A stretch of DNA of 64,000 bases, taken from the NCBI GenBank assembly GCA_009391195.1, contig VEXB01000001.1:102232-166231 (forward strand), given 5' to 3'. This document shows, piece by piece, positions 1 to 64,000 of the stretch. The notes beneath the pieces are model-generated. The model was not told where the DNA came from and made no database searches. It saw only the letters and a program-made list of their open reading frames with translations. This DNA is from SAR202 cluster bacterium AC-647-P02_OGT_505m. GTDB taxonomy: Bacteria; Chloroflexota; Dehalococcoidia; Lucifugimonadales; UBA826. How positions within the stretch are numbered: position 1 is the stretch's first letter; each line of letters begins with the position of its first letter. The position numbers and the translations under genes are program-made.

Positions 1-3000
1 TCGCCCATTTTTTTGCCTTCGATACTTTTCTAGCTTTCTTTTGCGTATGGTCATTATTCTTTCTATTAAAAGTTCTTCAAACCGGAAAAACATCAGCTTC
101 TGTCATTGCGGGAATTTTAATAGGCCTTGGATTAGCATCAAAAATCAGTCTTATGCCAATTCTTGGTGCTTATGTATTCGCCCATTTACTACATGCCTTC
201 ACCATAGGGTCTGCTGGTTTGGGAGTAAAAGAATCCGCTATAACTCGAACAATAACATCTGCCATCTGGGGACTTATTGCCTTAGTTATTACTTTCATAA
301 TAGTAGAACCCTACGCAATTTTGGATTGGGGGCGTTTTACGCAGGACATAAAAGAGCAATCGGATATGGTCAGGAGAATTAGTGATTATCCGTACACACG
401 ACAATACATAGATACAACCCCTTACCTATACCAGCTAATACAACTAGGTCGTTGGGGATTAGGTTGGCCACTAGCGGTCCTATCATTCGTTGGGGTTGGT
501 TGGGCCTGTTGTAGAGGAATTTCCTCCAAAGCCTCCCTATTTTTCCTGCTCTTTTCCCTGATAATTCCAGCCGCCATTCTGATACTCAATAACTCTATTT
601 TCTACGTAGTAATCGCAATGACCATCACTCTCGGGAGTCTTCTACTCACTTCTTTTTTTAGAAATGAATCGGGTCGAGTATCCATGCTTCTTCTATCATG
701 GGTTATTCCATACGTTCTCATTACAGGTAGCTTTGACGTAAAATTCACCCGGTATACATTACCCTTCATACCGCTAACCACGCTTTTTGCCTCCGCATTC
801 CTCGTCCACTGGGCTACCTCTGACTCAATTCGTAAAAGATTGACCGGTGTTACAACTCTAGCAATCACAATACTCATCACTGGGTTATGTGCCGCTTCAA
901 TGGTTTCAATTTATTCGGAAAAACATACGGGTGTTCAGGCATCTGTATGGCTCAACGATAATGCTCCGTCAGGTTCCCACATATTGAAGGAGCACTGGGA
1001 AGAGGGTCTTCCAAACTTGAGTGGTTTTTCAGTCAAAGAACTCGCAATTTATGAGACAGACAATAAATTCAAAATTCAAAAAATGTCTGAAAAACTGGCT
1101 ACCGGCGACTACTTGGTTATCTATAGTAATCGACTCTATGGAACAGTCACCAGATTGATAGACCGCTATCCACTTATGATTGGGTACTACAATGCACTAT
1201 TCACGGGACAATTGGGTTACGAACCTGTCTTTATAGGAACTTCTCACCTAAATTTAATGGGTTTTTCATTCAGAGAGGATACATTCACCAGGCCAAATCT
1301 ACCTGACCCAGCAATACCTCATCACGAAGAAAGATCTAGGGGTCTGAACGCTGGGTTTGCAGATGAAAGTTTTTCGGTATACGACCATCCCAAGGTCATG
1401 ATATTTGAAAATGTTTCCCGGTTGTCTGACATAGAAATAAATGAGTCGATACACTCCGAGACCAATAGATTGGTCCCTTCTGAACATCAATCACAGCATC
1501 AGCAAAGTGTAGAAGTGGAAAATCGGGCTAATGAAAAAAATCTTATGATGGATCCTTGGATGTCTCAGGAACAGCAGAAAGGGGGCACCTGGAATGAGAT
1601 CTTCACTACAAATCCAGTAATTACAAAAATGCCAGCCTTAATCTGGATTCTCTACGTAGAATTTATAGCTTTGTTGGCGTTTCCTATCGGATTTATAGTT
1701 TTCCGAGGACTTAACAGTCGTGGCTTTCTTCTTATGAAGGGGCTAGGAATATTGATAGTTTCGTTCATTGCTTGGATACTGGCGAGCTTACATATAGTTG
1801 CATTCGGAACCTTAGCAGTCTGGGTGGGAATTGGAACGTTGACTGTTATTTCTTCCTTTACGACTTATCTATACAAAGACGAAATATTGCTGTTTATAAA
1901 AACCCGATGGAAAACCATTACTCTGTTGGAAATCATGTTTCTCGTCGCTTTCATCGCCTTCTTGTTAGTACGGATGGCAAATCCCGACCTCTGGCACCCT
2001 TATCGCGGAGGGGAAAAACCGATGGATATCGGCTATCTGAATGCAGTCGTGAAATCAAGCTATATGCCTCCATACGATCCTTGGTTTTCTGGTGGGTATT
2101 TAAATTATTACTACTGGGGGCAGCTGATAATAGCCTGTTTTATACACCTAACGGGGATCACAACAGAAATAGCATATAACCTCGCTATTCCAACCTTATT
2201 CGCATTGACAGTGGGTGGAGCCTTCACGATCGGGTCCAATCTTGTCAGCGTGTCCTCTATCAGGCTTCATTCATCCAAAATATCTGCACATTTCAGAAAA
2301 AGACTCGATTGGTTAATTGGTGCTGTAGCAGTAATTTTTGTGTGCATCATTGGAAACTTTGACGGTCTTATCCAAACAGTGTCTCTAGTGAAAAATCGAT
2401 TCATCCATGGTATGACCGGGAGCGAGTTCGACTTCTGGCGTAGTAGCCGAATGATGGCTCCTGACCCTCCCGGCTTTGAAATAACTGAATTCCCTTTCTT
2501 TACCTTCCTTTTTGCTGACTTACATGCACACCTAATATCTATACCATTCGTCTTACTTGTACTTGGATTGGGTATGGCAATATTTCTTGCCCCACAGAAA
2601 AAAGCGCCAAAGAGATTTCGACTACAGGAAGAATTTATAAGATTATCGATACTGGGCCTAGCAATCGGGTCCCTCAGGGTCATAAATACCTGGGACCTCC
2701 CTACCTACATGGTCATATCGTTTCTCTGTATCGGTATAGGACAACTTGTACGACATGGGGGACTTGGAATATCTCCAATAGCAATAGCTTTTTGGAAATC
2801 TGGCTACACCTGCTTAGTGGCTTTTGTTGCTTTCCTTCCCTATCACATAACGAGTATGAATTTCTTTACTAATTTTCAGACCACGACAAATATGACTACT
2901 TTTAGTCAAATTATCTCAGTAAACGGCCTATTTATATTCTTAATCACATCAGGATGCGTATATCTATTAAAAACACAATTGAAGAACTCCATTTCGAATC

Positions 3001-3992
3001 TAAAATCACTTTTTTTATCCGTCATCAATCATAACAATCTTAGCCCCGCGAAGGTCATCGGATTAACGATATTTCTTCTATTAGTAGGATACCTAATAAC
3101 GTTCATATGGATTGGAAAATTGGGCGGTGTTATCCCCGTCTCCACAGGTCTTATTTTGATTTTGGCTATCAGCCTTTTTTCCAGTCCTTCCTCTGAATAT
3201 AGACACCTACCAATTCGCATTTTTGCCCATCTCCTGGGCATAGCTGGTCTGGGACTTTTAGTCTTTGTGGAAATATGGAGATTGGAGGGAGATATTGACC
3301 GGATGAACACGGTGTTCAAGTTCTATGGTCAAGCATGGATTCTGTTGGGGATTTCGTCCACTTACTTCCTTTATAGAGCCTTCCTGAAAATGCCCGGACT
3401 GACGCCTTTACTGCGATGGACTTGGGTCGGAATCACATTAGGCTTAATCATAGTAAGCCTAATTTATCCAGTAATGGGTAGCCGCGACAGGATCCGGGAC
3501 CGTTTCCAGAATGAAGACGGAAAATTCACCCTAAATGGGTACTCATATATAGACGAATCTATATATAAAGATCCGAAAGGAGATATTGACCTTTCTTCCG
3601 ACATGATCGGAATCGATTGGTTGCGGAAAAACATACCTGGGTCACCTATAGTGCTGGAGGGTGTTACCCCTACTTATAGGTGGGGCGGACGCGTATCTAT
3701 AAATACGGGCCTGCCAACCGTAATAGGTTGGAAGTGGCATCAGGAACAACAGAGATGGGGACAGAGAGAAATGGTAGCTAAAAGAATTAGAGACGTTGAG
3801 GCAATCTATTCAGAGCCAAAATTGGCGAGTGCTTTACTAGACAAATACGAAGTAGACTATGTGTACATTGGCCAAGTGGAAAAACTCTATTATCCTGCTG
3901 AAGGGATCGCATATCTCCAGGCAGGGCTGGACGGGAAATTACTACCCGTATTTACTTCTGAAGATGTAACCATAATGAGGGTTTCCAAATAA
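1..3992 (+). CDS. Giant polytopic membrane protein, DUF2298 / Chlor_Arch_YYY family; 5' end lies outside the window
   Basis: The frame of the listed ORF (153..3992) stays open back to nt 3 with no stop (AHFFAFDTFLAFFCVWSLFFLLKVLQTGKTSASVIAGILIGLGLASKISL before the listed Met), so the gene is truncated by the window edge. It has many hydrophobic segments separated by soluble regions. The diagnostic YYY motif FSGGYLNYYYWGQ is present. The N-terminal part looks like a GT-C (ArnT/PMT-like) membrane glycosyltransferase. Confidence 0.75.
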   Translation, partial: AHFFAFDTFLAFFCVWSLFFLLKVLQTGKTSASVIAGILIGLGLASKISLMPILGAYVFAHLLHAFTIGSAGLGVKESAITRTITSAIWGLIALVITFIIVEPYAILDWGRFTQDIKEQSDMVRRISDYPYTRQYIDTTPYLYQLIQLGRWGLGWPLAVLSFVGVGWACCRGISSKASLFFLLFSLIIPAAILILNNSIFYVVIAMTITLGSLLLTSFFRNESGRVSMLLLSWVIPYVLITGSFDVKFTRYTLPFIPLTTLFASAFLVHWATSDSIRKRLTGVTTLAITILITGLCAASMVSIYSEKHTGVQASVWLNDNAPSGSHILKEHWEEGLPNLSGFSVKELAIYETDNKFKIQKMSEKLATGDYLVIYSNRLYGTVTRLIDRYPLMIGYYNALFTGQLGYEPVFIGTSHLNLMGFSFREDTFTRPNLPDPAIPHHEERSRGLNAGFADESFSVYDHPKVMIFENVSRLSDIEINESIHSETNRLVPSEHQSQHQQSVEVENRANEKNLMMDPWMSQEQQKGGTWNEIFTTNPVITKMPALIWILYVEFIALLAFPIGFIVFRGLNSRGFLLMKGLGILIVSFIAWILASLHIVAFGTLAVWVGIGTLTVISSFTTYLYKDEILLFIKTRWKTITLLEIMFLVAFIAFLLVRMANPDLWHPYRGGEKPMDIGYLNAVVKSSYMPPYDPWFSGGYLNYYYWGQLIIACFIHLTGITTEIAYNLAIPTLFALTVGGAFTIGSNLVSVSSIRLHSSKISAHFRKRLDWLIGAVAVIFVCIIGNFDGLIQTVSLVKNRFIHGMTGSEFDFWRSSRMMAPDPPGFEITEFPFFTFLFADLHAHLISIPFVLLVLGLGMAIFLAPQKKAPKRFRLQEEFIRLSILGLAIGSLRVINTWDLPTYMVISFLCIGIGQLVRHGGLGISPIAIAFWKSGYTCLVAFVAFLPYHITSMNFFTNFQTTTNMTTFSQIISVNGLFIFLITSGCVYLLKTQLKNSISNLKSLFLSVINHNNLSPAKVIGLTIFLLLVGYLITFIWIGKLGGVIPVSTGLILILAISLFSSPSSEYRHLPIRIFAHLLGIAGLGLLVFVEIWRLEGDIDRMNTVFKFYGQAWILLGISSTYFLYRAFLKMPGLTPLLRWTWVGITLGLIIVSLIYPVMGSRDRIRDRFQNEDGKFTLNGYSYIDESIYKDPKGDIDLSSDMIGIDWLRKNIPGSPIVLEGVTPTYRWGGRVSINTGLPTVIGWKWHQEQQRWGQREMVAKRIRDVEAIYSEPKLASALLDKYEVDYVYIGQVEKLYYPAEGIAYLQAGLDGKLLPVFTSEDVTIMRVSK

Positions 3993-4015
3993 AAAAACCC
4001 TGAACATATTTCAGG
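3990..4015 (-). terminator. Candidate rho-independent terminator of the 4011..4868 gene
   Basis: The minus strand reads CCTGAA-ATATG-TTCAGG-G-TTTTTTT: a 6-bp stem, a 5-nt loop and a T7 run. The stop codon TGA lies in the 5' arm. The stem is short and only 50 percent GC, so this is tentative. Confidence 0.35.
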
Positions 4016-4868
4016 CAGGATGCGCGACGTTAAACAAATTATTCTGCCGTGAGTGCAAGTATCGAGACGAGAGGAAGGCCAAAGGTTTTCTCGCAGCAGC
4101 AAATTCGTCCCGAAGAACTGAAAAAACATCTGTCAATTCAAGAACACTGGCAGTGGGATGTTCTTCAGCCAGTCTGTAAAACCGTCTGCCTTCATTTTCA
4201 TACTCCTCAAGGCTACGCCGCCTTTTCCTCATGAAGGAAGTTCTCGGGTAAGTTCCGGATTGAAAATTTGAGTTAAAATGGCTTTTCTGGGAATAAGTAG
4301 AGTCCCGAAACAATCCCGTTAAAAATAGACAAACGTCACCGATCCTCTTGTAATAAGAAAACCTTTCAGACTCATCTGCCCTTGCGGCAAAATCTATCAG
4401 ACTATCAACGTCCATATCATTATATCGGACCCTACGTCGGATACCCTTCCTTACACGAACAGGCACCACAAAACTCCGAATTCGAGTGAACGAAGCAAGC
4501 ATGTTCGCCAAGTATTCAAGAACATTCGGGGTGTCAAGGAATCCTGCCACTTTCCCCGTATCAAACACAGGGATGTTTCCCCTGCCTTCACGCTCAATAG
4601 TGTATGCAGAAGAAATCAGATCTTTCTGAGCTCTTCTCAGCAACACTTCAAAATAGAGTGAAGGTGATATCTTCAGAAAAGATTCGCCGTCGTTTATGAC
4701 CTGGGAAAACACCCGTTCATCTGAAACGATTGCTCTCCTGTATTCAGGGTCATTCCTAATTGCCTCCCGCACTGAGAAAGTATTTAAAGCGCCAGGGGTA
4801 ACAATGGAAACTAAAAAATCTAGGTCACGATCCGTAAAATCCAAATATACAGGCTTATGATTCACCAT
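4011..4868 (-). CDS. Hypothetical protein (285 aa), no family recognised
   Basis: Long ORF with a strong SD (GGAGGG, 5-6 nt before the ATG). The composition looks protein-like, with a basic patch RVRKGIRRRVR and FMRKRRRSLEEYENEGRRFY. I recognise no motif. Confidence 0.6.
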   Translation of the reverse strand: MVNHKPVYLDFTDRDLDFLVSIVTPGALNTFSVREAIRNDPEYRRAIVSDERVFSQVINDGESFLKISPSLYFEVLLRRAQKDLISSAYTIEREGRGNIPVFDTGKVAGFLDTPNVLEYLANMLASFTRIRSFVVPVRVRKGIRRRVRYNDMDVDSLIDFAARADESERFSYYKRIGDVCLFLTGLFRDSTYSQKSHFNSNFQSGTYPRTSFMRKRRRSLEEYENEGRRFYRLAEEHPTASVLELTDVFSVLRDEFAAARKPLAFLSSRYLHSRQNNLFNVAHPA

Positions 4869-5052
4869 GCTGCCCTCCGCATGAATCCTTCAGCGCTACA
4901 ACCGCGCCGCATTCAAACCCTTACACACAAGGGAGATACTACACTGAGAACCTAGGGTATGCCATGAAAAAAAATGACGGAATTTAAGACGTTGATTAAC
5001 TCTCCCAGAATCAACAAGATGAATTATTTTTAACGACAGTTGCCTTACGGAA

Positions 5053-5081
5053 TTGACACTCTTACTAGCCCTCGAGACAAT
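5053..5081 (+). promoter_or_regulatory. Candidate sigma70-type promoter for the CoA-transferase/peptidase genes
   Basis: TTGACA (5053-5058), a 17-nt spacer, then GACAAT (5076-5081), about 65 nt upstream of the TTG start at 5146. This is pattern matching only. Confidence 0.3.
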
Positions 5082-5145
5082 GTCGCACATAGCAAATACG
5101 TTTACCTAAAAATTCCAACTTCAGCTGCTAGGAGCTATTCCACTC

Positions 5146-6366
5146 TTGCCGTACACCGCTCTGAAAAAATTCACCGTCTTGGATTTATCCAACAGACTGG
5201 CAGGTTCATTTTGTGCCAAAACGCTAGGACTCTACGGCTGTGAAGTAATCAAAATTGAGCCTCCTTCAGGAGACCTGACGCGCAAATGGAGCGACAGTCC
5301 GAACTCGTGTGAGCCCGGAGACAGTCCATTATTCCATCATCTAAACGCTGGGAAAAAAAGTGTCACACTAAATATAGATTCCCCAGAAGGGCGAGATATT
5401 TTAGGTATATTAATTCAAAAATCTGGGGTATTAATCGAAACCTTCCAACCTGGGAGAATGGAGTCTCTAGGATTTTCATATAAATCTATATCTGATACCA
5501 ATCCTGGCTTGATAATGACATCCGTTACCCCATACGGACAGACCGGGCCACACAGTGAATTCGACTACACAGAATTAACGGTTTTCGCGATGTCTGGCGC
5601 TATGCACAGGGAAGGGCTTCCAAACAGATATCCTATACGATACGGAGCAGAAGTTGCTCAGTACTATTCGGGAAACTTGGCTGCAGCCGCAACGGTATCA
5701 GCACTCTTAAAATTTTTAAGAAAGGGAAAAGGTGACTGGCTGGATATATCAATCCAAGAATGCATGGCTGGACATCCTCATCAGATAGGAAGAAGAGCAC
5801 CTTTTATATATTCCGGTGAGCTTGACCCTAGGGAACAACCTAGAATTTCCGCTTCGGGCACAAGGGAGCCATACGCCGTGGGTACTTTCCGTTGTAAAGA
5901 TGGCTTTATGAGCTTTCTACCGCTTGGGGCACGAATGTGGCCTAATATAGCTAGAATGATTGATCGTGAGGATCTCATAAGTAACCCTTTATTTGAGGAC
6001 TCGGACAAAAGGACCGCCAACAGGATAGAACTAGAATCGATATTTCAAGGTTGGTTGAACGAACGTACCCGTCAAGAAATATTTGAAGCAATCCAGGAAG
6101 CAGGAATACCCGGTTCCCCCATACTCAGAAGCGACGAAGTAATGAAAAATGAGCAATTCCTAAACAGAGAATATTTCACCCTTGTAGATCACCCCCAACA
6201 AGGTCAGATAAAACTAACTGGAGACCCCTTTCGGTTGTCTGCAGTGGACAAAATGCCCTTAAGGCCTGCTCCTCTTCTTGGAGAACATACTGAGCAGGTT
6301 TTGACAGAAACGATCGGTATAGACACGAACCACTTTATGTCGCTGAGAGAAAGGGGAATAGTGTGA
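5146..6366 (+). CDS. Family III CoA-transferase (CaiB/BaiF family), paralog 1
   Basis: 406 aa. The N-terminus FTVLDLSNRLAGSFCAKTLGLYGCEVIKIEPPSGD and the central TPYGQTGPHSEFDYTELTVFAMSGAMH are typical of the family. TTG start with GGAG 12 nt upstream. Confidence 0.85.
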   Translation: MPYTALKKFTVLDLSNRLAGSFCAKTLGLYGCEVIKIEPPSGDLTRKWSDSPNSCEPGDSPLFHHLNAGKKSVTLNIDSPEGRDILGILIQKSGVLIETFQPGRMESLGFSYKSISDTNPGLIMTSVTPYGQTGPHSEFDYTELTVFAMSGAMHREGLPNRYPIRYGAEVAQYYSGNLAAAATVSALLKFLRKGKGDWLDISIQECMAGHPHQIGRRAPFIYSGELDPREQPRISASGTREPYAVGTFRCKDGFMSFLPLGARMWPNIARMIDREDLISNPLFEDSDKRTANRIELESIFQGWLNERTRQEIFEAIQEAGIPGSPILRSDEVMKNEQFLNREYFTLVDHPQQGQIKLTGDPFRLSAVDKMPLRPAPLLGEHTEQVLTETIGIDTNHFMSLRERGIV

Positions 6367-7718
6367 ATTTCAACTCCACCGACGAGCTCCCACTATCAGG
6401 CATAAGAGCGCTTGAGCTCTCTGAAATATGGGCTGGCCCATACTGCGGGTGTTTGCTGAGTGACATGGGCGCAGAAGTAATAAAAATTGAATCTATTCAA
6501 CGAATTGCCAGAGGTCCGATAAACCCTTCACCAGACGGGATGTACCCAGAACAGGATCCTGGAAACCATCCATGGAACAGACAGGCAAATTTTAATTCAA
6601 CTAACCGCAACAAGAAGGGACTCACATTAGATCTAAAAACTCGGCTGGGTGTAGAAGCTTTCAGTAATCTTGTAAAAGTAAGTGACATAGTTTTTTGTAA
6701 TTACGCTAGAACTGTCATGGAAGGGTTTGGTTTGGGCTATGAACAGGTGAAAAGTATAAAACCTGACATTATATATTTGCTCATGCCAGGCTATGGAAAC
6801 ACCGGACCGTACAAGAACTACAGAAGCATGGGAATGGCAATTGACGCTATTACTGGGCATTCTTATCTGAGAGGATATCCAGATATGGACCATACAAGCA
6901 ATTCCCTCGTGCATCACCCGGATGCCGCTGCTGCAGTAAATGCAACACTTGCTCTATCAACAGCATTAGTTCATAGGGAACTTACAGGTGAAGGACAATT
7001 CATAGATATGTCTCAGGCCGAGTCATTTATGACCCACATGGGTGAAATGTTCATCGAATATCAAATGTCTGGCATCCCGAGGAACAGAAGAGGAAATCGA
7101 CATCCCGGGTATGCTCCGCAAGGAGCGTATAAATGTGAAGGTGAGGACAATTGGATCGCTATAAGTATTACTAACGCGGAACAATGGAATTTGTTCTGCG
7201 AAATAATCTCCTTGGATCTCGACAAAGACCCACGGTTTTCAACAGTAGAAGGCAGAATCAAAAACCATGATGATTTAGACGCTGTTATCACTACGTGGAC
7301 CTCGGTAAGAGAGAGGTATGACGTGATGAATGCACTCCAAGCTAAAGGAATTCCTTCGGGAGTAGTACTAAATTGCGGACCAGACACCTATGCCGATCCA
7401 CATTTAAATGAACGGGAATTTTTCCAAATAGTTGAACACCCTGAAGCTGGGATATTTCCCATGTCTGGGCCAGTTCTACGCTTCAATAGTTCATACGGTT
7501 CTGTGACCCACAATCCGTCACCAACCCTAGGCCAGCATAACAATTACATACTGGAAGACATTCTTGGCTATTCGAAAAGTAAGATTGAATTAATGGAACA
7601 TATGGAAATCATTGGAACAGTTCCCCTACCTGGAGCTGATCTTGGAGGATCCCGTAGAGCGGCAAAAGAACAGGCACGTCAGAAAAATACAACCCTTAAT
7701 AATGCCGAAAATGAATAA
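6363..7718 (+). CDS. Family III CoA-transferase (CaiB/BaiF family), paralog 2
   Basis: 451 aa, with IRALELSEIWAGPYCGCLLSDMGAEVIKIE and MPGYGNTGPYKNYRSMGMAIDAITG. The GTG start overlaps the upstream stop (GTGA), which suggests translational coupling. Confidence 0.85.
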   Translation: MNFNSTDELPLSGIRALELSEIWAGPYCGCLLSDMGAEVIKIESIQRIARGPINPSPDGMYPEQDPGNHPWNRQANFNSTNRNKKGLTLDLKTRLGVEAFSNLVKVSDIVFCNYARTVMEGFGLGYEQVKSIKPDIIYLLMPGYGNTGPYKNYRSMGMAIDAITGHSYLRGYPDMDHTSNSLVHHPDAAAAVNATLALSTALVHRELTGEGQFIDMSQAESFMTHMGEMFIEYQMSGIPRNRRGNRHPGYAPQGAYKCEGEDNWIAISITNAEQWNLFCEIISLDLDKDPRFSTVEGRIKNHDDLDAVITTWTSVRERYDVMNALQAKGIPSGVVLNCGPDTYADPHLNEREFFQIVEHPEAGIFPMSGPVLRFNSSYGSVTHNPSPTLGQHNNYILEDILGYSKSKIELMEHMEIIGTVPLPGADLGGSRRAAKEQARQKNTTLNNAENE

Positions 7719-7724
7719 TCAAAA

Positions 7725-9674
7725 ATGGCAAAAAAAAATATAGCCTCATACGGTTCCTGGGAATCCCCTATATCTACAAAAATGATAGTGTCTGAAGCTG
7801 TAGGCCTTGGGGACATGGATATAGATGGAAGTGACATCTACTGGCTAGAAACCCGACCAGAAGAGTCTGGAAGACACGTCGTAGTACGAAAAACTTCTGA
7901 AGGCCTGATAAACGACGTGACTCCACTCGGATTCAGTGCTAGAACATCGGTACATGAATACGGAGGCGGATCTTATCTAGCATACCGAGGAACCGTATTC
8001 TTCTCTAATTACTCCGATCAGCGAGTTTATAAAGTAAAAACTGAAGAAGGTAATCCAATACCTATCACTCCAGAAGGATTGGATATTAGATTCGCAAATG
8101 GCTCTGTGGACGAATTAAGAAATAGAATTATCTATGTCAGAGAGGATCACTCTCAAACAGGTGAAGCCGTTAACACCTTGGTGGCTCTAGATATGGACGA
8201 TGTGGCGGAAGGAATCATACTCACGGAAGGAGCTGACTTTTACTCATCTCCCTCCGTAAGCCCAGATGGTTCCTCAGTCGCGTGGATACAATGGGACCAT
8301 CCCAATATGCCCTGGGATTCCACTGAACTCTGGGTGGCAGACATATCAGAAACGGGAATGTTCGAAAATAAAAGAAAACTTAGGGGTTCTTCAGGAGAAT
8401 CCATCTGCCATCCTAGCTGGTCTCCAGATAACTTATTGTATTTTGTTTCCGACGTCTCCGGCTGGTGGAATATACACCGGTACCAAGATATTCAGTTAAC
8501 CAAGTCAAAGAATTTGACTCCAATAAAAGCAGAATTCACACAGGCTCAATGGGGACTTGGCTCTCGTTATTATGGTTTCCTATCAGAGGACCGCATAATA
8601 TGTGCCTACAACACGAATGGGAAATGGAATCTTGCAGAACTAGATGTAAATACTTCCAAACTTGAAGGTATTCAAACAGCTTTCACTGAATTTAATAGAT
8701 CTGGGCTAGAGTCAAAGAACGGAATGACTGTGTTGGGAGCGGGATCCTCCATAAAACCATTCTCAGTTTACCTTTACCTAGATAAGAAAGTTACTGAACT
8801 AAAGAGTGCGATTCGACCTAAAGTGGATGAGACATATTTCTCACTTCCAGAATCAATAACATTCCCAACCTCAGAAGATCTGAATTCACATGGGTTTTTC
8901 TACCCTCCACACAATCCCGACTACGATCAAGAGGAACTGAATCAGCTACCACCTCTTCTTGTACTTAGCCATGGTGGACCAACAGGAGCTACAAGTACTA
9001 CTTTGGACCTTTCGATTCAATTTTGGACCAGTCGGGGATTTGGGGTTCTTGATGTCAACTATAGGGGAAGCACAGGATATGGAACGACCTATAGGAAACG
9101 TCTAAATGGAAAATGGGGCATCGTAGACATTGATGATTGCGTCAACGGAGCCCTATATTTGGCAAAAAGAGGAGACATCGACAAAGAGAAAATGAGTATA
9201 CGAGGTGGCAGCGCAGGCGGCTACACCACATTAGCAGCCTTGACATTCAAGAATGTTTTTAGCGCAGGTGCAAGCTACTACGGAGTTAGTGATTTAGAGG
9301 CTCTCGCAAAAGACACTCATAAATTTGAATCTCGATATATGGATTCAATGGTTGGGCCTTATCCTGAAAATAAAGCTGTCTACAGAGAGAGATCACCAAT
9401 CTTTCACACCGAAAAACTCTCATGCCCGGTAATTCTGTTCCAGGGTCTTGAAGACAAAATAGTACTTCCAAATCAAGCAGAGATGATGGTCGCATCTCTC
9501 AAAGATAAAAAGATACCGGTCGCCTATCTTCCATTTGAAGGTGAGCAACACGGATTCAGAATATCCAAAAACATTCAACGCACGTTGGAGGCTGAACTAT
9601 ATTTTTACTCTAAGGTTTTTGGATTTAAGGCAGCCGGAAAAATCAAACCTGTACAAATAGACGGTCTCAACTGA
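7725..9674 (+). CDS. S9 family serine peptidase (prolyl oligopeptidase / acylaminoacyl-peptidase-like)
   Basis: 649 aa. An N-terminal beta-propeller-like region is followed by a C-terminal alpha/beta hydrolase domain. It carries the nucleophile elbow IRGGSAGGY, then GLEDKIV (Asp) and GEQHGF (His). Confidence 0.85.
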   Translation: MAKKNIASYGSWESPISTKMIVSEAVGLGDMDIDGSDIYWLETRPEESGRHVVVRKTSEGLINDVTPLGFSARTSVHEYGGGSYLAYRGTVFFSNYSDQRVYKVKTEEGNPIPITPEGLDIRFANGSVDELRNRIIYVREDHSQTGEAVNTLVALDMDDVAEGIILTEGADFYSSPSVSPDGSSVAWIQWDHPNMPWDSTELWVADISETGMFENKRKLRGSSGESICHPSWSPDNLLYFVSDVSGWWNIHRYQDIQLTKSKNLTPIKAEFTQAQWGLGSRYYGFLSEDRIICAYNTNGKWNLAELDVNTSKLEGIQTAFTEFNRSGLESKNGMTVLGAGSSIKPFSVYLYLDKKVTELKSAIRPKVDETYFSLPESITFPTSEDLNSHGFFYPPHNPDYDQEELNQLPPLLVLSHGGPTGATSTTLDLSIQFWTSRGFGVLDVNYRGSTGYGTTYRKRLNGKWGIVDIDDCVNGALYLAKRGDIDKEKMSIRGGSAGGYTTLAALTFKNVFSAGASYYGVSDLEALAKDTHKFESRYMDSMVGPYPENKAVYRERSPIFHTEKLSCPVILFQGLEDKIVLPNQAEMMVASLKDKKIPVAYLPFEGEQHGFRISKNIQRTLEAELYFYSKVFGFKAAGKIKPVQIDGLN

Positions 9675-9681
9675 AGTCTTT

Positions 9682-10788
9682 TCAAAATCCTTCCAGTCTC
9701 AGTTGCATGGCGTCTTGAGAATTTTCAAGCGAATCGAATCCCGATACCCCAACACCTATCAACCTGTAGGAGTTTTTTTGATTTAACTCCTGACTGAGTA
9801 GGTCGATGGCAATATCCGCTATTTCTGAAGAAAGTTGAACTGGCTCAGTAACCGAACGCTGTCTAGTAACTGTGACGAAATCAGAAGACCTCAACTTGAG
9901 TTTAACTGTCTTTCCTCTCACCCCTCTAGATGATAAAGATACGCCAACATCATTGCTGAGTCGGATGACAATTTCTCGCAATATCTCGGGATCCTCTGAG
10001 TCATCTACCAGGGTAGTTTCCGAACTAAATGATTTTCGCTGACGGTGTGTAATCACAGGTCTGGGGTCCTCTCCAAGACACATATTTCTCACAGACCTAC
10101 CGTTGGATCCAAAATTAGATTCAAACCACGATATATCTCTTATTGCCAATTCTCCAATCGTATTAATCCCATAGGAATTCAGCCGCTCCATGGTCTTCGG
10201 TCCGATACCCCAAATAGATTGAACAGGCAATGGAGATAAAAATTGTCTTTCAGTCCCCGGTCTCACAACAGTTATGCCATCTGGTTTATTCATATCGGAT
10301 GCAATTTTGGACACACATTTCGACGTGCCCACACCCACAGATATCGTCAGAGAAAGCTCATCCCAAACTCTCTTCCTGAGTGCCTGGGCTATCAATGGCG
10401 GAGTGATTTCACTAGTTTCGCACTCAGTGACGTCCAGATATGCCTCGTCTAAGGAGAGAGACTCGACTAATGGAGTTATGCTACGGAATATGTCCATAAC
10501 CTTGCTAGATACAGATCGATAAATTTCGAATCTGGCTGGTCTACGAACAAGTTGGGGACAAAGCCTATAAGCCCTGCTCATAGGAATTGCAGAACGTATC
10601 CCGAATGTTCTTGCTTCGTAGGAAGCGGATGCCACTACCCCTCTATTTTCAGGCTTACCTCCTACGACAACAGGTTTACCGTTTAATTCTGGGTAATCTC
10701 TTTGTTCAACTGAAGCATAAAACGCATCGAAGTCAGCATGAATTATCGCTTTGTACTGTTCAGATAAACGTAGGTCATCAGTAGGCAT
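9682..10788 (-). CDS. dinB: DNA polymerase IV (Y-family translesion polymerase)
   Basis: 368 aa. IIHADFDAFYASVEQRD and SLDEAYLDVT are the Y-family catalytic motifs, and the helix-hairpin-helix WGIGPKT is present. Confidence 0.9.
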   Translation of the reverse strand: MPTDDLRLSEQYKAIIHADFDAFYASVEQRDYPELNGKPVVVGGKPENRGVVASASYEARTFGIRSAIPMSRAYRLCPQLVRRPARFEIYRSVSSKVMDIFRSITPLVESLSLDEAYLDVTECETSEITPPLIAQALRKRVWDELSLTISVGVGTSKCVSKIASDMNKPDGITVVRPGTERQFLSPLPVQSIWGIGPKTMERLNSYGINTIGELAIRDISWFESNFGSNGRSVRNMCLGEDPRPVITHRQRKSFSSETTLVDDSEDPEILREIVIRLSNDVGVSLSSRGVRGKTVKLKLRSSDFVTVTRQRSVTEPVQLSSEIADIAIDLLSQELNQKNSYRLIGVGVSGFDSLENSQDAMQLRLEGF

Positions 10789-10796
10789 GGCTACGT

Positions 10797-11690
10797 TTAG
10801 CCAATGGACTGAATAATTCTTTCGATGGTTGTGTTCTTGAAATTGTTTAGGTCATCCGCATCTTTGAGCAAAGTACCGATCGTTTGAGATACAACTTCTG
10901 GGTCCAAATGGTCCATATGCAGAGCAACCATAGCTGTGGTCCAATCTAACGTTTCAGAGACTCCAGGATTTCTTCCAAGTCCCTCTGTTCGTGTTGCCTG
11001 CACGAATTCACATACCTGACGGGCAAGCTGTTCAGAGACCCCCTCCACTTTTTTTCGAACTATTTGAAGCTCTTTTTGTAGCTCTGGATAATCGACCCAT
11101 AGATATAGGCACCTTCTTCTTAAAGCATCCGATAAATCACGGGTCCTGTTAGAAGTGAGTATCACAAGTGGTTTATTTGATGCTTTAATCGTTCCAAGCT
11201 CTGGTATTGTTACTTGAAATTCGGAAAGAAGCTCCAACAAAAACGCCTCAAATTCTTCGTCAGCCCTATCAACTTCATCAATCAGCAATACGGGCGATTT
11301 TTCCTTGGTCAAAGCTGATAAAAGAGGTCTTTCGAGTAAAAACTGTCTCCCGAATATTTCTGTTTCCATTTCATTGGGAGACAGTTTTCCACTTTCATTC
11401 ATTCGAATCCATAAAAGCTGTTTCGGATAATTCCATTCATACAGAGCCGCATTTACATCTAAGCCTTCATAACATTGAAGTCTTATTAGTTCGGTATCCA
11501 GTAACTCTGACATGGTGGTTGCAATTTGAGTTTTACCTACCCCTGCCCTACCTTCTATGAGTAGCGGTCTCTGGAGCACCTGAGCCAAGTGGAGAGAAGT
11601 AGCGATCGCTGGATCAGCCACATAATCAAGGTTATTCAAATTCTCAACCAGATTAGTAACTTCGTCGGAGTTGTTATACCCGATGGTCAT
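10797..11690 (-). CDS. MoxR-like AAA+ ATPase (CoxD-like context)
   Basis: Walker A GRAGVGKTQ, Walker B LLIDEVDRA and the RRRC sensor region are present. The listed ORF starts at a TTG (11708). The ATG at 11690 follows GAGGAAAG and is the more likely start. Confidence 0.8.
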   Translation of the reverse strand: MTIGYNNSDEVTNLVENLNNLDYVADPAIATSLHLAQVLQRPLLIEGRAGVGKTQIATTMSELLDTELIRLQCYEGLDVNAALYEWNYPKQLLWIRMNESGKLSPNEMETEIFGRQFLLERPLLSALTKEKSPVLLIDEVDRADEEFEAFLLELLSEFQVTIPELGTIKASNKPLVILTSNRTRDLSDALRRRCLYLWVDYPELQKELQIVRKKVEGVSEQLARQVCEFVQATRTEGLGRNPGVSETLDWTTAMVALHMDHLDPEVVSQTIGTLLKDADDLNNFKNTTIERIIQSIG

Positions 11691-11786
11691 AATATGATCT
11701 TTCCTCAAAAAAACATCTACCCTGCCCTAGCCATGTGGCCAAAGGCAGGGCAGACGGTGATTTATTAGATGCGTTAATAAGCAATC

Positions 11787-14132
11787 TTACGCGTCAGAAT
11801 CTCGAATAATCCTCCAAACTTTCTCAGCCTTCGCAGGCATATCGATATGCTTTACGCCATAAGGCTCAAGCGCGTCTACCACAGCGTTTATTACGGCAGG
11901 AGAACCAGCTATAGTAGCGGTTTCACCAGCGCCCTTTACACCCATGGGATTAACAGGTGAAGGTGTAACAGTGCGGTCAAGTTCATACATAGGCATATCA
12001 GAGGCCCTAGGTACCGCGTAATCCATCATACTCCCTGTCAATAGCTGTCCTGTTCCATCATAAATCGCCTCTTCTTGAAGCGCCTGCCCAACTCCTTGTG
12101 CTGCTCCTCCATGGACCATACCGTCCACTATCAAGGGGTTTATTACGTTCCCGACATCGTCGACAGCGATATATCGAAGCAAGGTAACTTCCCCAGTGGA
12201 TTTATCAATTTCTACCACTGCGATATGGGTACCACCAGGCCATGTAAAGTTCTTAGGATCGAAAAAGCTCATTGCCTCTAGTCCTGGTTCCATGTCTTCT
12301 GGAATATCCTCAGTGTAGTAATAGGAGGCCAAAGCAATTTCCTGGATAGTTTTTCCCTCAGATGGGGCACCTCTCACAAATAATTTCCCATCCTCAAATT
12401 CAATGTCCTCTTCCGAAGCTTCAAGAATATGGGCTGCCAGCTTCTTAGCTTTTTCCTTTATTTTCGTGGTACTCATATGGATGGCACCTCCACCCACAGC
12501 AGCGCTTCTGCTACCGAATGATCCCGTGCCCATTTGGATCTGAGATGTGTCACCGTGAATTACGTCTATATCCTCCACAGGTATACCCAACTCAGAGGAA
12601 ACTAACTGAGCAAAGGCCGTCTCATGACCTTGTCCATGAGATGATGAACCTGTAAAGACTGACACTTTACCGGTCATGTGTATTCTCACATTAGCGCTCT
12701 CCCATAACCCCGCTCTTGCACCCAATGTACCTGCTACTGCAGAGGGAGCCGCCCCACAAATTTCCACGTAGGCAGACAAACCTATACCGAGAAGTTTTCC
12801 TTGTTCTCTCGCCTCTTGCTGTTCTTTCCTAAAGTCAGAGTATCCAACCATTTCAAGGGCTCTATCGAAAGAGGCAATGTAATTTCCGCTGTCATAGCTA
12901 ACCGTAGTGGCTACTTCATATCCGTCCTCAAAAGGAGGAATGAAATTCAATTTTCTAACTTCAGCGGGATCCATGCCAATTTCTTGTGCAAAAAGATCAA
13001 CCGCTCTCTCAACAGCATAAGTTGCCTCAGGCCTACCGGCTCCTCTATAGGCATCAACCGGCGTGGTATTGGTAAACGGAGCAATCACTTTGCAATAGAT
13101 GTTGGGAATTTTGTAGGGTCCCGACAACATAAGTCCATATAGCCACGTCGGAATTAAAGGAGCAAAGGTTGATAGGTAGGCTCCCATATTAGCTAGCGTC
13201 CTGACATCGAGTCCCGTTATCGTGCCATCCTTATTACCAGCAATTGCGATATCAGTAATATGATCACGTCCGTGGGTCGTAGCCAGATAACCTTCAGATC
13301 GAGACTCAATCCATTTGACAGGCCTCTTAAGGTTCTTTGCAATTATCGGTGCTATCACCTCTTCGGCGTATAGATATAGTTTGCTTCCAAATGCCCCCCC
13401 AACATCAGGAGCTATCACTCTTATTAAGTGTTCAGGATGGCCGGTGACTAAGGCCAATAAAACTCTTACCAAGTGAGGTATTTGCGTGGAAGTCCACATT
13501 GTTAACTGGTCGGTTCCCGAATTGTAATCCACCACTACACCACGATTTTCCATCGCAGTCGGAATTAATCGCTGATTTACAAATCTCTGGGTTACCACAA
13601 CATCAGAAGAGGACTTGGCCTCTGAAATACTTCCAGCATCAACTTCCCATTCAAAGGCAGTGTTGTTTGGTGCATCTTCATGAAGTTGTACCGCACCGTC
13701 CGCCAAGGCGTCGTTCATATCTATAACTGCATCCAATTCCTCATATTCCACGTCAATAACTGAAGCGCCATCTGAAGCCTGGGCGGCAGACTCTGCCAAA
13801 ACAGCAACTACAGCGTCCCCAACATATCTAACCCGATCAACAGCTAGCGGAGGATGAGGAACTTCTTTTGTATCTGGTACCACCCATCCGCAGGGAAGGG
13901 AGCCAAGCTCCTCCTTGAGATCCTCACCTGTAAATACAGCGATCACTCCCGGAGACTTCAAAGCTTCAGCGGTGTCTATCGACTTAATCAAAGCATGTGC
14001 TAAGGGGCTACGAACCAAAACCATATGGAGCATGCCAGTCAGAGTCACATCTTCTACATACGTCCCCTGACCTGTTATCAGACGGGGGTCTTCTTTTCTC
14101 TTTAGTGCTGCACCAAATGCCGCAGTAGTCAT
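11787..14132 (-). CDS. Molybdopterin-binding large subunit of the xanthine dehydrogenase / CO-dehydrogenase family (form II CoxL-like)
   Basis: The active-site loop VDAYRGAGRPE (AYRGAGR) is the form II signature rather than form I AYxCSFR. The likely start is the ATG at 14132 (MTTAAFGAALKRKEDPRLITGQGTY), preceded by GGAGAGG. The listed ORF extends 30 codons further upstream. Confidence 0.85.
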   Translation of the reverse strand: MTTAAFGAALKRKEDPRLITGQGTYVEDVTLTGMLHMVLVRSPLAHALIKSIDTAEALKSPGVIAVFTGEDLKEELGSLPCGWVVPDTKEVPHPPLAVDRVRYVGDAVVAVLAESAAQASDGASVIDVEYEELDAVIDMNDALADGAVQLHEDAPNNTAFEWEVDAGSISEAKSSSDVVVTQRFVNQRLIPTAMENRGVVVDYNSGTDQLTMWTSTQIPHLVRVLLALVTGHPEHLIRVIAPDVGGAFGSKLYLYAEEVIAPIIAKNLKRPVKWIESRSEGYLATTHGRDHITDIAIAGNKDGTITGLDVRTLANMGAYLSTFAPLIPTWLYGLMLSGPYKIPNIYCKVIAPFTNTTPVDAYRGAGRPEATYAVERAVDLFAQEIGMDPAEVRKLNFIPPFEDGYEVATTVSYDSGNYIASFDRALEMVGYSDFRKEQQEAREQGKLLGIGLSAYVEICGAAPSAVAGTLGARAGLWESANVRIHMTGKVSVFTGSSSHGQGHETAFAQLVSSELGIPVEDIDVIHGDTSQIQMGTGSFGSRSAAVGGGAIHMSTTKIKEKAKKLAAHILEASEEDIEFEDGKLFVRGAPSEGKTIQEIALASYYYTEDIPEDMEPGLEAMSFFDPKNFTWPGGTHIAVVEIDKSTGEVTLLRYIAVDDVGNVINPLIVDGMVHGGAAQGVGQALQEEAIYDGTGQLLTGSMMDYAVPRASDMPMYELDRTVTPSPVNPMGVKGAGETATIAGSPAVINAVVDALEPYGVKHIDMPAKAEKVWRIIRDSDA

Positions 14133-14393
14133 GGAATTCACCTCTCCTGAATCACCAATTTCTCTTATACTTCCATACCGCCCGGTCGTTGACAGAGCTA
14201 AGCCAGTGTCAACTTCAAGCATTCAACGAACTGCAACTGAACCAAAAACCTAGCCGAATATTACTATGACCTTTATGTGCAGCTCGAGCGTAATGTATAT
14301 CAGAAATAACTACTATTCAACTGAACAACTAATACTCAGGAATAGCGCAGACTTGTTTAAGCAGGCATGTCATTTTCCAAAGTTACAGAAGTG

Positions 14394-14422
14394 TTGACTA
14401 TTTAGTGGTTCCACTATAGACT
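14394..14422 (+). promoter_or_regulatory. Candidate rpoBC promoter
   Basis: TTGACT (14394-14399) is followed by either TATAGA at 15-nt spacing or TAGACT at 17-nt spacing (14417-14422), about 160 nt upstream of rpoB. This is pattern matching only. Confidence 0.3.
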
Positions 14423-14477
14423 TTCTAGTGTGGTCGAAATGCGCCTCCCGTCCATTTATTATCGTCTTAAGACAACT

Positions 14478-14498
14478 GCGCCTCCGGGCGTCTTTTTT
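14478..14498 (+). promoter_or_regulatory. Terminator-like hairpin plus T-run in the rpoB leader (possible attenuator)
   Basis: GCGCC-TCCG-GGCGT (5 bp including one G-U pair), then C and TTTTTT, about 85 nt upstream of the rpoB ATG. No plus-strand gene lies upstream that it could terminate. Confidence 0.25.
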
Positions 14499-14580
14499 AT
14501 TTTCATCTCAATTATTCGGGTAATTAAGGCCTCTGCTTCGAAAAAACCCATAATCACTTCATGAAGGGGTGTGAGTTCTG

Positions 14581-17500
14581 ATGACATCTTCTGCTACCAA
14601 AAACAACGTTGAGATATTTCCCGTAACAAAGTCTTTTTCTAAGATCAGTAAGGTTTTGGATGTACCAGACCTGATCGATGTTCAAAAAGACTCCTTTGAT
14701 TGGTTCACAAAAAGAGGTTTAACTGATCTATTTGAAGAAATATCCCCAATAGAGGACAACCAGGGTCAAAACTCACGCTTTGCGCTTAAGTTTATTGATC
14801 ACGACTTTGAGGAACCCAACTTTTCTGAAGAAACATGCAGGTCACAAGAGAAAACTTTTGACGCCTCGATGTATGTCACTGTAGAACTTCAAATTAACGC
14901 TGCTGGGCCGGGACAAGGTGAAGTTAAAGAACAGAGGTTATATGTCGGAAATATACCCATGATGACTTCTGCGGGTACCTTCATCATCAACGGTGCCGAG
15001 CGAGTTGTAGTTAGCCAGTTAGTTCGTTCCCCTGGTGTTTATTTCAGTGAAGACAGAGATCCAGGTTCAGGTCGTCCACTTGCAGCGGCAAAACTGATTC
15101 CTTATCGTGGCGCGTGGATGGAATTTGAAACGAGCAATCGTGATGTCATCTACGTAAAAGTAGATAGGAAGAGAAAAACGCCGGTTACAACGTTGTTGAG
15201 GGCACTCGGATACGAGACCAATGAAGAAATACTTGAATTGTTTGAAGATGTAGATACAAATCTCGATCACCAGTTCATGAAAACCACGATTGATAAAGAC
15301 GCTGCGGTCACAAACACTGAAGAGGCTTTGATCGAATTCTATAGAAGATTACGACCGGGTGAGCCGCCTAACGCTGAAAATGCTCGTGGTCTCATAAACA
15401 CCTTGTTTTTTGACTCCCGCCGATATGATCTGGGCAAAGTTGGCCGCTATAAACTCGACAGTGTATTAAAAGGCCCAGAAAATGCCGACAGAGACGGCGA
15501 ACCAGATGACAGGATATTGGACAAAGAAGACATTATTAACCTACTTAGGCGCCTTATCCAGATTAACAATGAAGAAAGAAGGGCCAATGATATAGATCAC
15601 TTAGGCAATAGGAGAGTCCGCGCAGTCGGTGAGCTTATTCAAAATCAGGTCAGAGTTGGACTACTCAGAATGGAAAGAGTCATTAAAGAAAGAATGACCA
15701 TTCAGGCCGATCCAGCTAGTACAACTCCAGCCGCCTTAATAAACGTTAGGCCTGTTGTAGCCGCTGTACGAGAATTCTTTGGCGGCTCTCAATTGTCACA
15801 ATTCATGGATCAAGCTAATCCACTGGCAGAGCTCACCCACAAAAGAAGATTGTCGGCATTAGGTCCAGGAGGATTATCCAGAGAACGTGCGGGTTTTGAT
15901 GTTAGGGATGTGCACCACTCTCATTACGGAAGAATCTGCCCTATCGAGACGCCAGAGGGTCCAAACATTGGGCTGTTAGTTTCTCTCGCAACATACGCCA
16001 AAACTAATGCTTTTGGTTTTATAGAAACCCCATACAGAAAAGTGTTGAATGAAATTAACAACGGAACTCCGGAATCTCTTATTGGACACACCCCTATAAC
16101 TGATCTGAAAGCTGATGACGGCCGAACCATAGTCAGGTCTGGCACAGAAATCACAGTCAGAACTGCCGGAAGAATCTCCGGCCAATCGCACATCAAACGC
16201 ATCGAAGTGAAGCCGTTTGTGTCCAAGTCAATTAACGATATCGTCCATCTCACGGCCGACGAAGAAGAAAACTATTTTATCGCACAAGCTAACTCAGCCA
16301 TTAATGATGCCGGCCAATTTATCGAAGATAGAGTTGAAACCCGAAATGGTGAAGAGGTGAGCATGGAGTCGACTGGGGATGTGGCGTACATGGATGTTTC
16401 GCCGCTTCAGCTGGTCAGCGTGTCTACTTCTTTAATTCCTTTTCTTGAACATGACGACGCTAACAGAGCTTTGATGGGCTCTAACATGCAAAGACAGGCA
16501 GTTCCCCTCTTGAAGCCTGAGTTCCCGTTAGTGGGAACAGGCATGGAGGAAAGGGTCGCCAAAGATAGCGGCCAAGTGGTACTGGCGAAAGTTAGTGGAA
16601 TGGTGACCAGTGTCACCGGAACAAACATAGAAATAACAGATGAAAAAGACAAAATCCATGATCACAAACTCATAAAGTTCCATCGAAGTAACCAAGGCAC
16701 CTGTATAAATCAAAGGCCCATAGTTAATAAATTCACCTCTGTAAAGGAGGGAGACGTATTGGCTGATGGATCTTCTACAGACGCAGGAAAACTCGCGCTT
16801 GGTCAAAACGTTCTAGCCGCGTTCATGACGTGGGAAGGGTACAACTTTGAAGATGCCATTATTATAAGCAATAGGCTTATAAAGGAAGATAAGTTCACAT
16901 CCATACACGTAGAGAAACACGAAATTGAGGCACGGGATACAAAATTAGGCCCAGAAGAGATAACTAGGGATATCCCAAACATTGGGGAAGAAAGTCTTCG
17001 AAACCTTGATGAGGACGGGATAATACGTATTGGAGCTGAGGTGAGTAATAGGGACATACTGGTGGGGAAAATCACTCCAAAAGGTGAAACTGAACTCAGT
17101 GCCGAGGAAAAGCTGTTAAGAGCAATATTTGGTGAGAAAGCACGCGATGTTAAGGACTCCTCACTGTATGTGCCACATGGTCAAGGTGGAAAGATTATCG
17201 AAGTTAAGATTCTTGAAAGAGAAAACGGCGATGATTTACCTCCAGGTGTCAACAAATTAGTTCGGGTATGGATCGCACAGACTCGTAAAATTACTGAAGG
17301 CGATAAGATGGCAGGGCGCCATGGTAATAAGGGAGTCGTAGCCAAGATACTTCCGGAAGAAGATATGCCCTTCCTTCCTGACGGAACTCCAATAGATATA
17401 ATTCTTAACCCAATTGGGGTACCTTCACGCATGAATCTCGGACAGGTGCTTGAAACCCATCTGGGATGGGCTGCCAAACGACTTGGGTTTAGTGCTGAGA

Positions 17501-18474
17501 CTCCGGTCTTCGATGGAGCCGAAGATACAGCAATCGAAGACGAACTCGCTAAGGCCTGGATCATAGAACAATCAGGTGCTGTACCAGCCACGAGCGCTCT
17601 AGAAAATAACATCGAAAATGTGGATCTTGATTCTATAAGTGACTATTTGGAAAAGCGTGGGTATAGCTTTGATGACATTTTTGTCAACAAAGTTCCAAAT
17701 GCCCCCCGCACGGCTTGTTTAAAGATATGGCTCAGCGAAGTTGCAAACCGTGACTCATCAAATCTGAACGTCGACGAAATGATGGAACTGGCTCTTGAGC
17801 TAAGTAGAGACTTTCAACTGGCTGCGCCAATTCTGGGAAAGTCGATGCTTTTTGACGGTAGAACTGGTGAAGCATTCGATCAGCCTATAACAGTCGGATA
17901 CATTTATATGCTCAAGCTAATACATTTGGTCGAAGATAAAATTCATGCTAGGGCAACAGGTCCATACTCGCTTATCACGCAACAACCCCTTGGCGGAAAA
18001 GCACAAATGGGCGGACAACGATTTGGGGAGATGGAAGTTTGGGCGTTGGAAGCCTACAGTGCGGCCCATAATCTGAGAGAAATGCTTACTATCAAGTCAG
18101 ACGATGAGATTGGCAGAGTTAAAACTTATGAGGCCATCGTAAAAGGTGAGGATGTCGCACAGCCAGGTATACCCCAATCATTCCACGTGCTAATGAAGGA
18201 ACTGCAAAGCTTAGGGCTTTCAGTAGAACTTCAAAATGAAGCGCGTGATGATACGGGTCTGACGGACGAAGACATCTTCTTTGGCCAAACAAATGAATTG
18301 GAAGATCCTCTAGCATTGCTAGAAGGGACAGTGACCACTGAAAATGAAGAAGAGGAAAGCGTATCAACTTCGTCCAAATCTGCTGAAACCGACACTACAA
18401 GTGAGGAATCTCTTGAGTCTTCAGACGCTGGCGTGGCAGAAGATGACCAACCTCTAACAAGTGGAGATAGCTAG
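14581..18474 (+). CDS. rpoB: DNA-directed RNA polymerase subunit beta
   Basis: 1297 aa, with the hallmark strings [51 protein letters not shown] and [28 protein letters not shown]. The ATG is preceded by GAAGGGG. Confidence 0.98.
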
Positions 18475-18532
18475 AGAATACTCAATTTTCAAAATTGGGT
18501 CGTCGAATATTTATTTCAATGGAGAATGACAA

Positions 18533-21500
18533 ATGGCACAGGTCGCTAACGATTTCGATGCAATTACAATATCCCTAGCATCCCCTGAAACCATATCCAG
18601 GTGGTCATGGGGCGAAGTCACCAAACCTGAAACAATTAACTACAGAACGCTACGCCCAGAAAAAGAGGGGTTGTTTTGTGAACGCATTTTCGGCCCAACC
18701 AAAGATTGGGAATGCTTCTGCGGAAAATACAAAAAAATAAGGTTCAGGGGAGTTACGTGTGACAGATGTGGGGTGGAGGTAGCGAGATCTAAGGTCAGAC
18801 GCGAAAGGATGGGTCATATCGACCTAGCCGCCCCAGTAGCCCACATATGGTTTTCAAAGGGAACTCCCAGTCGCCTTGGGCTGCTCCTTGATTTATCCCC
18901 TCGAAATCTCGACAGAGTCTTGTATTTTGCCCAATATCTGGTTACTGACGTAGATGCCTCTATGAAAGAACAGCATCTGGAAATTTTACATTCAGATCTA
19001 GAAACACTAACGCAAGAAAATGATGCGAAGCTCCAGGAAATATCTAATTCCCTTCAACAAGAGGTAGATTCACAAATCAGCGATATTCAGTCTGAGGTTT
19101 CCGGTTTAACAGAAGAACAAGATGATTTTGAACAAAGCGAAGAGCACAAAGAAGCCGTATCAAAGATTTCCAGTCTTCAAGAAGGACTAACAGCGAGGAT
19201 ATCTGAAGCCCAAGAACCTGTTAACGAAGAATATCAGCCCAAGTTAGAAAACTTGGAGTCTATGATTAAGGACCTTGAAAACCTACGTGTAACCCAATTA
19301 CTAACGGAATCACAGTATAGGACACATAGGGACAATTTCCCTGGGATTTTTGAAGGCGGAATGGGGGCTGAGTCGGTACTAAAAGTTCTTGAGAGTGAAC
19401 ATATTGACCTTGATAGTCTCAGGGATCAACTTCAAGAAGAAATGCAGTCGACATCAGGACAGAAGCGAAAAAAAGCAATAAAACGACTGCGGGTAGTGGA
19501 ATCCTTTCGCAAAAGCTCTAATAAGCCAGAATGGATGATTATGACAAGGTTACCGGTGCTACCTCCGGATTTACGACCTATGGTTCAGTTGGACGGGGGA
19601 AGATTCGCCACAAGTGATCTCAATGACTTGTATAGAAGAGTTATCAACCGAAATAATCGGCTAAGAAGGCTCGTAGAGCTACAAGCACCTGAGATTATAG
19701 TTCGCAATGAGAAAAGAATGTTGCAGGAGTCTGTTGACGCACTTATAGACAATGGTAGGCGAGGGCGGGCAGTCGCCGGTAGTCACAACCACAAACTGAA
19801 ATCCCTCTCAGATCTTCTCCGAGGGAAACAGGGTAGATTCCGTCAAAACCTCTTAGGCAAAAGAGTTGACTACAGTGGAAGGTCAGTAATCATAGCTGGG
19901 CCGGAGCTTAAGCTTCACCAATGTGGACTACCTAGGAAAATGGCGTTGGAACTATTCAAACCATTTGTTATGCACAAGTTGGTCCTTAAAGGATATGCCC
20001 ACAACATTCGAAGCGCAAAAAGACTAGCAGAGCGAAATCGATCAGAGGTTTGGGAGATTCTGGGTGATGTCGTTAAGGATCGACCTGTTTTACTCAACAG
20101 AGCACCCACCTTGCATAGGCTCGGTATTCAAGCCTTCGAACCTGTGCTTATAGAAGGAAGCGCCATAAGAGTACATCCATTGGTCTGTACAGCTTTCAAC
20201 GCGGATTTTGACGGAGACCAAATGGCAGTACATGTACCTCTTTCGAGAATATCAGTACTTGAAGCCAGAAAACTAATGCTTAGTACATTCAACATGCTAG
20301 CACCTAGTTCAGGGGAACCAATTGTAACTCCATCACTCGACATGGTACTTGGCTGCTATTACATGACGTCGATAGATCAAAATGCGAAAGGGGCTGGTCA
20401 ACGCTTTAGCGACTTTGAAGATGCAACTTTAGCTCATGAGGTGGATGCTATTTCACTGCGGGCTCCGATCCATGTAAGAAACAACGAATCTGAGTGGATT
20501 GAAACCACAGTAGGAAGAATATTATTCAATGACGTTTTACCCGGTGAAATCCCCTTTGAAAACGATGAAGTTGAGCGGAATCGCTTGCGAGAACTCACAA
20601 GCCAGTGCTTTAAAATATTAGGAAATGAAGAAGCGGCTGTGGTCCTCGATAATATCAAAAATTTAGGATTCAAAAACTCGTCTAAGTCTGGAGTATCGAT
20701 TGCGATTAACGACGTTCGGGTCTCATCAAAAAAATCTGAAATCGTCGCCAAAGCAGAGGACGCCGTTACCCAGCTTGACGAACAATACATGGATGGATTG
20801 ATAACAGACGATGAAAAATACAATGCTACTGTCCGAATATGGACAGACGCTAATGATGAATTGACGCAAGTTATTGCAGAAGACCTACCTAATTATGGTG
20901 GAATATACATGATGGCTAATTCTGGAGCCAAAGGAAACATAGCCCAAATCAAACAGATGGCGGGCATGCGCGGTCTAATGTCAAATCCAAGAGGAAGGAT
21001 CATAGACAGACCAATAAAATCCAACTTTCGCGAAGGGCTCACAGTACTTGAATATTTTATATCGACTCACGGAGCCAGAAAGGGTCTAGCAGATACAGCT
21101 TTACGAACTGCAGACAGCGGCTACCTAACAAGACGACTGATAGACGTAGCCCAAGAGGTTATCGTCATGGAGAATGACTGTGAGGCTGAACAGGGTCTTG
21201 TAATTTCAGAATATCAGGACGAAGCATTAAAAGATCTCTTCTTTGAAAGAATAAAGTTCAGGTACCTGTCTTCACCCATTCCACATCCAGACACAGGTGA
21301 GATTTTGATTGACAGGAACTCTGTTATTGGAGACGAGGAGATAGTTCTCCTGAAAAATTCTGGAGTCATGACAGCGGAGGTCAGATCTCCTCTAACATGT
21401 ATGGCAGAAAAGGGTCTCTGCAGATTATGTTACGGAATATCACTGGCAAACCTCCAACCAATCATGATAGGTGATGCAGTAGGAATTATTGCTGCTCAAA

Positions 21501-22630
21501 GCATCGGTGAACCAGGCACTCAGCTAACAATGAGAACCTTTCACACAGGTGGCGTGGCAGGCTCAGATATTACAAGTGGTTTACCAAGGGTCGAAGAGCT
21601 ATTTGAGGCTCGCTCACCAAAAGGTGCTGCAGTCCTATCTGAGATTAGTGGGCAGGCAGAGCTTATAGAGGGTCCGGAAGGTAGAACCGTTAGGATTATG
21701 AACTCGGAAGAACTTGTAGATGAGTATACCGTTACTGGATATACTCCTACGGTAGAGGACGGAAACACCGTAATCATCGGAACGTCTATTGCTTCTTCTG
21801 ATGAAGACGATGTCGAAGATATTCAAGCCCGAAACTCTGGAGAAGTAAGTATTGAAAAAAACACCATATCGATAACCTGGACCGACGAAGAGCAAAGGGA
21901 ATACTCCATCCCTGCCGCCTCAAACCTAGAAATTTCCAACGGTGACCTCGTTGAAGCAGGACAGGCGATAACTTCAGGACCTAAAAATCCACAACAAATA
22001 TTGGAAATACAGGGACGTGAAGCTGTTCAATCGTACCTGATTGAAGAGGTACAAAAAGTCTATAGATCTCAGGGCGTACCAATCCACGACAAACACATTG
22101 AGGCCATCATTAGACAAATGCTCAGAAGGGTTCAGGTCCACGAAGCGGGTGATACCGACCTTCTACCTGGAGACCCCATGGATCGTAAGGAATTTGAACA
22201 AAAAAATTCAGAAATAATGGCAGAGGGGGGAGACCCTGCTACTGCAATACCAATATTACTTGGTATAACCAGAGCTTCACTGCATATGGACAGCTTTCTT
22301 GCAGCAGCTTCCTTCCAAGAGACAACTAGAGTGCTTACGGAGTCAGCTGTCTCAGGGAAAAAAGATTTATTAACCGGCCTAAAAGAAAATGTCATTATAG
22401 GGCGACTAATCCCCGCACGATACGACAATACTCCTGAAGGGAAAGAAAAGCTTGGATTGGCTGATCTTGAAAATCTGATGTCATTAGAATCAATTCCAGA
22501 TAGTCCTCCGCCACCGGAGTTCGAAGATGAGCACGGAAATTTAATCACAGTGACTGAAATGGAGGCGGAAGACGAAAAAGTGAAAACCAGTGAAGAAAAA
22601 CAACCCATGGAGGACCCAACAGCAGATTAA
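18533..22630 (+). CDS. rpoC: DNA-directed RNA polymerase subunit beta-prime
   Basis: 1365 aa. It has the N-terminal zinc ribbon [23 protein letters not shown], the catalytic [12 protein letters not shown], and bridge-helix and trigger-loop regions ([23 protein letters not shown]). Confidence 0.98.
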
Positions 22631-22754
22631 TGATGTAAATCTTGAATCTCAAATAAAAAGGATGAGTTTGGGCACCCACGTTTGTTTGGATCCAATTCAT
22701 ACGGAATATTTGTACAATTTCATGAACTATAGACGATATTAAAAACTAAAAGTT

Positions 22755-22915
22755 TGGGAAAAGGGTGCCCAGTAGGGTTTAAAGAGGAAGTCGGTCTAAA
22801 TCCGACACTGTCCCGCAACGGTAGGTTCTCTGACAGAACAAGTCCGGTCCACCACCCTTCCCATCTATCTAGGCCTTCGCGGAAAGGTGTCAGATGTGAA
22901 AGAAACCCGTTTTCC
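22755..22915 (+). promoter_or_regulatory. Cobalamin (B12) riboswitch
   Basis: The string GGTGCCCAGTAGGGTTTAAAGAGGAAGTCGGTCTAAATCCGACACTGTCCCGCAACGGTAGG (22764-22825) reproduces the conserved 5' core of the family: a purine-rich AGGGAA-like junction, a GGT..AAATCC..AC hairpin, then CTG..CCCGCAACGGTA. Downstream, CGGAAAGGTGTCAGA...AAACCCG resembles the B12-box region. GGGTTT (22775-80) can pair with AAACCC (22903-08), and AAGGGTG (22761-67) with CACCCTT (22853-59). The element sits directly 5' of a BtuF/BtuC/BtuD-like operon. Boundaries are approximate. Confidence 0.8.
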
Positions 22916-23056
22916 ACCACTACTCTGCCCTATGATTCTAAAGGTAAGAGTTTGTTGAAAGTTGCTGTCACGAGCAAAAATCAACACTTCGGATCAAACT
23001 TCTGAATTCTCTCTGTAACCTTCCGAAAAGGTCTCTTCAACCTAGGAGGCAATCGG

Positions 23057-24178
23057 TTGCAGGCAACAAGGAATAAATACATTTCCATATCCGCTTTGAT
23101 TTCAATCGTTATCGTTTTTTCGTTAGGATGTTCCAATGTGGTCCCAGAACTTCCTCTTCCCGCGGCACAAGCAGCTCCTGCAGCTCCTGCAGCTCCTGCT
23201 CAAAAATTAATATATTCGAAAAGCACCCCTATCCAACCTATTAAACCTGCACCCGCAGCCCCAGCAACGCCGGCAGAAATACCAACATCTACAGCTGTCG
23301 AAAAAGAACATAATAGCCAGATAAAAACAACCTCAAAACCCAAAAATAAACTTAAAACAGTAGACAGTCCAAGATCTGCATCTTTTCCTGTAACAATCAT
23401 GGATCGTGAAGGCTATGAGGTTATTTTTGAAGAAGCACCCAACCGTATAGTCGCTTTTGACTCAGCAGCTGTAGAGACCATATTTGCTATAGGCGAAGGA
23501 CATAGAATAATTGCCACCCACGACTTCGTTTCATACCCTCCACAAGTGAATTCGATAAAAAAAGTTGGGGATGCTTTCAATATGGACATAGAAGCAATCG
23601 TCAATTTGAACCCGGATCTCGTATACATATTTTACCCAACATTCAAGGAGCAGCTTGAAAATGCGGGACTTAGGGTGTTACTCATACAAACAATAGACGA
23701 TGACTTCCAAAAAACCGCTGATTTATTCCGAATGTGGGGATCGATAACAGGCGCTGTTGCAGAAGCAGATATTCTCGCCTCAGACTTCGAGATGAGAATT
23801 GATTCGATCCAAAACATGTTATCTCCATATAAATCAGGTCCTTCAATATTTCAGGATGTAGGAGGGCTTTGGACTCCAGGAAACGATACCCTGGTCGGGA
23901 ACGTCTTCAAGACCCTTAAACTCCAAAACGTGGCACATGATATCGAGGGTTACGCACAGTTCAGCCCGGAAACGTTGATTGAGAGAAACCCTCAATATAT
24001 TATGGCCCCCTATGGCGACAACATAAGCTCAAATAACAAATTCAAAAATGTGACCGCTGTGCGTAATGGTGCTGTAATAATCCCATCTGATGATTATCTA
24101 TCCACATCTGGACCGCGTTTCATACTTGGTGTGGAAGAATTAGCCAAAACCATATATCCAGGTCTTTGGAAGAGATAG
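23057..24178 (+). CDS. ABC transporter periplasmic-binding lipoprotein, BtuF/FhuD-type (cobalamin or iron-chelate)
   Basis: TTG start 7 nt after AGGAGG. The signal peptide has the lipobox VFSLGC, followed by an Ala/Pro-rich linker. The C-terminal domain (RIVAFDSAAVETIFAIGEGHRIIAT) is typical of PF01497-type binding proteins. A riboswitch lies upstream. Confidence 0.8.
   Translation: MQATRNKYISISALISIVIVFSLGCSNVVPELPLPAAQAAPAAPAAPAQKLIYSKSTPIQPIKPAPAAPATPAEIPTSTAVEKEHNSQIKTTSKPKNKLKTVDSPRSASFPVTIMDREGYEVIFEEAPNRIVAFDSAAVETIFAIGEGHRIIATHDFVSYPPQVNSIKKVGDAFNMDIEAIVNLNPDLVYIFYPTFKEQLENAGLRVLLIQTIDDDFQKTADLFRMWGSITGAVAEADILASDFEMRIDSIQNMLSPYKSGPSIFQDVGGLWTPGNDTLVGNVFKTLKLQNVAHDIEGYAQFSPETLIERNPQYIMAPYGDNISSNNKFKNVTAVRNGAVIIPSDDYLSTSGPRFILGVEELAKTIYPGLWKR
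23171..23197 (+). repeat. Perfect 3 x 9-bp tandem repeat (GCAGCTCCT) encoding AAPAAPAAP
   Basis: Read directly: GCAGCTCCT at 23171-79, 23180-88 and 23189-97, inside the linker of the binding lipoprotein. Confidence 0.9.
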
Positions 24179-24208
24179 ATAAGTCTTTTTGGACAAGGCA
24201 AGCCCTAC

Positions 24209-25279
24209 ATGAGTGAACACGCACCTCGTCTCAGGTCCAACCATGAAAAATCTTGGAAATTTCCTTGGTTGAGAATATCGCTTGGCATATTTGGAACAAT
24301 TGTCTGCTGTTTAGTCGCGGCATCTATCGGATCAGTGGGGATCAATCCAAACTCCACTCTTTTGATAGCACTATCTAGAGTACCTATGATAGACATATCC
24401 CAAACGTGGCCAGACTCTTGGGACACAATATTATGGAAACTTCGATTTCCCCGAATAATTTTAGCTTTCATAGTTGGAGCATCCCTCTCAGTCTCAGGTG
24501 CAACCTTTCAGGGACTGTTTCGTAATCCTCTAGCAGACCCGTATTTAATTGGAGTAGCATCTGGCGCCTCCTTAGGGGCTACTGTTGTATTTCTAACAGG
24601 AATTCCATTTATCTACGGAGGTATCAGCATATTACCAATTGCATCTTTTACAGGTGGGTTAATAGCTGTTTTTGTTGCCTACGGAATAGCTGTTCGCTCA
24701 TCTAGCACCCGTCTAACAACCCTCATTCTCGCAGGCGTAGCAATCGGTTCTTTCACAACAGCCATTTCCAGCCTGTTAATGCTAAGAAGTGACCCTGACT
24801 TAAGGGTAGTTTTAAGTTGGATCATGGGAGGATTTATCAAGGCCCAGTGGAACCATAGCTTGTTTCTAATACCTTACCTGCTACCAGGATTCATCCTAAC
24901 ATTCGCTTACAGCAGAATCTTAAATACAATGCAATTAGATGAAGAATATGCCTCTAGCCTCGGAGTTAATATTGAGAGAACAAAGAAAATATTAATCTTG
25001 GTTGCAACGATGATGACTGCAGCCGTAGTCTCCTTTAGCGGTTTAATCGGATTCGTGGGATTAGTTGCTCCTCATATAGTAAGACTTATTTGGGATTCTG
25101 ATTTCCGAACACTTATCCCCATGGCGGCGATCGTCGGTGGTTGTTTCCTCGTTATAGCTGATCTAATTGCCCGCACCATATTGAGCCCAGGAGAGATACC
25201 CGTTGGTATCGTAACGGCATTATGTGGTGCTCCATTTTTCATATATTTGTTGTTAAGAAATCGGCAAAATACGACATGA
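24209..25279 (+). CDS. FecCD/BtuC-family ABC transporter permease
   Basis: 356 aa and polytopic. It carries family-typical strings RFPRIILAFIVGASLSVSGATFQGLFRNPLADPYLIGVASGASLGA and GEIPVGIVTALCGAPFFIYLL. Confidence 0.85.
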   Translation: MSEHAPRLRSNHEKSWKFPWLRISLGIFGTIVCCLVAASIGSVGINPNSTLLIALSRVPMIDISQTWPDSWDTILWKLRFPRIILAFIVGASLSVSGATFQGLFRNPLADPYLIGVASGASLGATVVFLTGIPFIYGGISILPIASFTGGLIAVFVAYGIAVRSSSTRLTTLILAGVAIGSFTTAISSLLMLRSDPDLRVVLSWIMGGFIKAQWNHSLFLIPYLLPGFILTFAYSRILNTMQLDEEYASSLGVNIERTKKILILVATMMTAAVVSFSGLIGFVGLVAPHIVRLIWDSDFRTLIPMAAIVGGCFLVIADLIARTILSPGEIPVGIVTALCGAPFFIYLLLRNRQNTT

Positions 25280-26076
25280 AAATTGGTATATCTCTGAATA
25301 ACATACGATTTTCATACGGCAAAAACGACGTCATCAAAAACGTGGATTTGGAAATTAGTAATAGAGAGATAGTCTCTTTGGTTGGACCAAATGGTGCCGG
25401 TAAGACTACATTACTAAAACTAATGGGTGGTTTGTTAAATCCATCCCATGGAAAAGTCTACGTAATGGGGAAACAAATAGGAGAAATTAGTCCCCGCTCG
25501 AGAGCTCGAATTGTGTCAACCGTACCCCAAAATCCCCGCGTTCCTCAAAATTTGAAACTCTCTGAATTTGTAATGCTAGGTAGAAATGCCCATCTCAGCC
25601 TAACACAGTGGGAGAGCAACGAAGATATCCAGATTGTTAAGGAGGCATTGGAAGTTACTGACACCCTAAATCTAAAGGACCGACACCTTGGTAAAATCTC
25701 CGGTGGGGAATTACAAAGAGGTATGCTTGCTCTTGCTCTTGCCCAAGAATCTCCTGTCATGCTACTTGATGAGCCTACATCGAATCTAGACCTATCACAT
25801 CAATCCAAAATGATGAGTCTAATCGCCAATTCACATGAATCGAGAGTAGGTCCCACTATCATAGGCATTCATGATTTAACACTAGCAGCCAGATATAGTA
25901 ACCGAATGATCTTGGTATCAGAGGGAAAGGTATTCGCAGACGGTACTCCAGAGGAAGTCTTAACTCCCGCTAATATAAAAGAAGCCTATGGGGCAGAGGT
26001 TGCCATTATCCCTCATCCGGAGGGAGGATCGCCTGTGGTACTCCCTGTTTTCAATTCATATCCACAGACAAAATAA
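25276..26076 (+). CDS. ABC transporter ATP-binding protein (BtuD/FecE-like)
   Basis: Walker A GPNGAGKTT, the signature ISGGELQR and Walker B MLLDEPTSNLD are present. The likely start is the ATG at 25276, which overlaps the permease stop (ATGA). The listed ORF start at 25222 lies inside the permease gene. Confidence 0.85.
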   Translation: MKIGISLNNIRFSYGKNDVIKNVDLEISNREIVSLVGPNGAGKTTLLKLMGGLLNPSHGKVYVMGKQIGEISPRSRARIVSTVPQNPRVPQNLKLSEFVMLGRNAHLSLTQWESNEDIQIVKEALEVTDTLNLKDRHLGKISGGELQRGMLALALAQESPVMLLDEPTSNLDLSHQSKMMSLIANSHESRVGPTIIGIHDLTLAARYSNRMILVSEGKVFADGTPEEVLTPANIKEAYGAEVAIIPHPEGGSPVVLPVFNSYPQTK

Positions 26077-26091
26077 CCCATTACCGCAAAT

Positions 26092-26604
26092 TTATTCAAG
26101 ATTGCCATCTAACTTGTAACGTTGAGCGTTTTCCGAATAAACTCCAACAAGCCATTTTTGCAGATCTAAGTGTTTTTGTTGAACCTCACCACGAATCCTC
26201 CCAGGAATACCCATTATGATAGATCCATCAGGAATTTCCATGTTCTCCACCACCATCGCACCCGATCCAATGATAGTATTCTTTCCCATTTTCACCCCAT
26301 CGTTGATGATCGACCCATTACCAAGCAGACAACCGTCACCTATTTCCTTTCCATGACACACCACTCTGTGTGCAATAACTACACTATCGCCAATAAAAAC
26401 ATCTGCATCACCATGAACGATAGAATTATCCTGAATATTAGTGTGCTTACCAATAATTACTTTTCCCATATCCCCCCTAACCACGGCACCCGGCCAAACA
26501 CTGGACCCCTCACCAATCTCAACATTCCCCACTACATAAGCAGCTTCACTAACAAAAGCCGTAGGGTGAATTATTGGAGTACTACTACCAAGTGACTTAA
26601 TCAA
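26092..26604 (-). CDS. Gamma-class carbonic anhydrase-like / hexapeptide-repeat protein
   Basis: 170 aa. It has left-handed beta-helix hexapeptide repeats and a family-typical N-terminus (IHPTAFVSEAAYVVGNVEIGEGSSVWPGAVVRGD...IQDNSIVHGD). Confidence 0.8.
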   Translation of the reverse strand: MIKSLGSSTPIIHPTAFVSEAAYVVGNVEIGEGSSVWPGAVVRGDMGKVIIGKHTNIQDNSIVHGDADVFIGDSVVIAHRVVCHGKEIGDGCLLGNGSIINDGVKMGKNTIIGSGAMVVENMEIPDGSIIMGIPGRIRGEVQQKHLDLQKWLVGVYSENAQRYKLDGNLE

Positions 26605-26766
26605 ACTTCCCTCCTGTGATTTAGGTCAAGAACAATTCAAATTATTTTAAAACATATAGTGGTTTTTTGATTAGTGGACTATGCTATTCTGTGGCGATTT
26701 CTATAATAAAATATCAGTCAATTTTCCAATACAACGAAAATTTTAGTCCTAGGGAGCTCCAAAATT

Positions 26767-27378
26767 TTGAAAATATATGACGGTCATAAACTTTTAGTTA
26801 TTATGACGGTTTTCATGCTATTAGCAGTATCAGGATGCGCTCGAGAAAAAATGAGTGACAACGATAATAGCGAAAATGTTCAATCCCAGATCACCCAAGA
26901 GCTAAGTACTCCATACCCTACCTCTACTCCATACCCTACCTCTACACCATACCCAATATCCAATTCCACGCGTCCCCAAGAATCCCCAACCCCGAAAGTA
27001 GACGCCCTCTTTATATATAACAGGGCTGTCCATTCACTAAGAATTGAAGAATACACTGATGCGGTTAATAGTTTTACACAAGTGATAAAAAGGTTGCCTG
27101 ACTTGGCTATAGCATATAAGGGAAGAGGCGGAGCCTACTACTACTCAGAGAGGATAGATTTTGCAATTGAAGATCTCACATTAGCCTTGTCGATAGATCC
27201 AAATCTAGGAGGAGCACATATGTATCTAGGTATGATCTACAGGGATCAAGGAGATTTGGTCAAGGCTGAGGAATATCTGAATACAGCAGTTGAGCTAATT
27301 CACCCCATTAGGGAAAGATGGGAAATGGAAGTAGCGATCAAAACTTTAAGGGATCTGAAGGATAAAACTCTTCAATAA
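26767..27378 (+). CDS. TPR-repeat lipoprotein
   Basis: Signal peptide with lipobox LLAVSGC, a Pro/Thr/Tyr-rich linker, then TPR-like repeats (AIAYKGRGGAYYYSERIDFAIEDLTLALSIDPNLGGAHMYLGMIYRDQGDLVKAEEYL). TTG start, so the start position is uncertain. Confidence 0.65.
   Translation: MKIYDGHKLLVIMTVFMLLAVSGCAREKMSDNDNSENVQSQITQELSTPYPTSTPYPTSTPYPISNSTRPQESPTPKVDALFIYNRAVHSLRIEEYTDAVNSFTQVIKRLPDLAIAYKGRGGAYYYSERIDFAIEDLTLALSIDPNLGGAHMYLGMIYRDQGDLVKAEEYLNTAVELIHPIRERWEMEVAIKTLRDLKDKTLQ
26908..26961 (+). repeat. 3 x 18-bp tandem repeat encoding TPYPTS-TPYPTS-TPYPIS
   Basis: ACTCCATACCCTACCTCT occurs twice perfectly (26908-25, 26926-43). A degenerate third copy ACACCATACCCAATATCC follows at 26944-61. 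Confidence 0.85.
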
Positions 27379-27381
27379 GAC

Positions 27382-27816
27382 CTAACGAAGAACTATCAAA
27401 GGCGCACCTTGCGAAACCTGATCACCGGGATTAGCTACAATGCTTATTACCTCACCCGCAACATCAGTAATAACGGTTTGTTGCATCTTCATAGAGTCCA
27501 GAATACAAACCTGATCACCTATTTTAAGTAAATCTCCAACATTAACTGAAATCGATATTACAGAACCTGGCATAGGTGAATTGAAAAACTTGTGATCTAC
27601 GTTTTGAGATTCATGAATGTCATGTGTCTCATCCAAATTCTTTGAATGCGTTTCAGCTTGTGAGTTTTTTTCTTGTTCCGACGATATATCGTCATCAGTT
27701 AAGGACACCTCGTACATTTCCCCATCAACCAATACCTTTACCGGATCACATGTAATGTCCTCTACCTCTACTTGATACCATTTCGTTCCAACGCGAATTT
27801 GCAATTTATTGTTCAT
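27382..27816 (-). CDS. Biotin carboxyl-carrier subunit of a Na+-translocating decarboxylase (GcdC/MmdC-like)
   Basis: The C-terminal biotinyl domain has SMKM (canonical xMKM with the biotinyl-Lys). The N-terminus has the pattern KLQIRVGTKWYQVEVED...VLVDGEMYEVSL, typical of decarboxylase biotin carriers. The ATG at 27816 (MNNKLQ) lies 1 nt after the beta-subunit stop and is the more likely start. The listed start is 27843. Confidence 0.75.
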   Translation of the reverse strand: MNNKLQIRVGTKWYQVEVEDITCDPVKVLVDGEMYEVSLTDDDISSEQEKNSQAETHSKNLDETHDIHESQNVDHKFFNSPMPGSVISISVNVGDLLKIGDQVCILDSMKMQQTVITDVAGEVISIVANPGDQVSQGAPLIVLR

Positions 27817-27817
27817 A

Positions 27818-28975
27818 TCAATTGACCAACGAAATGAACACACCAGCTATAACAGCTGATCCAATAACCCCGGCAACATTGGGTCCCATAGCATGTGGGA
27901 GTAGAAAAGAATGGGGATTCTCCTCCTGGCCAATCTGGTGAGAAATTCGAGCTGCCATCGGCACTGCAGAAACACCTGCAGACCCAATGAGTGGATTTAT
28001 CTTTTCTTTCAGGAAAAGATTCATGAACCGAGCAAATAAAATACCTCCCACAGTTCCGCAGGAGAAAGCCAAAAGCCCCAGCCCCAAGATAACGAGAGTT
28101 TGAAAATCAAACACTCTTTCCGCGGTCAGCTGAGTCCCGACCGTAAGCATCAAGAATATAGTCGCAATATTCAGCACCTCATTTGAAGCTGCTTTAGTAA
28201 GCCTTGGAACAACACCGCTTTCCCTGAAAATATTTCCGATCATAAACATAGCTATCAAGGGAGCAGACTTGGGTACTAGCAATATAATAGCGATAAGAGC
28301 GACATGCGGAAAAACGAGTCTCTCTAGTTTTGAAACCTCCCTTGGAGGAGACATGACTATTTGACGTTCTTTTTTTGTCGTAAACAGTTTCATCAATGGA
28401 GGCTGTATAAATGCAACTGACGCCATGTATGAATATGCAATCACAGCGGTAACACCTAGAATCTCGGGAGCTAATCGAGCTGATAGAAATATTGTGGTAG
28501 GGCCATCTGCTCCACCTATAATTCCTATGGAAGCCGCTTCCTCTATACCAAATCCCATCCCAAGCGAACCCGCAAAGAGTGCTCCCCAAAAAGCGACAAA
28601 TATACCTACTTGGGCCGCAGCTCCTAGAAGCAAGGTTTTGGGATTGGCGATCACAGGCCCAAAGTCAGTTAGGGCTCCTATCCCAAGAAAAATTATTGGC
28701 GGTAATATATTCCAAAAAGAAAGACCATAGTAAAAAAATATTCCAAATATACCCGCTCCCTGGACATCGCTTTTATCCGAGGGAGAATCTACTAATCCTG
28801 TAAGGGGTAAATTAGCTGCTACTATTCCCAAACCTATAGGCAACAATTCGTAGGGTTCTAATTTCTTTCGAATTGCCAGTGCGATAAACCCCACACCTAT
28901 TAGAATCATGATCCCTTGGCGCCAGTCTAAATTAACTATGCCCGTAGTAGATATAAAATCAGAAAACTCTTGCAT
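27818..28975 (-). CDS. Na+-translocating decarboxylase beta subunit (OadB/MmdB/GcdB family)
   Basis: 385 aa and polytopic. The N-terminus WRQGIMILIGVGFIALAIRKKLEPYELLPIGLGIVAANLP and later GIIGGADGPTTIF are family hallmarks. Confidence 0.85.
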   Translation of the reverse strand: MQEFSDFISTTGIVNLDWRQGIMILIGVGFIALAIRKKLEPYELLPIGLGIVAANLPLTGLVDSPSDKSDVQGAGIFGIFFYYGLSFWNILPPIIFLGIGALTDFGPVIANPKTLLLGAAAQVGIFVAFWGALFAGSLGMGFGIEEAASIGIIGGADGPTTIFLSARLAPEILGVTAVIAYSYMASVAFIQPPLMKLFTTKKERQIVMSPPREVSKLERLVFPHVALIAIILLVPKSAPLIAMFMIGNIFRESGVVPRLTKAASNEVLNIATIFLMLTVGTQLTAERVFDFQTLVILGLGLLAFSCGTVGGILFARFMNLFLKEKINPLIGSAGVSAVPMAARISHQIGQEENPHSFLLPHAMGPNVAGVIGSAVIAGVFISLVN

Positions 28976-28992
28976 TTACTTTTGTCGTCTTA

Positions 28993-29196
28993 TCAATTTG
29001 CCGTGTTAGTACGGCGACCATTGGTCTTAGCATAAATAACAGAGGCACCCACAGCTGCAGCGATTGATTTGTTTTTGGATTCTAAAATTTTTTCCTTCTC
29101 AAGAATGACATTTTTTAAAAATATTTTTTCCACCAAAATTCTTACCACAACAATAGACCCAATAAGAACCAGGAGAAGGGAAAAGGCCGTTACCAT
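28993..29196 (-). CDS. Small single-pass membrane protein, possibly the decarboxylase gamma/delta anchor subunit (OadG-like)
   Basis: 67 aa with an N-terminal TM helix (MVTAFSLLLVLIGSIVVV) and a charged tail. It lies immediately upstream of the beta subunit. The call rests on position and architecture only. Confidence 0.4.
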   Translation of the reverse strand: MVTAFSLLLVLIGSIVVVRILVEKIFLKNVILEKEKILESKNKSIAAAVGASVIYAKTNGRRTNTAN

Positions 29197-29325
29197 ACCG
29201 ACAATGGTTAGATATAGCGCTTGAGTGAAAGTGGAAGAGTCGATTTGAATAATATTACCTGCAGTGGGATTATATATCCTAGAAAGTTTACACTATTAGC
29301 ATTTTCTCAAACCAATCTTATTGTC

Positions 29326-29934
29326 ATGACAAAAAGTACGAAAAAGTCCCCCAAACCGAATGAACCTGATAATAATCCCCAACAACCTAGGAGTCCATCA
29401 TTAGTTGAATACGGCTTAAGGGCAGCAACACTAGACTCGTCCATATACCCAGCATTCCGATCTAAGGCAGAGCTGGTTCTTCATTCTCTAGGCTCTGTTG
29501 CAGTGACAGGAGTATCCCTGTCAATTTGGGTTCAATATTCAGGAAGTAATCCGGTTCCTTCAGGAGGACTCCAAAGTATATATCCAGTTCTGGTTTCATT
29601 TAGCACCGTTATGGTAGGTTGGATGATGTGGGCGTTTGTTGCAAAAGCCATTTGCAACATGATGGGCAGCGAAATAGACTTCCGGTCCAGCATGAGGTCA
29701 ATTGGGATTGCATATAGCCCTGGAGTTTTTCTCGTCTTTGCCAGCATCCCTTTCATTGGATCTTATTTATTTCTTATTGTTTCAATCTGGCTTCTGGCGA
29801 CAATAACAAGGGCAATTTCTGCGGCGAACAACGTTAGCTTAATGAAAGCGATTATTCCGGGGTTTTTAGGCTGGTTAATGTCTTGGATACTCTTAATGGG
29901 ATGGATGGTTATATATCCATTTGCTCTGGTATAA
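29326..29934 (+). CDS. Yip1-domain-like integral membrane protein
   Basis: About 5 TM segments, with GIAYSPGVFLVFASIPFIGSYLFLIVSIWLLATITRAI. The ATG at 29326 (MTKSTKKSPK) is the likely start. The listed ORF begins at 29221. Confidence 0.5.
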   Translation: MTKSTKKSPKPNEPDNNPQQPRSPSLVEYGLRAATLDSSIYPAFRSKAELVLHSLGSVAVTGVSLSIWVQYSGSNPVPSGGLQSIYPVLVSFSTVMVGWMMWAFVAKAICNMMGSEIDFRSSMRSIGIAYSPGVFLVFASIPFIGSYLFLIVSIWLLATITRAISAANNVSLMKAIIPGFLGWLMSWILLMGWMVIYPFALV

Positions 29935-29938
29935 GATC

Positions 29939-30736
29939 CTAACCACAAGAGATATGTTCCTCAATTATGTGCCATCGCTTTGAGAGCAACGTTTTGGTAT
30001 TAGCAAATACAACTTCTTCAACTTCTTCCGAGCATTTTCCTTGTAACTGAGCAATCTTATCTATAATCGGTCTCAGATGCCTTGGTTCAGTCCAATTATC
30101 ACGATTCTTTTTAAAGGGCTGAGGTGAAGAATCTGTTTCTACGACGATGTTGTTAAGAGATAATTGACTTACAACATCAGCAAGGTGTTCAAGCCGAAAA
30201 ATAGGTCTGGCAATTGAAATATAAAATCCGAGATCAATAACTCGTTTTGCGTCATCTAAGGTTCCCTGAAAATAGTGCATCACGCCAGGAACCTCGTATG
30301 CCCTCTCTTCTAAGAGAACTCGAAAACAATCTTCGTGCGCCTCCCTGCTGTGAAATACAATTGGAAGATTAAGCTCTTTCGCAATAGAAATTTGCCTCCT
30401 AAAAGCGTCAAACTGCCAAGCTCGATCTGGAGATGTTTCTAAATAATCAAGTCCTATTTCACTCATCACAATCACTTTTTTATTACTTGAGGCCATGGAT
30501 TGTAATTGATCATAATCTTGAGAAGTAAGTGGTTTTTTTATATCCATTGGATGTACCCCAACTCCTGAGAAAAATCGTTCATGACGAGACGACAACTCTA
30601 TAGAAATTGATGACGTTTCAAGTGTAGTTCCAGCGTCAATAACAAACCCCACACCCACAGAATGTGCTCTGTGCAAGATATTATTTATTTCCTCTTCCGG
30701 ATAAGAATGAAGATGAACATGAGTATCGATAATCAT
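29939..30736 (-). CDS. TatD-family metal-dependent hydrolase
   Basis: 265 aa. The N-terminal MIIDTHVHL metal-binding motif, internal SEIGLDY, and HSR and H..D motifs are consistent with the TatD/YcfH family. Confidence 0.85.
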   Translation of the reverse strand: MIIDTHVHLHSYPEEEINNILHRAHSVGVGFVIDAGTTLETSSISIELSSRHERFFSGVGVHPMDIKKPLTSQDYDQLQSMASSNKKVIVMSEIGLDYLETSPDRAWQFDAFRRQISIAKELNLPIVFHSREAHEDCFRVLLEERAYEVPGVMHYFQGTLDDAKRVIDLGFYISIARPIFRLEHLADVVSQLSLNNIVVETDSSPQPFKKNRDNWTEPRHLRPIIDKIAQLQGKCSEEVEEVVFANTKTLLSKRWHIIEEHISCG

Positions 30737-30847
30737 TTTATTCTGATTGATTGAAAATATCTTTTCTCAACGTTATAGACTCCATTCCAGATTATACTTA
30801 ACTCTAACGACCGTTTTAGAAAATGCAGTATATGCCAGGTTGCGACT

Positions 30848-32641
30848 TTGCTTTATTTATCACACAACAAGAAATGGATACCTAATATTCTATTTGCTGT
30901 CACATTTTTGGCTTTGTCGTGTACCACAACACCAGAACACAAATCTTCGATTAGCACCGCCACCCCAATAAGTTTCTCTAGTCCGACTACACCAATAACT
31001 ATCTCTAGCACGATGGCAGCAAATTTAAGTCCCACACCAGAACCAAGAATAACACCAACGCAAACATTTATAGAAATACAACCTGCGGTTGTTCCGACAA
31101 GTACTCCCATATTTGACTCCCCAACTAAAACAGCAACGGTGGACACATATATTTCAACTCCTATCCTGAAACAAATTGGAAATTATGGTGGGTCTTTAAC
31201 AGTTCCTACTGAAGTGTGGTTCGAAAACCTGGATCCCCACATGGAATCATCAGATGGATATGCAGCATGGGGACCTGGGATTGCTTATAGCAGGCTTATG
31301 AAATTTAAGACTGAGAAAAATATGTCTTTACCATCTCTTGCGACAGAATGTGATTTATGCTCTGAGTGGAAGATGACTTCACCTAACGAATTTCTGTTCC
31401 AGATTCGAGAAGATATCAGTTGGAATTCCTCTGATGGACAAGAATTCCATCGGGTAACTGCAAAAGACATTGAATACAGTTTGCAAAGACAGGGTCATGA
31501 GAACTCCCCTAACTCACATATCATCCACATGATCCATGAGATTGAAGCTATCTCTGACGATGAACTCCGAATCCAATTAGTCTGGCCAGACTCAGACTTT
31601 TTTGCCGCATTAGCGAACGGCAAAACAAAAATAGTTCCTGAATATACTATTAATTTATCCCAAACAAACCTAACCTCATATGAACCTGTCACTTCTGGGG
31701 CATGGAGTCTCAGCAACTATGATCCAATGGGAGTAGTTAGGATGAGCTCAAGGTCAGGAATAGAAGAGCCTCCATACCTAGATTCTATTCAGTTTAATTT
31801 TGTCCCAGATTCAGACGCCCGTTTAGCTGGATATAGAGTTAACCTGCTTGACCTAATTAACTTGAGTACAACAAACACTAATTCGAAAAATTTACAGGCT
31901 CGCTTACAAAATCCGGTTCCAGGCTCTGGATTGGAAATAGCTTTTAATACTACTCATCCACCATTGGATTCAAAAGATACTAGACGGCGTATCATGGCTT
32001 CAATAGATCCAAGTTCAATAATAAATGAGGCCTGGAACGGAGAAGGGTTTTTTTCATTTGGTTTTCCCTGGGCAACCCCAGCATGGTCTCCTAATCCTGA
32101 ATTGTGGCAACAATATTTCTTAGATCCTGCGGTATCAACCTCAAAAATTGAGGACCAAAACCTTTCACTTACCATAACGGTAGGCGATTTCAATAGCAGG
32201 TACAAAACCTCTGTAGAATTGATATCTGAACAGATAACAAAATCCGGCTTAAATCCTACAATCAATTATGTAAATCGAAGAACTTATGCCAACCTCTGGC
32301 AAACAGGCGACTTTGAGGTATTGGCCGGCCCCACTTTCCCGCAATCAACTCCCAATGGATACTTATTACCGGTTTTACATAGTAACGGACAGTGGAACAC
32401 TACCAAACACAAGGACGCCGTTTTAGACTCACTCCTAGAAAAGCAAGCAACTGAATACGATATAGCGACCAGAACAGAAATTATTCAAATTATAAACAAT
32501 CATCTACTAGAACATGCTTATAGATTTATGCCAATTACGAATATCGAGAGATGGACCTGGCCGGACAGAGTAATAAATTTTTACCCAAACTTTTCTTCCA
32601 GTGAATACTCCCATTGGGGACAGGTGTGGCAAGAACCTTAG
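30848..32641 (+). CDS. ABC transporter substrate-binding lipoprotein, family 5 (peptide/nickel-type), with no adjacent permease genes
   Basis: 597 aa. Lipobox FLALSC, then a linker of about 100 aa rich in Thr/Pro/Ser, then a family-5-like body (AYSRLMKF, WKMTSPNEFLFQIREDISW). TTG start. Confidence 0.7.
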   Translation: MLYLSHNKKWIPNILFAVTFLALSCTTTPEHKSSISTATPISFSSPTTPITISSTMAANLSPTPEPRITPTQTFIEIQPAVVPTSTPIFDSPTKTATVDTYISTPILKQIGNYGGSLTVPTEVWFENLDPHMESSDGYAAWGPGIAYSRLMKFKTEKNMSLPSLATECDLCSEWKMTSPNEFLFQIREDISWNSSDGQEFHRVTAKDIEYSLQRQGHENSPNSHIIHMIHEIEAISDDELRIQLVWPDSDFFAALANGKTKIVPEYTINLSQTNLTSYEPVTSGAWSLSNYDPMGVVRMSSRSGIEEPPYLDSIQFNFVPDSDARLAGYRVNLLDLINLSTTNTNSKNLQARLQNPVPGSGLEIAFNTTHPPLDSKDTRRRIMASIDPSSIINEAWNGEGFFSFGFPWATPAWSPNPELWQQYFLDPAVSTSKIEDQNLSLTITVGDFNSRYKTSVELISEQITKSGLNPTINYVNRRTYANLWQTGDFEVLAGPTFPQSTPNGYLLPVLHSNGQWNTTKHKDAVLDSLLEKQATEYDIATRTEIIQIINNHLLEHAYRFMPITNIERWTWPDRVINFYPNFSSSEYSHWGQVWQEP

Positions 32642-33099
32642 GCAAGGGTAGAAATACCGCTATCAAGGGCTGACCAAACTAATAGAGCGCATTTAACCCT
32701 AACTGGAAACTCTCTAACCTTGTACAACGCTGATAATTCACCAAGGTTTATGGCTTCCTTGTCCGCAACAACAACGTCCTTCGGTAAAGAGGCTTCCATA
32801 ATTCTGGAAAACTTTTTCGACAGATCAAGCACATCAGTCAGTGTAAGGCCATTAAGAGCTTCTGAAACAATTGATCCAGCGGCCTGATTTATTGCACAAC
32901 CCTCCCCCTGGAACCCTACTTCCCTGACCCTATCACTATCATCGAGGTTAATTTGAAAACGAATCTCGTCACCACAAAATGGATTTATAGCCTCACAAGA
33001 TACATCGGGTAAATCAAGTACAGCAGAATTCCTTGGATTACGACAATGATCTAAAATCACCTTGTCTCGATATAAATCGTTGAGACTACCTAACGCCAT
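32638..33099 (-). CDS. SufU/IscU-like NifU-family Fe-S scaffold/sulfur-transfer protein, paralog 2
   Basis: 153 aa with the three conserved Cys contexts NPFCGDE, GEGCAINQAAGS and VKCALLVW. It overlaps the sufS stop by 14 nt. Confidence 0.75.
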   Translation of the reverse strand: MALGSLNDLYRDKVILDHCRNPRNSAVLDLPDVSCEAINPFCGDEIRFQINLDDSDRVREVGFQGEGCAINQAAGSIVSEALNGLTLTDVLDLSKKFSRIMEASLPKDVVVADKEAINLGELSALYKVREFPVRVKCALLVWSALDSGISTLA

Positions 33100-34327
33100 C
33101 CCGGAAATACCTCATCGCCTCAAGAATTCCTTCAATCAGAACATCGACTTCTTTTTTTGTGTTATACACATAAAAACTAGCCCTAGAAGTTGCTGCAACT
33201 CCAAGACTTCTGACGAGAGGCATCGCACAGTGATGACCTGTCCTCACAGCAATACCCATCTGGTCAAGTAACGTGCCTAGGTCATGAGGATGTATATCTG
33301 GAGTATCAAAAGAAATTATGCCACCTCGTTGATCTGGGTTTCTAGGCCCGAACAACTTACCTCCTTCCTCCTCAACATCAATGAATTTATTTAATGCATA
33401 TCCTGTCAGGTCTCGCTCATATTCATCAATATTCGCCATACCAATATCTTCCAAATAGTCAACTGCTACACCCAAAGCTATAGCGTCCGCTATATTAGGA
33501 GTTCCAGCTTCAAATTTCATAGGCAAATCAGCCCATGAGGCTTTCTCATAAGAAACCTCTAACACCATTTCTCCGCCTGTTAGGAAAGGCTTCATGCCTT
33601 CCAAAACATCCTTTTTCGCGTAGAGACACCCAATACCTGTGGGACCCATCATCTTATGTCCGGAAAATGCCATGAAGTCACAATCAATCTCTTTAACATC
33701 TACAACCATATGAGGCACGCTTTGAGCACCATCAACTAGGAACTTGGCCCCTCTGGCATGTGCCAAGTCACATAATTTTTTAATAGGGTTTACCGTACCT
33801 AGAGCGTTAGACATATGTACCACGGAGACTAGAGCAGTCCGGTCATCAATTATAGAATCAATGTCTGATAGATCTAGCACACCTTCATTATCTAATGGTA
33901 TGTACCTAATCGCAGCGTTCTTCTCCCTAGTTAATTCTTGCCAAGGAACAAGATTGCTATGATGTTCCATAGGCGTCAGAACGATATTCTCACCACTTTC
34001 CACATTTTCTCTGGCCCATGAATAAGCCACCAAATTTAAACTCTCTGATGCGTTGCGAGTCCAAATGACTGTGTCGGGATCACCAGCATTGATAAACTTG
34101 GCGACTTTCTTTCTAGCATCCTCGTACATATCAGTAGCTTCCATACTAAGAGTATGGACACCCCTATGCACGTTGGCATTAAAGTTTTCATAGTAATCGA
34201 CCAGAGCTTGAATCACCTGCCGGGGTTTCTGGGTAGTTGCAGCATTGTCCATATAGACTAGCGGGTGTCCGTTGACTTCCCGACCTAAAATTGGAAAGTC
34301 ATTCCTTATTTTTTGTACGTCCAACAT
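33086..34327 (-). CDS. sufS: Cysteine desulfurase, SufS type (group II)
   Basis: 413 aa. It has the PLP-Lys context FSGHKMMGPTGIG and the active-site Cys loop RTGHHCAMPL. Confidence 0.9.
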   Translation of the reverse strand: MLDVQKIRNDFPILGREVNGHPLVYMDNAATTQKPRQVIQALVDYYENFNANVHRGVHTLSMEATDMYEDARKKVAKFINAGDPDTVIWTRNASESLNLVAYSWARENVESGENIVLTPMEHHSNLVPWQELTREKNAAIRYIPLDNEGVLDLSDIDSIIDDRTALVSVVHMSNALGTVNPIKKLCDLAHARGAKFLVDGAQSVPHMVVDVKEIDCDFMAFSGHKMMGPTGIGCLYAKKDVLEGMKPFLTGGEMVLEVSYEKASWADLPMKFEAGTPNIADAIALGVAVDYLEDIGMANIDEYERDLTGYALNKFIDVEEEGGKLFGPRNPDQRGGIISFDTPDIHPHDLGTLLDQMGIAVRTGHHCAMPLVRSLGVAATSRASFYVYNTKKEVDVLIEGILEAMRYFRDGVR

Positions 34328-34371
34328 ATTTAGCTACATAGACTCCGTATTCTTTTTACAATTAGTAAAAA

Positions 34372-34830
34372 CTATATGCTCAGAGTTATCTCACTCTTGA
34401 ACAAATTCAAATCCTTCTTTGCCTTCGTCTTTTCTACGAGCTGATCGATCGTAATTGAATCAAGAATTCCAAAAACTGCGTCTTCTACGCTTCTCCATAC
34501 ATCTCTTTGTGCGCAGTCAGAGCAATGAACACAGAAGCTGGTGTTATCCAAACATTCGACAAGGTTTTCAGAACTATCTAGGCAATCGACTACTTTGCTA
34601 AGGCGAATTTGATCAGCAGGCATAGCCAAAGAATGTCCACCCCCAGGTCCTCTTGTGCTATTAACTAGTCCAGACTTCCGCATAGTGTGAAAAACCTGAG
34701 CTAAATAAGGTTGTGGAATAACAGCACGCCTAGAAGTATCTGCGGCCCGAACAGAATGTCCATCCTCTCCATACATCGCCAAATCAATAAGAGCTCTGAC
34801 GCCATAATCTACTTTGATGGGCACATGCAT
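34372..34830 (-). CDS. Rrf2-family transcriptional regulator with a Cys cluster
   Basis: 152 aa. The N-terminal wHTH (DYGVRALIDLA...IPQPYLAQVFHTMRKSGLVNSTRGPGGGHSLA) is followed by the C-terminal Cys cluster DCLDSSENLVECLDNTSFCVHCSDC. Confidence 0.8.
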   Translation of the reverse strand: MHVPIKVDYGVRALIDLAMYGEDGHSVRAADTSRRAVIPQPYLAQVFHTMRKSGLVNSTRGPGGGHSLAMPADQIRLSKVVDCLDSSENLVECLDNTSFCVHCSDCAQRDVWRSVEDAVFGILDSITIDQLVEKTKAKKDLNLFKSEITLSI

Positions 34831-34877
34831 GGGATACCTCCTTTCATTTAGCTGTTAATTGACATTCTTGGCAACTG

Positions 34878-35330
34878 TCACTCCGTACTAATATCCCTCT
34901 CCGTGCCTTGAAGCGCAGCCTGAAGAGTGTGCCACGACAACGTGGCACACTTTATTCTCGTGGGATATTGGGCTACTCCCTTGAGTATTTCCAAATCTCC
35001 CAGTATTTCAGAATCTTTAGAACCATCACTCTTGGCGGTAATCATTTCCCTGAACGCTTCAAAAACTGTGAGTGCTTCCTCAACTGATTTACCTTTTACC
35101 CCTTCAGTCATCATAGAAGCAGAAGATTTCGAAATAGCACAGCCAACTCCCTCAAACGAAATATCCTCGACAATATCCTCCGAAACCTTTAGAAATAATG
35201 TGATCTGGTCGCCACATAGTGGGTTGAATCCCTCAGACGTTGCGGTTGAGTCAGTCATAGAACCAAAATTTCTCGGCCTCCGATTATGATCCATGACAAT
35301 TTCTTGGTAGAGCTCTTGAGAGTCAAACAC
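34878..35330 (-). CDS. sufU: SufU (NifU-family sulfur-transfer/scaffold protein), paralog 1
   Basis: 150 aa with NPLCGDQ, GVGCAISKSSASMM and RIKCATLSWH. It lies directly downstream of sufD. Confidence 0.8.
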   Translation of the reverse strand: MFDSQELYQEIVMDHNRRPRNFGSMTDSTATSEGFNPLCGDQITLFLKVSEDIVEDISFEGVGCAISKSSASMMTEGVKGKSVEEALTVFEAFREMITAKSDGSKDSEILGDLEILKGVAQYPTRIKCATLSWHTLQAALQGTERDISTE

Positions 35331-35332
35331 AG

Positions 35333-36640
35333 CTAAAACTCAAACTTATAACTTGGTAAGGATGTCAGAAAAGCTTCTTCCAAAAAATCTCTCAATTCAG
35401 GTATTTCTACTTTATCTATGACCTCTCCAGCAAAGCCATAAATTAGGAGCCTACTAGCCGTCTCTAAATCTATTCCCCTACTTCGCATGTAGAACAGGGT
35501 GTCGGCATCCACATTCCCGGCTGTTGCACCATGAGCACACTTAACGTCATCAGCATAAATAAACAACGCGGGTTTACTATCAACCTCAGCATCGGCAGAC
35601 AAAATCAAATTTTTGTCTGACTGCACCGAGTCGGTTTTTTGAGCTGGTTTCCTAACAAGAACTGTGCCACCAAACACTGCTCTTGATTTTCCATCCAAAA
35701 TCCCCTTATAAAACAGATTGCTTGTTCCGTAGGGTTTGGCGTGGTCGATGTTAATAAAATTATCCATGTGTTGATCGCCACTGGTGAAATATAAGCCCTG
35801 AAGATCGCACGAAGCATATTCTCCATCGATCAAAACATTAAGATCATAGCGACCAATATTCGCTCCTTTGAAAAAAGAACGAGAGTTAAAAACACTATTA
35901 TCAGACAACTTGACCCTGCCATAACCGACATCATAGGTATGTTCAGATTCTGACAGAAACCTGTAATGGTTAACCACGGCATCTTCTTCAACAAGTATCT
36001 CTGAAACAGAATTTGTGAGGCTATAATCTCCGCCTCCCCCAACATAATTTTCGATAACTGATACTGAGCTGCCTCGACCAGCTTTTACAAAAATTCGGGG
36101 ATGTGCCACCGTGCTTGGACTTCCATCGGAAAAGAAAACAACGTTTATAGGGAATTCGACAGTTTTACCTTTTCCAACTTTCAATACTATCCCGTCTTGG
36201 AGGAAAGAAGTATTTAGAGCAGCGAATCCATCGTCGCTTATATCGGTTAGAGAACCAAGGTTCTCAACGGGAATTCTTTCCTCGATCAACTCAGCCAAAT
36301 TGGTTAATTCAAATTCATCTGACTGATCAGATAAATCTTTCCTATAAAAACCGTTTACGAAAACAACATTCGTCCAACTATCGCTCCAAGGAGCTACAGA
36401 TTTAATAACATCAATCGAGGTATTGCTGGAGCTTGAAAGTGCAAAAGGAATCCTAGCGATGGGAGCTACGTTGGTGTACTTCCATTTCTCATTTCCCTTC
36501 CTTGTTGTCGGAAGGCCTATACCTGCAAAGGTTTCCATCGCATGACTGCGAATCGGGGAAACCCAATTATTGTCGTTTAAGGCTTGTAATTGTTTAAAAT
36601 CCGAGGCGTAATGATCCACTTCAGAAGCGTTAGTTACCAT
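35333..36640 (-). CDS. sufD: Fe-S cluster assembly protein SufD
   Basis: 435 aa with a beta-helix core and C-terminal KPALFIYADDVKCAHGATAGNVD...LFYMRSRGI. Its start overlaps the sufC stop (TAATG). Confidence 0.85.
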   Translation of the reverse strand: MVTNASEVDHYASDFKQLQALNDNNWVSPIRSHAMETFAGIGLPTTRKGNEKWKYTNVAPIARIPFALSSSSNTSIDVIKSVAPWSDSWTNVVFVNGFYRKDLSDQSDEFELTNLAELIEERIPVENLGSLTDISDDGFAALNTSFLQDGIVLKVGKGKTVEFPINVVFFSDGSPSTVAHPRIFVKAGRGSSVSVIENYVGGGGDYSLTNSVSEILVEEDAVVNHYRFLSESEHTYDVGYGRVKLSDNSVFNSRSFFKGANIGRYDLNVLIDGEYASCDLQGLYFTSGDQHMDNFINIDHAKPYGTSNLFYKGILDGKSRAVFGGTVLVRKPAQKTDSVQSDKNLILSADAEVDSKPALFIYADDVKCAHGATAGNVDADTLFYMRSRGIDLETASRLLIYGFAGEVIDKVEIPELRDFLEEAFLTSLPSYKFEF

Positions 36641-37419
36641 TACGTCTGAACCTCTGTTCCAGTAGATTCTCTAATCCATTCGTAACCTTTTTGCTCAAGT
36701 TCCAGTGCAAGCTCAGCACCTCCAGATTTGACTATTTTGCCATCTACCAAAACATGAACATAGTCTGGTGATATATAGTCTAAGATCCTCTGATAATGAG
36801 TCACAAGTAGAACAGACTTTTGGGGACCCTTAAAGTTGTTAACACCTTCTGAAACAATCCGCAAAGCGTCTATGTCAAGTCCAGAGTCGGTTTCATCCAG
36901 TAACGCCAGTTTAGGATCTAGTAAAGCTAGTTGTAGGATTTCGTTCCTCTTCTTCTCACCCCCAGAAAACCCTTCATTTACTGATCTTTTGACCAGATCG
37001 GGATCCATCTCAACAAGTTGACGTTTTTCCTCTAAAAGCTTATCGAAGTCCCTAACACCCATCTCCTCATCCCCATTTTCCTTCCGGATAGCATCTACTG
37101 CTGCCTTCAAAAACTGCCAAGTACGAACACCGGGAAGTTCCACTGGATATTGAAAGGCTAAAAATATTCCTGCCCTGGCCCTGATTTCAGGTTCCTTTGC
37201 AAGAATATTATCCCCTTCATAAATTATTTCTCCTTCCGTCACAGAGTATCCTGGTCTGCCAGCAATAACATTGGCCAGAGTGCTCTTCCCTGAACCATTT
37301 GGACCCATAATTGCGTGCACCTCACCCACTCCCACTTCCAAATTAATTCCTTTAAGAATTTCAATGTCTTCAACAGAGGCATGCAAATTTTTTATTTCAA
37401 TAAGATTATGTTTGCTCAT
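36640..37419 (-). CDS. sufC: Fe-S cluster assembly ATPase SufC
   Basis: 259 aa with Walker A GPNGSGKST, the signature FSGGEKKR and Walker B ALLDETDSGLD. Confidence 0.92.
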   Translation of the reverse strand: MSKHNLIEIKNLHASVEDIEILKGINLEVGVGEVHAIMGPNGSGKSTLANVIAGRPGYSVTEGEIIYEGDNILAKEPEIRARAGIFLAFQYPVELPGVRTWQFLKAAVDAIRKENGDEEMGVRDFDKLLEEKRQLVEMDPDLVKRSVNEGFSGGEKKRNEILQLALLDPKLALLDETDSGLDIDALRIVSEGVNNFKGPQKSVLLVTHYQRILDYISPDYVHVLVDGKIVKSGGAELALELEQKGYEWIRESTGTEVQT

Positions 37420-38884
37420 TTATCCAACTGTACCTTCCAAACTGACTCGAAGTAATTGGGATGCTTCCATTGCAAATTCAAAAGGAAGTTCCTTGAATAT
37501 ACCCCGACAAAATCCATTGATAACCATATAATTCGCTTCTTCCAAATCAATACCTCTCTGTTGCAAATAGAACAACTGATCATCATTAACTTTTGATGTA
37601 GTAGCTTCATGACCCATTTGAGCAGAGGGATTGCGAACTTCTATATACGGCACCGTATGTGCCCCACATTCATCTCCGATTAGAAGAGAATCGCATTGAG
37701 TAAAATTTCTTGCGTTGTCGGCGTTAGGCAGAATCGACACTTGGCCCCTGTAAGTATTCTCAGCCTTGCCGGCCGATATTCCCTTGGCAATAATCGTACT
37801 TCGGGTATTTTTGCCAATATGGATCATCTTCGTTCCCGTATCAGCCTGTTGGTGATTGTTAACAAGTGCCACAGAATAAAATTCTCCAACAGAGTTGTCT
37901 CCCTGTAAAATCACGCTTGGATACTTCCAAGTGATAGCAGAACCAGTTTCCACCTGAGTCCAGGATATTTTAGAATTCTCTCCTCTAGCCGCTCCTCGTT
38001 TAGTGACAAAATTGAACACCCCGCCATTACCATCTTTATCTCCGGGATACCAATTTTGAAGGGTTGAGTACTTAATCTCTGCGTCTTTTAGAGCTACTAA
38101 CTCAACAACCGCAGCGTGAAGTTGGTGAGTCTTCCGCATAGGAGCTGTACAACCTTCAAGATAGCTTACGTAACTTCCTTCGTCGGCGATTATCAAAGTA
38201 CGTTCAAATTGACCAGAATCAACTTCATTAATTCTAAAATATGTCATCAATTCAATGGGACAACGTACACCGGGGGGGCACGTAGCAAAATGAGCCATCG
38301 CTGAACACCGCCGAGTTCAAGGTCGCATAAAAATTATCGCTGTAAGGCACAACTGACCCGAGATATTTTTGTACCAACTCGGGATATTTCTGAACTGCCT
38401 CACTGATGGGGCAAAAGATAACCCCGGCTTCCTGCAACATATCTTGATACGTAGTAGCAACAGAGACACTATCCAGCACAGCGTCAACAGCGACTCCTGT
38501 GAGCTTTTTTTGCTCTTCCAACGGAATCCCCAATTTATCAAAAGCTTCTATGAGTTCTGGGTCTACCTCATCCAAACTTTCAGGAGCATCATCCTTTGAC
38601 TTTGGGGCCGAGTAATAAATAATGTCTTGAAAATCTATTTCATCAAACTGAACTTTAGCCCACTTAGGTGCCGAATCTTCCCCTTGCTTTTGCCAATGAG
38701 AAAAGGCTTTAAGACGCCACTCGAGCATCCATTCAGGTTCATTTTTCTTGGCTGAAATAAACCTGACTATATCTTCATTCAGGCCTTTAGGTGCATTATC
38801 AGATTCTATGTCAAACTCAAAACCCCATTTATATTGTTTTTCCTCTACTCCTGTCTGGCGGGAAATGACCTTTTGTTCTGTCAT
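37420..38884 (-). pseudogene. sufB: sufB split into two ORFs by one extra C in a C7 run (38272-38278); either an assembly error, a true frameshift or +1 recoding
   Basis: ORF 38252..38884 encodes the SufB N-terminal half and ends ...[20 protein letters not shown] 37420..38298 carries the rest (..[46 protein letters not shown]...). Deleting one C from GTGCCCCCCCGGTGTA gives the contiguous conserved sequence [26 protein letters not shown]. Confidence 0.85.
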
Positions 38885-39046
38885 GGTGCGTTTGCCCTCC
38901 TTTATCTATTAAGAACTCTAGTCACTACAGCATGAAACCATCCACAAACATAACTGTAAATTGGCACAACTGCGAGATTGAGAACATTCATAGAAGTCAA
39001 TTGACGTTCATAGTTGTTGAGTTAAATGGTCAACAATAACTCATAA

Positions 39047-39076
39047 AATATACCATCCGCCTATGTGGCAGGTCAA
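39047..39076 (-). promoter_or_regulatory. Candidate suf operon promoter
   Basis: The minus strand reads TTGACC (39076-39071), an 18-nt spacer, then TATATT (39052-39047). It lies in the 208-bp gap upstream of sufB, and an inverted repeat follows immediately at 39013-39043. Confidence 0.35.
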
Positions 39077-39092
39077 AAAATATGGCTGGAAT

Positions 39093-39575
39093 TTACGCCT
39101 GACCCAAAAGCTGCACAACTACTTCACGGTATCCCACTTGCTGAGCCTTTTCCCCATCAAGTTCTACCATGAATATTCGTTGCCACTCTCCAAGAGGCAT
39201 TTTCCCGTCAATAACTGGTATCGATTCGCTAGACCCAAGTGTTAGATGTTGGCAATGGGAATGTCCATTAGGACATTCATTCTCATGCATATGGACGGTA
39301 CGAACATCAAAATCATTATGCCCATAGTTGGCATCAGAGGACGCTATATTATCCAACAGCTTCGTAAAATCATCTAACAGAAGTGGTTCATTTTCCTGTA
39401 TTACTATCGCAGCAGTAGTGTGCCTTGAGAACACAACTACAATTCCATTCAAAACTCCTGAAGACTCAATAAATTCCTCAATTTTATCTGTTATATCGAT
39501 AAATTCTGGTGAAGTCTCAGAGCGTACTTTTAGTGTGATCGTAGAAGTCCTCATTACTGCATCGGAAACGTTCAT
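39093..39575 (-). CDS. YjbQ/UPF0047-family protein (secondary thiamine-phosphate synthase-like)
   Basis: 160 aa. FIDITDKIEEFIESSGVLNGIVVVFSRHTTAAIVIQENEPLLLDDF and the His-rich HMHENECPNGHSHCQH region are typical of the family. Confidence 0.75.
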   Translation of the reverse strand: MNVSDAVMRTSTITLKVRSETSPEFIDITDKIEEFIESSGVLNGIVVVFSRHTTAAIVIQENEPLLLDDFTKLLDNIASSDANYGHNDFDVRTVHMHENECPNGHSHCQHLTLGSSESIPVIDGKMPLGEWQRIFMVELDGEKAQQVGYREVVVQLLGQA

Positions 39576-39741
39576 AATTTTGCTCTAGTTATGTTCCTAA
39601 TTGAATTCTGCCAAAACAGGTTCTGTTTCGGATCACTATTAATCTATTTTCAAATCAAACAACAACCATTCTAAACCTTTTTGATTTACGGTTCACAGGT
39701 CCCACTACTTATCAACAACCCTAAGCTTGTACCAAGTGTTG

Positions 39742-40491
39742 TTAGGGAACCGAAAGGGAATTTACTCTAGTTAGTATCTGATCCATCCTACGTGAAACGA
39801 TCCTCCTACCAAGACGGAACTTAATATAGTCTGATATCCGATAGGGAGTATAAGCTACATTCGATTTCAAACTCCTGACCCGTCGGTCTACTTGATATCT
39901 AGATTGGGGAAAACTACTAGACTCCTGGGAAGTTATTCCCCTAATTATCCCAAACGGCATAGACATTTCAGAGCAAGCTAATGCCGTATAAGCGGCGTCC
40001 TGATCAATGGAATCGACTGCCAAATCTCTACCCAACCAAGTCCTCATATTACTGTTTGTGGCTATATGAGGCGCAGTCACAATAGAACCTTTGACCAAAT
40101 TTCTCTCACTCTCATCAATATGTTTAAAAAGCATTTCAATAGGACCGTAGCTGGCAATCTCAAGTTCAGTCACCGAGCTTGAGGACCATAAAGCCATTTC
40201 TCCCTCAAGCTTCTTAAGATGATCACACAATACGACATTACCTATTCGAATTGTCTTATGTAGAGAGGCTGCGGTCCCAACAGATAGCACAAAAGTAATC
40301 CCAGGTATATTCCCCAGTAGTTGTGCTCCCCGATATGCTCTTTCTCCTGGAGCTCCTGTTAGCACAAGAAGCTCAGTCAACTCTGGAGATTCATAACTTA
40401 TAAACCTATCGCTAGACCTTGATACCCTGAAGTCATGCTTCTTAAGGAAGCCTTGGAGTATCTTTGTATCTGAAGCCAATATACCTTTCAT
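39742..40491 (-). CDS. PNP_UDP_1 (nucleoside phosphorylase/nucleosidase) fold protein with a divergent active site
   Basis: 249 aa. The layout LVLTGAPGERAYRGAQLL...FVLSVGTAASL...IGNVVL...AVDSIDQDAAYTALACSEMSMPFGIIRGITSQ parallels MTA/SAH-nucleosidase, futalosine-hydrolase and HpnG proteins. Assigned by eye. Confidence 0.4.
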   Translation of the reverse strand: MKGILASDTKILQGFLKKHDFRVSRSSDRFISYESPELTELLVLTGAPGERAYRGAQLLGNIPGITFVLSVGTAASLHKTIRIGNVVLCDHLKKLEGEMALWSSSSVTELEIASYGPIEMLFKHIDESERNLVKGSIVTAPHIATNSNMRTWLGRDLAVDSIDQDAAYTALACSEMSMPFGIIRGITSQESSSFPQSRYQVDRRVRSLKSNVAYTPYRISDYIKFRLGRRIVSRRMDQILTRVNSLSVP

Positions 40492-40515
40492 ATTATTCTT
40501 CTAACGGTTACCTGA

Positions 40516-41595
40516 CTAATACTCTCTTACTGCTAGAAAATGCGAAAGAACACCAAAATCGAACTTGTAACTGTCTGGCAGCATTGCATCTGAAAATGAT
40601 TTGAGGGCTTCTTCCTCATATTGGTGAGCAAGACCTTGTGCATAATCTCTTGTGCCTGCCTGCTCCATAATATCTAAAACCGCCAGCACCTCTGGTTCCC
40701 CGAGAGACTGCAAAGAATATATCTCTCGCAGTCGTTCCCGACCTTTTGAATCAGCTTTATCCATGGCATGAACAATAGGAAGCGAATTCTTTTTTCTCAG
40801 GATATCAATCCCTACAGGCTTACCGGTTGATTCTTCCTGTCCCCATATACCAAGAATGTCATCTCTTATCTGAAAAACATACCCCAGGGATGTGCCCGTT
40901 CTTCGAAAAATCTCTAAAGTCCTTAAATTTTCAGTGCCCATCACAGCCCCCAAATGAAGAGAACAGCGAATTAATGCTCCAGTCTTTCTCGATATCATGG
41001 ACATATACTGACTCAATGTTATGTCGATTCTCCCCTCAAAAGATATGTCCATATATTGACCCTCAATCATTTCAAGGCAAGCCTCTGTCAAAAGTTCTAC
41101 CCCCTTCAAGATCCGTTCAGTGTCTTTGTCATCATTCTTCCTCATCATTTCCATTGACTGATCTGCCACTATTCTCAAAGCGTTTCCGGCCACAAGTGCC
41201 TTATTTATGCCCCACAAAGCCCAGAGAGTTGGTCTATGGTGTCTTGTCTCATCAAAATCTTCAATCTCATCATGAATTAGTGAAAAATTATGTATCAGCT
41301 CAAGAGAAGCAGCTGCTGGTAAGGCATTTCTCATATTGCCCCCAACCGCTTCACAGGCAAACAAACAAAGCGATGGTCGTAGTGATTTACCCATTACACC
41401 ATTAACAGGTATTCCATCTTTATCTGACCATCCCATGCAATATCTAAGCATGTCATAAACAAATAAATGATCTTGGTCTATTCTCGCCTTAAGCGTATTT
41501 ACAATGATGTCCCTATATCTATCAAGAATCTCTGGGGAAGTCATCAGTTTTTTCTCATGTTCCAATTTTGGAGAGGTCCCACGCCGCAGAATCAT
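40516..41595 (-). CDS. Polyprenyl (trans-isoprenyl) diphosphate synthase family protein with variant Asp-rich motifs
   Basis: 359 aa with GKSLRPSLCLFACEAVGG...ALPAAASLELIHNFSLIHDEIEDFDETRHHRPT (first motif) and GYVFQIRDDILGIWG...GKPVGIDILRKKNSLP (second motif). The start is uncertain; Met18 is an alternative. Confidence 0.8.
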   Translation of the reverse strand: MILRRGTSPKLEHEKKLMTSPEILDRYRDIIVNTLKARIDQDHLFVYDMLRYCMGWSDKDGIPVNGVMGKSLRPSLCLFACEAVGGNMRNALPAAASLELIHNFSLIHDEIEDFDETRHHRPTLWALWGINKALVAGNALRIVADQSMEMMRKNDDKDTERILKGVELLTEACLEMIEGQYMDISFEGRIDITLSQYMSMISRKTGALIRCSLHLGAVMGTENLRTLEIFRRTGTSLGYVFQIRDDILGIWGQEESTGKPVGIDILRKKNSLPIVHAMDKADSKGRERLREIYSLQSLGEPEVLAVLDIMEQAGTRDYAQGLAHQYEEEALKSFSDAMLPDSYKFDFGVLSHFLAVREY

Positions 41596-41682
41596 TACGG
41601 ACTCACATATCCGATTCCCAAAGGATACTAGATCAAACTTGTCTAGTCACAATATATAATGTAACTAATAAGGCTTTTTTAC

Positions 41683-41712
41683 TTGCTAGCCGATCAGCGC
41701 CTGTGCTATATT
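41683..41712 (+). promoter_or_regulatory. Candidate nuo operon promoter
   Basis: TTGCTA (41683-88), an 18-nt spacer, then TATATT (41707-12), about 83 nt upstream of nuoA. This is pattern matching only. Confidence 0.25.
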
Positions 41713-41794
41713 TTCGACTCAGAATAGTCTGTGCCTTGGGCATTGGACGAGAGACGTTTCAACCTCCATATATATGCGATAATCTGCAGGAAAT

Positions 41795-42190
41795 ATGCTC
41801 GACGAATACTTCAGACAGTACGGTGTGATCGCTATCTTTGCAGCACTAGCAGTTGCTGTCCCATCAGGAATGCTAATAATATCGTGGCTCTTATCAATAT
41901 TAAAGATAAGACCTAATAACCCATCCACGGTAAAAAATAGTATTTATGAATGTGGGTTTGAAACCATCACAGAGCGATGGAGTAATTTCAATTTCCGATA
42001 TTACAGTATCGCTCTTCTCTTTGTTATTTTTGATGTGGAGGTCGTCTTTTTGTTCCCTTGGGCAGCCAGCTTTGGGACAATGTCCGTGGAATTCGGAATA
42101 TACGTATTCATCGAAATGGCGATTTTCATAGGAATACTAGTCTTAGGCTGGCTTTATGCATGGAAAAAGGGGTCACTCGAATGGAGCTAA
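41795..42190 (+). CDS. nuoA: NADH-quinone oxidoreductase subunit A
   Basis: 131 aa with three TM segments and IYECGFE...[24 protein letters not shown]. Confidence 0.9.
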
Positions 42191-42813
42191 ATGTCTCTCA
42201 AACAGGAGAAGAATCCCCGGTGATCATACCCCTGCAGGACACAACGTGGGCTTTAGATCAGGAAGAGGGAGAATATATTAATCACCTTAAATCCACACAT
42301 CTAGAAGCACTGGCCGAACCTATTGTTGAGGTGCCGGATGACCTCCAGAGAAACATTGCGGTCACATCGGTGGATGCCCTCATAGGATGGGGAAGAAAGT
42401 CAGCAGTTTGGCCTCTATCATTTGGTTTAGCTTGCTGCGCTTTTGAGATGATGGCTAGTGCAATGTCACGATTTGATCTCTCCCGCTTTGGTATGGAAGT
42501 GTTTAGACCATCCCCTAGGCAAGCCGACTTAATGATAATTGCGGGAACAGTCACCTGGAAAATGGCTCCTGCTATTGAAAGAGTTTACGAACAGATGGCT
42601 GAACCAAGATGGGTAATTTCGATGGGGGTATGTGCGACAAGTGGTGGACCTTATTATGGATCCTATAGCGTGGTCCCAGGTGTCAACCATATAATTCCCG
42701 TCGATGTTTATGTGCCTGGGTGCCCTCCAAGACCGGATGCACTGCTTTACGGAATTATGCAGCTCCACGAAAAAATAAAAAGATATTCCATCAAGAAGCG
42801 GAATCAATCTTGA
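42181..42813 (+). CDS. nuoB: NADH-quinone oxidoreductase subunit B
   Basis: The N2-cluster Cys motifs [18 protein letters not shown] and PGCPPRP are present. The likely start is the ATG at 42181, overlapping the nuoA end by 10 nt. The listed ORF start at 42058 lies inside nuoA. Confidence 0.88.
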
Positions 42814-43265
42814 CCAAGATCATAAGCGGAAGTGATTTAGCTTCCTCCCTTGAAGAGAAACTACCCGGTTGTATTACTGAAAGTAATGAGGTTGACGTGT
42901 GGGTATCGCCCGAGTCACTACTCCCGGTATGTGAAATTTTAAAAGACCCAGACGGACTAGACTTCTCCTACCTCACCTCCATATCCGCTGTCGACTATAT
43001 AGATAGCTTTGAACTTGTTTATCACATTCTGTCTATGAGGAACAATTACAGCGGTGTCATAAAATGCCGATGCTCTAGTAAAGGAAATATCCGAGGTGAA
43101 CCTACAGTTGCGTCAGTCACTGGAATCTGGAAAGGTGCTGATCTTCAAGAACGAGAAATATGGGATCTCATGGGAATAAAATTCGACGGGCATCCTAACC
43201 TGAAACGCATTCTCCTCTGGGAAGGTTTCGATGGACACCCCCTTAGAAAGGATTACCTAGGATAA
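42810..43265 (+). CDS. nuoC: NADH-quinone oxidoreductase subunit C
   Basis: Contains [43 protein letters not shown]. The likely TTG start at 42810 overlaps the nuoB stop (TTGA). The exact start is uncertain. Confidence 0.8.
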
Positions 43266-43269
43266 TCAA

Positions 43270-44376
43270 TTGACCGGCATTAGAACTGAACCAATCACTA
43301 TCAATCTTGGACCTCAGCACCCTAGTACACACGGTGTATTTAGGCTACGAGTAACTTTTGATGGGGAAGAGATCATTGACGCTGAACCAGTTTTTGGGTA
43401 TCTACACAGAGGGACGGAGAAACTGGCCGAGACAAGGAATTATGTCCAAATTGTAACTCTGACCGACAGAATGGATTACCTCGCCAGCATGTCGAACAAT
43501 TTGGCATACGTGAGGACTGTGGAGAAACTGGCAGATATTGAAGTTCCAGAAAGAGCACAATACATAAGGGTAATCAGTGCCGAACTTCAAAGGATTGCAA
43601 GCCATTTAATGGCAACTGGATTCCTATTAAACGATCTAGGAGCACTTGCGACTCCACTAGTTTATTGCTTCAGAGAACGTGAAAGAATTCTTGACCTCTT
43701 CGAGATGTTGTGTGGTGCAAGGATAACTCTTAGTTATATGAGGCCAGGTGGTGTATTTCAGGATGCACCGGAAGATTTTTGGCCTTCACTCGATTCTTTA
43801 ATAGGAGATCTACCACATTACTTCGACGAATTAGAATCCTTAATAACATCCAATGAAATTGTGTTGGCTAGAACAAAAAACGTCGGATTACTAACTGATG
43901 AGCAAGCAATAGACAATTCAATGTCAGGCCCAAATCTTAGAGCCTCTGGTGTGAAATGGGATTTACGGAAAGCAGACCCCTACGAAATTTACGATAGAGT
44001 GAAATTCGAAGTACCTATAGGTGCTATTGGTGACACATTCGACAGGTATCTGGTTCGTATTCTGGAGATGCGAGAAAGCGTTAAAATTATTGAGCAATGC
44101 CTAGAGCAGATAGAGTCCGGCCCTATTAGGGCAAATACCCCTTTCTTCATTAGGCCACCAGCGGGAGAAGCCTATGCTGCTGTGGAAGGACCGAAAGGAG
44201 AGTTAGGGTTCTATATGGTGAGCGATGGAGGAGTAGCGCCCTACAGATGTAAGGTAAGAGCTCCATCCTTCATCAACCTCACTCCCCTTCGAGACATGTT
44301 AAAGGGCTGGAAAATGGGTGACCTGATTATCATATTTGGTTCCATCGACATCGTACTGGGAGAGGTGGATCGCTAA
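43270..44376 (+). CDS. nuoD: NADH-quinone oxidoreductase subunit D
   Basis: 368 aa with INLGPQHPSTHGVFRL and C-terminal RAPSFINL...LIIIFGSIDIVLGEVDR. Confidence 0.92.
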   Translation: MTGIRTEPITINLGPQHPSTHGVFRLRVTFDGEEIIDAEPVFGYLHRGTEKLAETRNYVQIVTLTDRMDYLASMSNNLAYVRTVEKLADIEVPERAQYIRVISAELQRIASHLMATGFLLNDLGALATPLVYCFRERERILDLFEMLCGARITLSYMRPGGVFQDAPEDFWPSLDSLIGDLPHYFDELESLITSNEIVLARTKNVGLLTDEQAIDNSMSGPNLRASGVKWDLRKADPYEIYDRVKFEVPIGAIGDTFDRYLVRILEMRESVKIIEQCLEQIESGPIRANTPFFIRPPAGEAYAAVEGPKGELGFYMVSDGGVAPYRCKVRAPSFINLTPLRDMLKGWKMGDLIIIFGSIDIVLGEVDR

Positions 44377-45593
44377 TGAACCATTTCCCTGGATTCGTGG
44401 ATTTTTATACCTTCTATGAGTTGTCCTTAAAGATTTTTCAATATTTCGGTTTCGGTGACAACGCTCAATGGATGTCATATTTGACTGCAGGGGTGATCAT
44501 TTCATTCATAGTGATCAATGTCATGATTCTTTCTACAGCCTTTTACACATGGTTCGAAAGGCGCGTCCTTGGGCGATTCCAAGTGAGACGAGGGCCAAAT
44601 CGGAACGGACCTTTCGGAATCTTTCAACCTTTCGCTGATGTGCTGAAACTTATAATGAAGGAGGACACCATACCGTCCGAGGCGGATAGACCCGTCTTTA
44701 CGTTGGCGCCTATAGCCTTGGTAGCTCCCACTTTATTAATAATGACGGTGATTCCAATGGGAGAGAATTCCTTTTTAGGAAGCCTAAACATTGGGATACT
44801 TTTCATCGTGGGCGTTACATCAGTTAACTCCATCGCCATCTTTATGGCTGGCTGGGGTTCAAGAAATAAATATGCGATTTTGGGATCGATGCGCGGGGCG
44901 GCTATGTTGATTAGTTATGAGATTCCAATGGCCCTTGGCATAACGAGTGTATTACTAATGTCAGGCTCATTAGCAATGACCCAAATAGCGAATAGCCAAG
45001 ATATTTGGTTCATAGTAGTAATGCCATTAGGATTTTTCGTGTTCATGGCAGCTGCAACCGCTGAAATCAGCAGGACACCCTTTGACCAGATAGAGGCAGA
45101 GTCAGAGCTTGGATCTGGATACAATACTGAATTCAGTGGAATAAAGTTTGCGATACTTTTCCTCGCGGAATTCATGGCTCCAATCGTAACCGCTGCTGTA
45201 GTTGCTACTCTATTTCTTGGGGGGACAAAGGGATTCGATCCAATCCCAGGTCAAATATGGTTTGCGCTGAAGATGTTCGTGGTCATTTTCGTACTATTGT
45301 GGTTTAGAGCGACATGGCCGAGACTACGAGTGGATCAAATAATGGGCTTCGCATGGAAAGGTTTGTTTGGACTAGGCATCTTCAACATATTTATCGTTGC
45401 GATTGAGATTATGATTTTCAAAACCGAAGACGGCACAATAGGCACTTCCAACATGCTGATAATGTCCGGAATAAACTGGATAATAGCAATAGTGACACTA
45501 TTGGGCTTAATGCGCATTTATGGTCACAAAAAATTGGAGAGGCCAACCCCTGTTCCATCGCCTCTGGCAAACATGGGATTGGAGGTAGATTAG
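44376..45593 (+). CDS. nuoH: NADH-quinone oxidoreductase subunit H
   Basis: 405 aa with ERRVLGRFQVRRGPNRNGPFGIFQPFADVLKL and RTPFDQIEAESEL. The ATG overlaps the nuoD stop by 1 nt. nuoH follows nuoD directly, with no nuoE, nuoF or nuoG between them. Confidence 0.92.
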   Translation: MNHFPGFVDFYTFYELSLKIFQYFGFGDNAQWMSYLTAGVIISFIVINVMILSTAFYTWFERRVLGRFQVRRGPNRNGPFGIFQPFADVLKLIMKEDTIPSEADRPVFTLAPIALVAPTLLIMTVIPMGENSFLGSLNIGILFIVGVTSVNSIAIFMAGWGSRNKYAILGSMRGAAMLISYEIPMALGITSVLLMSGSLAMTQIANSQDIWFIVVMPLGFFVFMAAATAEISRTPFDQIEAESELGSGYNTEFSGIKFAILFLAEFMAPIVTAAVVATLFLGGTKGFDPIPGQIWFALKMFVVIFVLLWFRATWPRLRVDQIMGFAWKGLFGLGIFNIFIVAIEIMIFKTEDGTIGTSNMLIMSGINWIIAIVTLLGLMRIYGHKKLERPTPVPSPLANMGLEVD

Positions 45594-45595
45594 AT

Positions 45596-46267
45596 ATGTA
45601 TGGCACTGGAATAATTAAAGGTTTGGGTATCACCATGAAAAACTTGGTTTTACCAACACGTCAATTCAATATACACCAATATCCCAATAGAAAGGCCAGT
45701 CCAGCCGATCTGGCAAAATTAGAAGAAAAAAACACTATTTCTTTCCTATTTTCAAATCCAATAAGATCCGCTAGGGCTTTAGTTGGACTGGAGACTATAG
45801 AAGAACGCTTGCCCCAACATGCTCGATTTAGAGGCGAGGAGTTCGCTTGGTACGACCAACGATGTACGGGTTGTGCAAGCTGCGCTAAATACTGCCCTTT
45901 GGGAATAATCAAGATTGTGACAGACACTAGCGGTGTTAATCTCCAGGAAGGTCAAAGTTACGACATAGAGACTTTTGACATCGATATAGGGAGGTGTATG
46001 TTCTGCGGTCTATGTGTTGAGGCATGTCCTTATGACGCTCTTCATATGGGAAGTGGATTTGAAGAAGGTACATATCGCAGAAGCGAACTCGTGATTGATG
46101 TCGAACGTCTGAGGAAAGCGGATAAGAAACCCAGCACGTGGTTTAGGCCTCAACTTACAGACAAGAGTTACGACCCCATCAAAGGGTCCGAGGCAAACTG
46201 GGATGAGGTGGGAAGGCACGAGAAACCCACGGGAGATCAGCAACGTGATAGGTGGGCTAAAAGATGA
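45596..46267 (+). CDS. nuoI: NADH-quinone oxidoreductase subunit I (2x[4Fe-4S])
   Basis: Contains CTGCASCAKYCP and CMFCGLCVEACP. It has a C-terminal charged extension of about 50 aa. Confidence 0.9.
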   Translation: MYGTGIIKGLGITMKNLVLPTRQFNIHQYPNRKASPADLAKLEEKNTISFLFSNPIRSARALVGLETIEERLPQHARFRGEEFAWYDQRCTGCASCAKYCPLGIIKIVTDTSGVNLQEGQSYDIETFDIDIGRCMFCGLCVEACPYDALHMGSGFEEGTYRRSELVIDVERLRKADKKPSTWFRPQLTDKSYDPIKGSEANWDEVGRHEKPTGDQQRDRWAKR

Positions 46268-46812
46268 TTTTAGGTGAGGGAACAGAGGGAGCGTTAATAA
46301 CTGAACTAGTGTTCTGGGTAATTGCGCTATCAACTGTCGTATCAGCTATAGCGGTTGTCCAAATACGCGATCTTTTCAGGGCATCTTTATTCTTAATCGT
46401 TACTCTACTAGGGGTTGCAGGTCTCTTTATCCTTCTGAGAGCCGAATTTCTCGCAGGTGTTCAACTAATGGTTTATGTCGGAGCAATATCAGTATTAATT
46501 ATATTTGCCATCCTGATGACTAGAGACCTGGAAGAAGGAAGTACCTCCCACAGTTTCAGAATTCCCGTAGCACTAGTGTCTTTGATTTTGATGGGTGTCT
46601 CTATATATGCAATTTCCAATACCGAGTGGAATATCATCGGAAGTGAAACCTTAAATCCAGATCAAATGAACCAAGCGGCTCATGTTTTTACTAATGGTAT
46701 TCCTACGTTGGCAAAATTATTACTAAGAGATTTTGTTCTGGCATTCGAGGTAGTGTCTGTACTGTTACTTGCAGCTGTGCTGGGTTCGCTAGCTCTTGTG
46801 AGAGGTCGATAA
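46264..46812 (+). CDS. nuoJ: NADH-quinone oxidoreductase subunit J
   Basis: 182 aa and polytopic, with GVQLMVYVGAISVLIIFAILM. ATGA overlap with nuoI. Confidence 0.88.
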   Translation: MILGEGTEGALITELVFWVIALSTVVSAIAVVQIRDLFRASLFLIVTLLGVAGLFILLRAEFLAGVQLMVYVGAISVLIIFAILMTRDLEEGSTSHSFRIPVALVSLILMGVSIYAISNTEWNIIGSETLNPDQMNQAAHVFTNGIPTLAKLLLRDFVLAFEVVSVLLLAAVLGSLALVRGR

Positions 46813-46814
46813 TT

Positions 46815-47156
46815 ATGACCCTGGAACGTTTCCTGATAATCGGGGCAATACTTTTTGCAATCGGGCTATATGGGGCTCTATCAAAAAAACATGCGATAGC
46901 GGTTCTTATGTCCCTAGAACTCATGTTTAATGGAGTCAATGTGACAGCTGTGGCCTTGTCCCGATATACCGTGCCCAAGGCTCTGTCTGAAAACATCGAA
47001 AACGCTGCGAGTTTTCTGCTGACAGGACAGGTATTTGCAGTGTTTATCATCACAGTAGCAGCCGCAGAGGTAGCTCTAGGACTTGCGATAATAATTGCAA
47101 TATATAGGTCTCGTAGCACCGTGCTCGTCACTGAAGCAGCAGACATGAAAAAGTGA
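46815..47156 (+). CDS. nuoK: NADH-quinone oxidoreductase subunit K
   Basis: 113 aa with three TM segments and LMSLELMFNGVNV...AAAEVALGLAIIIAIYR. Confidence 0.9.
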   Translation: MTLERFLIIGAILFAIGLYGALSKKHAIAVLMSLELMFNGVNVTAVALSRYTVPKALSENIENAASFLLTGQVFAVFIITVAAAEVALGLAIIIAIYRSRSTVLVTEAADMKK

Positions 47157-47172
47157 TGGTTAACTAGGCGAT

Positions 47173-47367
47173 ATGTGGATTGAATATATGACAGCCCCCA
47201 ATCTCGCTACTGCAGAAATGTGGAAAGACGCGTTTGAAGGTGAAGGACTAGCTGCAAAAATAATGCCGGAAGGTGAAATTACCGATTGGGCAGAACAAGT
47301 TTCTTACAAAATCTACGTCCCAAAAGGCCGCGAGCACGTAGCTGACGAAATCCTAAGGAAACTTTAG
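47173..47367 (+). CDS. Small soluble protein (64 aa), DUF2007-like, between nuoK and nuoL
   Basis: It sits 16 nt after nuoK and 2 nt before nuoL on the same strand. The pattern ...NLATAEMWKDAFEGEGLAAKIMPEG...YKIYVPKGREHVADEILRKL resembles the DUF2007 small-domain layout (hydrophobic-x3-L-x3-LEaeGIpa...V.VP..d...A.eiL). Assigned by eye. Met6 is an alternative start. Confidence 0.55.
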   Translation: MWIEYMTAPNLATAEMWKDAFEGEGLAAKIMPEGEITDWAEQVSYKIYVPKGREHVADEILRKL

Positions 47368-47369
47368 AG

Positions 47370-49430
47370 ATGGTCAACGAACAACTAATTTGGGCCATAT
47401 TCTTTCTTCCACTGATCTCGTTCGGTTTAATTGCACTTATAATTAGGCCTTTTTTCAATCAAGCATCGGTAATAGCAGGACCTATAGCAGTTCTGTTTAT
47501 AGGTGCATCTTTCGTAATATCGATTCTTACTTTTATTGAACGCAACATAAATGGCACCCTCACTTTAGTTGGGGATCCAATAAATTGGTTGACCATAGGA
47601 GCCTTCAAATTAGAGGTTGGCATATTACTAGATCCTCTCACCACGACGATGCTTGTTGTCGTAACTGGTGTCAGCCTCATGGTGCAAATATATTCCACTT
47701 TTTATATGAAAGATCCAGGTTCTCATCATGGGACCGAAAATCAGGGTAGCGATTCAGAACCTGCAGAACTTGGTCAACCAGTGTACGCAAGATACTTTGC
47801 CTACATGTCCCTATTCACAGCTTCGATGCTCGGGCTAGTTATGGCCTCTAACGTCGTTCAGTTATTCGTATTTTGGGAACTGGTTGGTCTTTGCTCATAC
47901 CTTCTCATTGGATTCTGGTTCCATCGCCCTGCTGCTGCTGCGGCCGCCAAAAAGGCGTTCATTGTGACCAGGGTGGGAGACTTTGGATTCTTGCTTGCTC
48001 TGATGTATTTATTTTCCAAAACCTACCAAGAAAATATCAACTATTTAAACATTCAGACAATAAACGAAAATTTGCCAACATTAGTTAGTTCTGGAACCCT
48101 AGGCGCAGGGGCATTGACACTTATAGCGATAGGTTTTTTTGTTGGGGCAATAGGCAAGTCAGGACAATTCCCACTTCACACATGGCTTCCAGATGCTATG
48201 GAAGGACCAACACCTGTAAGCGCTCTTATACACGCTGCCACCATGGTCACAGCAGGGGTATTCCTAGTTGGAAGATTCTTCCCACTATTCCAAGCCTCGC
48301 AAGAAGCCATGATGGTCGTCGCACTCGTTGGTGGAATTACTGCATTATTTGCAGCAACTATGGGATTGGTTAGTAACGATATTAAACGAGTCCTCGCTTA
48401 TTCAACCGTGAGTCAGCTTGGGTACATGATGCTTGCGTTAGGAATAGGAGCTTACGGAGTAGCTATATTTCATCTATTTACGCATGCCTTTTTCAAAGCG
48501 TTACTCTTCCTGGGGTCAGGCAGCGTTAACCACGCAACCGGTACTTTTGACATGCGTTTTATGGGCGGACTAAGGAAAAAAATGCCCATAACCTATATCA
48601 CCTTCCTAATTGGAAGCCTAAGTCTGGCTGGTATTTTCCCGTTAGCTGGATTTTGGAGCAAAGACGAAATTTTGCTTAACGCGTTCAGATCAGGTTCGGA
48701 GGGTGGGGAAATCGTCAGCATGACAGTGTTCGTTCTAGCAATAATCGCGGTATTCATGACTGCCTTCTACATGTTCAGGGCTCTATTCATGACCTTTGAA
48801 GGGGAATTTAGAGGGGGATCTGAAAAAGATCCTGAAGCTAATCCCCATGGACCGGTACATCTGGGAGAATCACCGTTCTTGATGGTCCTTCCAATGTTAA
48901 TACTGGCAATTCCAGCTGTCATTATTGGATTCATAGCAAATCCGCCTGGGGAATTGCTAGGCATAAAAGCGCATTGGATGGTGCATACACTGGACCATAG
49001 CCTGCCTGACAGCATGCATCACCTTCTGAAAGGAGAATCATTCAGCGTACCACTTGCTGCTGTCTCATCCCTTGTAGCTTTATCAGGAATTGCTTTGGCG
49101 ATAGCTATGTACAAGCCAAAACCTCTCATATCACCAGAGTCAATAGGAAAAACGTTAAGACCTGTTCACACACTTCTATACAGAAAATACTACTTTGATG
49201 AACTCTACGAAGGTATTTTTGTACGTCAAATCTATTACAGGGGATTGGCACTGGCGTCAGACTGGACAGATAAAAACATTGTTGATAGAGCCGTTAACAT
49301 CGTTGGATGGACAGGTGCCAATTTTGGAGGATTGATAAGGCAATTCCAAAATGGGCAAATGCAGATGTATGCCACGGTAACCTCAATAGGCATTATAGTG
49401 ATTGCCGCCATATTCATTTTTGGTGATTAG
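47370..49430 (+). CDS. nuoL: NADH-quinone oxidoreductase subunit L
   Basis: 686 aa, an antiporter-like subunit, with GKSGQFPLHTWLPDAMEGPTPVSALIHAATMVTAGV. Confidence 0.92.
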   Translation: MVNEQLIWAIFFLPLISFGLIALIIRPFFNQASVIAGPIAVLFIGASFVISILTFIERNINGTLTLVGDPINWLTIGAFKLEVGILLDPLTTTMLVVVTGVSLMVQIYSTFYMKDPGSHHGTENQGSDSEPAELGQPVYARYFAYMSLFTASMLGLVMASNVVQLFVFWELVGLCSYLLIGFWFHRPAAAAAAKKAFIVTRVGDFGFLLALMYLFSKTYQENINYLNIQTINENLPTLVSSGTLGAGALTLIAIGFFVGAIGKSGQFPLHTWLPDAMEGPTPVSALIHAATMVTAGVFLVGRFFPLFQASQEAMMVVALVGGITALFAATMGLVSNDIKRVLAYSTVSQLGYMMLALGIGAYGVAIFHLFTHAFFKALLFLGSGSVNHATGTFDMRFMGGLRKKMPITYITFLIGSLSLAGIFPLAGFWSKDEILLNAFRSGSEGGEIVSMTVFVLAIIAVFMTAFYMFRALFMTFEGEFRGGSEKDPEANPHGPVHLGESPFLMVLPMLILAIPAVIIGFIANPPGELLGIKAHWMVHTLDHSLPDSMHHLLKGESFSVPLAAVSSLVALSGIALAIAMYKPKPLISPESIGKTLRPVHTLLYRKYYFDELYEGIFVRQIYYRGLALASDWTDKNIVDRAVNIVGWTGANFGGLIRQFQNGQMQMYATVTSIGIIVIAAIFIFGD

Positions 49431-49438
49431 GAAGTAGA

Positions 49439-50947
49439 TTGTTAACAGAATTCTCAGGACTACTAACACTAGCAATATTTCTCCCAATAGCGGGAGCAAT
49501 TGTAATTGCCCTATTCTTAAACGGAACAGTAGCTAGGGGATTCGCTCTCGCAACCACTTTAGTTGAACTATTAATAACCTCGTATATTTTCCTGCTTTAC
49601 GACAAAGAGAAAGGAGGATATCAACTGGTGGAAAAATTCGAAGGGTGGATACCCTTTGATACGTTCCGGGTGGACTATTTCCTAGGCATCGACGGTCTCA
49701 GCGCACCTCTAGTACTGCTGACAGGCATTCTAGGAATTGTGGCCGTGTTCGCATCTTGGAACGTCTCCCAGAGAATGAAAGAACATTTCATGTGGCTTCT
49801 AGTTCTCCAAGGGGCCGTGATCGGTGTCTTTTGTGCTCTGGACTTTTTCCTGTTTTTCCTGTTTTGGGAACTAGAACTTATACCCATGTTCTTCCTAATT
49901 TCCATTTGGGGAACTGGTCGAAAAGAATATTCAGCAATGAAATTTGTCATTTTCACTATATTGGGTAGTGCATTTATGCTCGTTGGAATACTTGCGCTTT
50001 ATTTCTCTACCAATACTTTTGATATGACACTACTACCTGAAAAAATAGCAGCTGCAAATCTCATTATGCCTGCATCTGTTCTATTTTTCCTAACCATCAT
50101 CGGATTCGCTATCAAGCTTCCTGTATTTCCATTCCACACCTGGTTGCCAGATGCCCACACTGACGCGCCCACAGCGGCAAGCGTAATGTTAGCTGGAATA
50201 CTGTTGAAAATGGGCGGATACGGGATGTTTCGCATCTCAGCAGCGATGTTCCCAGAACAATTAGTCGATTACTCTTGGCTTCTGGCAACTCTTGGAGTCA
50301 TCAATATTTTATATGGGGCCGCAATCACTATAAGGCAGACTGATCTTAAGAGGTTGATCGCATACAGCAGTGTGAGCCACATGGGATTTGTACTGCTAGG
50401 AATTGCCGCAGCGAAGGGAGGCACAGCAGAGCTGGGCCTAAATGGTGCTGCATTACAAATGTTCACTCACGGTACAATCACGGGGCTTTTATTCTTAACC
50501 GTGGGATTTATTTATGACAGAGCTCACACACGACATATACCTGATCTTGGAGGTTTAGCGGGTAGAATGCCCTTTCTTGCCGCCTCGTTATTGGTAGCAG
50601 GACTTGCTTCCCTTGGTCTACCTGGTACAAGTGGGTTTGTGGCAGAGATAACTATATTCCTAGGTAGCTTTCCAGCTTGGCATTGGTTTGCAGCACTTGC
50701 TGCAATAGGGGTTGTACTGACGGCTGGATATATCTTATGGATGATTCAGAGAGTAATGTTTGGTCCCAGACCAGCACACCATAATAACCTTACTGATGCT
50801 TCTATACCCGAAATGATTCCTATAGCGATACTAGTTGCTTCTATTTTCGTTGTGGGAATTTATCCTGCCGCAATATCAGATGTATTTAATTCAGGCCTGA
50901 ACCCTATAGTTGATGGGTTAAGTGGTTACGTCACGGGGGCTAAATAG
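49439..50947 (+). CDS. nuoM: NADH-quinone oxidoreductase subunit M
   Basis: 502 aa with KLPVFPFHTWLPDAHTDAPTAASVMLAGILLKMGGYG. TTG start after AGGAAG. Confidence 0.92.
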   Translation: MLTEFSGLLTLAIFLPIAGAIVIALFLNGTVARGFALATTLVELLITSYIFLLYDKEKGGYQLVEKFEGWIPFDTFRVDYFLGIDGLSAPLVLLTGILGIVAVFASWNVSQRMKEHFMWLLVLQGAVIGVFCALDFFLFFLFWELELIPMFFLISIWGTGRKEYSAMKFVIFTILGSAFMLVGILALYFSTNTFDMTLLPEKIAAANLIMPASVLFFLTIIGFAIKLPVFPFHTWLPDAHTDAPTAASVMLAGILLKMGGYGMFRISAAMFPEQLVDYSWLLATLGVINILYGAAITIRQTDLKRLIAYSSVSHMGFVLLGIAAAKGGTAELGLNGAALQMFTHGTITGLLFLTVGFIYDRAHTRHIPDLGGLAGRMPFLAASLLVAGLASLGLPGTSGFVAEITIFLGSFPAWHWFAALAAIGVVLTAGYILWMIQRVMFGPRPAHHNNLTDASIPEMIPIAILVASIFVVGIYPAAISDVFNSGLNPIVDGLSGYVTGAK

Positions 50948-50948
50948 C

Positions 50949-52427
50949 ATGAACCTCCAAGACATATATCTCATATCCCCAGAGATTGGCATAGCTATAG
51001 TCGCCGCGTTTGTAATCATAATTGACCTGTTTGTTTCCAACAAAAAAGTACTTCCCGTTGTGGCATTGGTAACTCTACTAATCCCACTATTTCTCACAAT
51101 CCAACTCCACTTAGATACAGATATCGGATCCAAAACGGGTTTTTCAGGTACATTCCAAGTCGACGATTTTGCTATATTTTTCAAGTACCTGATCCTCGGA
51201 TCAACTGCTATCGTAATTTTATCTTCGACTCAATATGCAAGAAGATTTGGCGGACATCAGGGTGAGTATTACGCCCTGATTCTTTTTTCGGCTGCAGGAA
51301 TGATGCTCCTGGCTTCCTCGATGGAACTAATCACCCTATACATTGCGCTTGAACTCACTGCTCTGCCTTCAGCAGCGCTTGCAGCATTTATTCGCCAGCG
51401 AAAATCGGCAGAAGCCGGAATCAAATTTCTTGTGCTCAGTGCCGTCAGTTCGGCGGTATTACTCTATGGAATGGTCCTGGTTTACGGGCTCACTGGGTCC
51501 AGCCACCTTAATGAAATAGCCTCCTCCATTACTAACAACGGATTGGGCTCTAGCCCTGCTCTATTATTTGGAATCGTGCTTATTACAGCTGGTTTCGGAT
51601 TCAAAATATCAGCTGTACCTTTCCAAATGTGGGCACCAGATGTTTACGAAGGAGCCCCAACACCAGTTACAGGATTTCTCTCAGTGGCGAGTAAGGCGGC
51701 AGGATTTGCGATCATATTACGAGTGTTTTATACATCTTTTGGCTTAGACAATGCCAACATTGACTGGGCCAACATGATGGCTGTTTTAAGCGCAATATCT
51801 ATGTCGGTAGGAAACCTGATTGCAATTAGACAAAATAACATCAAGAGGATGTTAGCCTACAGTACCGTTGCACAAGCGGGATACCTAATGGTAGGACTAG
51901 CAGCAATAACAGCTCTACCTGGTGGAGACGATAACGCGGGACCAATAGGTGTTCTATTTTACCTCGCGGGATACGCTATGACGAATCTAGCAGCATTCAG
52001 CGTTGTGATAGCCGTTTCTAACAAAACAAACAACGACTCAATAAACTCTTTTTCTGGACTTGCGAGGAAATCTCCATTACTTGCGGGAGCTATGGCCCTA
52101 GCTATGATTTCCCTTATAGGTATACCGCCAACTGTGGGTTTTATGGCAAAAATATATTTATTTAGTGCCGCGATGGACACAGGATTGGAATGGTTAGCAA
52201 TCGTCGGTGTAATTAACAGCGTAATCTCTGCCTACTATTACCTTCGGGTTGTCAAAGTGATGTTTCTTTCCAGCCCTAAAGAGAATGAAAAAGATTCAGA
52301 AACTTCTTACGGCGTTGGAGCTGTTTCTGCTGCCGTAATAGCAATGGCAGGTACATTCTTATTTGGAATATATCCTGAACCCATTTTGAGAATAGCCCAC
52401 ACCGCTATTGACTCTCTTATAGGCTAA
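50949..52427 (+). CDS. nuoN: NADH-quinone oxidoreductase subunit N
   Basis: Contains KISAVPFQMWAPDVYEGAPTPVTGFLSVASKAAGF. The likely ATG at 50949 (MNLQDIYLISPEIG) lies 2 nt after the nuoM stop. The listed start at 50922 overlaps nuoM. Confidence 0.9.
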   Translation: MNLQDIYLISPEIGIAIVAAFVIIIDLFVSNKKVLPVVALVTLLIPLFLTIQLHLDTDIGSKTGFSGTFQVDDFAIFFKYLILGSTAIVILSSTQYARRFGGHQGEYYALILFSAAGMMLLASSMELITLYIALELTALPSAALAAFIRQRKSAEAGIKFLVLSAVSSAVLLYGMVLVYGLTGSSHLNEIASSITNNGLGSSPALLFGIVLITAGFGFKISAVPFQMWAPDVYEGAPTPVTGFLSVASKAAGFAIILRVFYTSFGLDNANIDWANMMAVLSAISMSVGNLIAIRQNNIKRMLAYSTVAQAGYLMVGLAAITALPGGDDNAGPIGVLFYLAGYAMTNLAAFSVVIAVSNKTNNDSINSFSGLARKSPLLAGAMALAMISLIGIPPTVGFMAKIYLFSAAMDTGLEWLAIVGVINSVISAYYYLRVVKVMFLSSPKENEKDSETSYGVGAVSAAVIAMAGTFLFGIYPEPILRIAHTAIDSLIG

Positions 52428-52536
52428 CAACTTAGACCCCATCCCATCTAACTTGATTGTTTGTCTATAATATTTATAGGCCTAAACACATGTTTGCTCA
52501 TTCCAGCTTCAAATGTCCCTGCCCCGGTGAAGAAAT

Positions 52537-53439
52537 ATGTCTAATAGAAATAGAATAGCTTTCATTCATAATTCGCGAATGCCCGAAACTAAAGAAAAGG
52601 CACAAGAGTTCATTGATGGACTTGGCCTGAAGGATAGGGCATGGATCTCCTCAGCCGGAAATCTGCAAAATAATACATACGAGCTTGAAGATACATCCCT
52701 AGTGATAGTGGTTGGTGGTGATGGAACCATTCTCAGAGCTGTGAGAGCTACAAGCCCTTTCAATGTACCCGTCGTAGGGGTCAAGATGGGGAAGGTAGGA
52801 TTCATGGCTGAACTAAGTCCTGAAGAGGCCATCTCCCAATTGCCAGAATTTATATCCTATGTATCTAAAGATGAACAATCTGAATCCGTCATCAGGGTAG
52901 AGGAACGAATGATGATCGAAGCCAAAGTTATGCCTGCTTCAGGTACCCAACCTCGTATTGCAATACACGCATTAAACGATATTACCGTTGGTACTAGCAA
53001 GGCGGCTAGACTTGTGGAGCTTGAAGCATCAGTAAACCAAGTTCACCTTACAAATTACAGAGCAGACGCTGTAATAATATCTACCGCTACAGGAAGTACA
53101 GGTTATGCCCTATCTGCTGGTGGACCTATAGTTTTCCCAGAAGCCAAAATGATGATACTACAGCCAGTGGCAGCCCATACTGGACTCAGGGACGGACTTA
53201 TTCTAGCCCCAGATTCATTAATTGAACTTGAGGCTTCAGATGGATACCAAGCATCTATCAGCGCAGATGGATTTGTGGATTCAGTACTTGAGTCGGGTGA
53301 AAAAGTTATAGTCCGCAGAAGCCCTCACACTGCAAAATTTCTCAGAGCACACCAACCAGACTTCTTTTACACTGCCTTGAACATGAGGCTAGGTTTGGCC
53401 TATAGGTCACAGAGACCACCTGAAGATCCCACAACCTGA
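52537..53439 (+). CDS. nadK: NAD+ kinase
   Basis: 300 aa with VVVGGDGTILRA, NDITV and TATGSTGYALSAGGPIV. Confidence 0.88.
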   Translation: MSNRNRIAFIHNSRMPETKEKAQEFIDGLGLKDRAWISSAGNLQNNTYELEDTSLVIVVGGDGTILRAVRATSPFNVPVVGVKMGKVGFMAELSPEEAISQLPEFISYVSKDEQSESVIRVEERMMIEAKVMPASGTQPRIAIHALNDITVGTSKAARLVELEASVNQVHLTNYRADAVIISTATGSTGYALSAGGPIVFPEAKMMILQPVAAHTGLRDGLILAPDSLIELEASDGYQASISADGFVDSVLESGEKVIVRRSPHTAKFLRAHQPDFFYTALNMRLGLAYRSQRPPEDPTT

Positions 53440-53461
53440 CAAATCACTAATGTGAGCACGA

Positions 53462-53998
53462 ATGCAACCAATAGAACAAGACCGAACAATTAAGTCCGAA
53501 ACCAAATACGAAGGCAAAATTATTAACGTCAGGGAAGACACTATTTTGTTAGATAGTGGTGGTCAGGCCCAACGAGAAGTAGCTGAGCATCGACCTGCCG
53601 TAGCAATTCTGCCCATTGATCAAGAAAATAATGCTCTGCTGGTGAGGCAGTACAGACACCCTACGAAGCAGATGATTCTTGAGGTTCCGGCGGGATTGGT
53701 AGAGTTGGGAGAGGAACCAGATGATAGTGCCATGCGAGAGCTTCGCGAGGAGACTGGATATTCCTCTCGGAACCTGAGGCTACTTGGTGGCCTTTGGTCA
53801 AGCCCAGGATTCACCGACGAGTACCTTTATTGTTACATAGCCAAAGACCTTGTTGAAAACAGGTTGCAACCGGATGAGGATGAGGAAATAACGGTGGAAA
53901 GAATTCCATTATCTAGAGTAAATCAGTTAATAAGACTTGGAGAAATTCAAGATGCAAAGACAGTGGCACTTATTTTGATGGCCACAAACATCTTCTAA
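53462..53998 (+). CDS. NUDIX hydrolase (ADP-ribose pyrophosphatase-like)
   Basis: 178 aa with the Nudix box GLVELGEEPDDSAMRELREETGY and a NudF-like layout. Confidence 0.8.
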   Translation: MQPIEQDRTIKSETKYEGKIINVREDTILLDSGGQAQREVAEHRPAVAILPIDQENNALLVRQYRHPTKQMILEVPAGLVELGEEPDDSAMRELREETGYSSRNLRLLGGLWSSPGFTDEYLYCYIAKDLVENRLQPDEDEEITVERIPLSRVNQLIRLGEIQDAKTVALILMATNIF

Positions 53999-54026
53999 TT
54001 TCAAAAAATTTGGGAAGGATCATATT

Positions 54027-55385
54027 ATGGCCTCTTTAGAAGAAATGTTGAACCAGCTAGATGCGCTTGAGGAAGAACTCGTAATACTGGAACAAGAACT
54101 TGTTCGTATCCCCTCTGTAAATACAGGCTCTATGCCTACTGGAAATGAAACCCCTGTCTGTGATTTCATTAAAAAATGGTTTTTAAATGATGGCATCGAA
54201 TCAGACATCTTGTTCAGAGATCCCAACAGAGGCAACATAATCTCTAAGCTCGAGGGAACCAGTGGAAAAACTGGCTTGATTTTTATGTCTCATACCGATG
54301 TCGTTCCCGTCGAGGATGAAAGCAAATGGACCTACCCACCCTTTAGCGCTGAAATACACGATGGCCGTATTTATGGACGCGGTGCCTCAGATTGCAAGGG
54401 ATTACTTACAGCTCAGATGATGGCAATGAGGGTTTTAAAGAATAACAACGTAAGTCTCAAAGATAGTTTGGTATTAATCTCAGGAGCTGACGAGGAGCAT
54501 GGCGGACGATACGGATTTGGCTGGCTCGCTGAAAACCATCCTGAAGTGTTGGATGCTCCGTTTGCGGTAAACGAAGGAGGTGGAACGCCGATCGAGGCAG
54601 CTGGGTCCTTAACATACGTACTCGGCGTTGGAGAAAAAGGTAGATTACAGGTCGAAATAGATATCAAGGGAACCAGCTCCCATGCTTCAGTTCCTTGGCA
54701 AGGCAACAACGCCTTGTATCGACTTCAAAAACTTTTGCAGAGACTGGAAGAGTACGAGCCAGAAAGAGATACAAGTACTAGTTTATTTGAGCATCTCTCT
54801 ACATTTGCGATAGAGCACAAACCTTCAGCTGAAAATGTCGACGAAATTATCCTTGAACAAGAAAAACGGAACCCACGTTTTGCATCAATGCTTAAAGCAC
54901 TATCTAGAATGACAATAACACCTACTATGATTAACGGTGGTATCAAATCCAACAGTGTGCCTGAGGACATTCATCTCACATGTGATGTACGAACATTACC
55001 AAATCAAAGCGAGGATTATCTGAGGCAAGAGCTGGATAAGCTAATTGAGGGTATACCTGGGATCGAATATGAAATCGACTATATGGCTGTACCAAACTCA
55101 TCGGAATTTGAAACTGAACTTATGGAAAGTCTAAAGATGGCCACTCAAAAGGCATTAGACAGAGATGATATTCAATTCGTACCGGCTATTAGTACAGGGT
55201 TTACAGACTCAAGATTCACACGGCCTCTTGGGGTTATAACATATGGATTTTCTGGATCACATCCTGAAGATGATCCAATGCTGAGCAGAGCTCATGGAAC
55301 CGATGAGTCAATAGGTATTAAAAGCCTGGTTAGCGGAGCAAAAGTTATGCTGCATCTGGCTTACGATCTTTTGGCAGTTAAATAG
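54027..55385 (+). CDS. M20-family metallopeptidase / deacylase (ArgE/DapE/CPG2-like)
   Basis: 452 aa with metal-ligand contexts SHTDVVP, GRGASDCKG and GADEEHGG. Confidence 0.8.
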   Translation: MASLEEMLNQLDALEEELVILEQELVRIPSVNTGSMPTGNETPVCDFIKKWFLNDGIESDILFRDPNRGNIISKLEGTSGKTGLIFMSHTDVVPVEDESKWTYPPFSAEIHDGRIYGRGASDCKGLLTAQMMAMRVLKNNNVSLKDSLVLISGADEEHGGRYGFGWLAENHPEVLDAPFAVNEGGGTPIEAAGSLTYVLGVGEKGRLQVEIDIKGTSSHASVPWQGNNALYRLQKLLQRLEEYEPERDTSTSLFEHLSTFAIEHKPSAENVDEIILEQEKRNPRFASMLKALSRMTITPTMINGGIKSNSVPEDIHLTCDVRTLPNQSEDYLRQELDKLIEGIPGIEYEIDYMAVPNSSEFETELMESLKMATQKALDRDDIQFVPAISTGFTDSRFTRPLGVITYGFSGSHPEDDPMLSRAHGTDESIGIKSLVSGAKVMLHLAYDLLAVK

Positions 55386-55389
55386 AGGA

Positions 55390-56523
55390 TTATACGGAAA
55401 AACATTCTCCCCTTTTAGCCATCATATTACTGTTCAGTACTGCTCCTAGACCAGGACCTTTGGGCAAATAGATGTTTCCATCCCTGATAACCTCAGCAGG
55501 TTCTATAAGCTCAGACCTCCAGTCTGATTCAGACACAGCATGCTCTAAAGCCATAGAACATTCAACTGCGGCAGTTGAGTGAGCCGATGCCAGTAAAGAA
55601 ACAGGTCCTGACGGACTGTGCAATGAAACTCCCGCTCCCTTACAGCGTGCTAAGCGACCGATCCTAACGCTTTCCGAAACTCCGCCACAGTATTTTATAT
55701 CTGGCATTACTATCTCCAAAGATCCACTAGACAAAAGTGCATCAAAAAAAGGTTCCCCATATCCTGATTCTCCACCTGCAACAGGCATTGATACTTTTTT
55801 TACCACATCAGAAAGTGAACGGGAATGGTCATTAGGTGAAAGAGGTTCCTCAAACCAACCAATTGAGACAGATTCAAGTTTTTCAGCAACTTGACTAGCA
55901 GTCTCAGGAGTAAACCTACTATGACAATCTATCAATACGGTTATAGACTCCCCAACAGCTCTACGAATAGACTTCACTCTTTCAATACCCATTTCCGCTG
56001 ATTTCAATATCCACTCTGAGGAATCACTTGGACTCACTTCATCAAACGGGGCACATTTAATAATAGAAAACCCCCTCTTAACAGCATTTTCCGCTGCTGC
56101 CGCAAAGTCGTTTGGTGCTCTATCTGTGGAAAATAATCCTCGATTGATATTTGCATAGACTGGAACTTTCTCAATTTTTCCCCCATTAAACGTCTCGTTC
56201 AAAGATATGTCTTTCTCCATAGCTGAAAGCTGAGTAATAGCAGTTCGAACAGCGCTTATAGCAGCTGACTCCACTGACCTCCCATCCATAATATGATCAA
56301 TATTGAGAATGGATTCCACATCTGATTCATCTTCAACTAATTGTTCTGACAGATAGCCAGTCATCTGATGTATTAATTTTGCTACTTCTCCCGACGAAGA
56401 CCCCTTTGTAAACTCAACAACAGTTTCTAGTCCGTTCGAATTCATTACTTTGGCAAAATACCACGCTGTCTTAGGGGTAACCCTTACTTTTATAAACCTG
56501 ACTTGGTCAATCTGAATATTCAT
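55390..56523 (-). CDS. Enolase-superfamily enzyme (mandelate racemase / muconate lactonizing enzyme-like)
   Basis: 377 aa with TIM-barrel metal-ligand contexts LIDCHSRF, WFEEPL and PVAGGES, plus IVMPDIKYCGG. Confidence 0.75.
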   Translation of the reverse strand: MNIQIDQVRFIKVRVTPKTAWYFAKVMNSNGLETVVEFTKGSSSGEVAKLIHQMTGYLSEQLVEDESDVESILNIDHIMDGRSVESAAISAVRTAITQLSAMEKDISLNETFNGGKIEKVPVYANINRGLFSTDRAPNDFAAAAENAVKRGFSIIKCAPFDEVSPSDSSEWILKSAEMGIERVKSIRRAVGESITVLIDCHSRFTPETASQVAEKLESVSIGWFEEPLSPNDHSRSLSDVVKKVSMPVAGGESGYGEPFFDALLSSGSLEIVMPDIKYCGGVSESVRIGRLARCKGAGVSLHSPSGPVSLLASAHSTAAVECSMALEHAVSESDWRSELIEPAEVIRDGNIYLPKGPGLGAVLNSNMMAKRGECFSV

Positions 56524-56529
56524 ATATAT

Positions 56530-57501
56530 TTAAGAATTCAATTTTTTATAGTAGTCAGACACAAATCTCATACTGCGGGAAATTGATGCGTGTTTACCTG
56601 GGTCAGAAACTACTGAGACTAGAATTTCACTAGCCCCAGTTGCAAACAAAAAATCCAACTGCTGCGAAGCTTGGCACTCCATACCACAAACTAAAATTGA
56701 CTCGATCATCTCATCCGTCCACCCTAATTGAGCAGAATTCAAGAAGCCCGCCCTCGCAAACATATTTGAATAAAACGGTATGGTTGGAAAGTACCCTAGT
56801 CTAGATCGAACTCCTCTCTTTCCTTCACTCATATCGTCCGTTACACATAGCGCAACATGCAAAATCAGAGGAGGAGTCGGTCTCTCCGCAGCATTGGAAC
56901 TCTCTTGAAGAATCGTTAATGCTTCGCCTGTCGCATAAGAATGTGGAGTTACCCAACTGATGGCACCATCTGCAAATTTTCCTGCCATTTCATAGGATTT
57001 CGGGCCCAGTGCCGAAGACATCACAGGTACGTCATCAGAAATACCAGTAAGCTCTGAATGAGCAGTGTAATAACGACCCTGAAAGGAAACACTGCCATTG
57101 TGAAGGAGAGATCTCACAATATGCATATATTCCCTGATATGAGTCATGGGACTGTGAAACCTTACTCCAAAAGTACGTTCAACCGTACTATTTATTCCGC
57201 TTCCCAATCCTAAACGGAACCTTCCCGGGGCGATAGAAGAAATCGTAGAAACTTGTTCAGCCGTTGTCACGGGATGGCGTGACCATATCCTCATTATTGA
57301 GGTCCCGAGTAAAATCTCGCTTGTTCTAGCTGCAGCGGCCGCCAACACAGACAAAGAATCTCCTGATCCTCCTCCAGAAGTCAGCCAAACAGCCGGAATA
57401 CCCTCTTGTTCTGCTTCTACTATCGTATCCACTACATACTTGGAGCTAGGTCCAGATATCGCAACTCCCACTATGGTTTTTGGAAGCTTTTCATGACTCA
57501 T
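56530..57501 (-). CDS. LLM-class (luciferase-like) flavin/F420-dependent oxidoreductase
   Basis: 323 aa with the overall layout of the LLM family (GRFRLGLGSG...; C-terminal ...ATGASEILV). Confidence 0.7.
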   Translation of the reverse strand: MSHEKLPKTIVGVAISGPSSKYVVDTIVEAEQEGIPAVWLTSGGGSGDSLSVLAAAAARTSEILLGTSIMRIWSRHPVTTAEQVSTISSIAPGRFRLGLGSGINSTVERTFGVRFHSPMTHIREYMHIVRSLLHNGSVSFQGRYYTAHSELTGISDDVPVMSSALGPKSYEMAGKFADGAISWVTPHSYATGEALTILQESSNAAERPTPPLILHVALCVTDDMSEGKRGVRSRLGYFPTIPFYSNMFARAGFLNSAQLGWTDEMIESILVCGMECQASQQLDFLFATGASEILVSVVSDPGKHASISRSMRFVSDYYKKLNS

Positions 57502-57697
57502 TTAAAAACCTACCATGTAAATATGGCAAAATATAGAAACAGAGAATCTTCTGTCAGGAAAGCTCATATAAAAATTATTCTCCTCCCACCCTATTTTATA
57601 CAACTATTGATGTTTAAAATCATAGTTAAAACTCATTTGTATAAATTAAATGAGTGCAAGTAAAAACCACAATATAGGTAGATTGTGATAGCCATTA

Positions 57698-57726
57698 TTG
57701 GCATATGTAGGGCAAAATGATACACT
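57698..57726 (+). promoter_or_regulatory. Candidate promoter for the PAC2-family gene
   Basis: TTGGCA (57698-703), a 17-nt spacer, then TACACT (57721-26). GGAG lies 6 nt before the ATG at 57758. This is pattern matching only. Confidence 0.3.
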
Positions 57727-57757
57727 CAATTGAAATTAGGACTGTATGGAGCTATGA

Positions 57758-58642
57758 ATGAACGGCTTGATCGTCCACGACATCCCAGAAGTTAAGCATT
57801 CGACTATGATATTGGCCTTTGCAGGGTGGCCTGACGCGGCAGAAGCTGCCACACGGGCTATCAGGTATATGGCAAGAAAATTGCCCACCAAAAAAATTAT
57901 GGAAATCGATCCAGAATATTATTATGACTTCACAGTAAATAGACCCCAAACCAGGATGAACCGCCGGAAAGAAAGAATAATAAAATGGCCAACTAATGAA
58001 TTCCATAGTTATATACCACAAGACGATCCTGCAAATGCCGTCTTACTGTACGTAGGTACAGAGCCAAATCTGAAATGGAAAACATTTTCTAACACCGTCT
58101 TGGAAGCAGCCAGTAAAGTCGGAGTCGAGTTGGTTGTATCCTTAGGATCCCTTTTAGATGCAGTTCCTCACACCCGTGAAGTCAGAATAACAGGTCGCGC
58201 AAGCAATAAAGAACTCAGTAAAAAAGCTCAGTGGCTCGGTATAAAAAACTCTGGCTACCAGGGACCTACAGGTATACATTCCGCTTTTGCAGATGAATGT
58301 AACAGCAGAGAAATACCTCACGCTAACATATGGTGTCATTGTCCCCACTACGTACAAACAACCCCTAATCCAGTGGCAAGCTATGCTCTTCTTGAAAGAC
58401 TCAAGAATTTAATAGATGTTGACGTCGATATGAGCGAACTCGGGTTAGCCGGGCAGGCTTTCCAAGAAGAGGTCACAAAAGCCATATCTAATCAACCAGA
58501 TGTTAAATCCTATGTCACTAAGTTAGAAAATCAATATGATGAGTCTGTAGGCGAGGCAGAGGATATGCCAACTGGTACTGACATGGTGCACGAAATTGAA
58601 GAATTTTTGCGCAGCCAAAGCAGTGGTCCAGAAGGTTCGTAG
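57758..58642 (+). CDS. PAC2-family (proteasome assembly chaperone 2-like) protein
   Basis: 294 aa with the N-terminal MILAFAGWPDAAEAATRAIRYM typical of bacterial PAC2-family proteins, and an acidic C-terminal tail. Confidence 0.6.
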   Translation: MNGLIVHDIPEVKHSTMILAFAGWPDAAEAATRAIRYMARKLPTKKIMEIDPEYYYDFTVNRPQTRMNRRKERIIKWPTNEFHSYIPQDDPANAVLLYVGTEPNLKWKTFSNTVLEAASKVGVELVVSLGSLLDAVPHTREVRITGRASNKELSKKAQWLGIKNSGYQGPTGIHSAFADECNSREIPHANIWCHCPHYVQTTPNPVASYALLERLKNLIDVDVDMSELGLAGQAFQEEVTKAISNQPDVKSYVTKLENQYDESVGEAEDMPTGTDMVHEIEEFLRSQSSGPEGS

Positions 58643-58717
58643 AATTACGAACCAATAAAATACAGATACAGCCAAAGGCAAAACTTTAAATTTAAAGGTT
58701 CAAAACGGTTGTGAAAG

Positions 58718-59065
58718 TTGTCAGTCTTAGAAATTAACCCTTCATACTATAGAGACCTGTTTGCCCAATGGACCTCAACCCATAAGTCTCTCCCTGAATT
58801 CCCAAAAGATCAAAAGGAGCAACTCGTAGCACTCCATTTTGTGATGATGGCCTTCCAAGAAGGAGTCGACTACAGCGAGGAAGATTTAAATCAAGGTATC
58901 AAAGATAGAAACCTCTTTGCAACTGACCACATTCAGATCAGATCAAATTTGATAACCAACGGATTTATAAAGCGAATAAAGGACAAACAGACCGCCTCAT
59001 ATAGACCTTCCCGTCTATTCTTAGATAAAGCCAATTGGGATCCTGCGATCCCTGGGATTTCTTAA
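58718..59065 (+). CDS. Small protein, DUF2087-like
   Basis: 115 aa. EEDLNQGIKDRNLFATDHIQIRSNLITNGFIKRIKDKQTASYRPS resembles the DUF2087 pattern (E.ELN..L......DH..LRR.LVD.G.L.R). Assigned by eye, with a TTG start. Confidence 0.4.
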   Translation: MSVLEINPSYYRDLFAQWTSTHKSLPEFPKDQKEQLVALHFVMMAFQEGVDYSEEDLNQGIKDRNLFATDHIQIRSNLITNGFIKRIKDKQTASYRPSRLFLDKANWDPAIPGIS

Positions 59066-59069
59066 GTCG

Positions 59070-59960
59070 TTGCTAAACAATAAATATCCGCTGGAAAACA
59101 AAGTCAACATAGGAAACCTAGAACTAAGTTACCGAAACTGGGCCCCGGAAGGAAGGCAAATTCTAATGCTTCATGGCCTAGCTTCCAACGCAAGGATCTG
59201 GGATCTTTTGGCTCCAATCTTAGCCAAAAACTTCTCAGTTATTGCTGTGGACCAAAGAGGACATGGAAAATCTGACAGGCCTGACACCGGCTATGATTTT
59301 GATACGGTGACAAATGACGTCGTGGGATTTATAAATGCTTTAAAGCTTAAGAACCCTATTGTTGTGGGACATTCTTGGGGAGGAAGCGTTGCACTTTGCC
59401 TAGCGACACAACGACCAGACCTCATCTCCGGCCTCTGCTTCGTAGACGGAGGCCTAATAGAAATTTCAAGAACTCCTGGTAACAGTTTAGAAAAAGCATT
59501 GGTCAGCATGGCACCACCTCTATGGGAGGGAGTCTCCGCTTCGGATGTTAGAGAACGTCTAAAGAGGCGAGACTGGGGAGAGCAAGACGATACCTCAACA
59601 TCAGCAAATCTTGAGGAAATTGTCATGGCGAATTTGGAGACTCATCCTGACGGAAGTATAAATGCAAGACTTTCTAGGAAGAACCACCTAGAAGTCGTAA
59701 AGGCCTTCTGGAATCACAAACCATCAAAATTATTTGAGCACATCAGATGTCCAACGTTAATCTTGTCAGCGCGAATGGGATCCGAAAATACAGATAGACA
59801 AGTTCTAAAAAATGAACTCTTAAATGAAGCTGCCCAAAAAATAGCCATTAATAAATCTATGTGGCTGGAAAACAGCATCCACGACGTACCAATCCAAAGA
59901 CCGGAATTACTCGCGTCAATCCTAACGAATAATATTGAGAGCGGATTCTTCGGAGAATGA
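59070..59960 (+). CDS. Alpha/beta-fold hydrolase
   Basis: 296 aa with the HG oxyanion motif MLHGLASN, the nucleophile elbow VVGHSWGG and a C-terminal His context NSIHDVP. Confidence 0.8.
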   Translation: MLNNKYPLENKVNIGNLELSYRNWAPEGRQILMLHGLASNARIWDLLAPILAKNFSVIAVDQRGHGKSDRPDTGYDFDTVTNDVVGFINALKLKNPIVVGHSWGGSVALCLATQRPDLISGLCFVDGGLIEISRTPGNSLEKALVSMAPPLWEGVSASDVRERLKRRDWGEQDDTSTSANLEEIVMANLETHPDGSINARLSRKNHLEVVKAFWNHKPSKLFEHIRCPTLILSARMGSENTDRQVLKNELLNEAAQKIAINKSMWLENSIHDVPIQRPELLASILTNNIESGFFGE

Positions 59961-59962
59961 AA

Positions 59963-60229
59963 CTAGACAGCACCTATAACTACTGGCTTCCCTAAAAAAT
60001 AGTACGGGACATTCCAAATCCCTAAAATACCTAAATCCACAACTGCCTTATTAGCATACAATTTCTTTACTATCCCTGAGGACCCGGTGCTAGGTCCACC
60101 CTTAACATTTCCCGTATATAAAACTTTTTGGCCGGGCCCAACACCCCTTGAGTTGATCACGGCTTCACATGGAAAACTTTGATCCATTTCCACAGGCAAT
60201 TTAAGTTGTATCGAATTTGTCTTTTTCAT
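59963..60229 (-). CDS. Hypothetical small protein (88 aa)
   Basis: The ORF ends 2 nt from the convergent hydrolase gene. Its Gly-rich, beta-like composition (GVGPGQKVLYTGNVKGGPSTGSSGIVKKLYANKAVVDLGILGIW) looks like a real protein. The SD is weak. It lies downstream of the LexA-box promoter at 60380-60408. Confidence 0.45.
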   Translation of the reverse strand: MKKTNSIQLKLPVEMDQSFPCEAVINSRGVGPGQKVLYTGNVKGGPSTGSSGIVKKLYANKAVVDLGILGIWNVPYYFLGKPVVIGAV

Positions 60230-60379
60230 TGGTATATGTCCACACTACTACTCTAGTTAAGCCTCTGAATTCGTACACTTTCCATCTATCCCCAAAAGAA
60301 TTTTTATATGGGTTTAGGTGATTTATTTTAATTTTTATGGACATTTATATATTCCTACTTATGGCCACACTTTTAGAAC

Positions 60380-60408
60380 ATTTTAGAACAGAACAAGTGT
60401 TCTGTCAA
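60380..60408 (-). promoter_or_regulatory. Near-consensus sigma70-type promoter with an embedded LexA (Cheo-type) box
   Basis: The minus strand reads TTGACA (60408-60403), the 17-nt spacer GAACACTTGTTCTGTTC, then TAAAAT (60385-60380). The palindrome AGAAC-N4-GTTCT (60390-60403) occupies the spacer and touches the -35 element. Confidence 0.5.
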
Positions 60409-60516
60409 TCCGTGTGTGCCGGCCAAAGCGTTCATACCTATTTTTTCTTCGAATGCTACAATTCCGAGAGACGTAATCTAATGAGATCAAAAGTTTAGGA
60501 AATTTAAACCAATACG

Positions 60517-61272
60517 ATGAGTAGTCGACTGAAAAATAAAGTGGCGATAATAACTGGTGCCGCAAAAGGACAGGGGGAGTTTGAAGCCCGACTTTTCGCT
60601 AGTGAGGGAGCCACTGTCGTTCTTTGCGATATAGATGTAGAGGCTTGTGGTAAAACTGCTGAAGAAATCTCTTCTTCTGGAGGAAGTGCAGTCTCTATGA
60701 CCCTGGATGTTACAAGTGAGCCTAACTGGATAGGGGTCGTAGAACAAACAGTAGAATTTTTTGGAAAACTCGATATTCTCGTTAATAACGCAGGTATCTA
60801 TAGTCGTGTCCCGATCGAAAACGCCTCGGTTGAGGAATTTGATCACATTTTAGAGGTGAACTTGCGCGGAGTTTTCCTTGGAACAAAGCATGCAATACCA
60901 GCTATGAGAACCTCGGGGGGAGGATCTATCATCAACATATCTTCTACCGCTGGGATCGTGGGTAATGTGGGTAGTGGAGCATATGGAGCTTCTAAGGGTG
61001 GTGTTAGGTCTTTTACAAAATATACGGCAATTCAGCATGCCTCCGAAGGAATAAGAGCAAACTCTGTACACCCTGGGCCAATCGATACTGACATGATATC
61101 TGACAATCTTTCTACCGCTGAAGGAAGAAAGTCCACTGAATCACGAATACCGATGGGCCGAGTGGGAAGCATTGAAGACGTCGCAATGGGGGTTTTATTT
61201 TTGGCTACCGATGAATCCTCATACATGACTGGGTCAGAGCTAGTCATAGACGGAGGGATGACCGCTCAATAG
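60517..61272 (+). CDS. Short-chain dehydrogenase/reductase (SDR)
   Basis: 251 aa with the cofactor motif TGAAKGQG, NNAG and the catalytic YGASKGG. Confidence 0.85.
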   Translation: MSSRLKNKVAIITGAAKGQGEFEARLFASEGATVVLCDIDVEACGKTAEEISSSGGSAVSMTLDVTSEPNWIGVVEQTVEFFGKLDILVNNAGIYSRVPIENASVEEFDHILEVNLRGVFLGTKHAIPAMRTSGGGSIINISSTAGIVGNVGSGAYGASKGGVRSFTKYTAIQHASEGIRANSVHPGPIDTDMISDNLSTAEGRKSTESRIPMGRVGSIEDVAMGVLFLATDESSYMTGSELVIDGGMTAQ

Positions 61273-61289
61273 ATCACATGTAAATTGTA

Positions 61290-62111
61290 TTGACTAATAC
61301 CGCACTTAATTTTTTAGATCATATCGATGCCTTTAAATCTTTAATAGGCTTTGCAAAACCAGCCCTATTGATTGACTTTGATGGCACCCTTTCGGAACTG
61401 ACTCCGGACCCATCAGATGCCGTCATAGATCCGATGTGTCTAACTCTTCTCCAAAAACTATCTACTTTTTTACCCGTCATCGCCATTGTTTCAGGAAGAT
61501 CTGTTAAAGACTTACAAACCAAAATTCAACTTAACCAAGTAGAGTTTTATGGGAATCACGGTGCAGAAAAATTCATTTCAGGAAAACTCATAGCCCAATC
61601 GAGGGCGGATATGAATTTAGATCCCATTCGTGAACTCCTGAATTTCCTGAAATCTGAAGTATCTCTGCCAGGCTTAATTTTTGAAGATAAAAGTTTTAGT
61701 GCCTCTGTCCACTACAGGCTCTCCGATAATCATGATTTAGCCAAAGCTACATTAGCTGAAGCTTTAAGGCATGCCCCACATATTCATAGACTGGAAATAT
61801 TTTGGGGGAAAGAAATTCTGGAAATCCGTCTCCTCTCCGGAGTTAACAAAGGTTATGCTGTTCGAGATATATTCAAACGGTACCAACCCGAATCTATTTT
61901 ATTTGTAGGAGATGACACCACTGACATAGACGGAATAGACCAATTTATTAAATTAAGGGATGCTGGGGTAGTTAAAGGACTTACTGTAGCTGTGAAATCT
62001 AAACCTACGAACAAACACCTGCTAAAAAAAGCAGACGCATATGTTGAAAACGTTGAAGGGGTAGGAAAGCTACTGGATTGGGTGCTCAAAAACTGTTCTA
62101 AAAAAGTTTAA
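61290..62111 (+). CDS. otsB: Trehalose-phosphatase (HAD superfamily)
   Basis: 273 aa with LLIDFDGTLSEL (DxDGT), the SGR motif IVSGRS and the C-terminal GDDTTD. TTG start. Confidence 0.7.
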   Translation: MTNTALNFLDHIDAFKSLIGFAKPALLIDFDGTLSELTPDPSDAVIDPMCLTLLQKLSTFLPVIAIVSGRSVKDLQTKIQLNQVEFYGNHGAEKFISGKLIAQSRADMNLDPIRELLNFLKSEVSLPGLIFEDKSFSASVHYRLSDNHDLAKATLAEALRHAPHIHRLEIFWGKEILEIRLLSGVNKGYAVRDIFKRYQPESILFVGDDTTDIDGIDQFIKLRDAGVVKGLTVAVKSKPTNKHLLKKADAYVENVEGVGKLLDWVLKNCSKKV

Positions 62112-62259
62112 TGCTGGGATAATGACTATTACCTACTTGACATACATTTTTATGATTTGCTAGCCTGATCTAAATTGGACGATCCTCCTAGTAGCACGAC
62201 AATAATGGTATTTCTTCAGAGCGATTCATACCGCTCAAGATATGCTGTTGAGTTGACTA

Positions 62260-63624
62260 ATGACTAGGCCATTTCTCGCTAAGGATCTAACTGCCATTAT
62301 CTTAGCCGCTGGTGGCGGCAGCCGTATGAAATCCCAAACACCCAAACCGCTTCACAAGGTTTGCGGAAAAGAAATTCTTAATATGATCCTGGATGCGGTA
62401 GAACTCTCTGGAATAGAATACTCAGTCACAATTGTGCCTTCGGATTATAAATTGTTCGAAATATCGGTTGGAAACAGAACACGATTTGAGGTTCAAGGAC
62501 AAGCAAAAGGTACTGGTCATGCCCTGCTACAAGCGAAAAAAGCGGCCAAAAATTCCCAGTTTATATTGGTTCTAAACGGAGACATTCCCCTAATAAGCCC
62601 TGAAACTATATCGCAACTTATATCTCTCCACCAAGAAAAGGAATCAACTGCCACATTCCTTACAAACAGAAAAGATAATCCCTTAGGCTCCGGTAGGGTA
62701 ATAAGAACCCATAAAGGGGCAGTGGAAGCTATAGTTGAGGAACGTGACGCAGACAGTGAAATTAAGGATGTCACTGAAGTAAATTGTGGGGTTTACTGCT
62801 TCGAAGCACCCTGGGTATGGTCAGCATTGGAATCACTTAAACCCTCCTCAACCAATGAGTTCTATATCACCGATTTGATAGCTCTAGCACTGGAACAGAA
62901 TCTTCGGGTTGAAACTTTAGAAACTGACCGGCAAGAAGAGACCATCAATGTCAATGATCGGATACAACTGGCAGAGGCGGAGGCTCTCCTCCAACAAAAC
63001 ATTAGGGCTAAATGGATGAAGTCCGGAGTCACTTTGGTTGATCCTACGTCCATCTATATAGAGCAGGGCGTTGATATAGGTGAAGATACGTCCATACTAC
63101 CAAATACCCACATACAACAGGGATCCACTATTGGAAGAAATTGCCAGATCGGTCCAGACACTACTGTCAAAGCATCGGCAATTGGAGATAAATCAAAAGT
63201 AACGCATTCAGTTATCGAAAACGCTAGTTTGGGAACGAAAGTATCAGTGGGACCTTTTAGCCGTATTAGAGCCGGAACCGTTCTCGAAAACAATGTATAT
63301 GTTGGTAATCACGCAGAGATTAAAAACAGCACCTTAGGCTCTGAAAGTAAATGTGGCCATTTCAGCTACATAGGTGATGCAATAATTGGAACAAATGTTA
63401 ATCTAGGGGCCGGAACAATAACCTGCAATTATGACGGTGTCACTAAACTTAAGACAGTCATTGGAAACAATGCATTTATTGGTTCCAACACGATGCTTGT
63501 AGCCCCTGTAAATGTCGGTGAGAACGCGGTCACTGGAACAGGATCCATAGTAAATAAAAATGTCCCTGACGGAGCCAGAGCTATAGGAGCACCAGTAAGA
63601 ATAATTCAAGGGGGGAGGTCATAA
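62260..63624 (+). CDS. glmU: Bifunctional UDP-N-acetylglucosamine diphosphorylase / glucosamine-1-phosphate N-acetyltransferase
   Basis: 454 aa with the N-terminal AIILAAGGGSRMKSQTPKPLH and a C-terminal left-handed beta-helix hexapeptide domain. Confidence 0.9.
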   Translation: MTRPFLAKDLTAIILAAGGGSRMKSQTPKPLHKVCGKEILNMILDAVELSGIEYSVTIVPSDYKLFEISVGNRTRFEVQGQAKGTGHALLQAKKAAKNSQFILVLNGDIPLISPETISQLISLHQEKESTATFLTNRKDNPLGSGRVIRTHKGAVEAIVEERDADSEIKDVTEVNCGVYCFEAPWVWSALESLKPSSTNEFYITDLIALALEQNLRVETLETDRQEETINVNDRIQLAEAEALLQQNIRAKWMKSGVTLVDPTSIYIEQGVDIGEDTSILPNTHIQQGSTIGRNCQIGPDTTVKASAIGDKSKVTHSVIENASLGTKVSVGPFSRIRAGTVLENNVYVGNHAEIKNSTLGSESKCGHFSYIGDAIIGTNVNLGAGTITCNYDGVTKLKTVIGNNAFIGSNTMLVAPVNVGENAVTGTGSIVNKNVPDGARAIGAPVRIIQGGRS

Positions 63625-63630
63625 ACGATA

Positions 63631-64000
63631 TTGGATTTGAACATAAATAACGAAAGCCTACCAATCGTAGTGTTCATAATTTCTATTCTTTTATACTCAA
63701 CGATTGGGTTTATTCAATCCGCCCTATCCTCGGTTACAAGAGAGGCAGTATACATATGGAAAAATGAAGGAAGAAATCGGGCGGAAAAATTAGAATCCCT
63801 GTTAAGAAGATTTGATCAATGCAGTTCAGCATTCTCAATATTAAAAGCTGTAACTTTAGCGTTATCAGTTGTTGCAACAAATATCTTAGTTAGTAAAGAA
63901 AGTGGCCAAGCCAATTGGGACATAACACATACGCTCCTGACCACGGCGGTAACCCTGCTTGGTCTCGCTATAGTAGAAACAATTATTAGAACGTGCGTTG
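63631..64000 (+). CDS. DUF21/CNNM-type (hemolysin/CorC-family) membrane protein, 3'-truncated by window edge
   Basis: This ORF is not in the supplied track because it has no stop in the window. The frame is open from the TTG at 63631 to the end: LDLNINNESLPIVVFIISILLYSTIGFIQSALSSVTREAVYIWKNEGRNRAEKLESLLRRFDQCSSAFSILKAVTLALSVVATNIL... This matches the DUF21 N-terminal pattern (TM, SA.E.AL......L...G...A..L..LL......L....I...). Confidence 0.5.
   Translation, partial: MDLNINNESLPIVVFIISILLYSTIGFIQSALSSVTREAVYIWKNEGRNRAEKLESLLRRFDQCSSAFSILKAVTLALSVVATNILVSKESGQANWDITHTLLTTAVTLLGLAIVETIIRTCV

Follow-up and report, generated by a model that had tools for sequence, protein, structure and literature searches.

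SulA of E. coli is a LexA-repressed inhibitor of FtsZ polymerization that is degraded by Lon. Other lineages have SOS division inhibitors of their own, among them YneA in B. subtilis, ChiZ (Rv2719c) in M. tuberculosis, DivS in Corynebacterium, SosA in S. aureus and SidA/DidA in Caulobacter; all of these are anchored in the membrane and target proteins of the late divisome, and several of them are proteolysed. SOS division inhibitors vary by phylum and have usually been found by genetics alone; the candidate described here comes from comparative genomics. It belongs to SAR202 and other Dehalococcoidia, abundant and uncultured bacteria (for example in the deep ocean) whose cell cycle and stress responses are almost unstudied. 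We analyzed a stretch of 64,000 nt (the window) from SAR202 cluster bacterium AC-647-P02, in which a preliminary description had placed a LexA-type SOS box inside the promoter of an 88-aa orphan protein and had guessed that the protein, or a product of its leader, is a damage-induced factor that could act in cell division.

Like SulA, the 88-aa protein is small, predicted to be cytoplasmic, linked to FtsZ, LexA-controlled (here by comparison with other promoters) and probably turned over quickly. SulA is RecA-like, whereas the 88-aa protein is predicted to form an SH3/KOW-like barrel, and the two are related neither in sequence nor in fold; moreover, sulA lies outside the ftsZ operon, whereas the link of the 88-aa family to FtsZ is genomic only. 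With YneA, ChiZ, DivS, SosA and SidA/DidA the family has in common a small size, a clade-bound distribution, LexA- or damage-type control (again by comparison) and the usual annotation as a hypothetical protein. Those inhibitors are membrane-anchored, whereas no membrane segment is predicted in the 88-aa family. Genes of the YneA/ChiZ type often adjoin lexA, whereas the 88-aa gene does so in only one of 124 loci (L106) and mostly lies beside ftsZ. No homology to the SulA family or to LysM-type YneA/ChiZ was found in Pfam, NCBIfam, PHROGs or PDB sequences.

The 88-aa ORF is present as first described, at 59963-60229 on the minus strand, and its product has the same sequence as NCBI MQF65616.1, which is annotated as a hypothetical protein from a SAR202 cluster bacterium. 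It is not an orphan: at least 119 species genomes of Dehalococcoidia/SAR202 encode members of the same family. Family loci were sought with a hand-made back-translated DNA pattern, all 119 matches of which are true family members. The protein has 23 close homologues, and the family falls into 55 clusters at 50% identity. Identity of the gene to its orthologues is 0.91, 0.92 and 0.78 at the first, second and third codon positions, respectively, which indicates clear purifying selection; a spurious ORF is ruled out by the homologues and by this coding-type pattern. On present genome data the family is nameless and has so far been seen only in Chloroflexota (Dehalococcoidia/SAR202), and a conserved candidate SOS gene family is now open to annotation.

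The promoter of the 88-aa gene lies on the minus strand and consists of a -35 hexamer TTGACA (60408-60403), a 17-nt spacer and a -10 hexamer TAAAAT (60385-60380). It had been called the best promoter in the window, and it is indeed the sole 11/12 match to the sigma-70 promoter on either strand of the 64 kb, the next best site reaching 10/12. The palindrome AGAACA-NN-TGTTCT was found in the spacer with the sequence and at the coordinates originally given (60390-60403; AGAACAAGTGTTCT on the plus strand, AGAACAcTTGTTCT when read from 60403 to 60390 on the minus strand). It is a putative LexA-type operator with the core GAAC-N4-GTTC, an inverted repeat that overlaps the core promoter. Two copies of TTTTAGAACA are likewise present at 60371-60390, and AGAAC begins at 60375 and 60385 on the plus strand. 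Read on the minus strand, a third half-site GTTCT (60385-60389) abuts the -10 hexamer and a fourth (60375-60379) lies just 3' of it, around the predicted transcription start at about 60373. Further half-sites do flank the -10 hexamer, but they number two and not three, making four with the palindrome included. The reported 12/14 match to the Cheo box CGAACRNRYGTTYC holds on the plus strand, and the minus strand matches at only 11 of 14 positions. Four GAAC-N4-GTTC sites occur in the window against a mean of 0.86 in shuffled sequence, and this one alone is intergenic. A chance palindrome was ruled out by the shuffles and by the recurrence of the module in related genomes.

The conservation of the -35/box/-10 module was analyzed in 124 family loci from different species genomes. 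It is present in 119 of them (69 of them without mismatch, 46 with a single mismatch and 4 with two), and the mismatched half-sites read GTAC, GCAC or GTGC. Among 117 distinct family promoters the TTGACA hexamer is essentially invariant and TAnnnT is invariant, while conservation drops sharply on both sides of the module and the flanking DNA is unconserved. Next to the palindrome there are always one or two additional GTTC half-sites in direct orientation, placed around the -10 hexamer. These direct copies are conserved at >=98% (the copy abutting the -10) and about 84-98%, compared to 77-85% for the second position of the palindrome. In two orthologous loci (L001 and L009) the 38-nt promoter/box block is 100% identical, compared to 82% identity in neighboring intergenic DNA and 78% at third codon positions. 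In three more loci (L002-L004) the half-sites are kept and the central dinucleotide varies (CT, AT or TG). The proposed comparison of orthologous intergenic regions thus finds box and promoter conserved in orthologues and distant family members alike, and the module is, as judged from these alignments, far beyond chance.

The GAAC-N4-GTTC operator of Gram-positive-type LexA (Cheo box or DinR box) is reportedly also used by the LexA of Dehalococcoides ethenogenes. The palindromic core, and a repressor geometry that overlaps the core promoter, are common to the Cheo box/DinR box and the clade operator, and the same motif at lexA in this clade is what autoregulation leads one to expect. The two operators differ in that the Cheo box is flanked by C/G and the clade operator by A/T; in that the clade operator tolerates GTAC, GCAC and GTGC, which resembles the cyanobacterial type and is unlike the Cheo box; and in the extra direct GTTC half-sites (one or two) around the -10, which belong to the clade operator and not to the Cheo box.

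In this clade lexA has the same operator at the same place in its own promoter, with the same layout, for example TTGACAtAGTACACTTGTTCTGATAATTTGTTCgGAACATTAGTGC in L148; the layout was also found at lexA in L106 (a Dehalococcoidia MAG), in L124, whose lexA product is identical to a SAR202-named LexA, and across L146-L150. In an unbiased dyad count GAAC-N4-GTTC was the top dyad, present in 34 of 63 non-redundant lexA upstream regions (27-fold enriched) and followed by GAAC-N4-GTAC and then GAAC-N4-GTGC. We built a LexA matrix from the lexA promoters alone and scored it against a background in which the module regions were masked. With this matrix the window site scores 19.0 bits and is the best in the window, the next site (14 bits) being intragenic; 93% of the family upstream regions lie above the 99th percentile of the masked background. 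Enrichment of the motif, which had been proposed as a check, was found upstream of lexA in the clade. Neither dinB (9682-10788) nor the genes upstream of it have a site above 8 bits, in agreement with the earlier remark that dinB has no comparable box. Searches by tblastn did not find lexA within the 64-kb window, nor recA (E. coli RecA as query) in any of the related loci compared. LexA is widespread in SAR202/Dehalococcoidia and, judging from the clade, AC-647-P02 probably encodes lexA.

A regulator specific to the clade, and different from LexA, could instead bind the GTTC repeats, for example a winged-helix response regulator on direct repeats TGTTCTA-N3/4-TGTTCTA with 10-11 bp spacing; it would also control lexA or would act with LexA. 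The direct copies around the -10 are more conserved than the second position of the palindrome, and direct repeats are not the classical mode of the LexA dimer in Gram-positive-type systems. However, the palindrome has exactly the form of the Gram-positive LexA motif, GAAC-N4-GTTC, and direct repeats GTTC-N7-GTTC are one of the known LexA motifs outside this phylum (PMC3323433). The lexA promoters also tolerate the same variants, GTAC, GCAC and GTGC, and they carry a TGTTC just after their -10, beside full boxes, so that the extra half-sites look like the design of the clade LexA operator. We consider a non-LexA regulator improbable. Given the palindrome, the layout in common with the lexA promoters and the matrix score, control of the 88-aa gene by LexA is strongly supported by comparison, as the preliminary description had read the site. 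The predicted operator/promoter architecture can be used to map the SOS regulon in hundreds of MAGs.

We also examined what lies downstream of the small gene. In 82 out of 116 informative family loci it is ftsZ (FtsZ by Pfam), directly downstream and on the same strand, which gives unexpected support to the guess of a cell-division factor. The two genes are often translationally coupled: in 32 loci they are no more than 40 nt apart, and in 13 they overlap. In none of the 82 loci does a promoter-like site of 10/12 or better lie between the start of the small gene and ftsZ. In 35 genomes, that of the window included, promoter, operator and small gene are kept with no ftsZ downstream, so LexA control belongs to the small gene itself. 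A two-gene operon with the small gene first and ftsZ second is ancestral and still present in about 70% of the genomes, and the low-GC marine lineage of the window has lost ftsZ from the locus and has kept the promoter, the operator and the gene. The operator type was already known; the genomic linkage of the family to ftsZ is a new finding, and it suggests that these uncultured bacteria tie cell division to DNA damage in a way not seen before. Simple on/off repression does not easily account for a LexA-repressed promoter ahead of the essential ftsZ gene, and the placing of an ftsZ operon under a predicted LexA site is of interest for research on bacterial cell-cycle checkpoints.

A search for known families and folds had been suggested. 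No family was found for the 88-aa or the 47-aa product (see below) in Pfam, NCBIfam, PHROGs or a PDB profile search, the sub-threshold Pfam matches of the 88-aa protein being KOW5_SPT5 and MSSS. Residues ~20-82 (codons at 59984-60172, minus strand) are predicted by AlphaFold2 to fold into an SH3/KOW/Tudor-like beta-barrel (pLDDT 84-92). Its best Foldseek matches in the PDB are KOW, Tudor and SH3-like domains (E ~0.01, TM ~0.5), which is a generic resemblance. Upstream of the barrel, within an otherwise variable and disordered N-terminus (pLDDT <50), is a nearly invariant short linear motif, represented in the window by QLKLPV (residues 8-13, codons at 60191-60208, minus strand). Its family consensus is Q-[LIM]-x-[MLF]-P-G-[MI]-P, most members having Q-L-x-M-P-G-M-P, and 114 of 116 distinct N-termini contain it; the strict form Q-[LIMV]-x-[MLIFV] is matched by 112, and in 93 of these it stands 35 residues before GGP. 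The window motif departs from the consensus, and the window protein may have changed in function once its gene was no longer linked to ftsZ.

The motif raises the possibility that the protein is mainly a ligand of the sliding clamp (DnaN) and that its ftsZ neighborhood is inherited synteny only; once induced by the SOS response, the motif would fill the clamp cleft and slow replication or manage the access of translesion polymerases. Near-invariance of Q-L-x-[ML]-P-G-[MI] in a variable tail favors such a role. Hda (QLSLPL), the Pol IV C-terminus, UmuD/UmuC and ImuB have a Q-L-x-h-x-h-type peptide in a disordered terminus, which the motif of the 88-aa family, a predicted SOS-regulon member, resembles, and the C-terminus of the same organism's DinB (QLRLEGF) has the same Q-L-x-L-x-G-h spacing. 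The window peptide QLKLPV fits the clamp-binding hexapeptide type QLSLPL, and its Q, its L4 and the next hydrophobic residue fit the consensus QxxLF (PMC12309361). On the other hand, known clamp ligands are enzymes or accessory subunits and the 88-aa family is a stand-alone barrel, with P-G at positions 5 and 6 of the motif where a hydrophobic residue is usual. Clamp binding as the main role also leaves the tight coupling to ftsZ in 32 genomes unexplained, and we regard it as possible but rather doubtful.

C-terminal ClpXP degrons of the type found in the ssrA tag and in the N-terminal fragment of LexA end in ...LAA or ...VAA. By analogy, a similar signal may be present in the 88-aa family, where a variable linker leads to a final -AA, -VA, -TA or -IA in 106 of 122 proteins. 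The last residues of the window protein are -GAV, which differs from the ssrA-type degron and is not -AA; the close allele P0008 ends in -GAA.

The explanation that best fits the evidence overall, with a probability of roughly three in four in our estimate, is a LexA-operated promoter that expresses a short-lived SOS effector linking DNA damage to cell division. In the undamaged cell a LexA dimer, possibly more than one, would lie across the promoter from -35 to +1 and block RNA polymerase. DNA damage would lead to RecA-stimulated self-cleavage of LexA and free the promoter, and the transcript would yield the 88-aa cytoplasmic protein with its disordered motif, its SH3/KOW-like barrel and, in most members, an -AA end. 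This short-lived effector would couple DNA damage to cell division, its target being FtsZ or the divisome, or the replisome through the clamp-like motif. An unstable SOS effector that acts on cell division or the replisome is the most likely role of the protein. The coupling of damage and division through a small protein genomically tied to ftsZ is a testable hypothesis.

The protein could also be a housekeeping partner of FtsZ, a division factor co-produced with it and no damage-induced inhibitor; the LexA site would do no more than adjust expression of the ftsZ operon, of which the window gene would be a leftover. The translational coupling to ftsZ and the lack of another strong promoter ahead of ftsZ are in line with this, and since ftsZ is needed without DNA damage the promoter cannot be fully shut. 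We find a housekeeping role unlikely because the promoter, the operator and the gene persist in the 35 genomes without ftsZ downstream, and because a disordered motif and a C-terminal -AA are more in keeping with a short-lived protein under regulation than with a structural component.

The SOS effector reading can be extended, tentatively and with less than even odds, to a mechanism in which LexA directly gates the supply of FtsZ in most Dehalococcoidia. Most ftsZ genes of the group would have no strong promoter of their own and would be transcribed, often with translational coupling, behind the small gene from the LexA-operated promoter. The co-made -AA protein would then serve as a checkpoint factor with rapid turnover, keeping FtsZ inactive until the damage has been repaired or tying it to the sliding clamp. 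The window would represent a derived state in which the checkpoint gene is uncoupled from ftsZ and kept under LexA. If true, LexA gating of the FtsZ supply would be an architecture of damage and division not described in any model bacterium.

The 5' leader between the promoter and the 88-aa gene (60230-60372, minus strand) is predicted to be ~144 nt long, close to the ~140 nt first estimated, and it contains an insert of ~108 nt found only in the closest relatives of the window. In the window, L001 and L009 the module and the Q8 codon are 167 nt apart, compared to a family median of 68 nt. No second copy of the insert was found in 1.36 Mb of related DNA, which makes a repeated mobile element unlikely. 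The leader includes the 47-codon ORF noted earlier (60201-60344, minus strand), with AGGA 8 nt upstream as described. The ORF is intact only in the window, L001 and L009 and is absent from L002-L004 and all other lineages; lying in a lineage-specific insert, it cannot be a conserved product, and it probably does not encode a functional one.

We also considered the leader itself, as a 47-aa peptide or a small RNA, as the functional product in the window lineage. Leader identity to L001 and L009 is 89-91%, compared to 78% at synonymous-like (third codon) positions; the window, L001 and L009 all have the ORF intact, with its AGGA, and it is annotated as a gene by some pipelines. However, the sequence is absent in every other lineage, where leaders are ~40-70 nt, and no family was found for the peptide, no Rfam match for the leader at either threshold, and no fold better than that of shuffled sequence (z = -0.71). 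Substitutions in the ORF, counted by eye in the L001/L009 alignment, are not biased to third codon positions, while the 88-aa gene is clearly under purifying selection. A functional leader product is therefore very improbable.

On the other side of the intergenic region, a divergent SDR gene (60517-61272) has an extended -10 element, TGCTACAAT, at 60454-60462 on the plus strand; it is a neighbor outside the LexA unit. The box was rejected as an operator of the SDR gene, since the module follows the small gene despite other upstream neighbors and the predicted transcription start of the SDR gene lies ~72 nt downstream of the center of the LexA box. The extended -10 of the SDR gene is conserved in L001, L002 and L004.

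The minus strand upstream of the 88-aa ORF (59963-60229, minus strand; here the small gene) reads GGATTGACAGAACACTTGTTCTGTTCTAAAATGTTCTAAAAG. It contains TTGACA (60408-60403), a 17-nt spacer and TAAAAT (60385-60380), with 11 of 12 consensus positions matched, and when the 64 kb were scanned on both strands no second promoter match above 10/12 appeared. The palindrome AGAACA-CT-TGTTCT (60403-60390) lies within the spacer; two additional GTTCT copies (60389-60385 and 60379-60375) form a tandem repeat of TGTTCTAAAA. When the sequence was re-read, the coordinates of promoter, box and half-sites in the preliminary description proved correct; it had counted three extra half-sites where two are present, and its match of 12/14 positions to the Cheo-box consensus holds on the plus strand, not on the minus strand. 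The window has four copies of GAAC-N4-GTTC (0.86 expected): the one in the spacer and three within suf and nuo genes.

In Gram-positive bacteria GAAC-N4-GTTC is the established LexA motif (PMC3323433). We compared the window promoter with lexA promoters of clade relatives, for which LexA was collected using the protein of L106, a family locus that also carries lexA, as query. The 80 lexA loci, from metagenomes, encode proteins with 52-61% identity to NCBI's SAR202-named LexA (one has 100%). The window layout is common to the clade's lexA promoters: L146-L150 show TTGACA-t-AGTACACTTGTTCTG-ATAATT-TGTTC-g-GAACATTAGTGC, and in L106 and L124 the spacer box is degenerate and GAAC-N4-GTAC or GAAC-N4-GTGC follows immediately 3' of the -10. 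In a motif-free test every 4-N4-4 dyad was counted upstream of lexA in a non-redundant set of 63 regions. GAAC-N4-GTTC ranked first (34/63 regions, 27-fold over background), followed by GAAC-N4-GTAC (20) and GAAC-N4-GTGC (9), which are the mismatch variants of the small-gene promoters. With a LexA matrix trained on 82 lexA-promoter sites only, the window site scores 19.0 bits and the next window match, which is intragenic, 14.0 bits. Against a background with the promoter/box modules masked out, 93% of the family upstream regions score above 9.4 bits (99th percentile of the background), and their median is 14.3 bits versus a background maximum of 12.7. Because the clade's lexA promoters, the dyad ranking and the matrix scores agree, the predicted LexA control of the small-gene promoter is strongly supported on comparative grounds, as the preliminary description had read the box. 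Dehalococcoides LexA has reportedly been shown to use GAAC-N4-GTTC as well, and the predicted operator belongs to this LexA class, its arrangement of several half-sites being specific to the clade. The lexA promoters themselves (L124-L203; L106 6429-6520) are stereotyped, with TTGACA, a spacer box that is often degenerate, the -10, an orphan TGTTC and a full GAAC-N4-GT[TAG]C box, giving three to five half-sites per promoter.

In L001 and L009, the syntenic orthologues from the window's closest relatives, the 38-nt block that runs from the -35 through the fourth half-site shows 100% identity; in the same comparison the SDR-side intergenic DNA has 82% identity and third codon positions 78%. More distant relatives keep the half-sites and alter the central dinucleotide (window, AGAACAcTTGTTCT; L002 and L003, AGAACAaTTGTTCT; L004, AGAACAtgTGTTCT). 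Among 124 family loci, GAAC-N4-GTTC stands at the same place exactly in 69, with one mismatch in 46 and with two in 4; five lack the site, one of them truncated. Box and promoter are thus kept in orthologous intergenic regions (L001-L004, L009 and 119/124 loci), a check that the preliminary description had proposed. When 117 distinct promoters were aligned, conserved information was confined to TTGACA, GAAC, GTTC, TGTTCTA, the final T of the -10 and the GTTCT after it; neither the four bases at the centre of the box nor the sequence on either side of the module is conserved. The predicted promoter and operator thus form a phylogenetic footprint. Conservation of the two direct GTTC copies that surround the -10 is at least as high as that of the palindrome. 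An orphan TGTTC 3' of the -10, beside a full box, occurs in lexA promoters too. We read the additional half-sites as belonging to the LexA operator design of the clade, perhaps as sites for a second, cooperatively bound LexA dimer; a less likely reading is that a second regulator recognises the 10-11-bp direct repeats.

The small gene is a genuine one. The preliminary description called the 88-aa protein an orphan, which no longer applies. An identical protein is in NCBI as MQF65616.1, annotated as hypothetical, from SAR202 cluster bacterium AC-647-P02, and 23 close homologues come from marine metagenomes and MAGs. Searching 1.84 billion cluster representatives with a profile gave 55 clusters of stand-alone 37-110-aa proteins. 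Family loci were retrieved from species-representative genomes with a DNA pattern back-translated from conserved residues; it matched at least 119 loci, 119/119 encode true family members, and among the matches listed the titles are all Dehalococcoidia, SAR202 or Chloroflexota MAGs. Every named homologue is labelled hypothetical protein. Compared with orthologues that have 83-85% protein identity, the three codon positions are identical at 0.91/0.92/0.78, as in a coding sequence under purifying selection.

The preliminary description had also considered a 47-codon ORF in the leader as the damage-induced factor. The distance from the module to the Q-motif codon of the small gene is 167 nt in the window, L001 and L009 versus a median of 68 nt in most family loci, and we therefore place a lineage-specific insert of about 108 nt in the leader (window 60230-60372, minus strand; L001 3877-3992; L009 3189-3303), which the window shares with its closest relatives only. 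The ORF lies inside this insert, is intact in these three loci and is missing from all other family loci compared. The insert has 89-94% identity versus 78% at synonymous-like sites, and the substitutions in the ORF lack third-position bias. The leader RNA folds no better than shuffles (z = -0.71), has no Rfam match, and no further copy or repeat of the insert was found in the related DNA compared. On this comparative evidence the 47-codon ORF cannot be the conserved product of the promoter.

Directly downstream of the small gene in relatives, on the same strand, neighbour-ORF clustering placed FtsZ (Pfam Tubulin and FtsZ_C). By tblastn, ftsZ follows in 82 of the 116 loci extending far enough (for example L080 2201-3715), plus one overlapping call. 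The gap is at most 40 nt in 32 loci, and the genes overlap in 13 (L032, L050, L055 and L067 among them), either as ATGA/GTGA or by 20 nt with the Shine-Dalgarno inside the small gene. In these 82 Dehalococcoidia genomes (among L005-L123) ftsZ is often, as judged from the gene junctions, translationally coupled to the small gene. No promoter-like site of at least 10/12 occurs between the small-gene start and ftsZ in any of the 82 loci; with no strong promoter detectable for ftsZ itself, the gene seems to be placed behind the predicted LexA-operated promoter. ftsZ is absent from 35 loci, the window among them, which come mostly from low-GC marine lineages (mean GC 0.44 vs 0.60); in these the N-terminal motif has loosened to Q-L-x-[LF]-x-h and the -AA terminus has frequently disappeared. 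Since these lineages retain promoter, operator and gene, the predicted LexA control pertains to the small gene itself rather than to ftsZ alone. Contexts with and without ftsZ have the divergent SDR gene (60517-61272, plus strand, in the window) in common, from which it follows that the ancestral order was SDR <- -> small gene -> ftsZ. The FtsZ N-termini (L080 2582-2620; L007, L008, L013, L044, L045, L053, L062) begin with a short hydrophobic or amphipathic-looking peptide, for example MLKHLFSAF, MLKDILESM or MFDNIIQAM (conservation judged by eye only), followed by a variable linker; the peptide could be membrane-targeting or partner-binding. In about 45-57 loci of SAR202 type the small gene keeps synteny with the PAC2-family, DUF2087 and alpha/beta hydrolase genes (57758-59960), the last of these being convergent with it, with 2 nt between the stop codons.

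Database searches with the 88-aa product, proposed in the preliminary description, gave no family match in Pfam, NCBIfam, PHROGs or PDB sequences. The AlphaFold2 model is a six-stranded small barrel (core pLDDT 84-92) with residues 1-17 and 86-88 disordered, and Foldseek against PDB returned KOW, Tudor, PWWP and SH3-like domains (E ~0.01, TM ~0.5). Some members have sub-threshold Pfam matches to KOW5_SPT5 and the MutS2/Smr-associated SH3 domain. A KOW/SH3-like fold class is plausible; membership of a family does not follow from these matches. At the N-terminus, Q-[LIM]-x-[MLF]-P-G-[MI]-P is found in 114/116 distinct sequences (QLKLPV in the window protein), located 35 residues N-terminal of an invariant GGP in 93 of the 112 matching the strict Q-[LIMV]-x-[MLIFV]. 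This putative motif resembles clamp-binding motifs, whose consensus is QL[S/D]LF or QxxLF, with QLSLPL as the tight-binding Hda hexapeptide (PMC12309361). The window's own DinB (9682-10788, minus strand) ends in ...AMQLRLEGF, seven residues of which are clamp-binding-like, and QLRLEGF has the Q-L-x-L-x-G-hydrophobic spacing in common with the motif of the small protein. At the C-terminus, 106/122 family proteins end in -AA, -VA, -TA or -IA (the window protein in -GAV, a close allele in -GAA), and the -AA-type ends recall ssrA-type ClpXP signals.

The best-supported role for the small protein is that of a short-lived SOS effector linking damage to cell division. In the proposed mechanism, LexA would sit on the promoter from the -35 to +1, and DNA damage would take it off, so that the small protein would be produced, together with FtsZ in most relatives. 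The protein may then target FtsZ or the divisome and possibly, via its N-terminal motif, the sliding clamp. Several independent comparative tests support the predicted regulation; the candidate target is suggested by gene neighbourhood and motif resemblance only. The position of an essential ftsZ behind a LexA-repressed promoter might be accounted for by leaky repression, weak internal promoters or LexA tuning. In its predicted role the protein would work like SulA, YneA, ChiZ, SosA and SidA, the lineage-specific SOS division inhibitors, but it is not homologous to any of these, has no predicted membrane anchor, and differs in that its gene is tied to ftsZ and not to lexA. The regulatory logic of the locus is classical. 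As far as the searched literature on SOS, division inhibitors, ftsZ and Chloroflexi goes, neither the protein family nor the operon arrangement with ftsZ has been described.

The SDR gene has an extended -10, TGCTACAAT (60454-60462, plus strand), conserved in L001, L002 and L004; as it lies outside the predicted LexA-protected block, this gene is probably not under SOS control. No LexA box was found upstream of dinB, as already described, or of the two genes upstream of it (10797-14222), so that dinB may lack SOS regulation in SAR202 AC-647-P02. The second-best LexA-matrix match in the window, CTGAACTAGTGTTCTG (46301-46316, plus strand; 14 bits), lies about 40 nt inside the nuo-cluster ORF 46264-46812 and is probably due to chance. 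A cobalamin riboswitch (Rfam RF00174, 41.2 bits) was found at 22746-22870 on the plus strand, 5' of a series of plus-strand ORFs (23057-26076) resembling an uptake system; ORF 22754-23005, which overlaps the riboswitch, is probably spurious.
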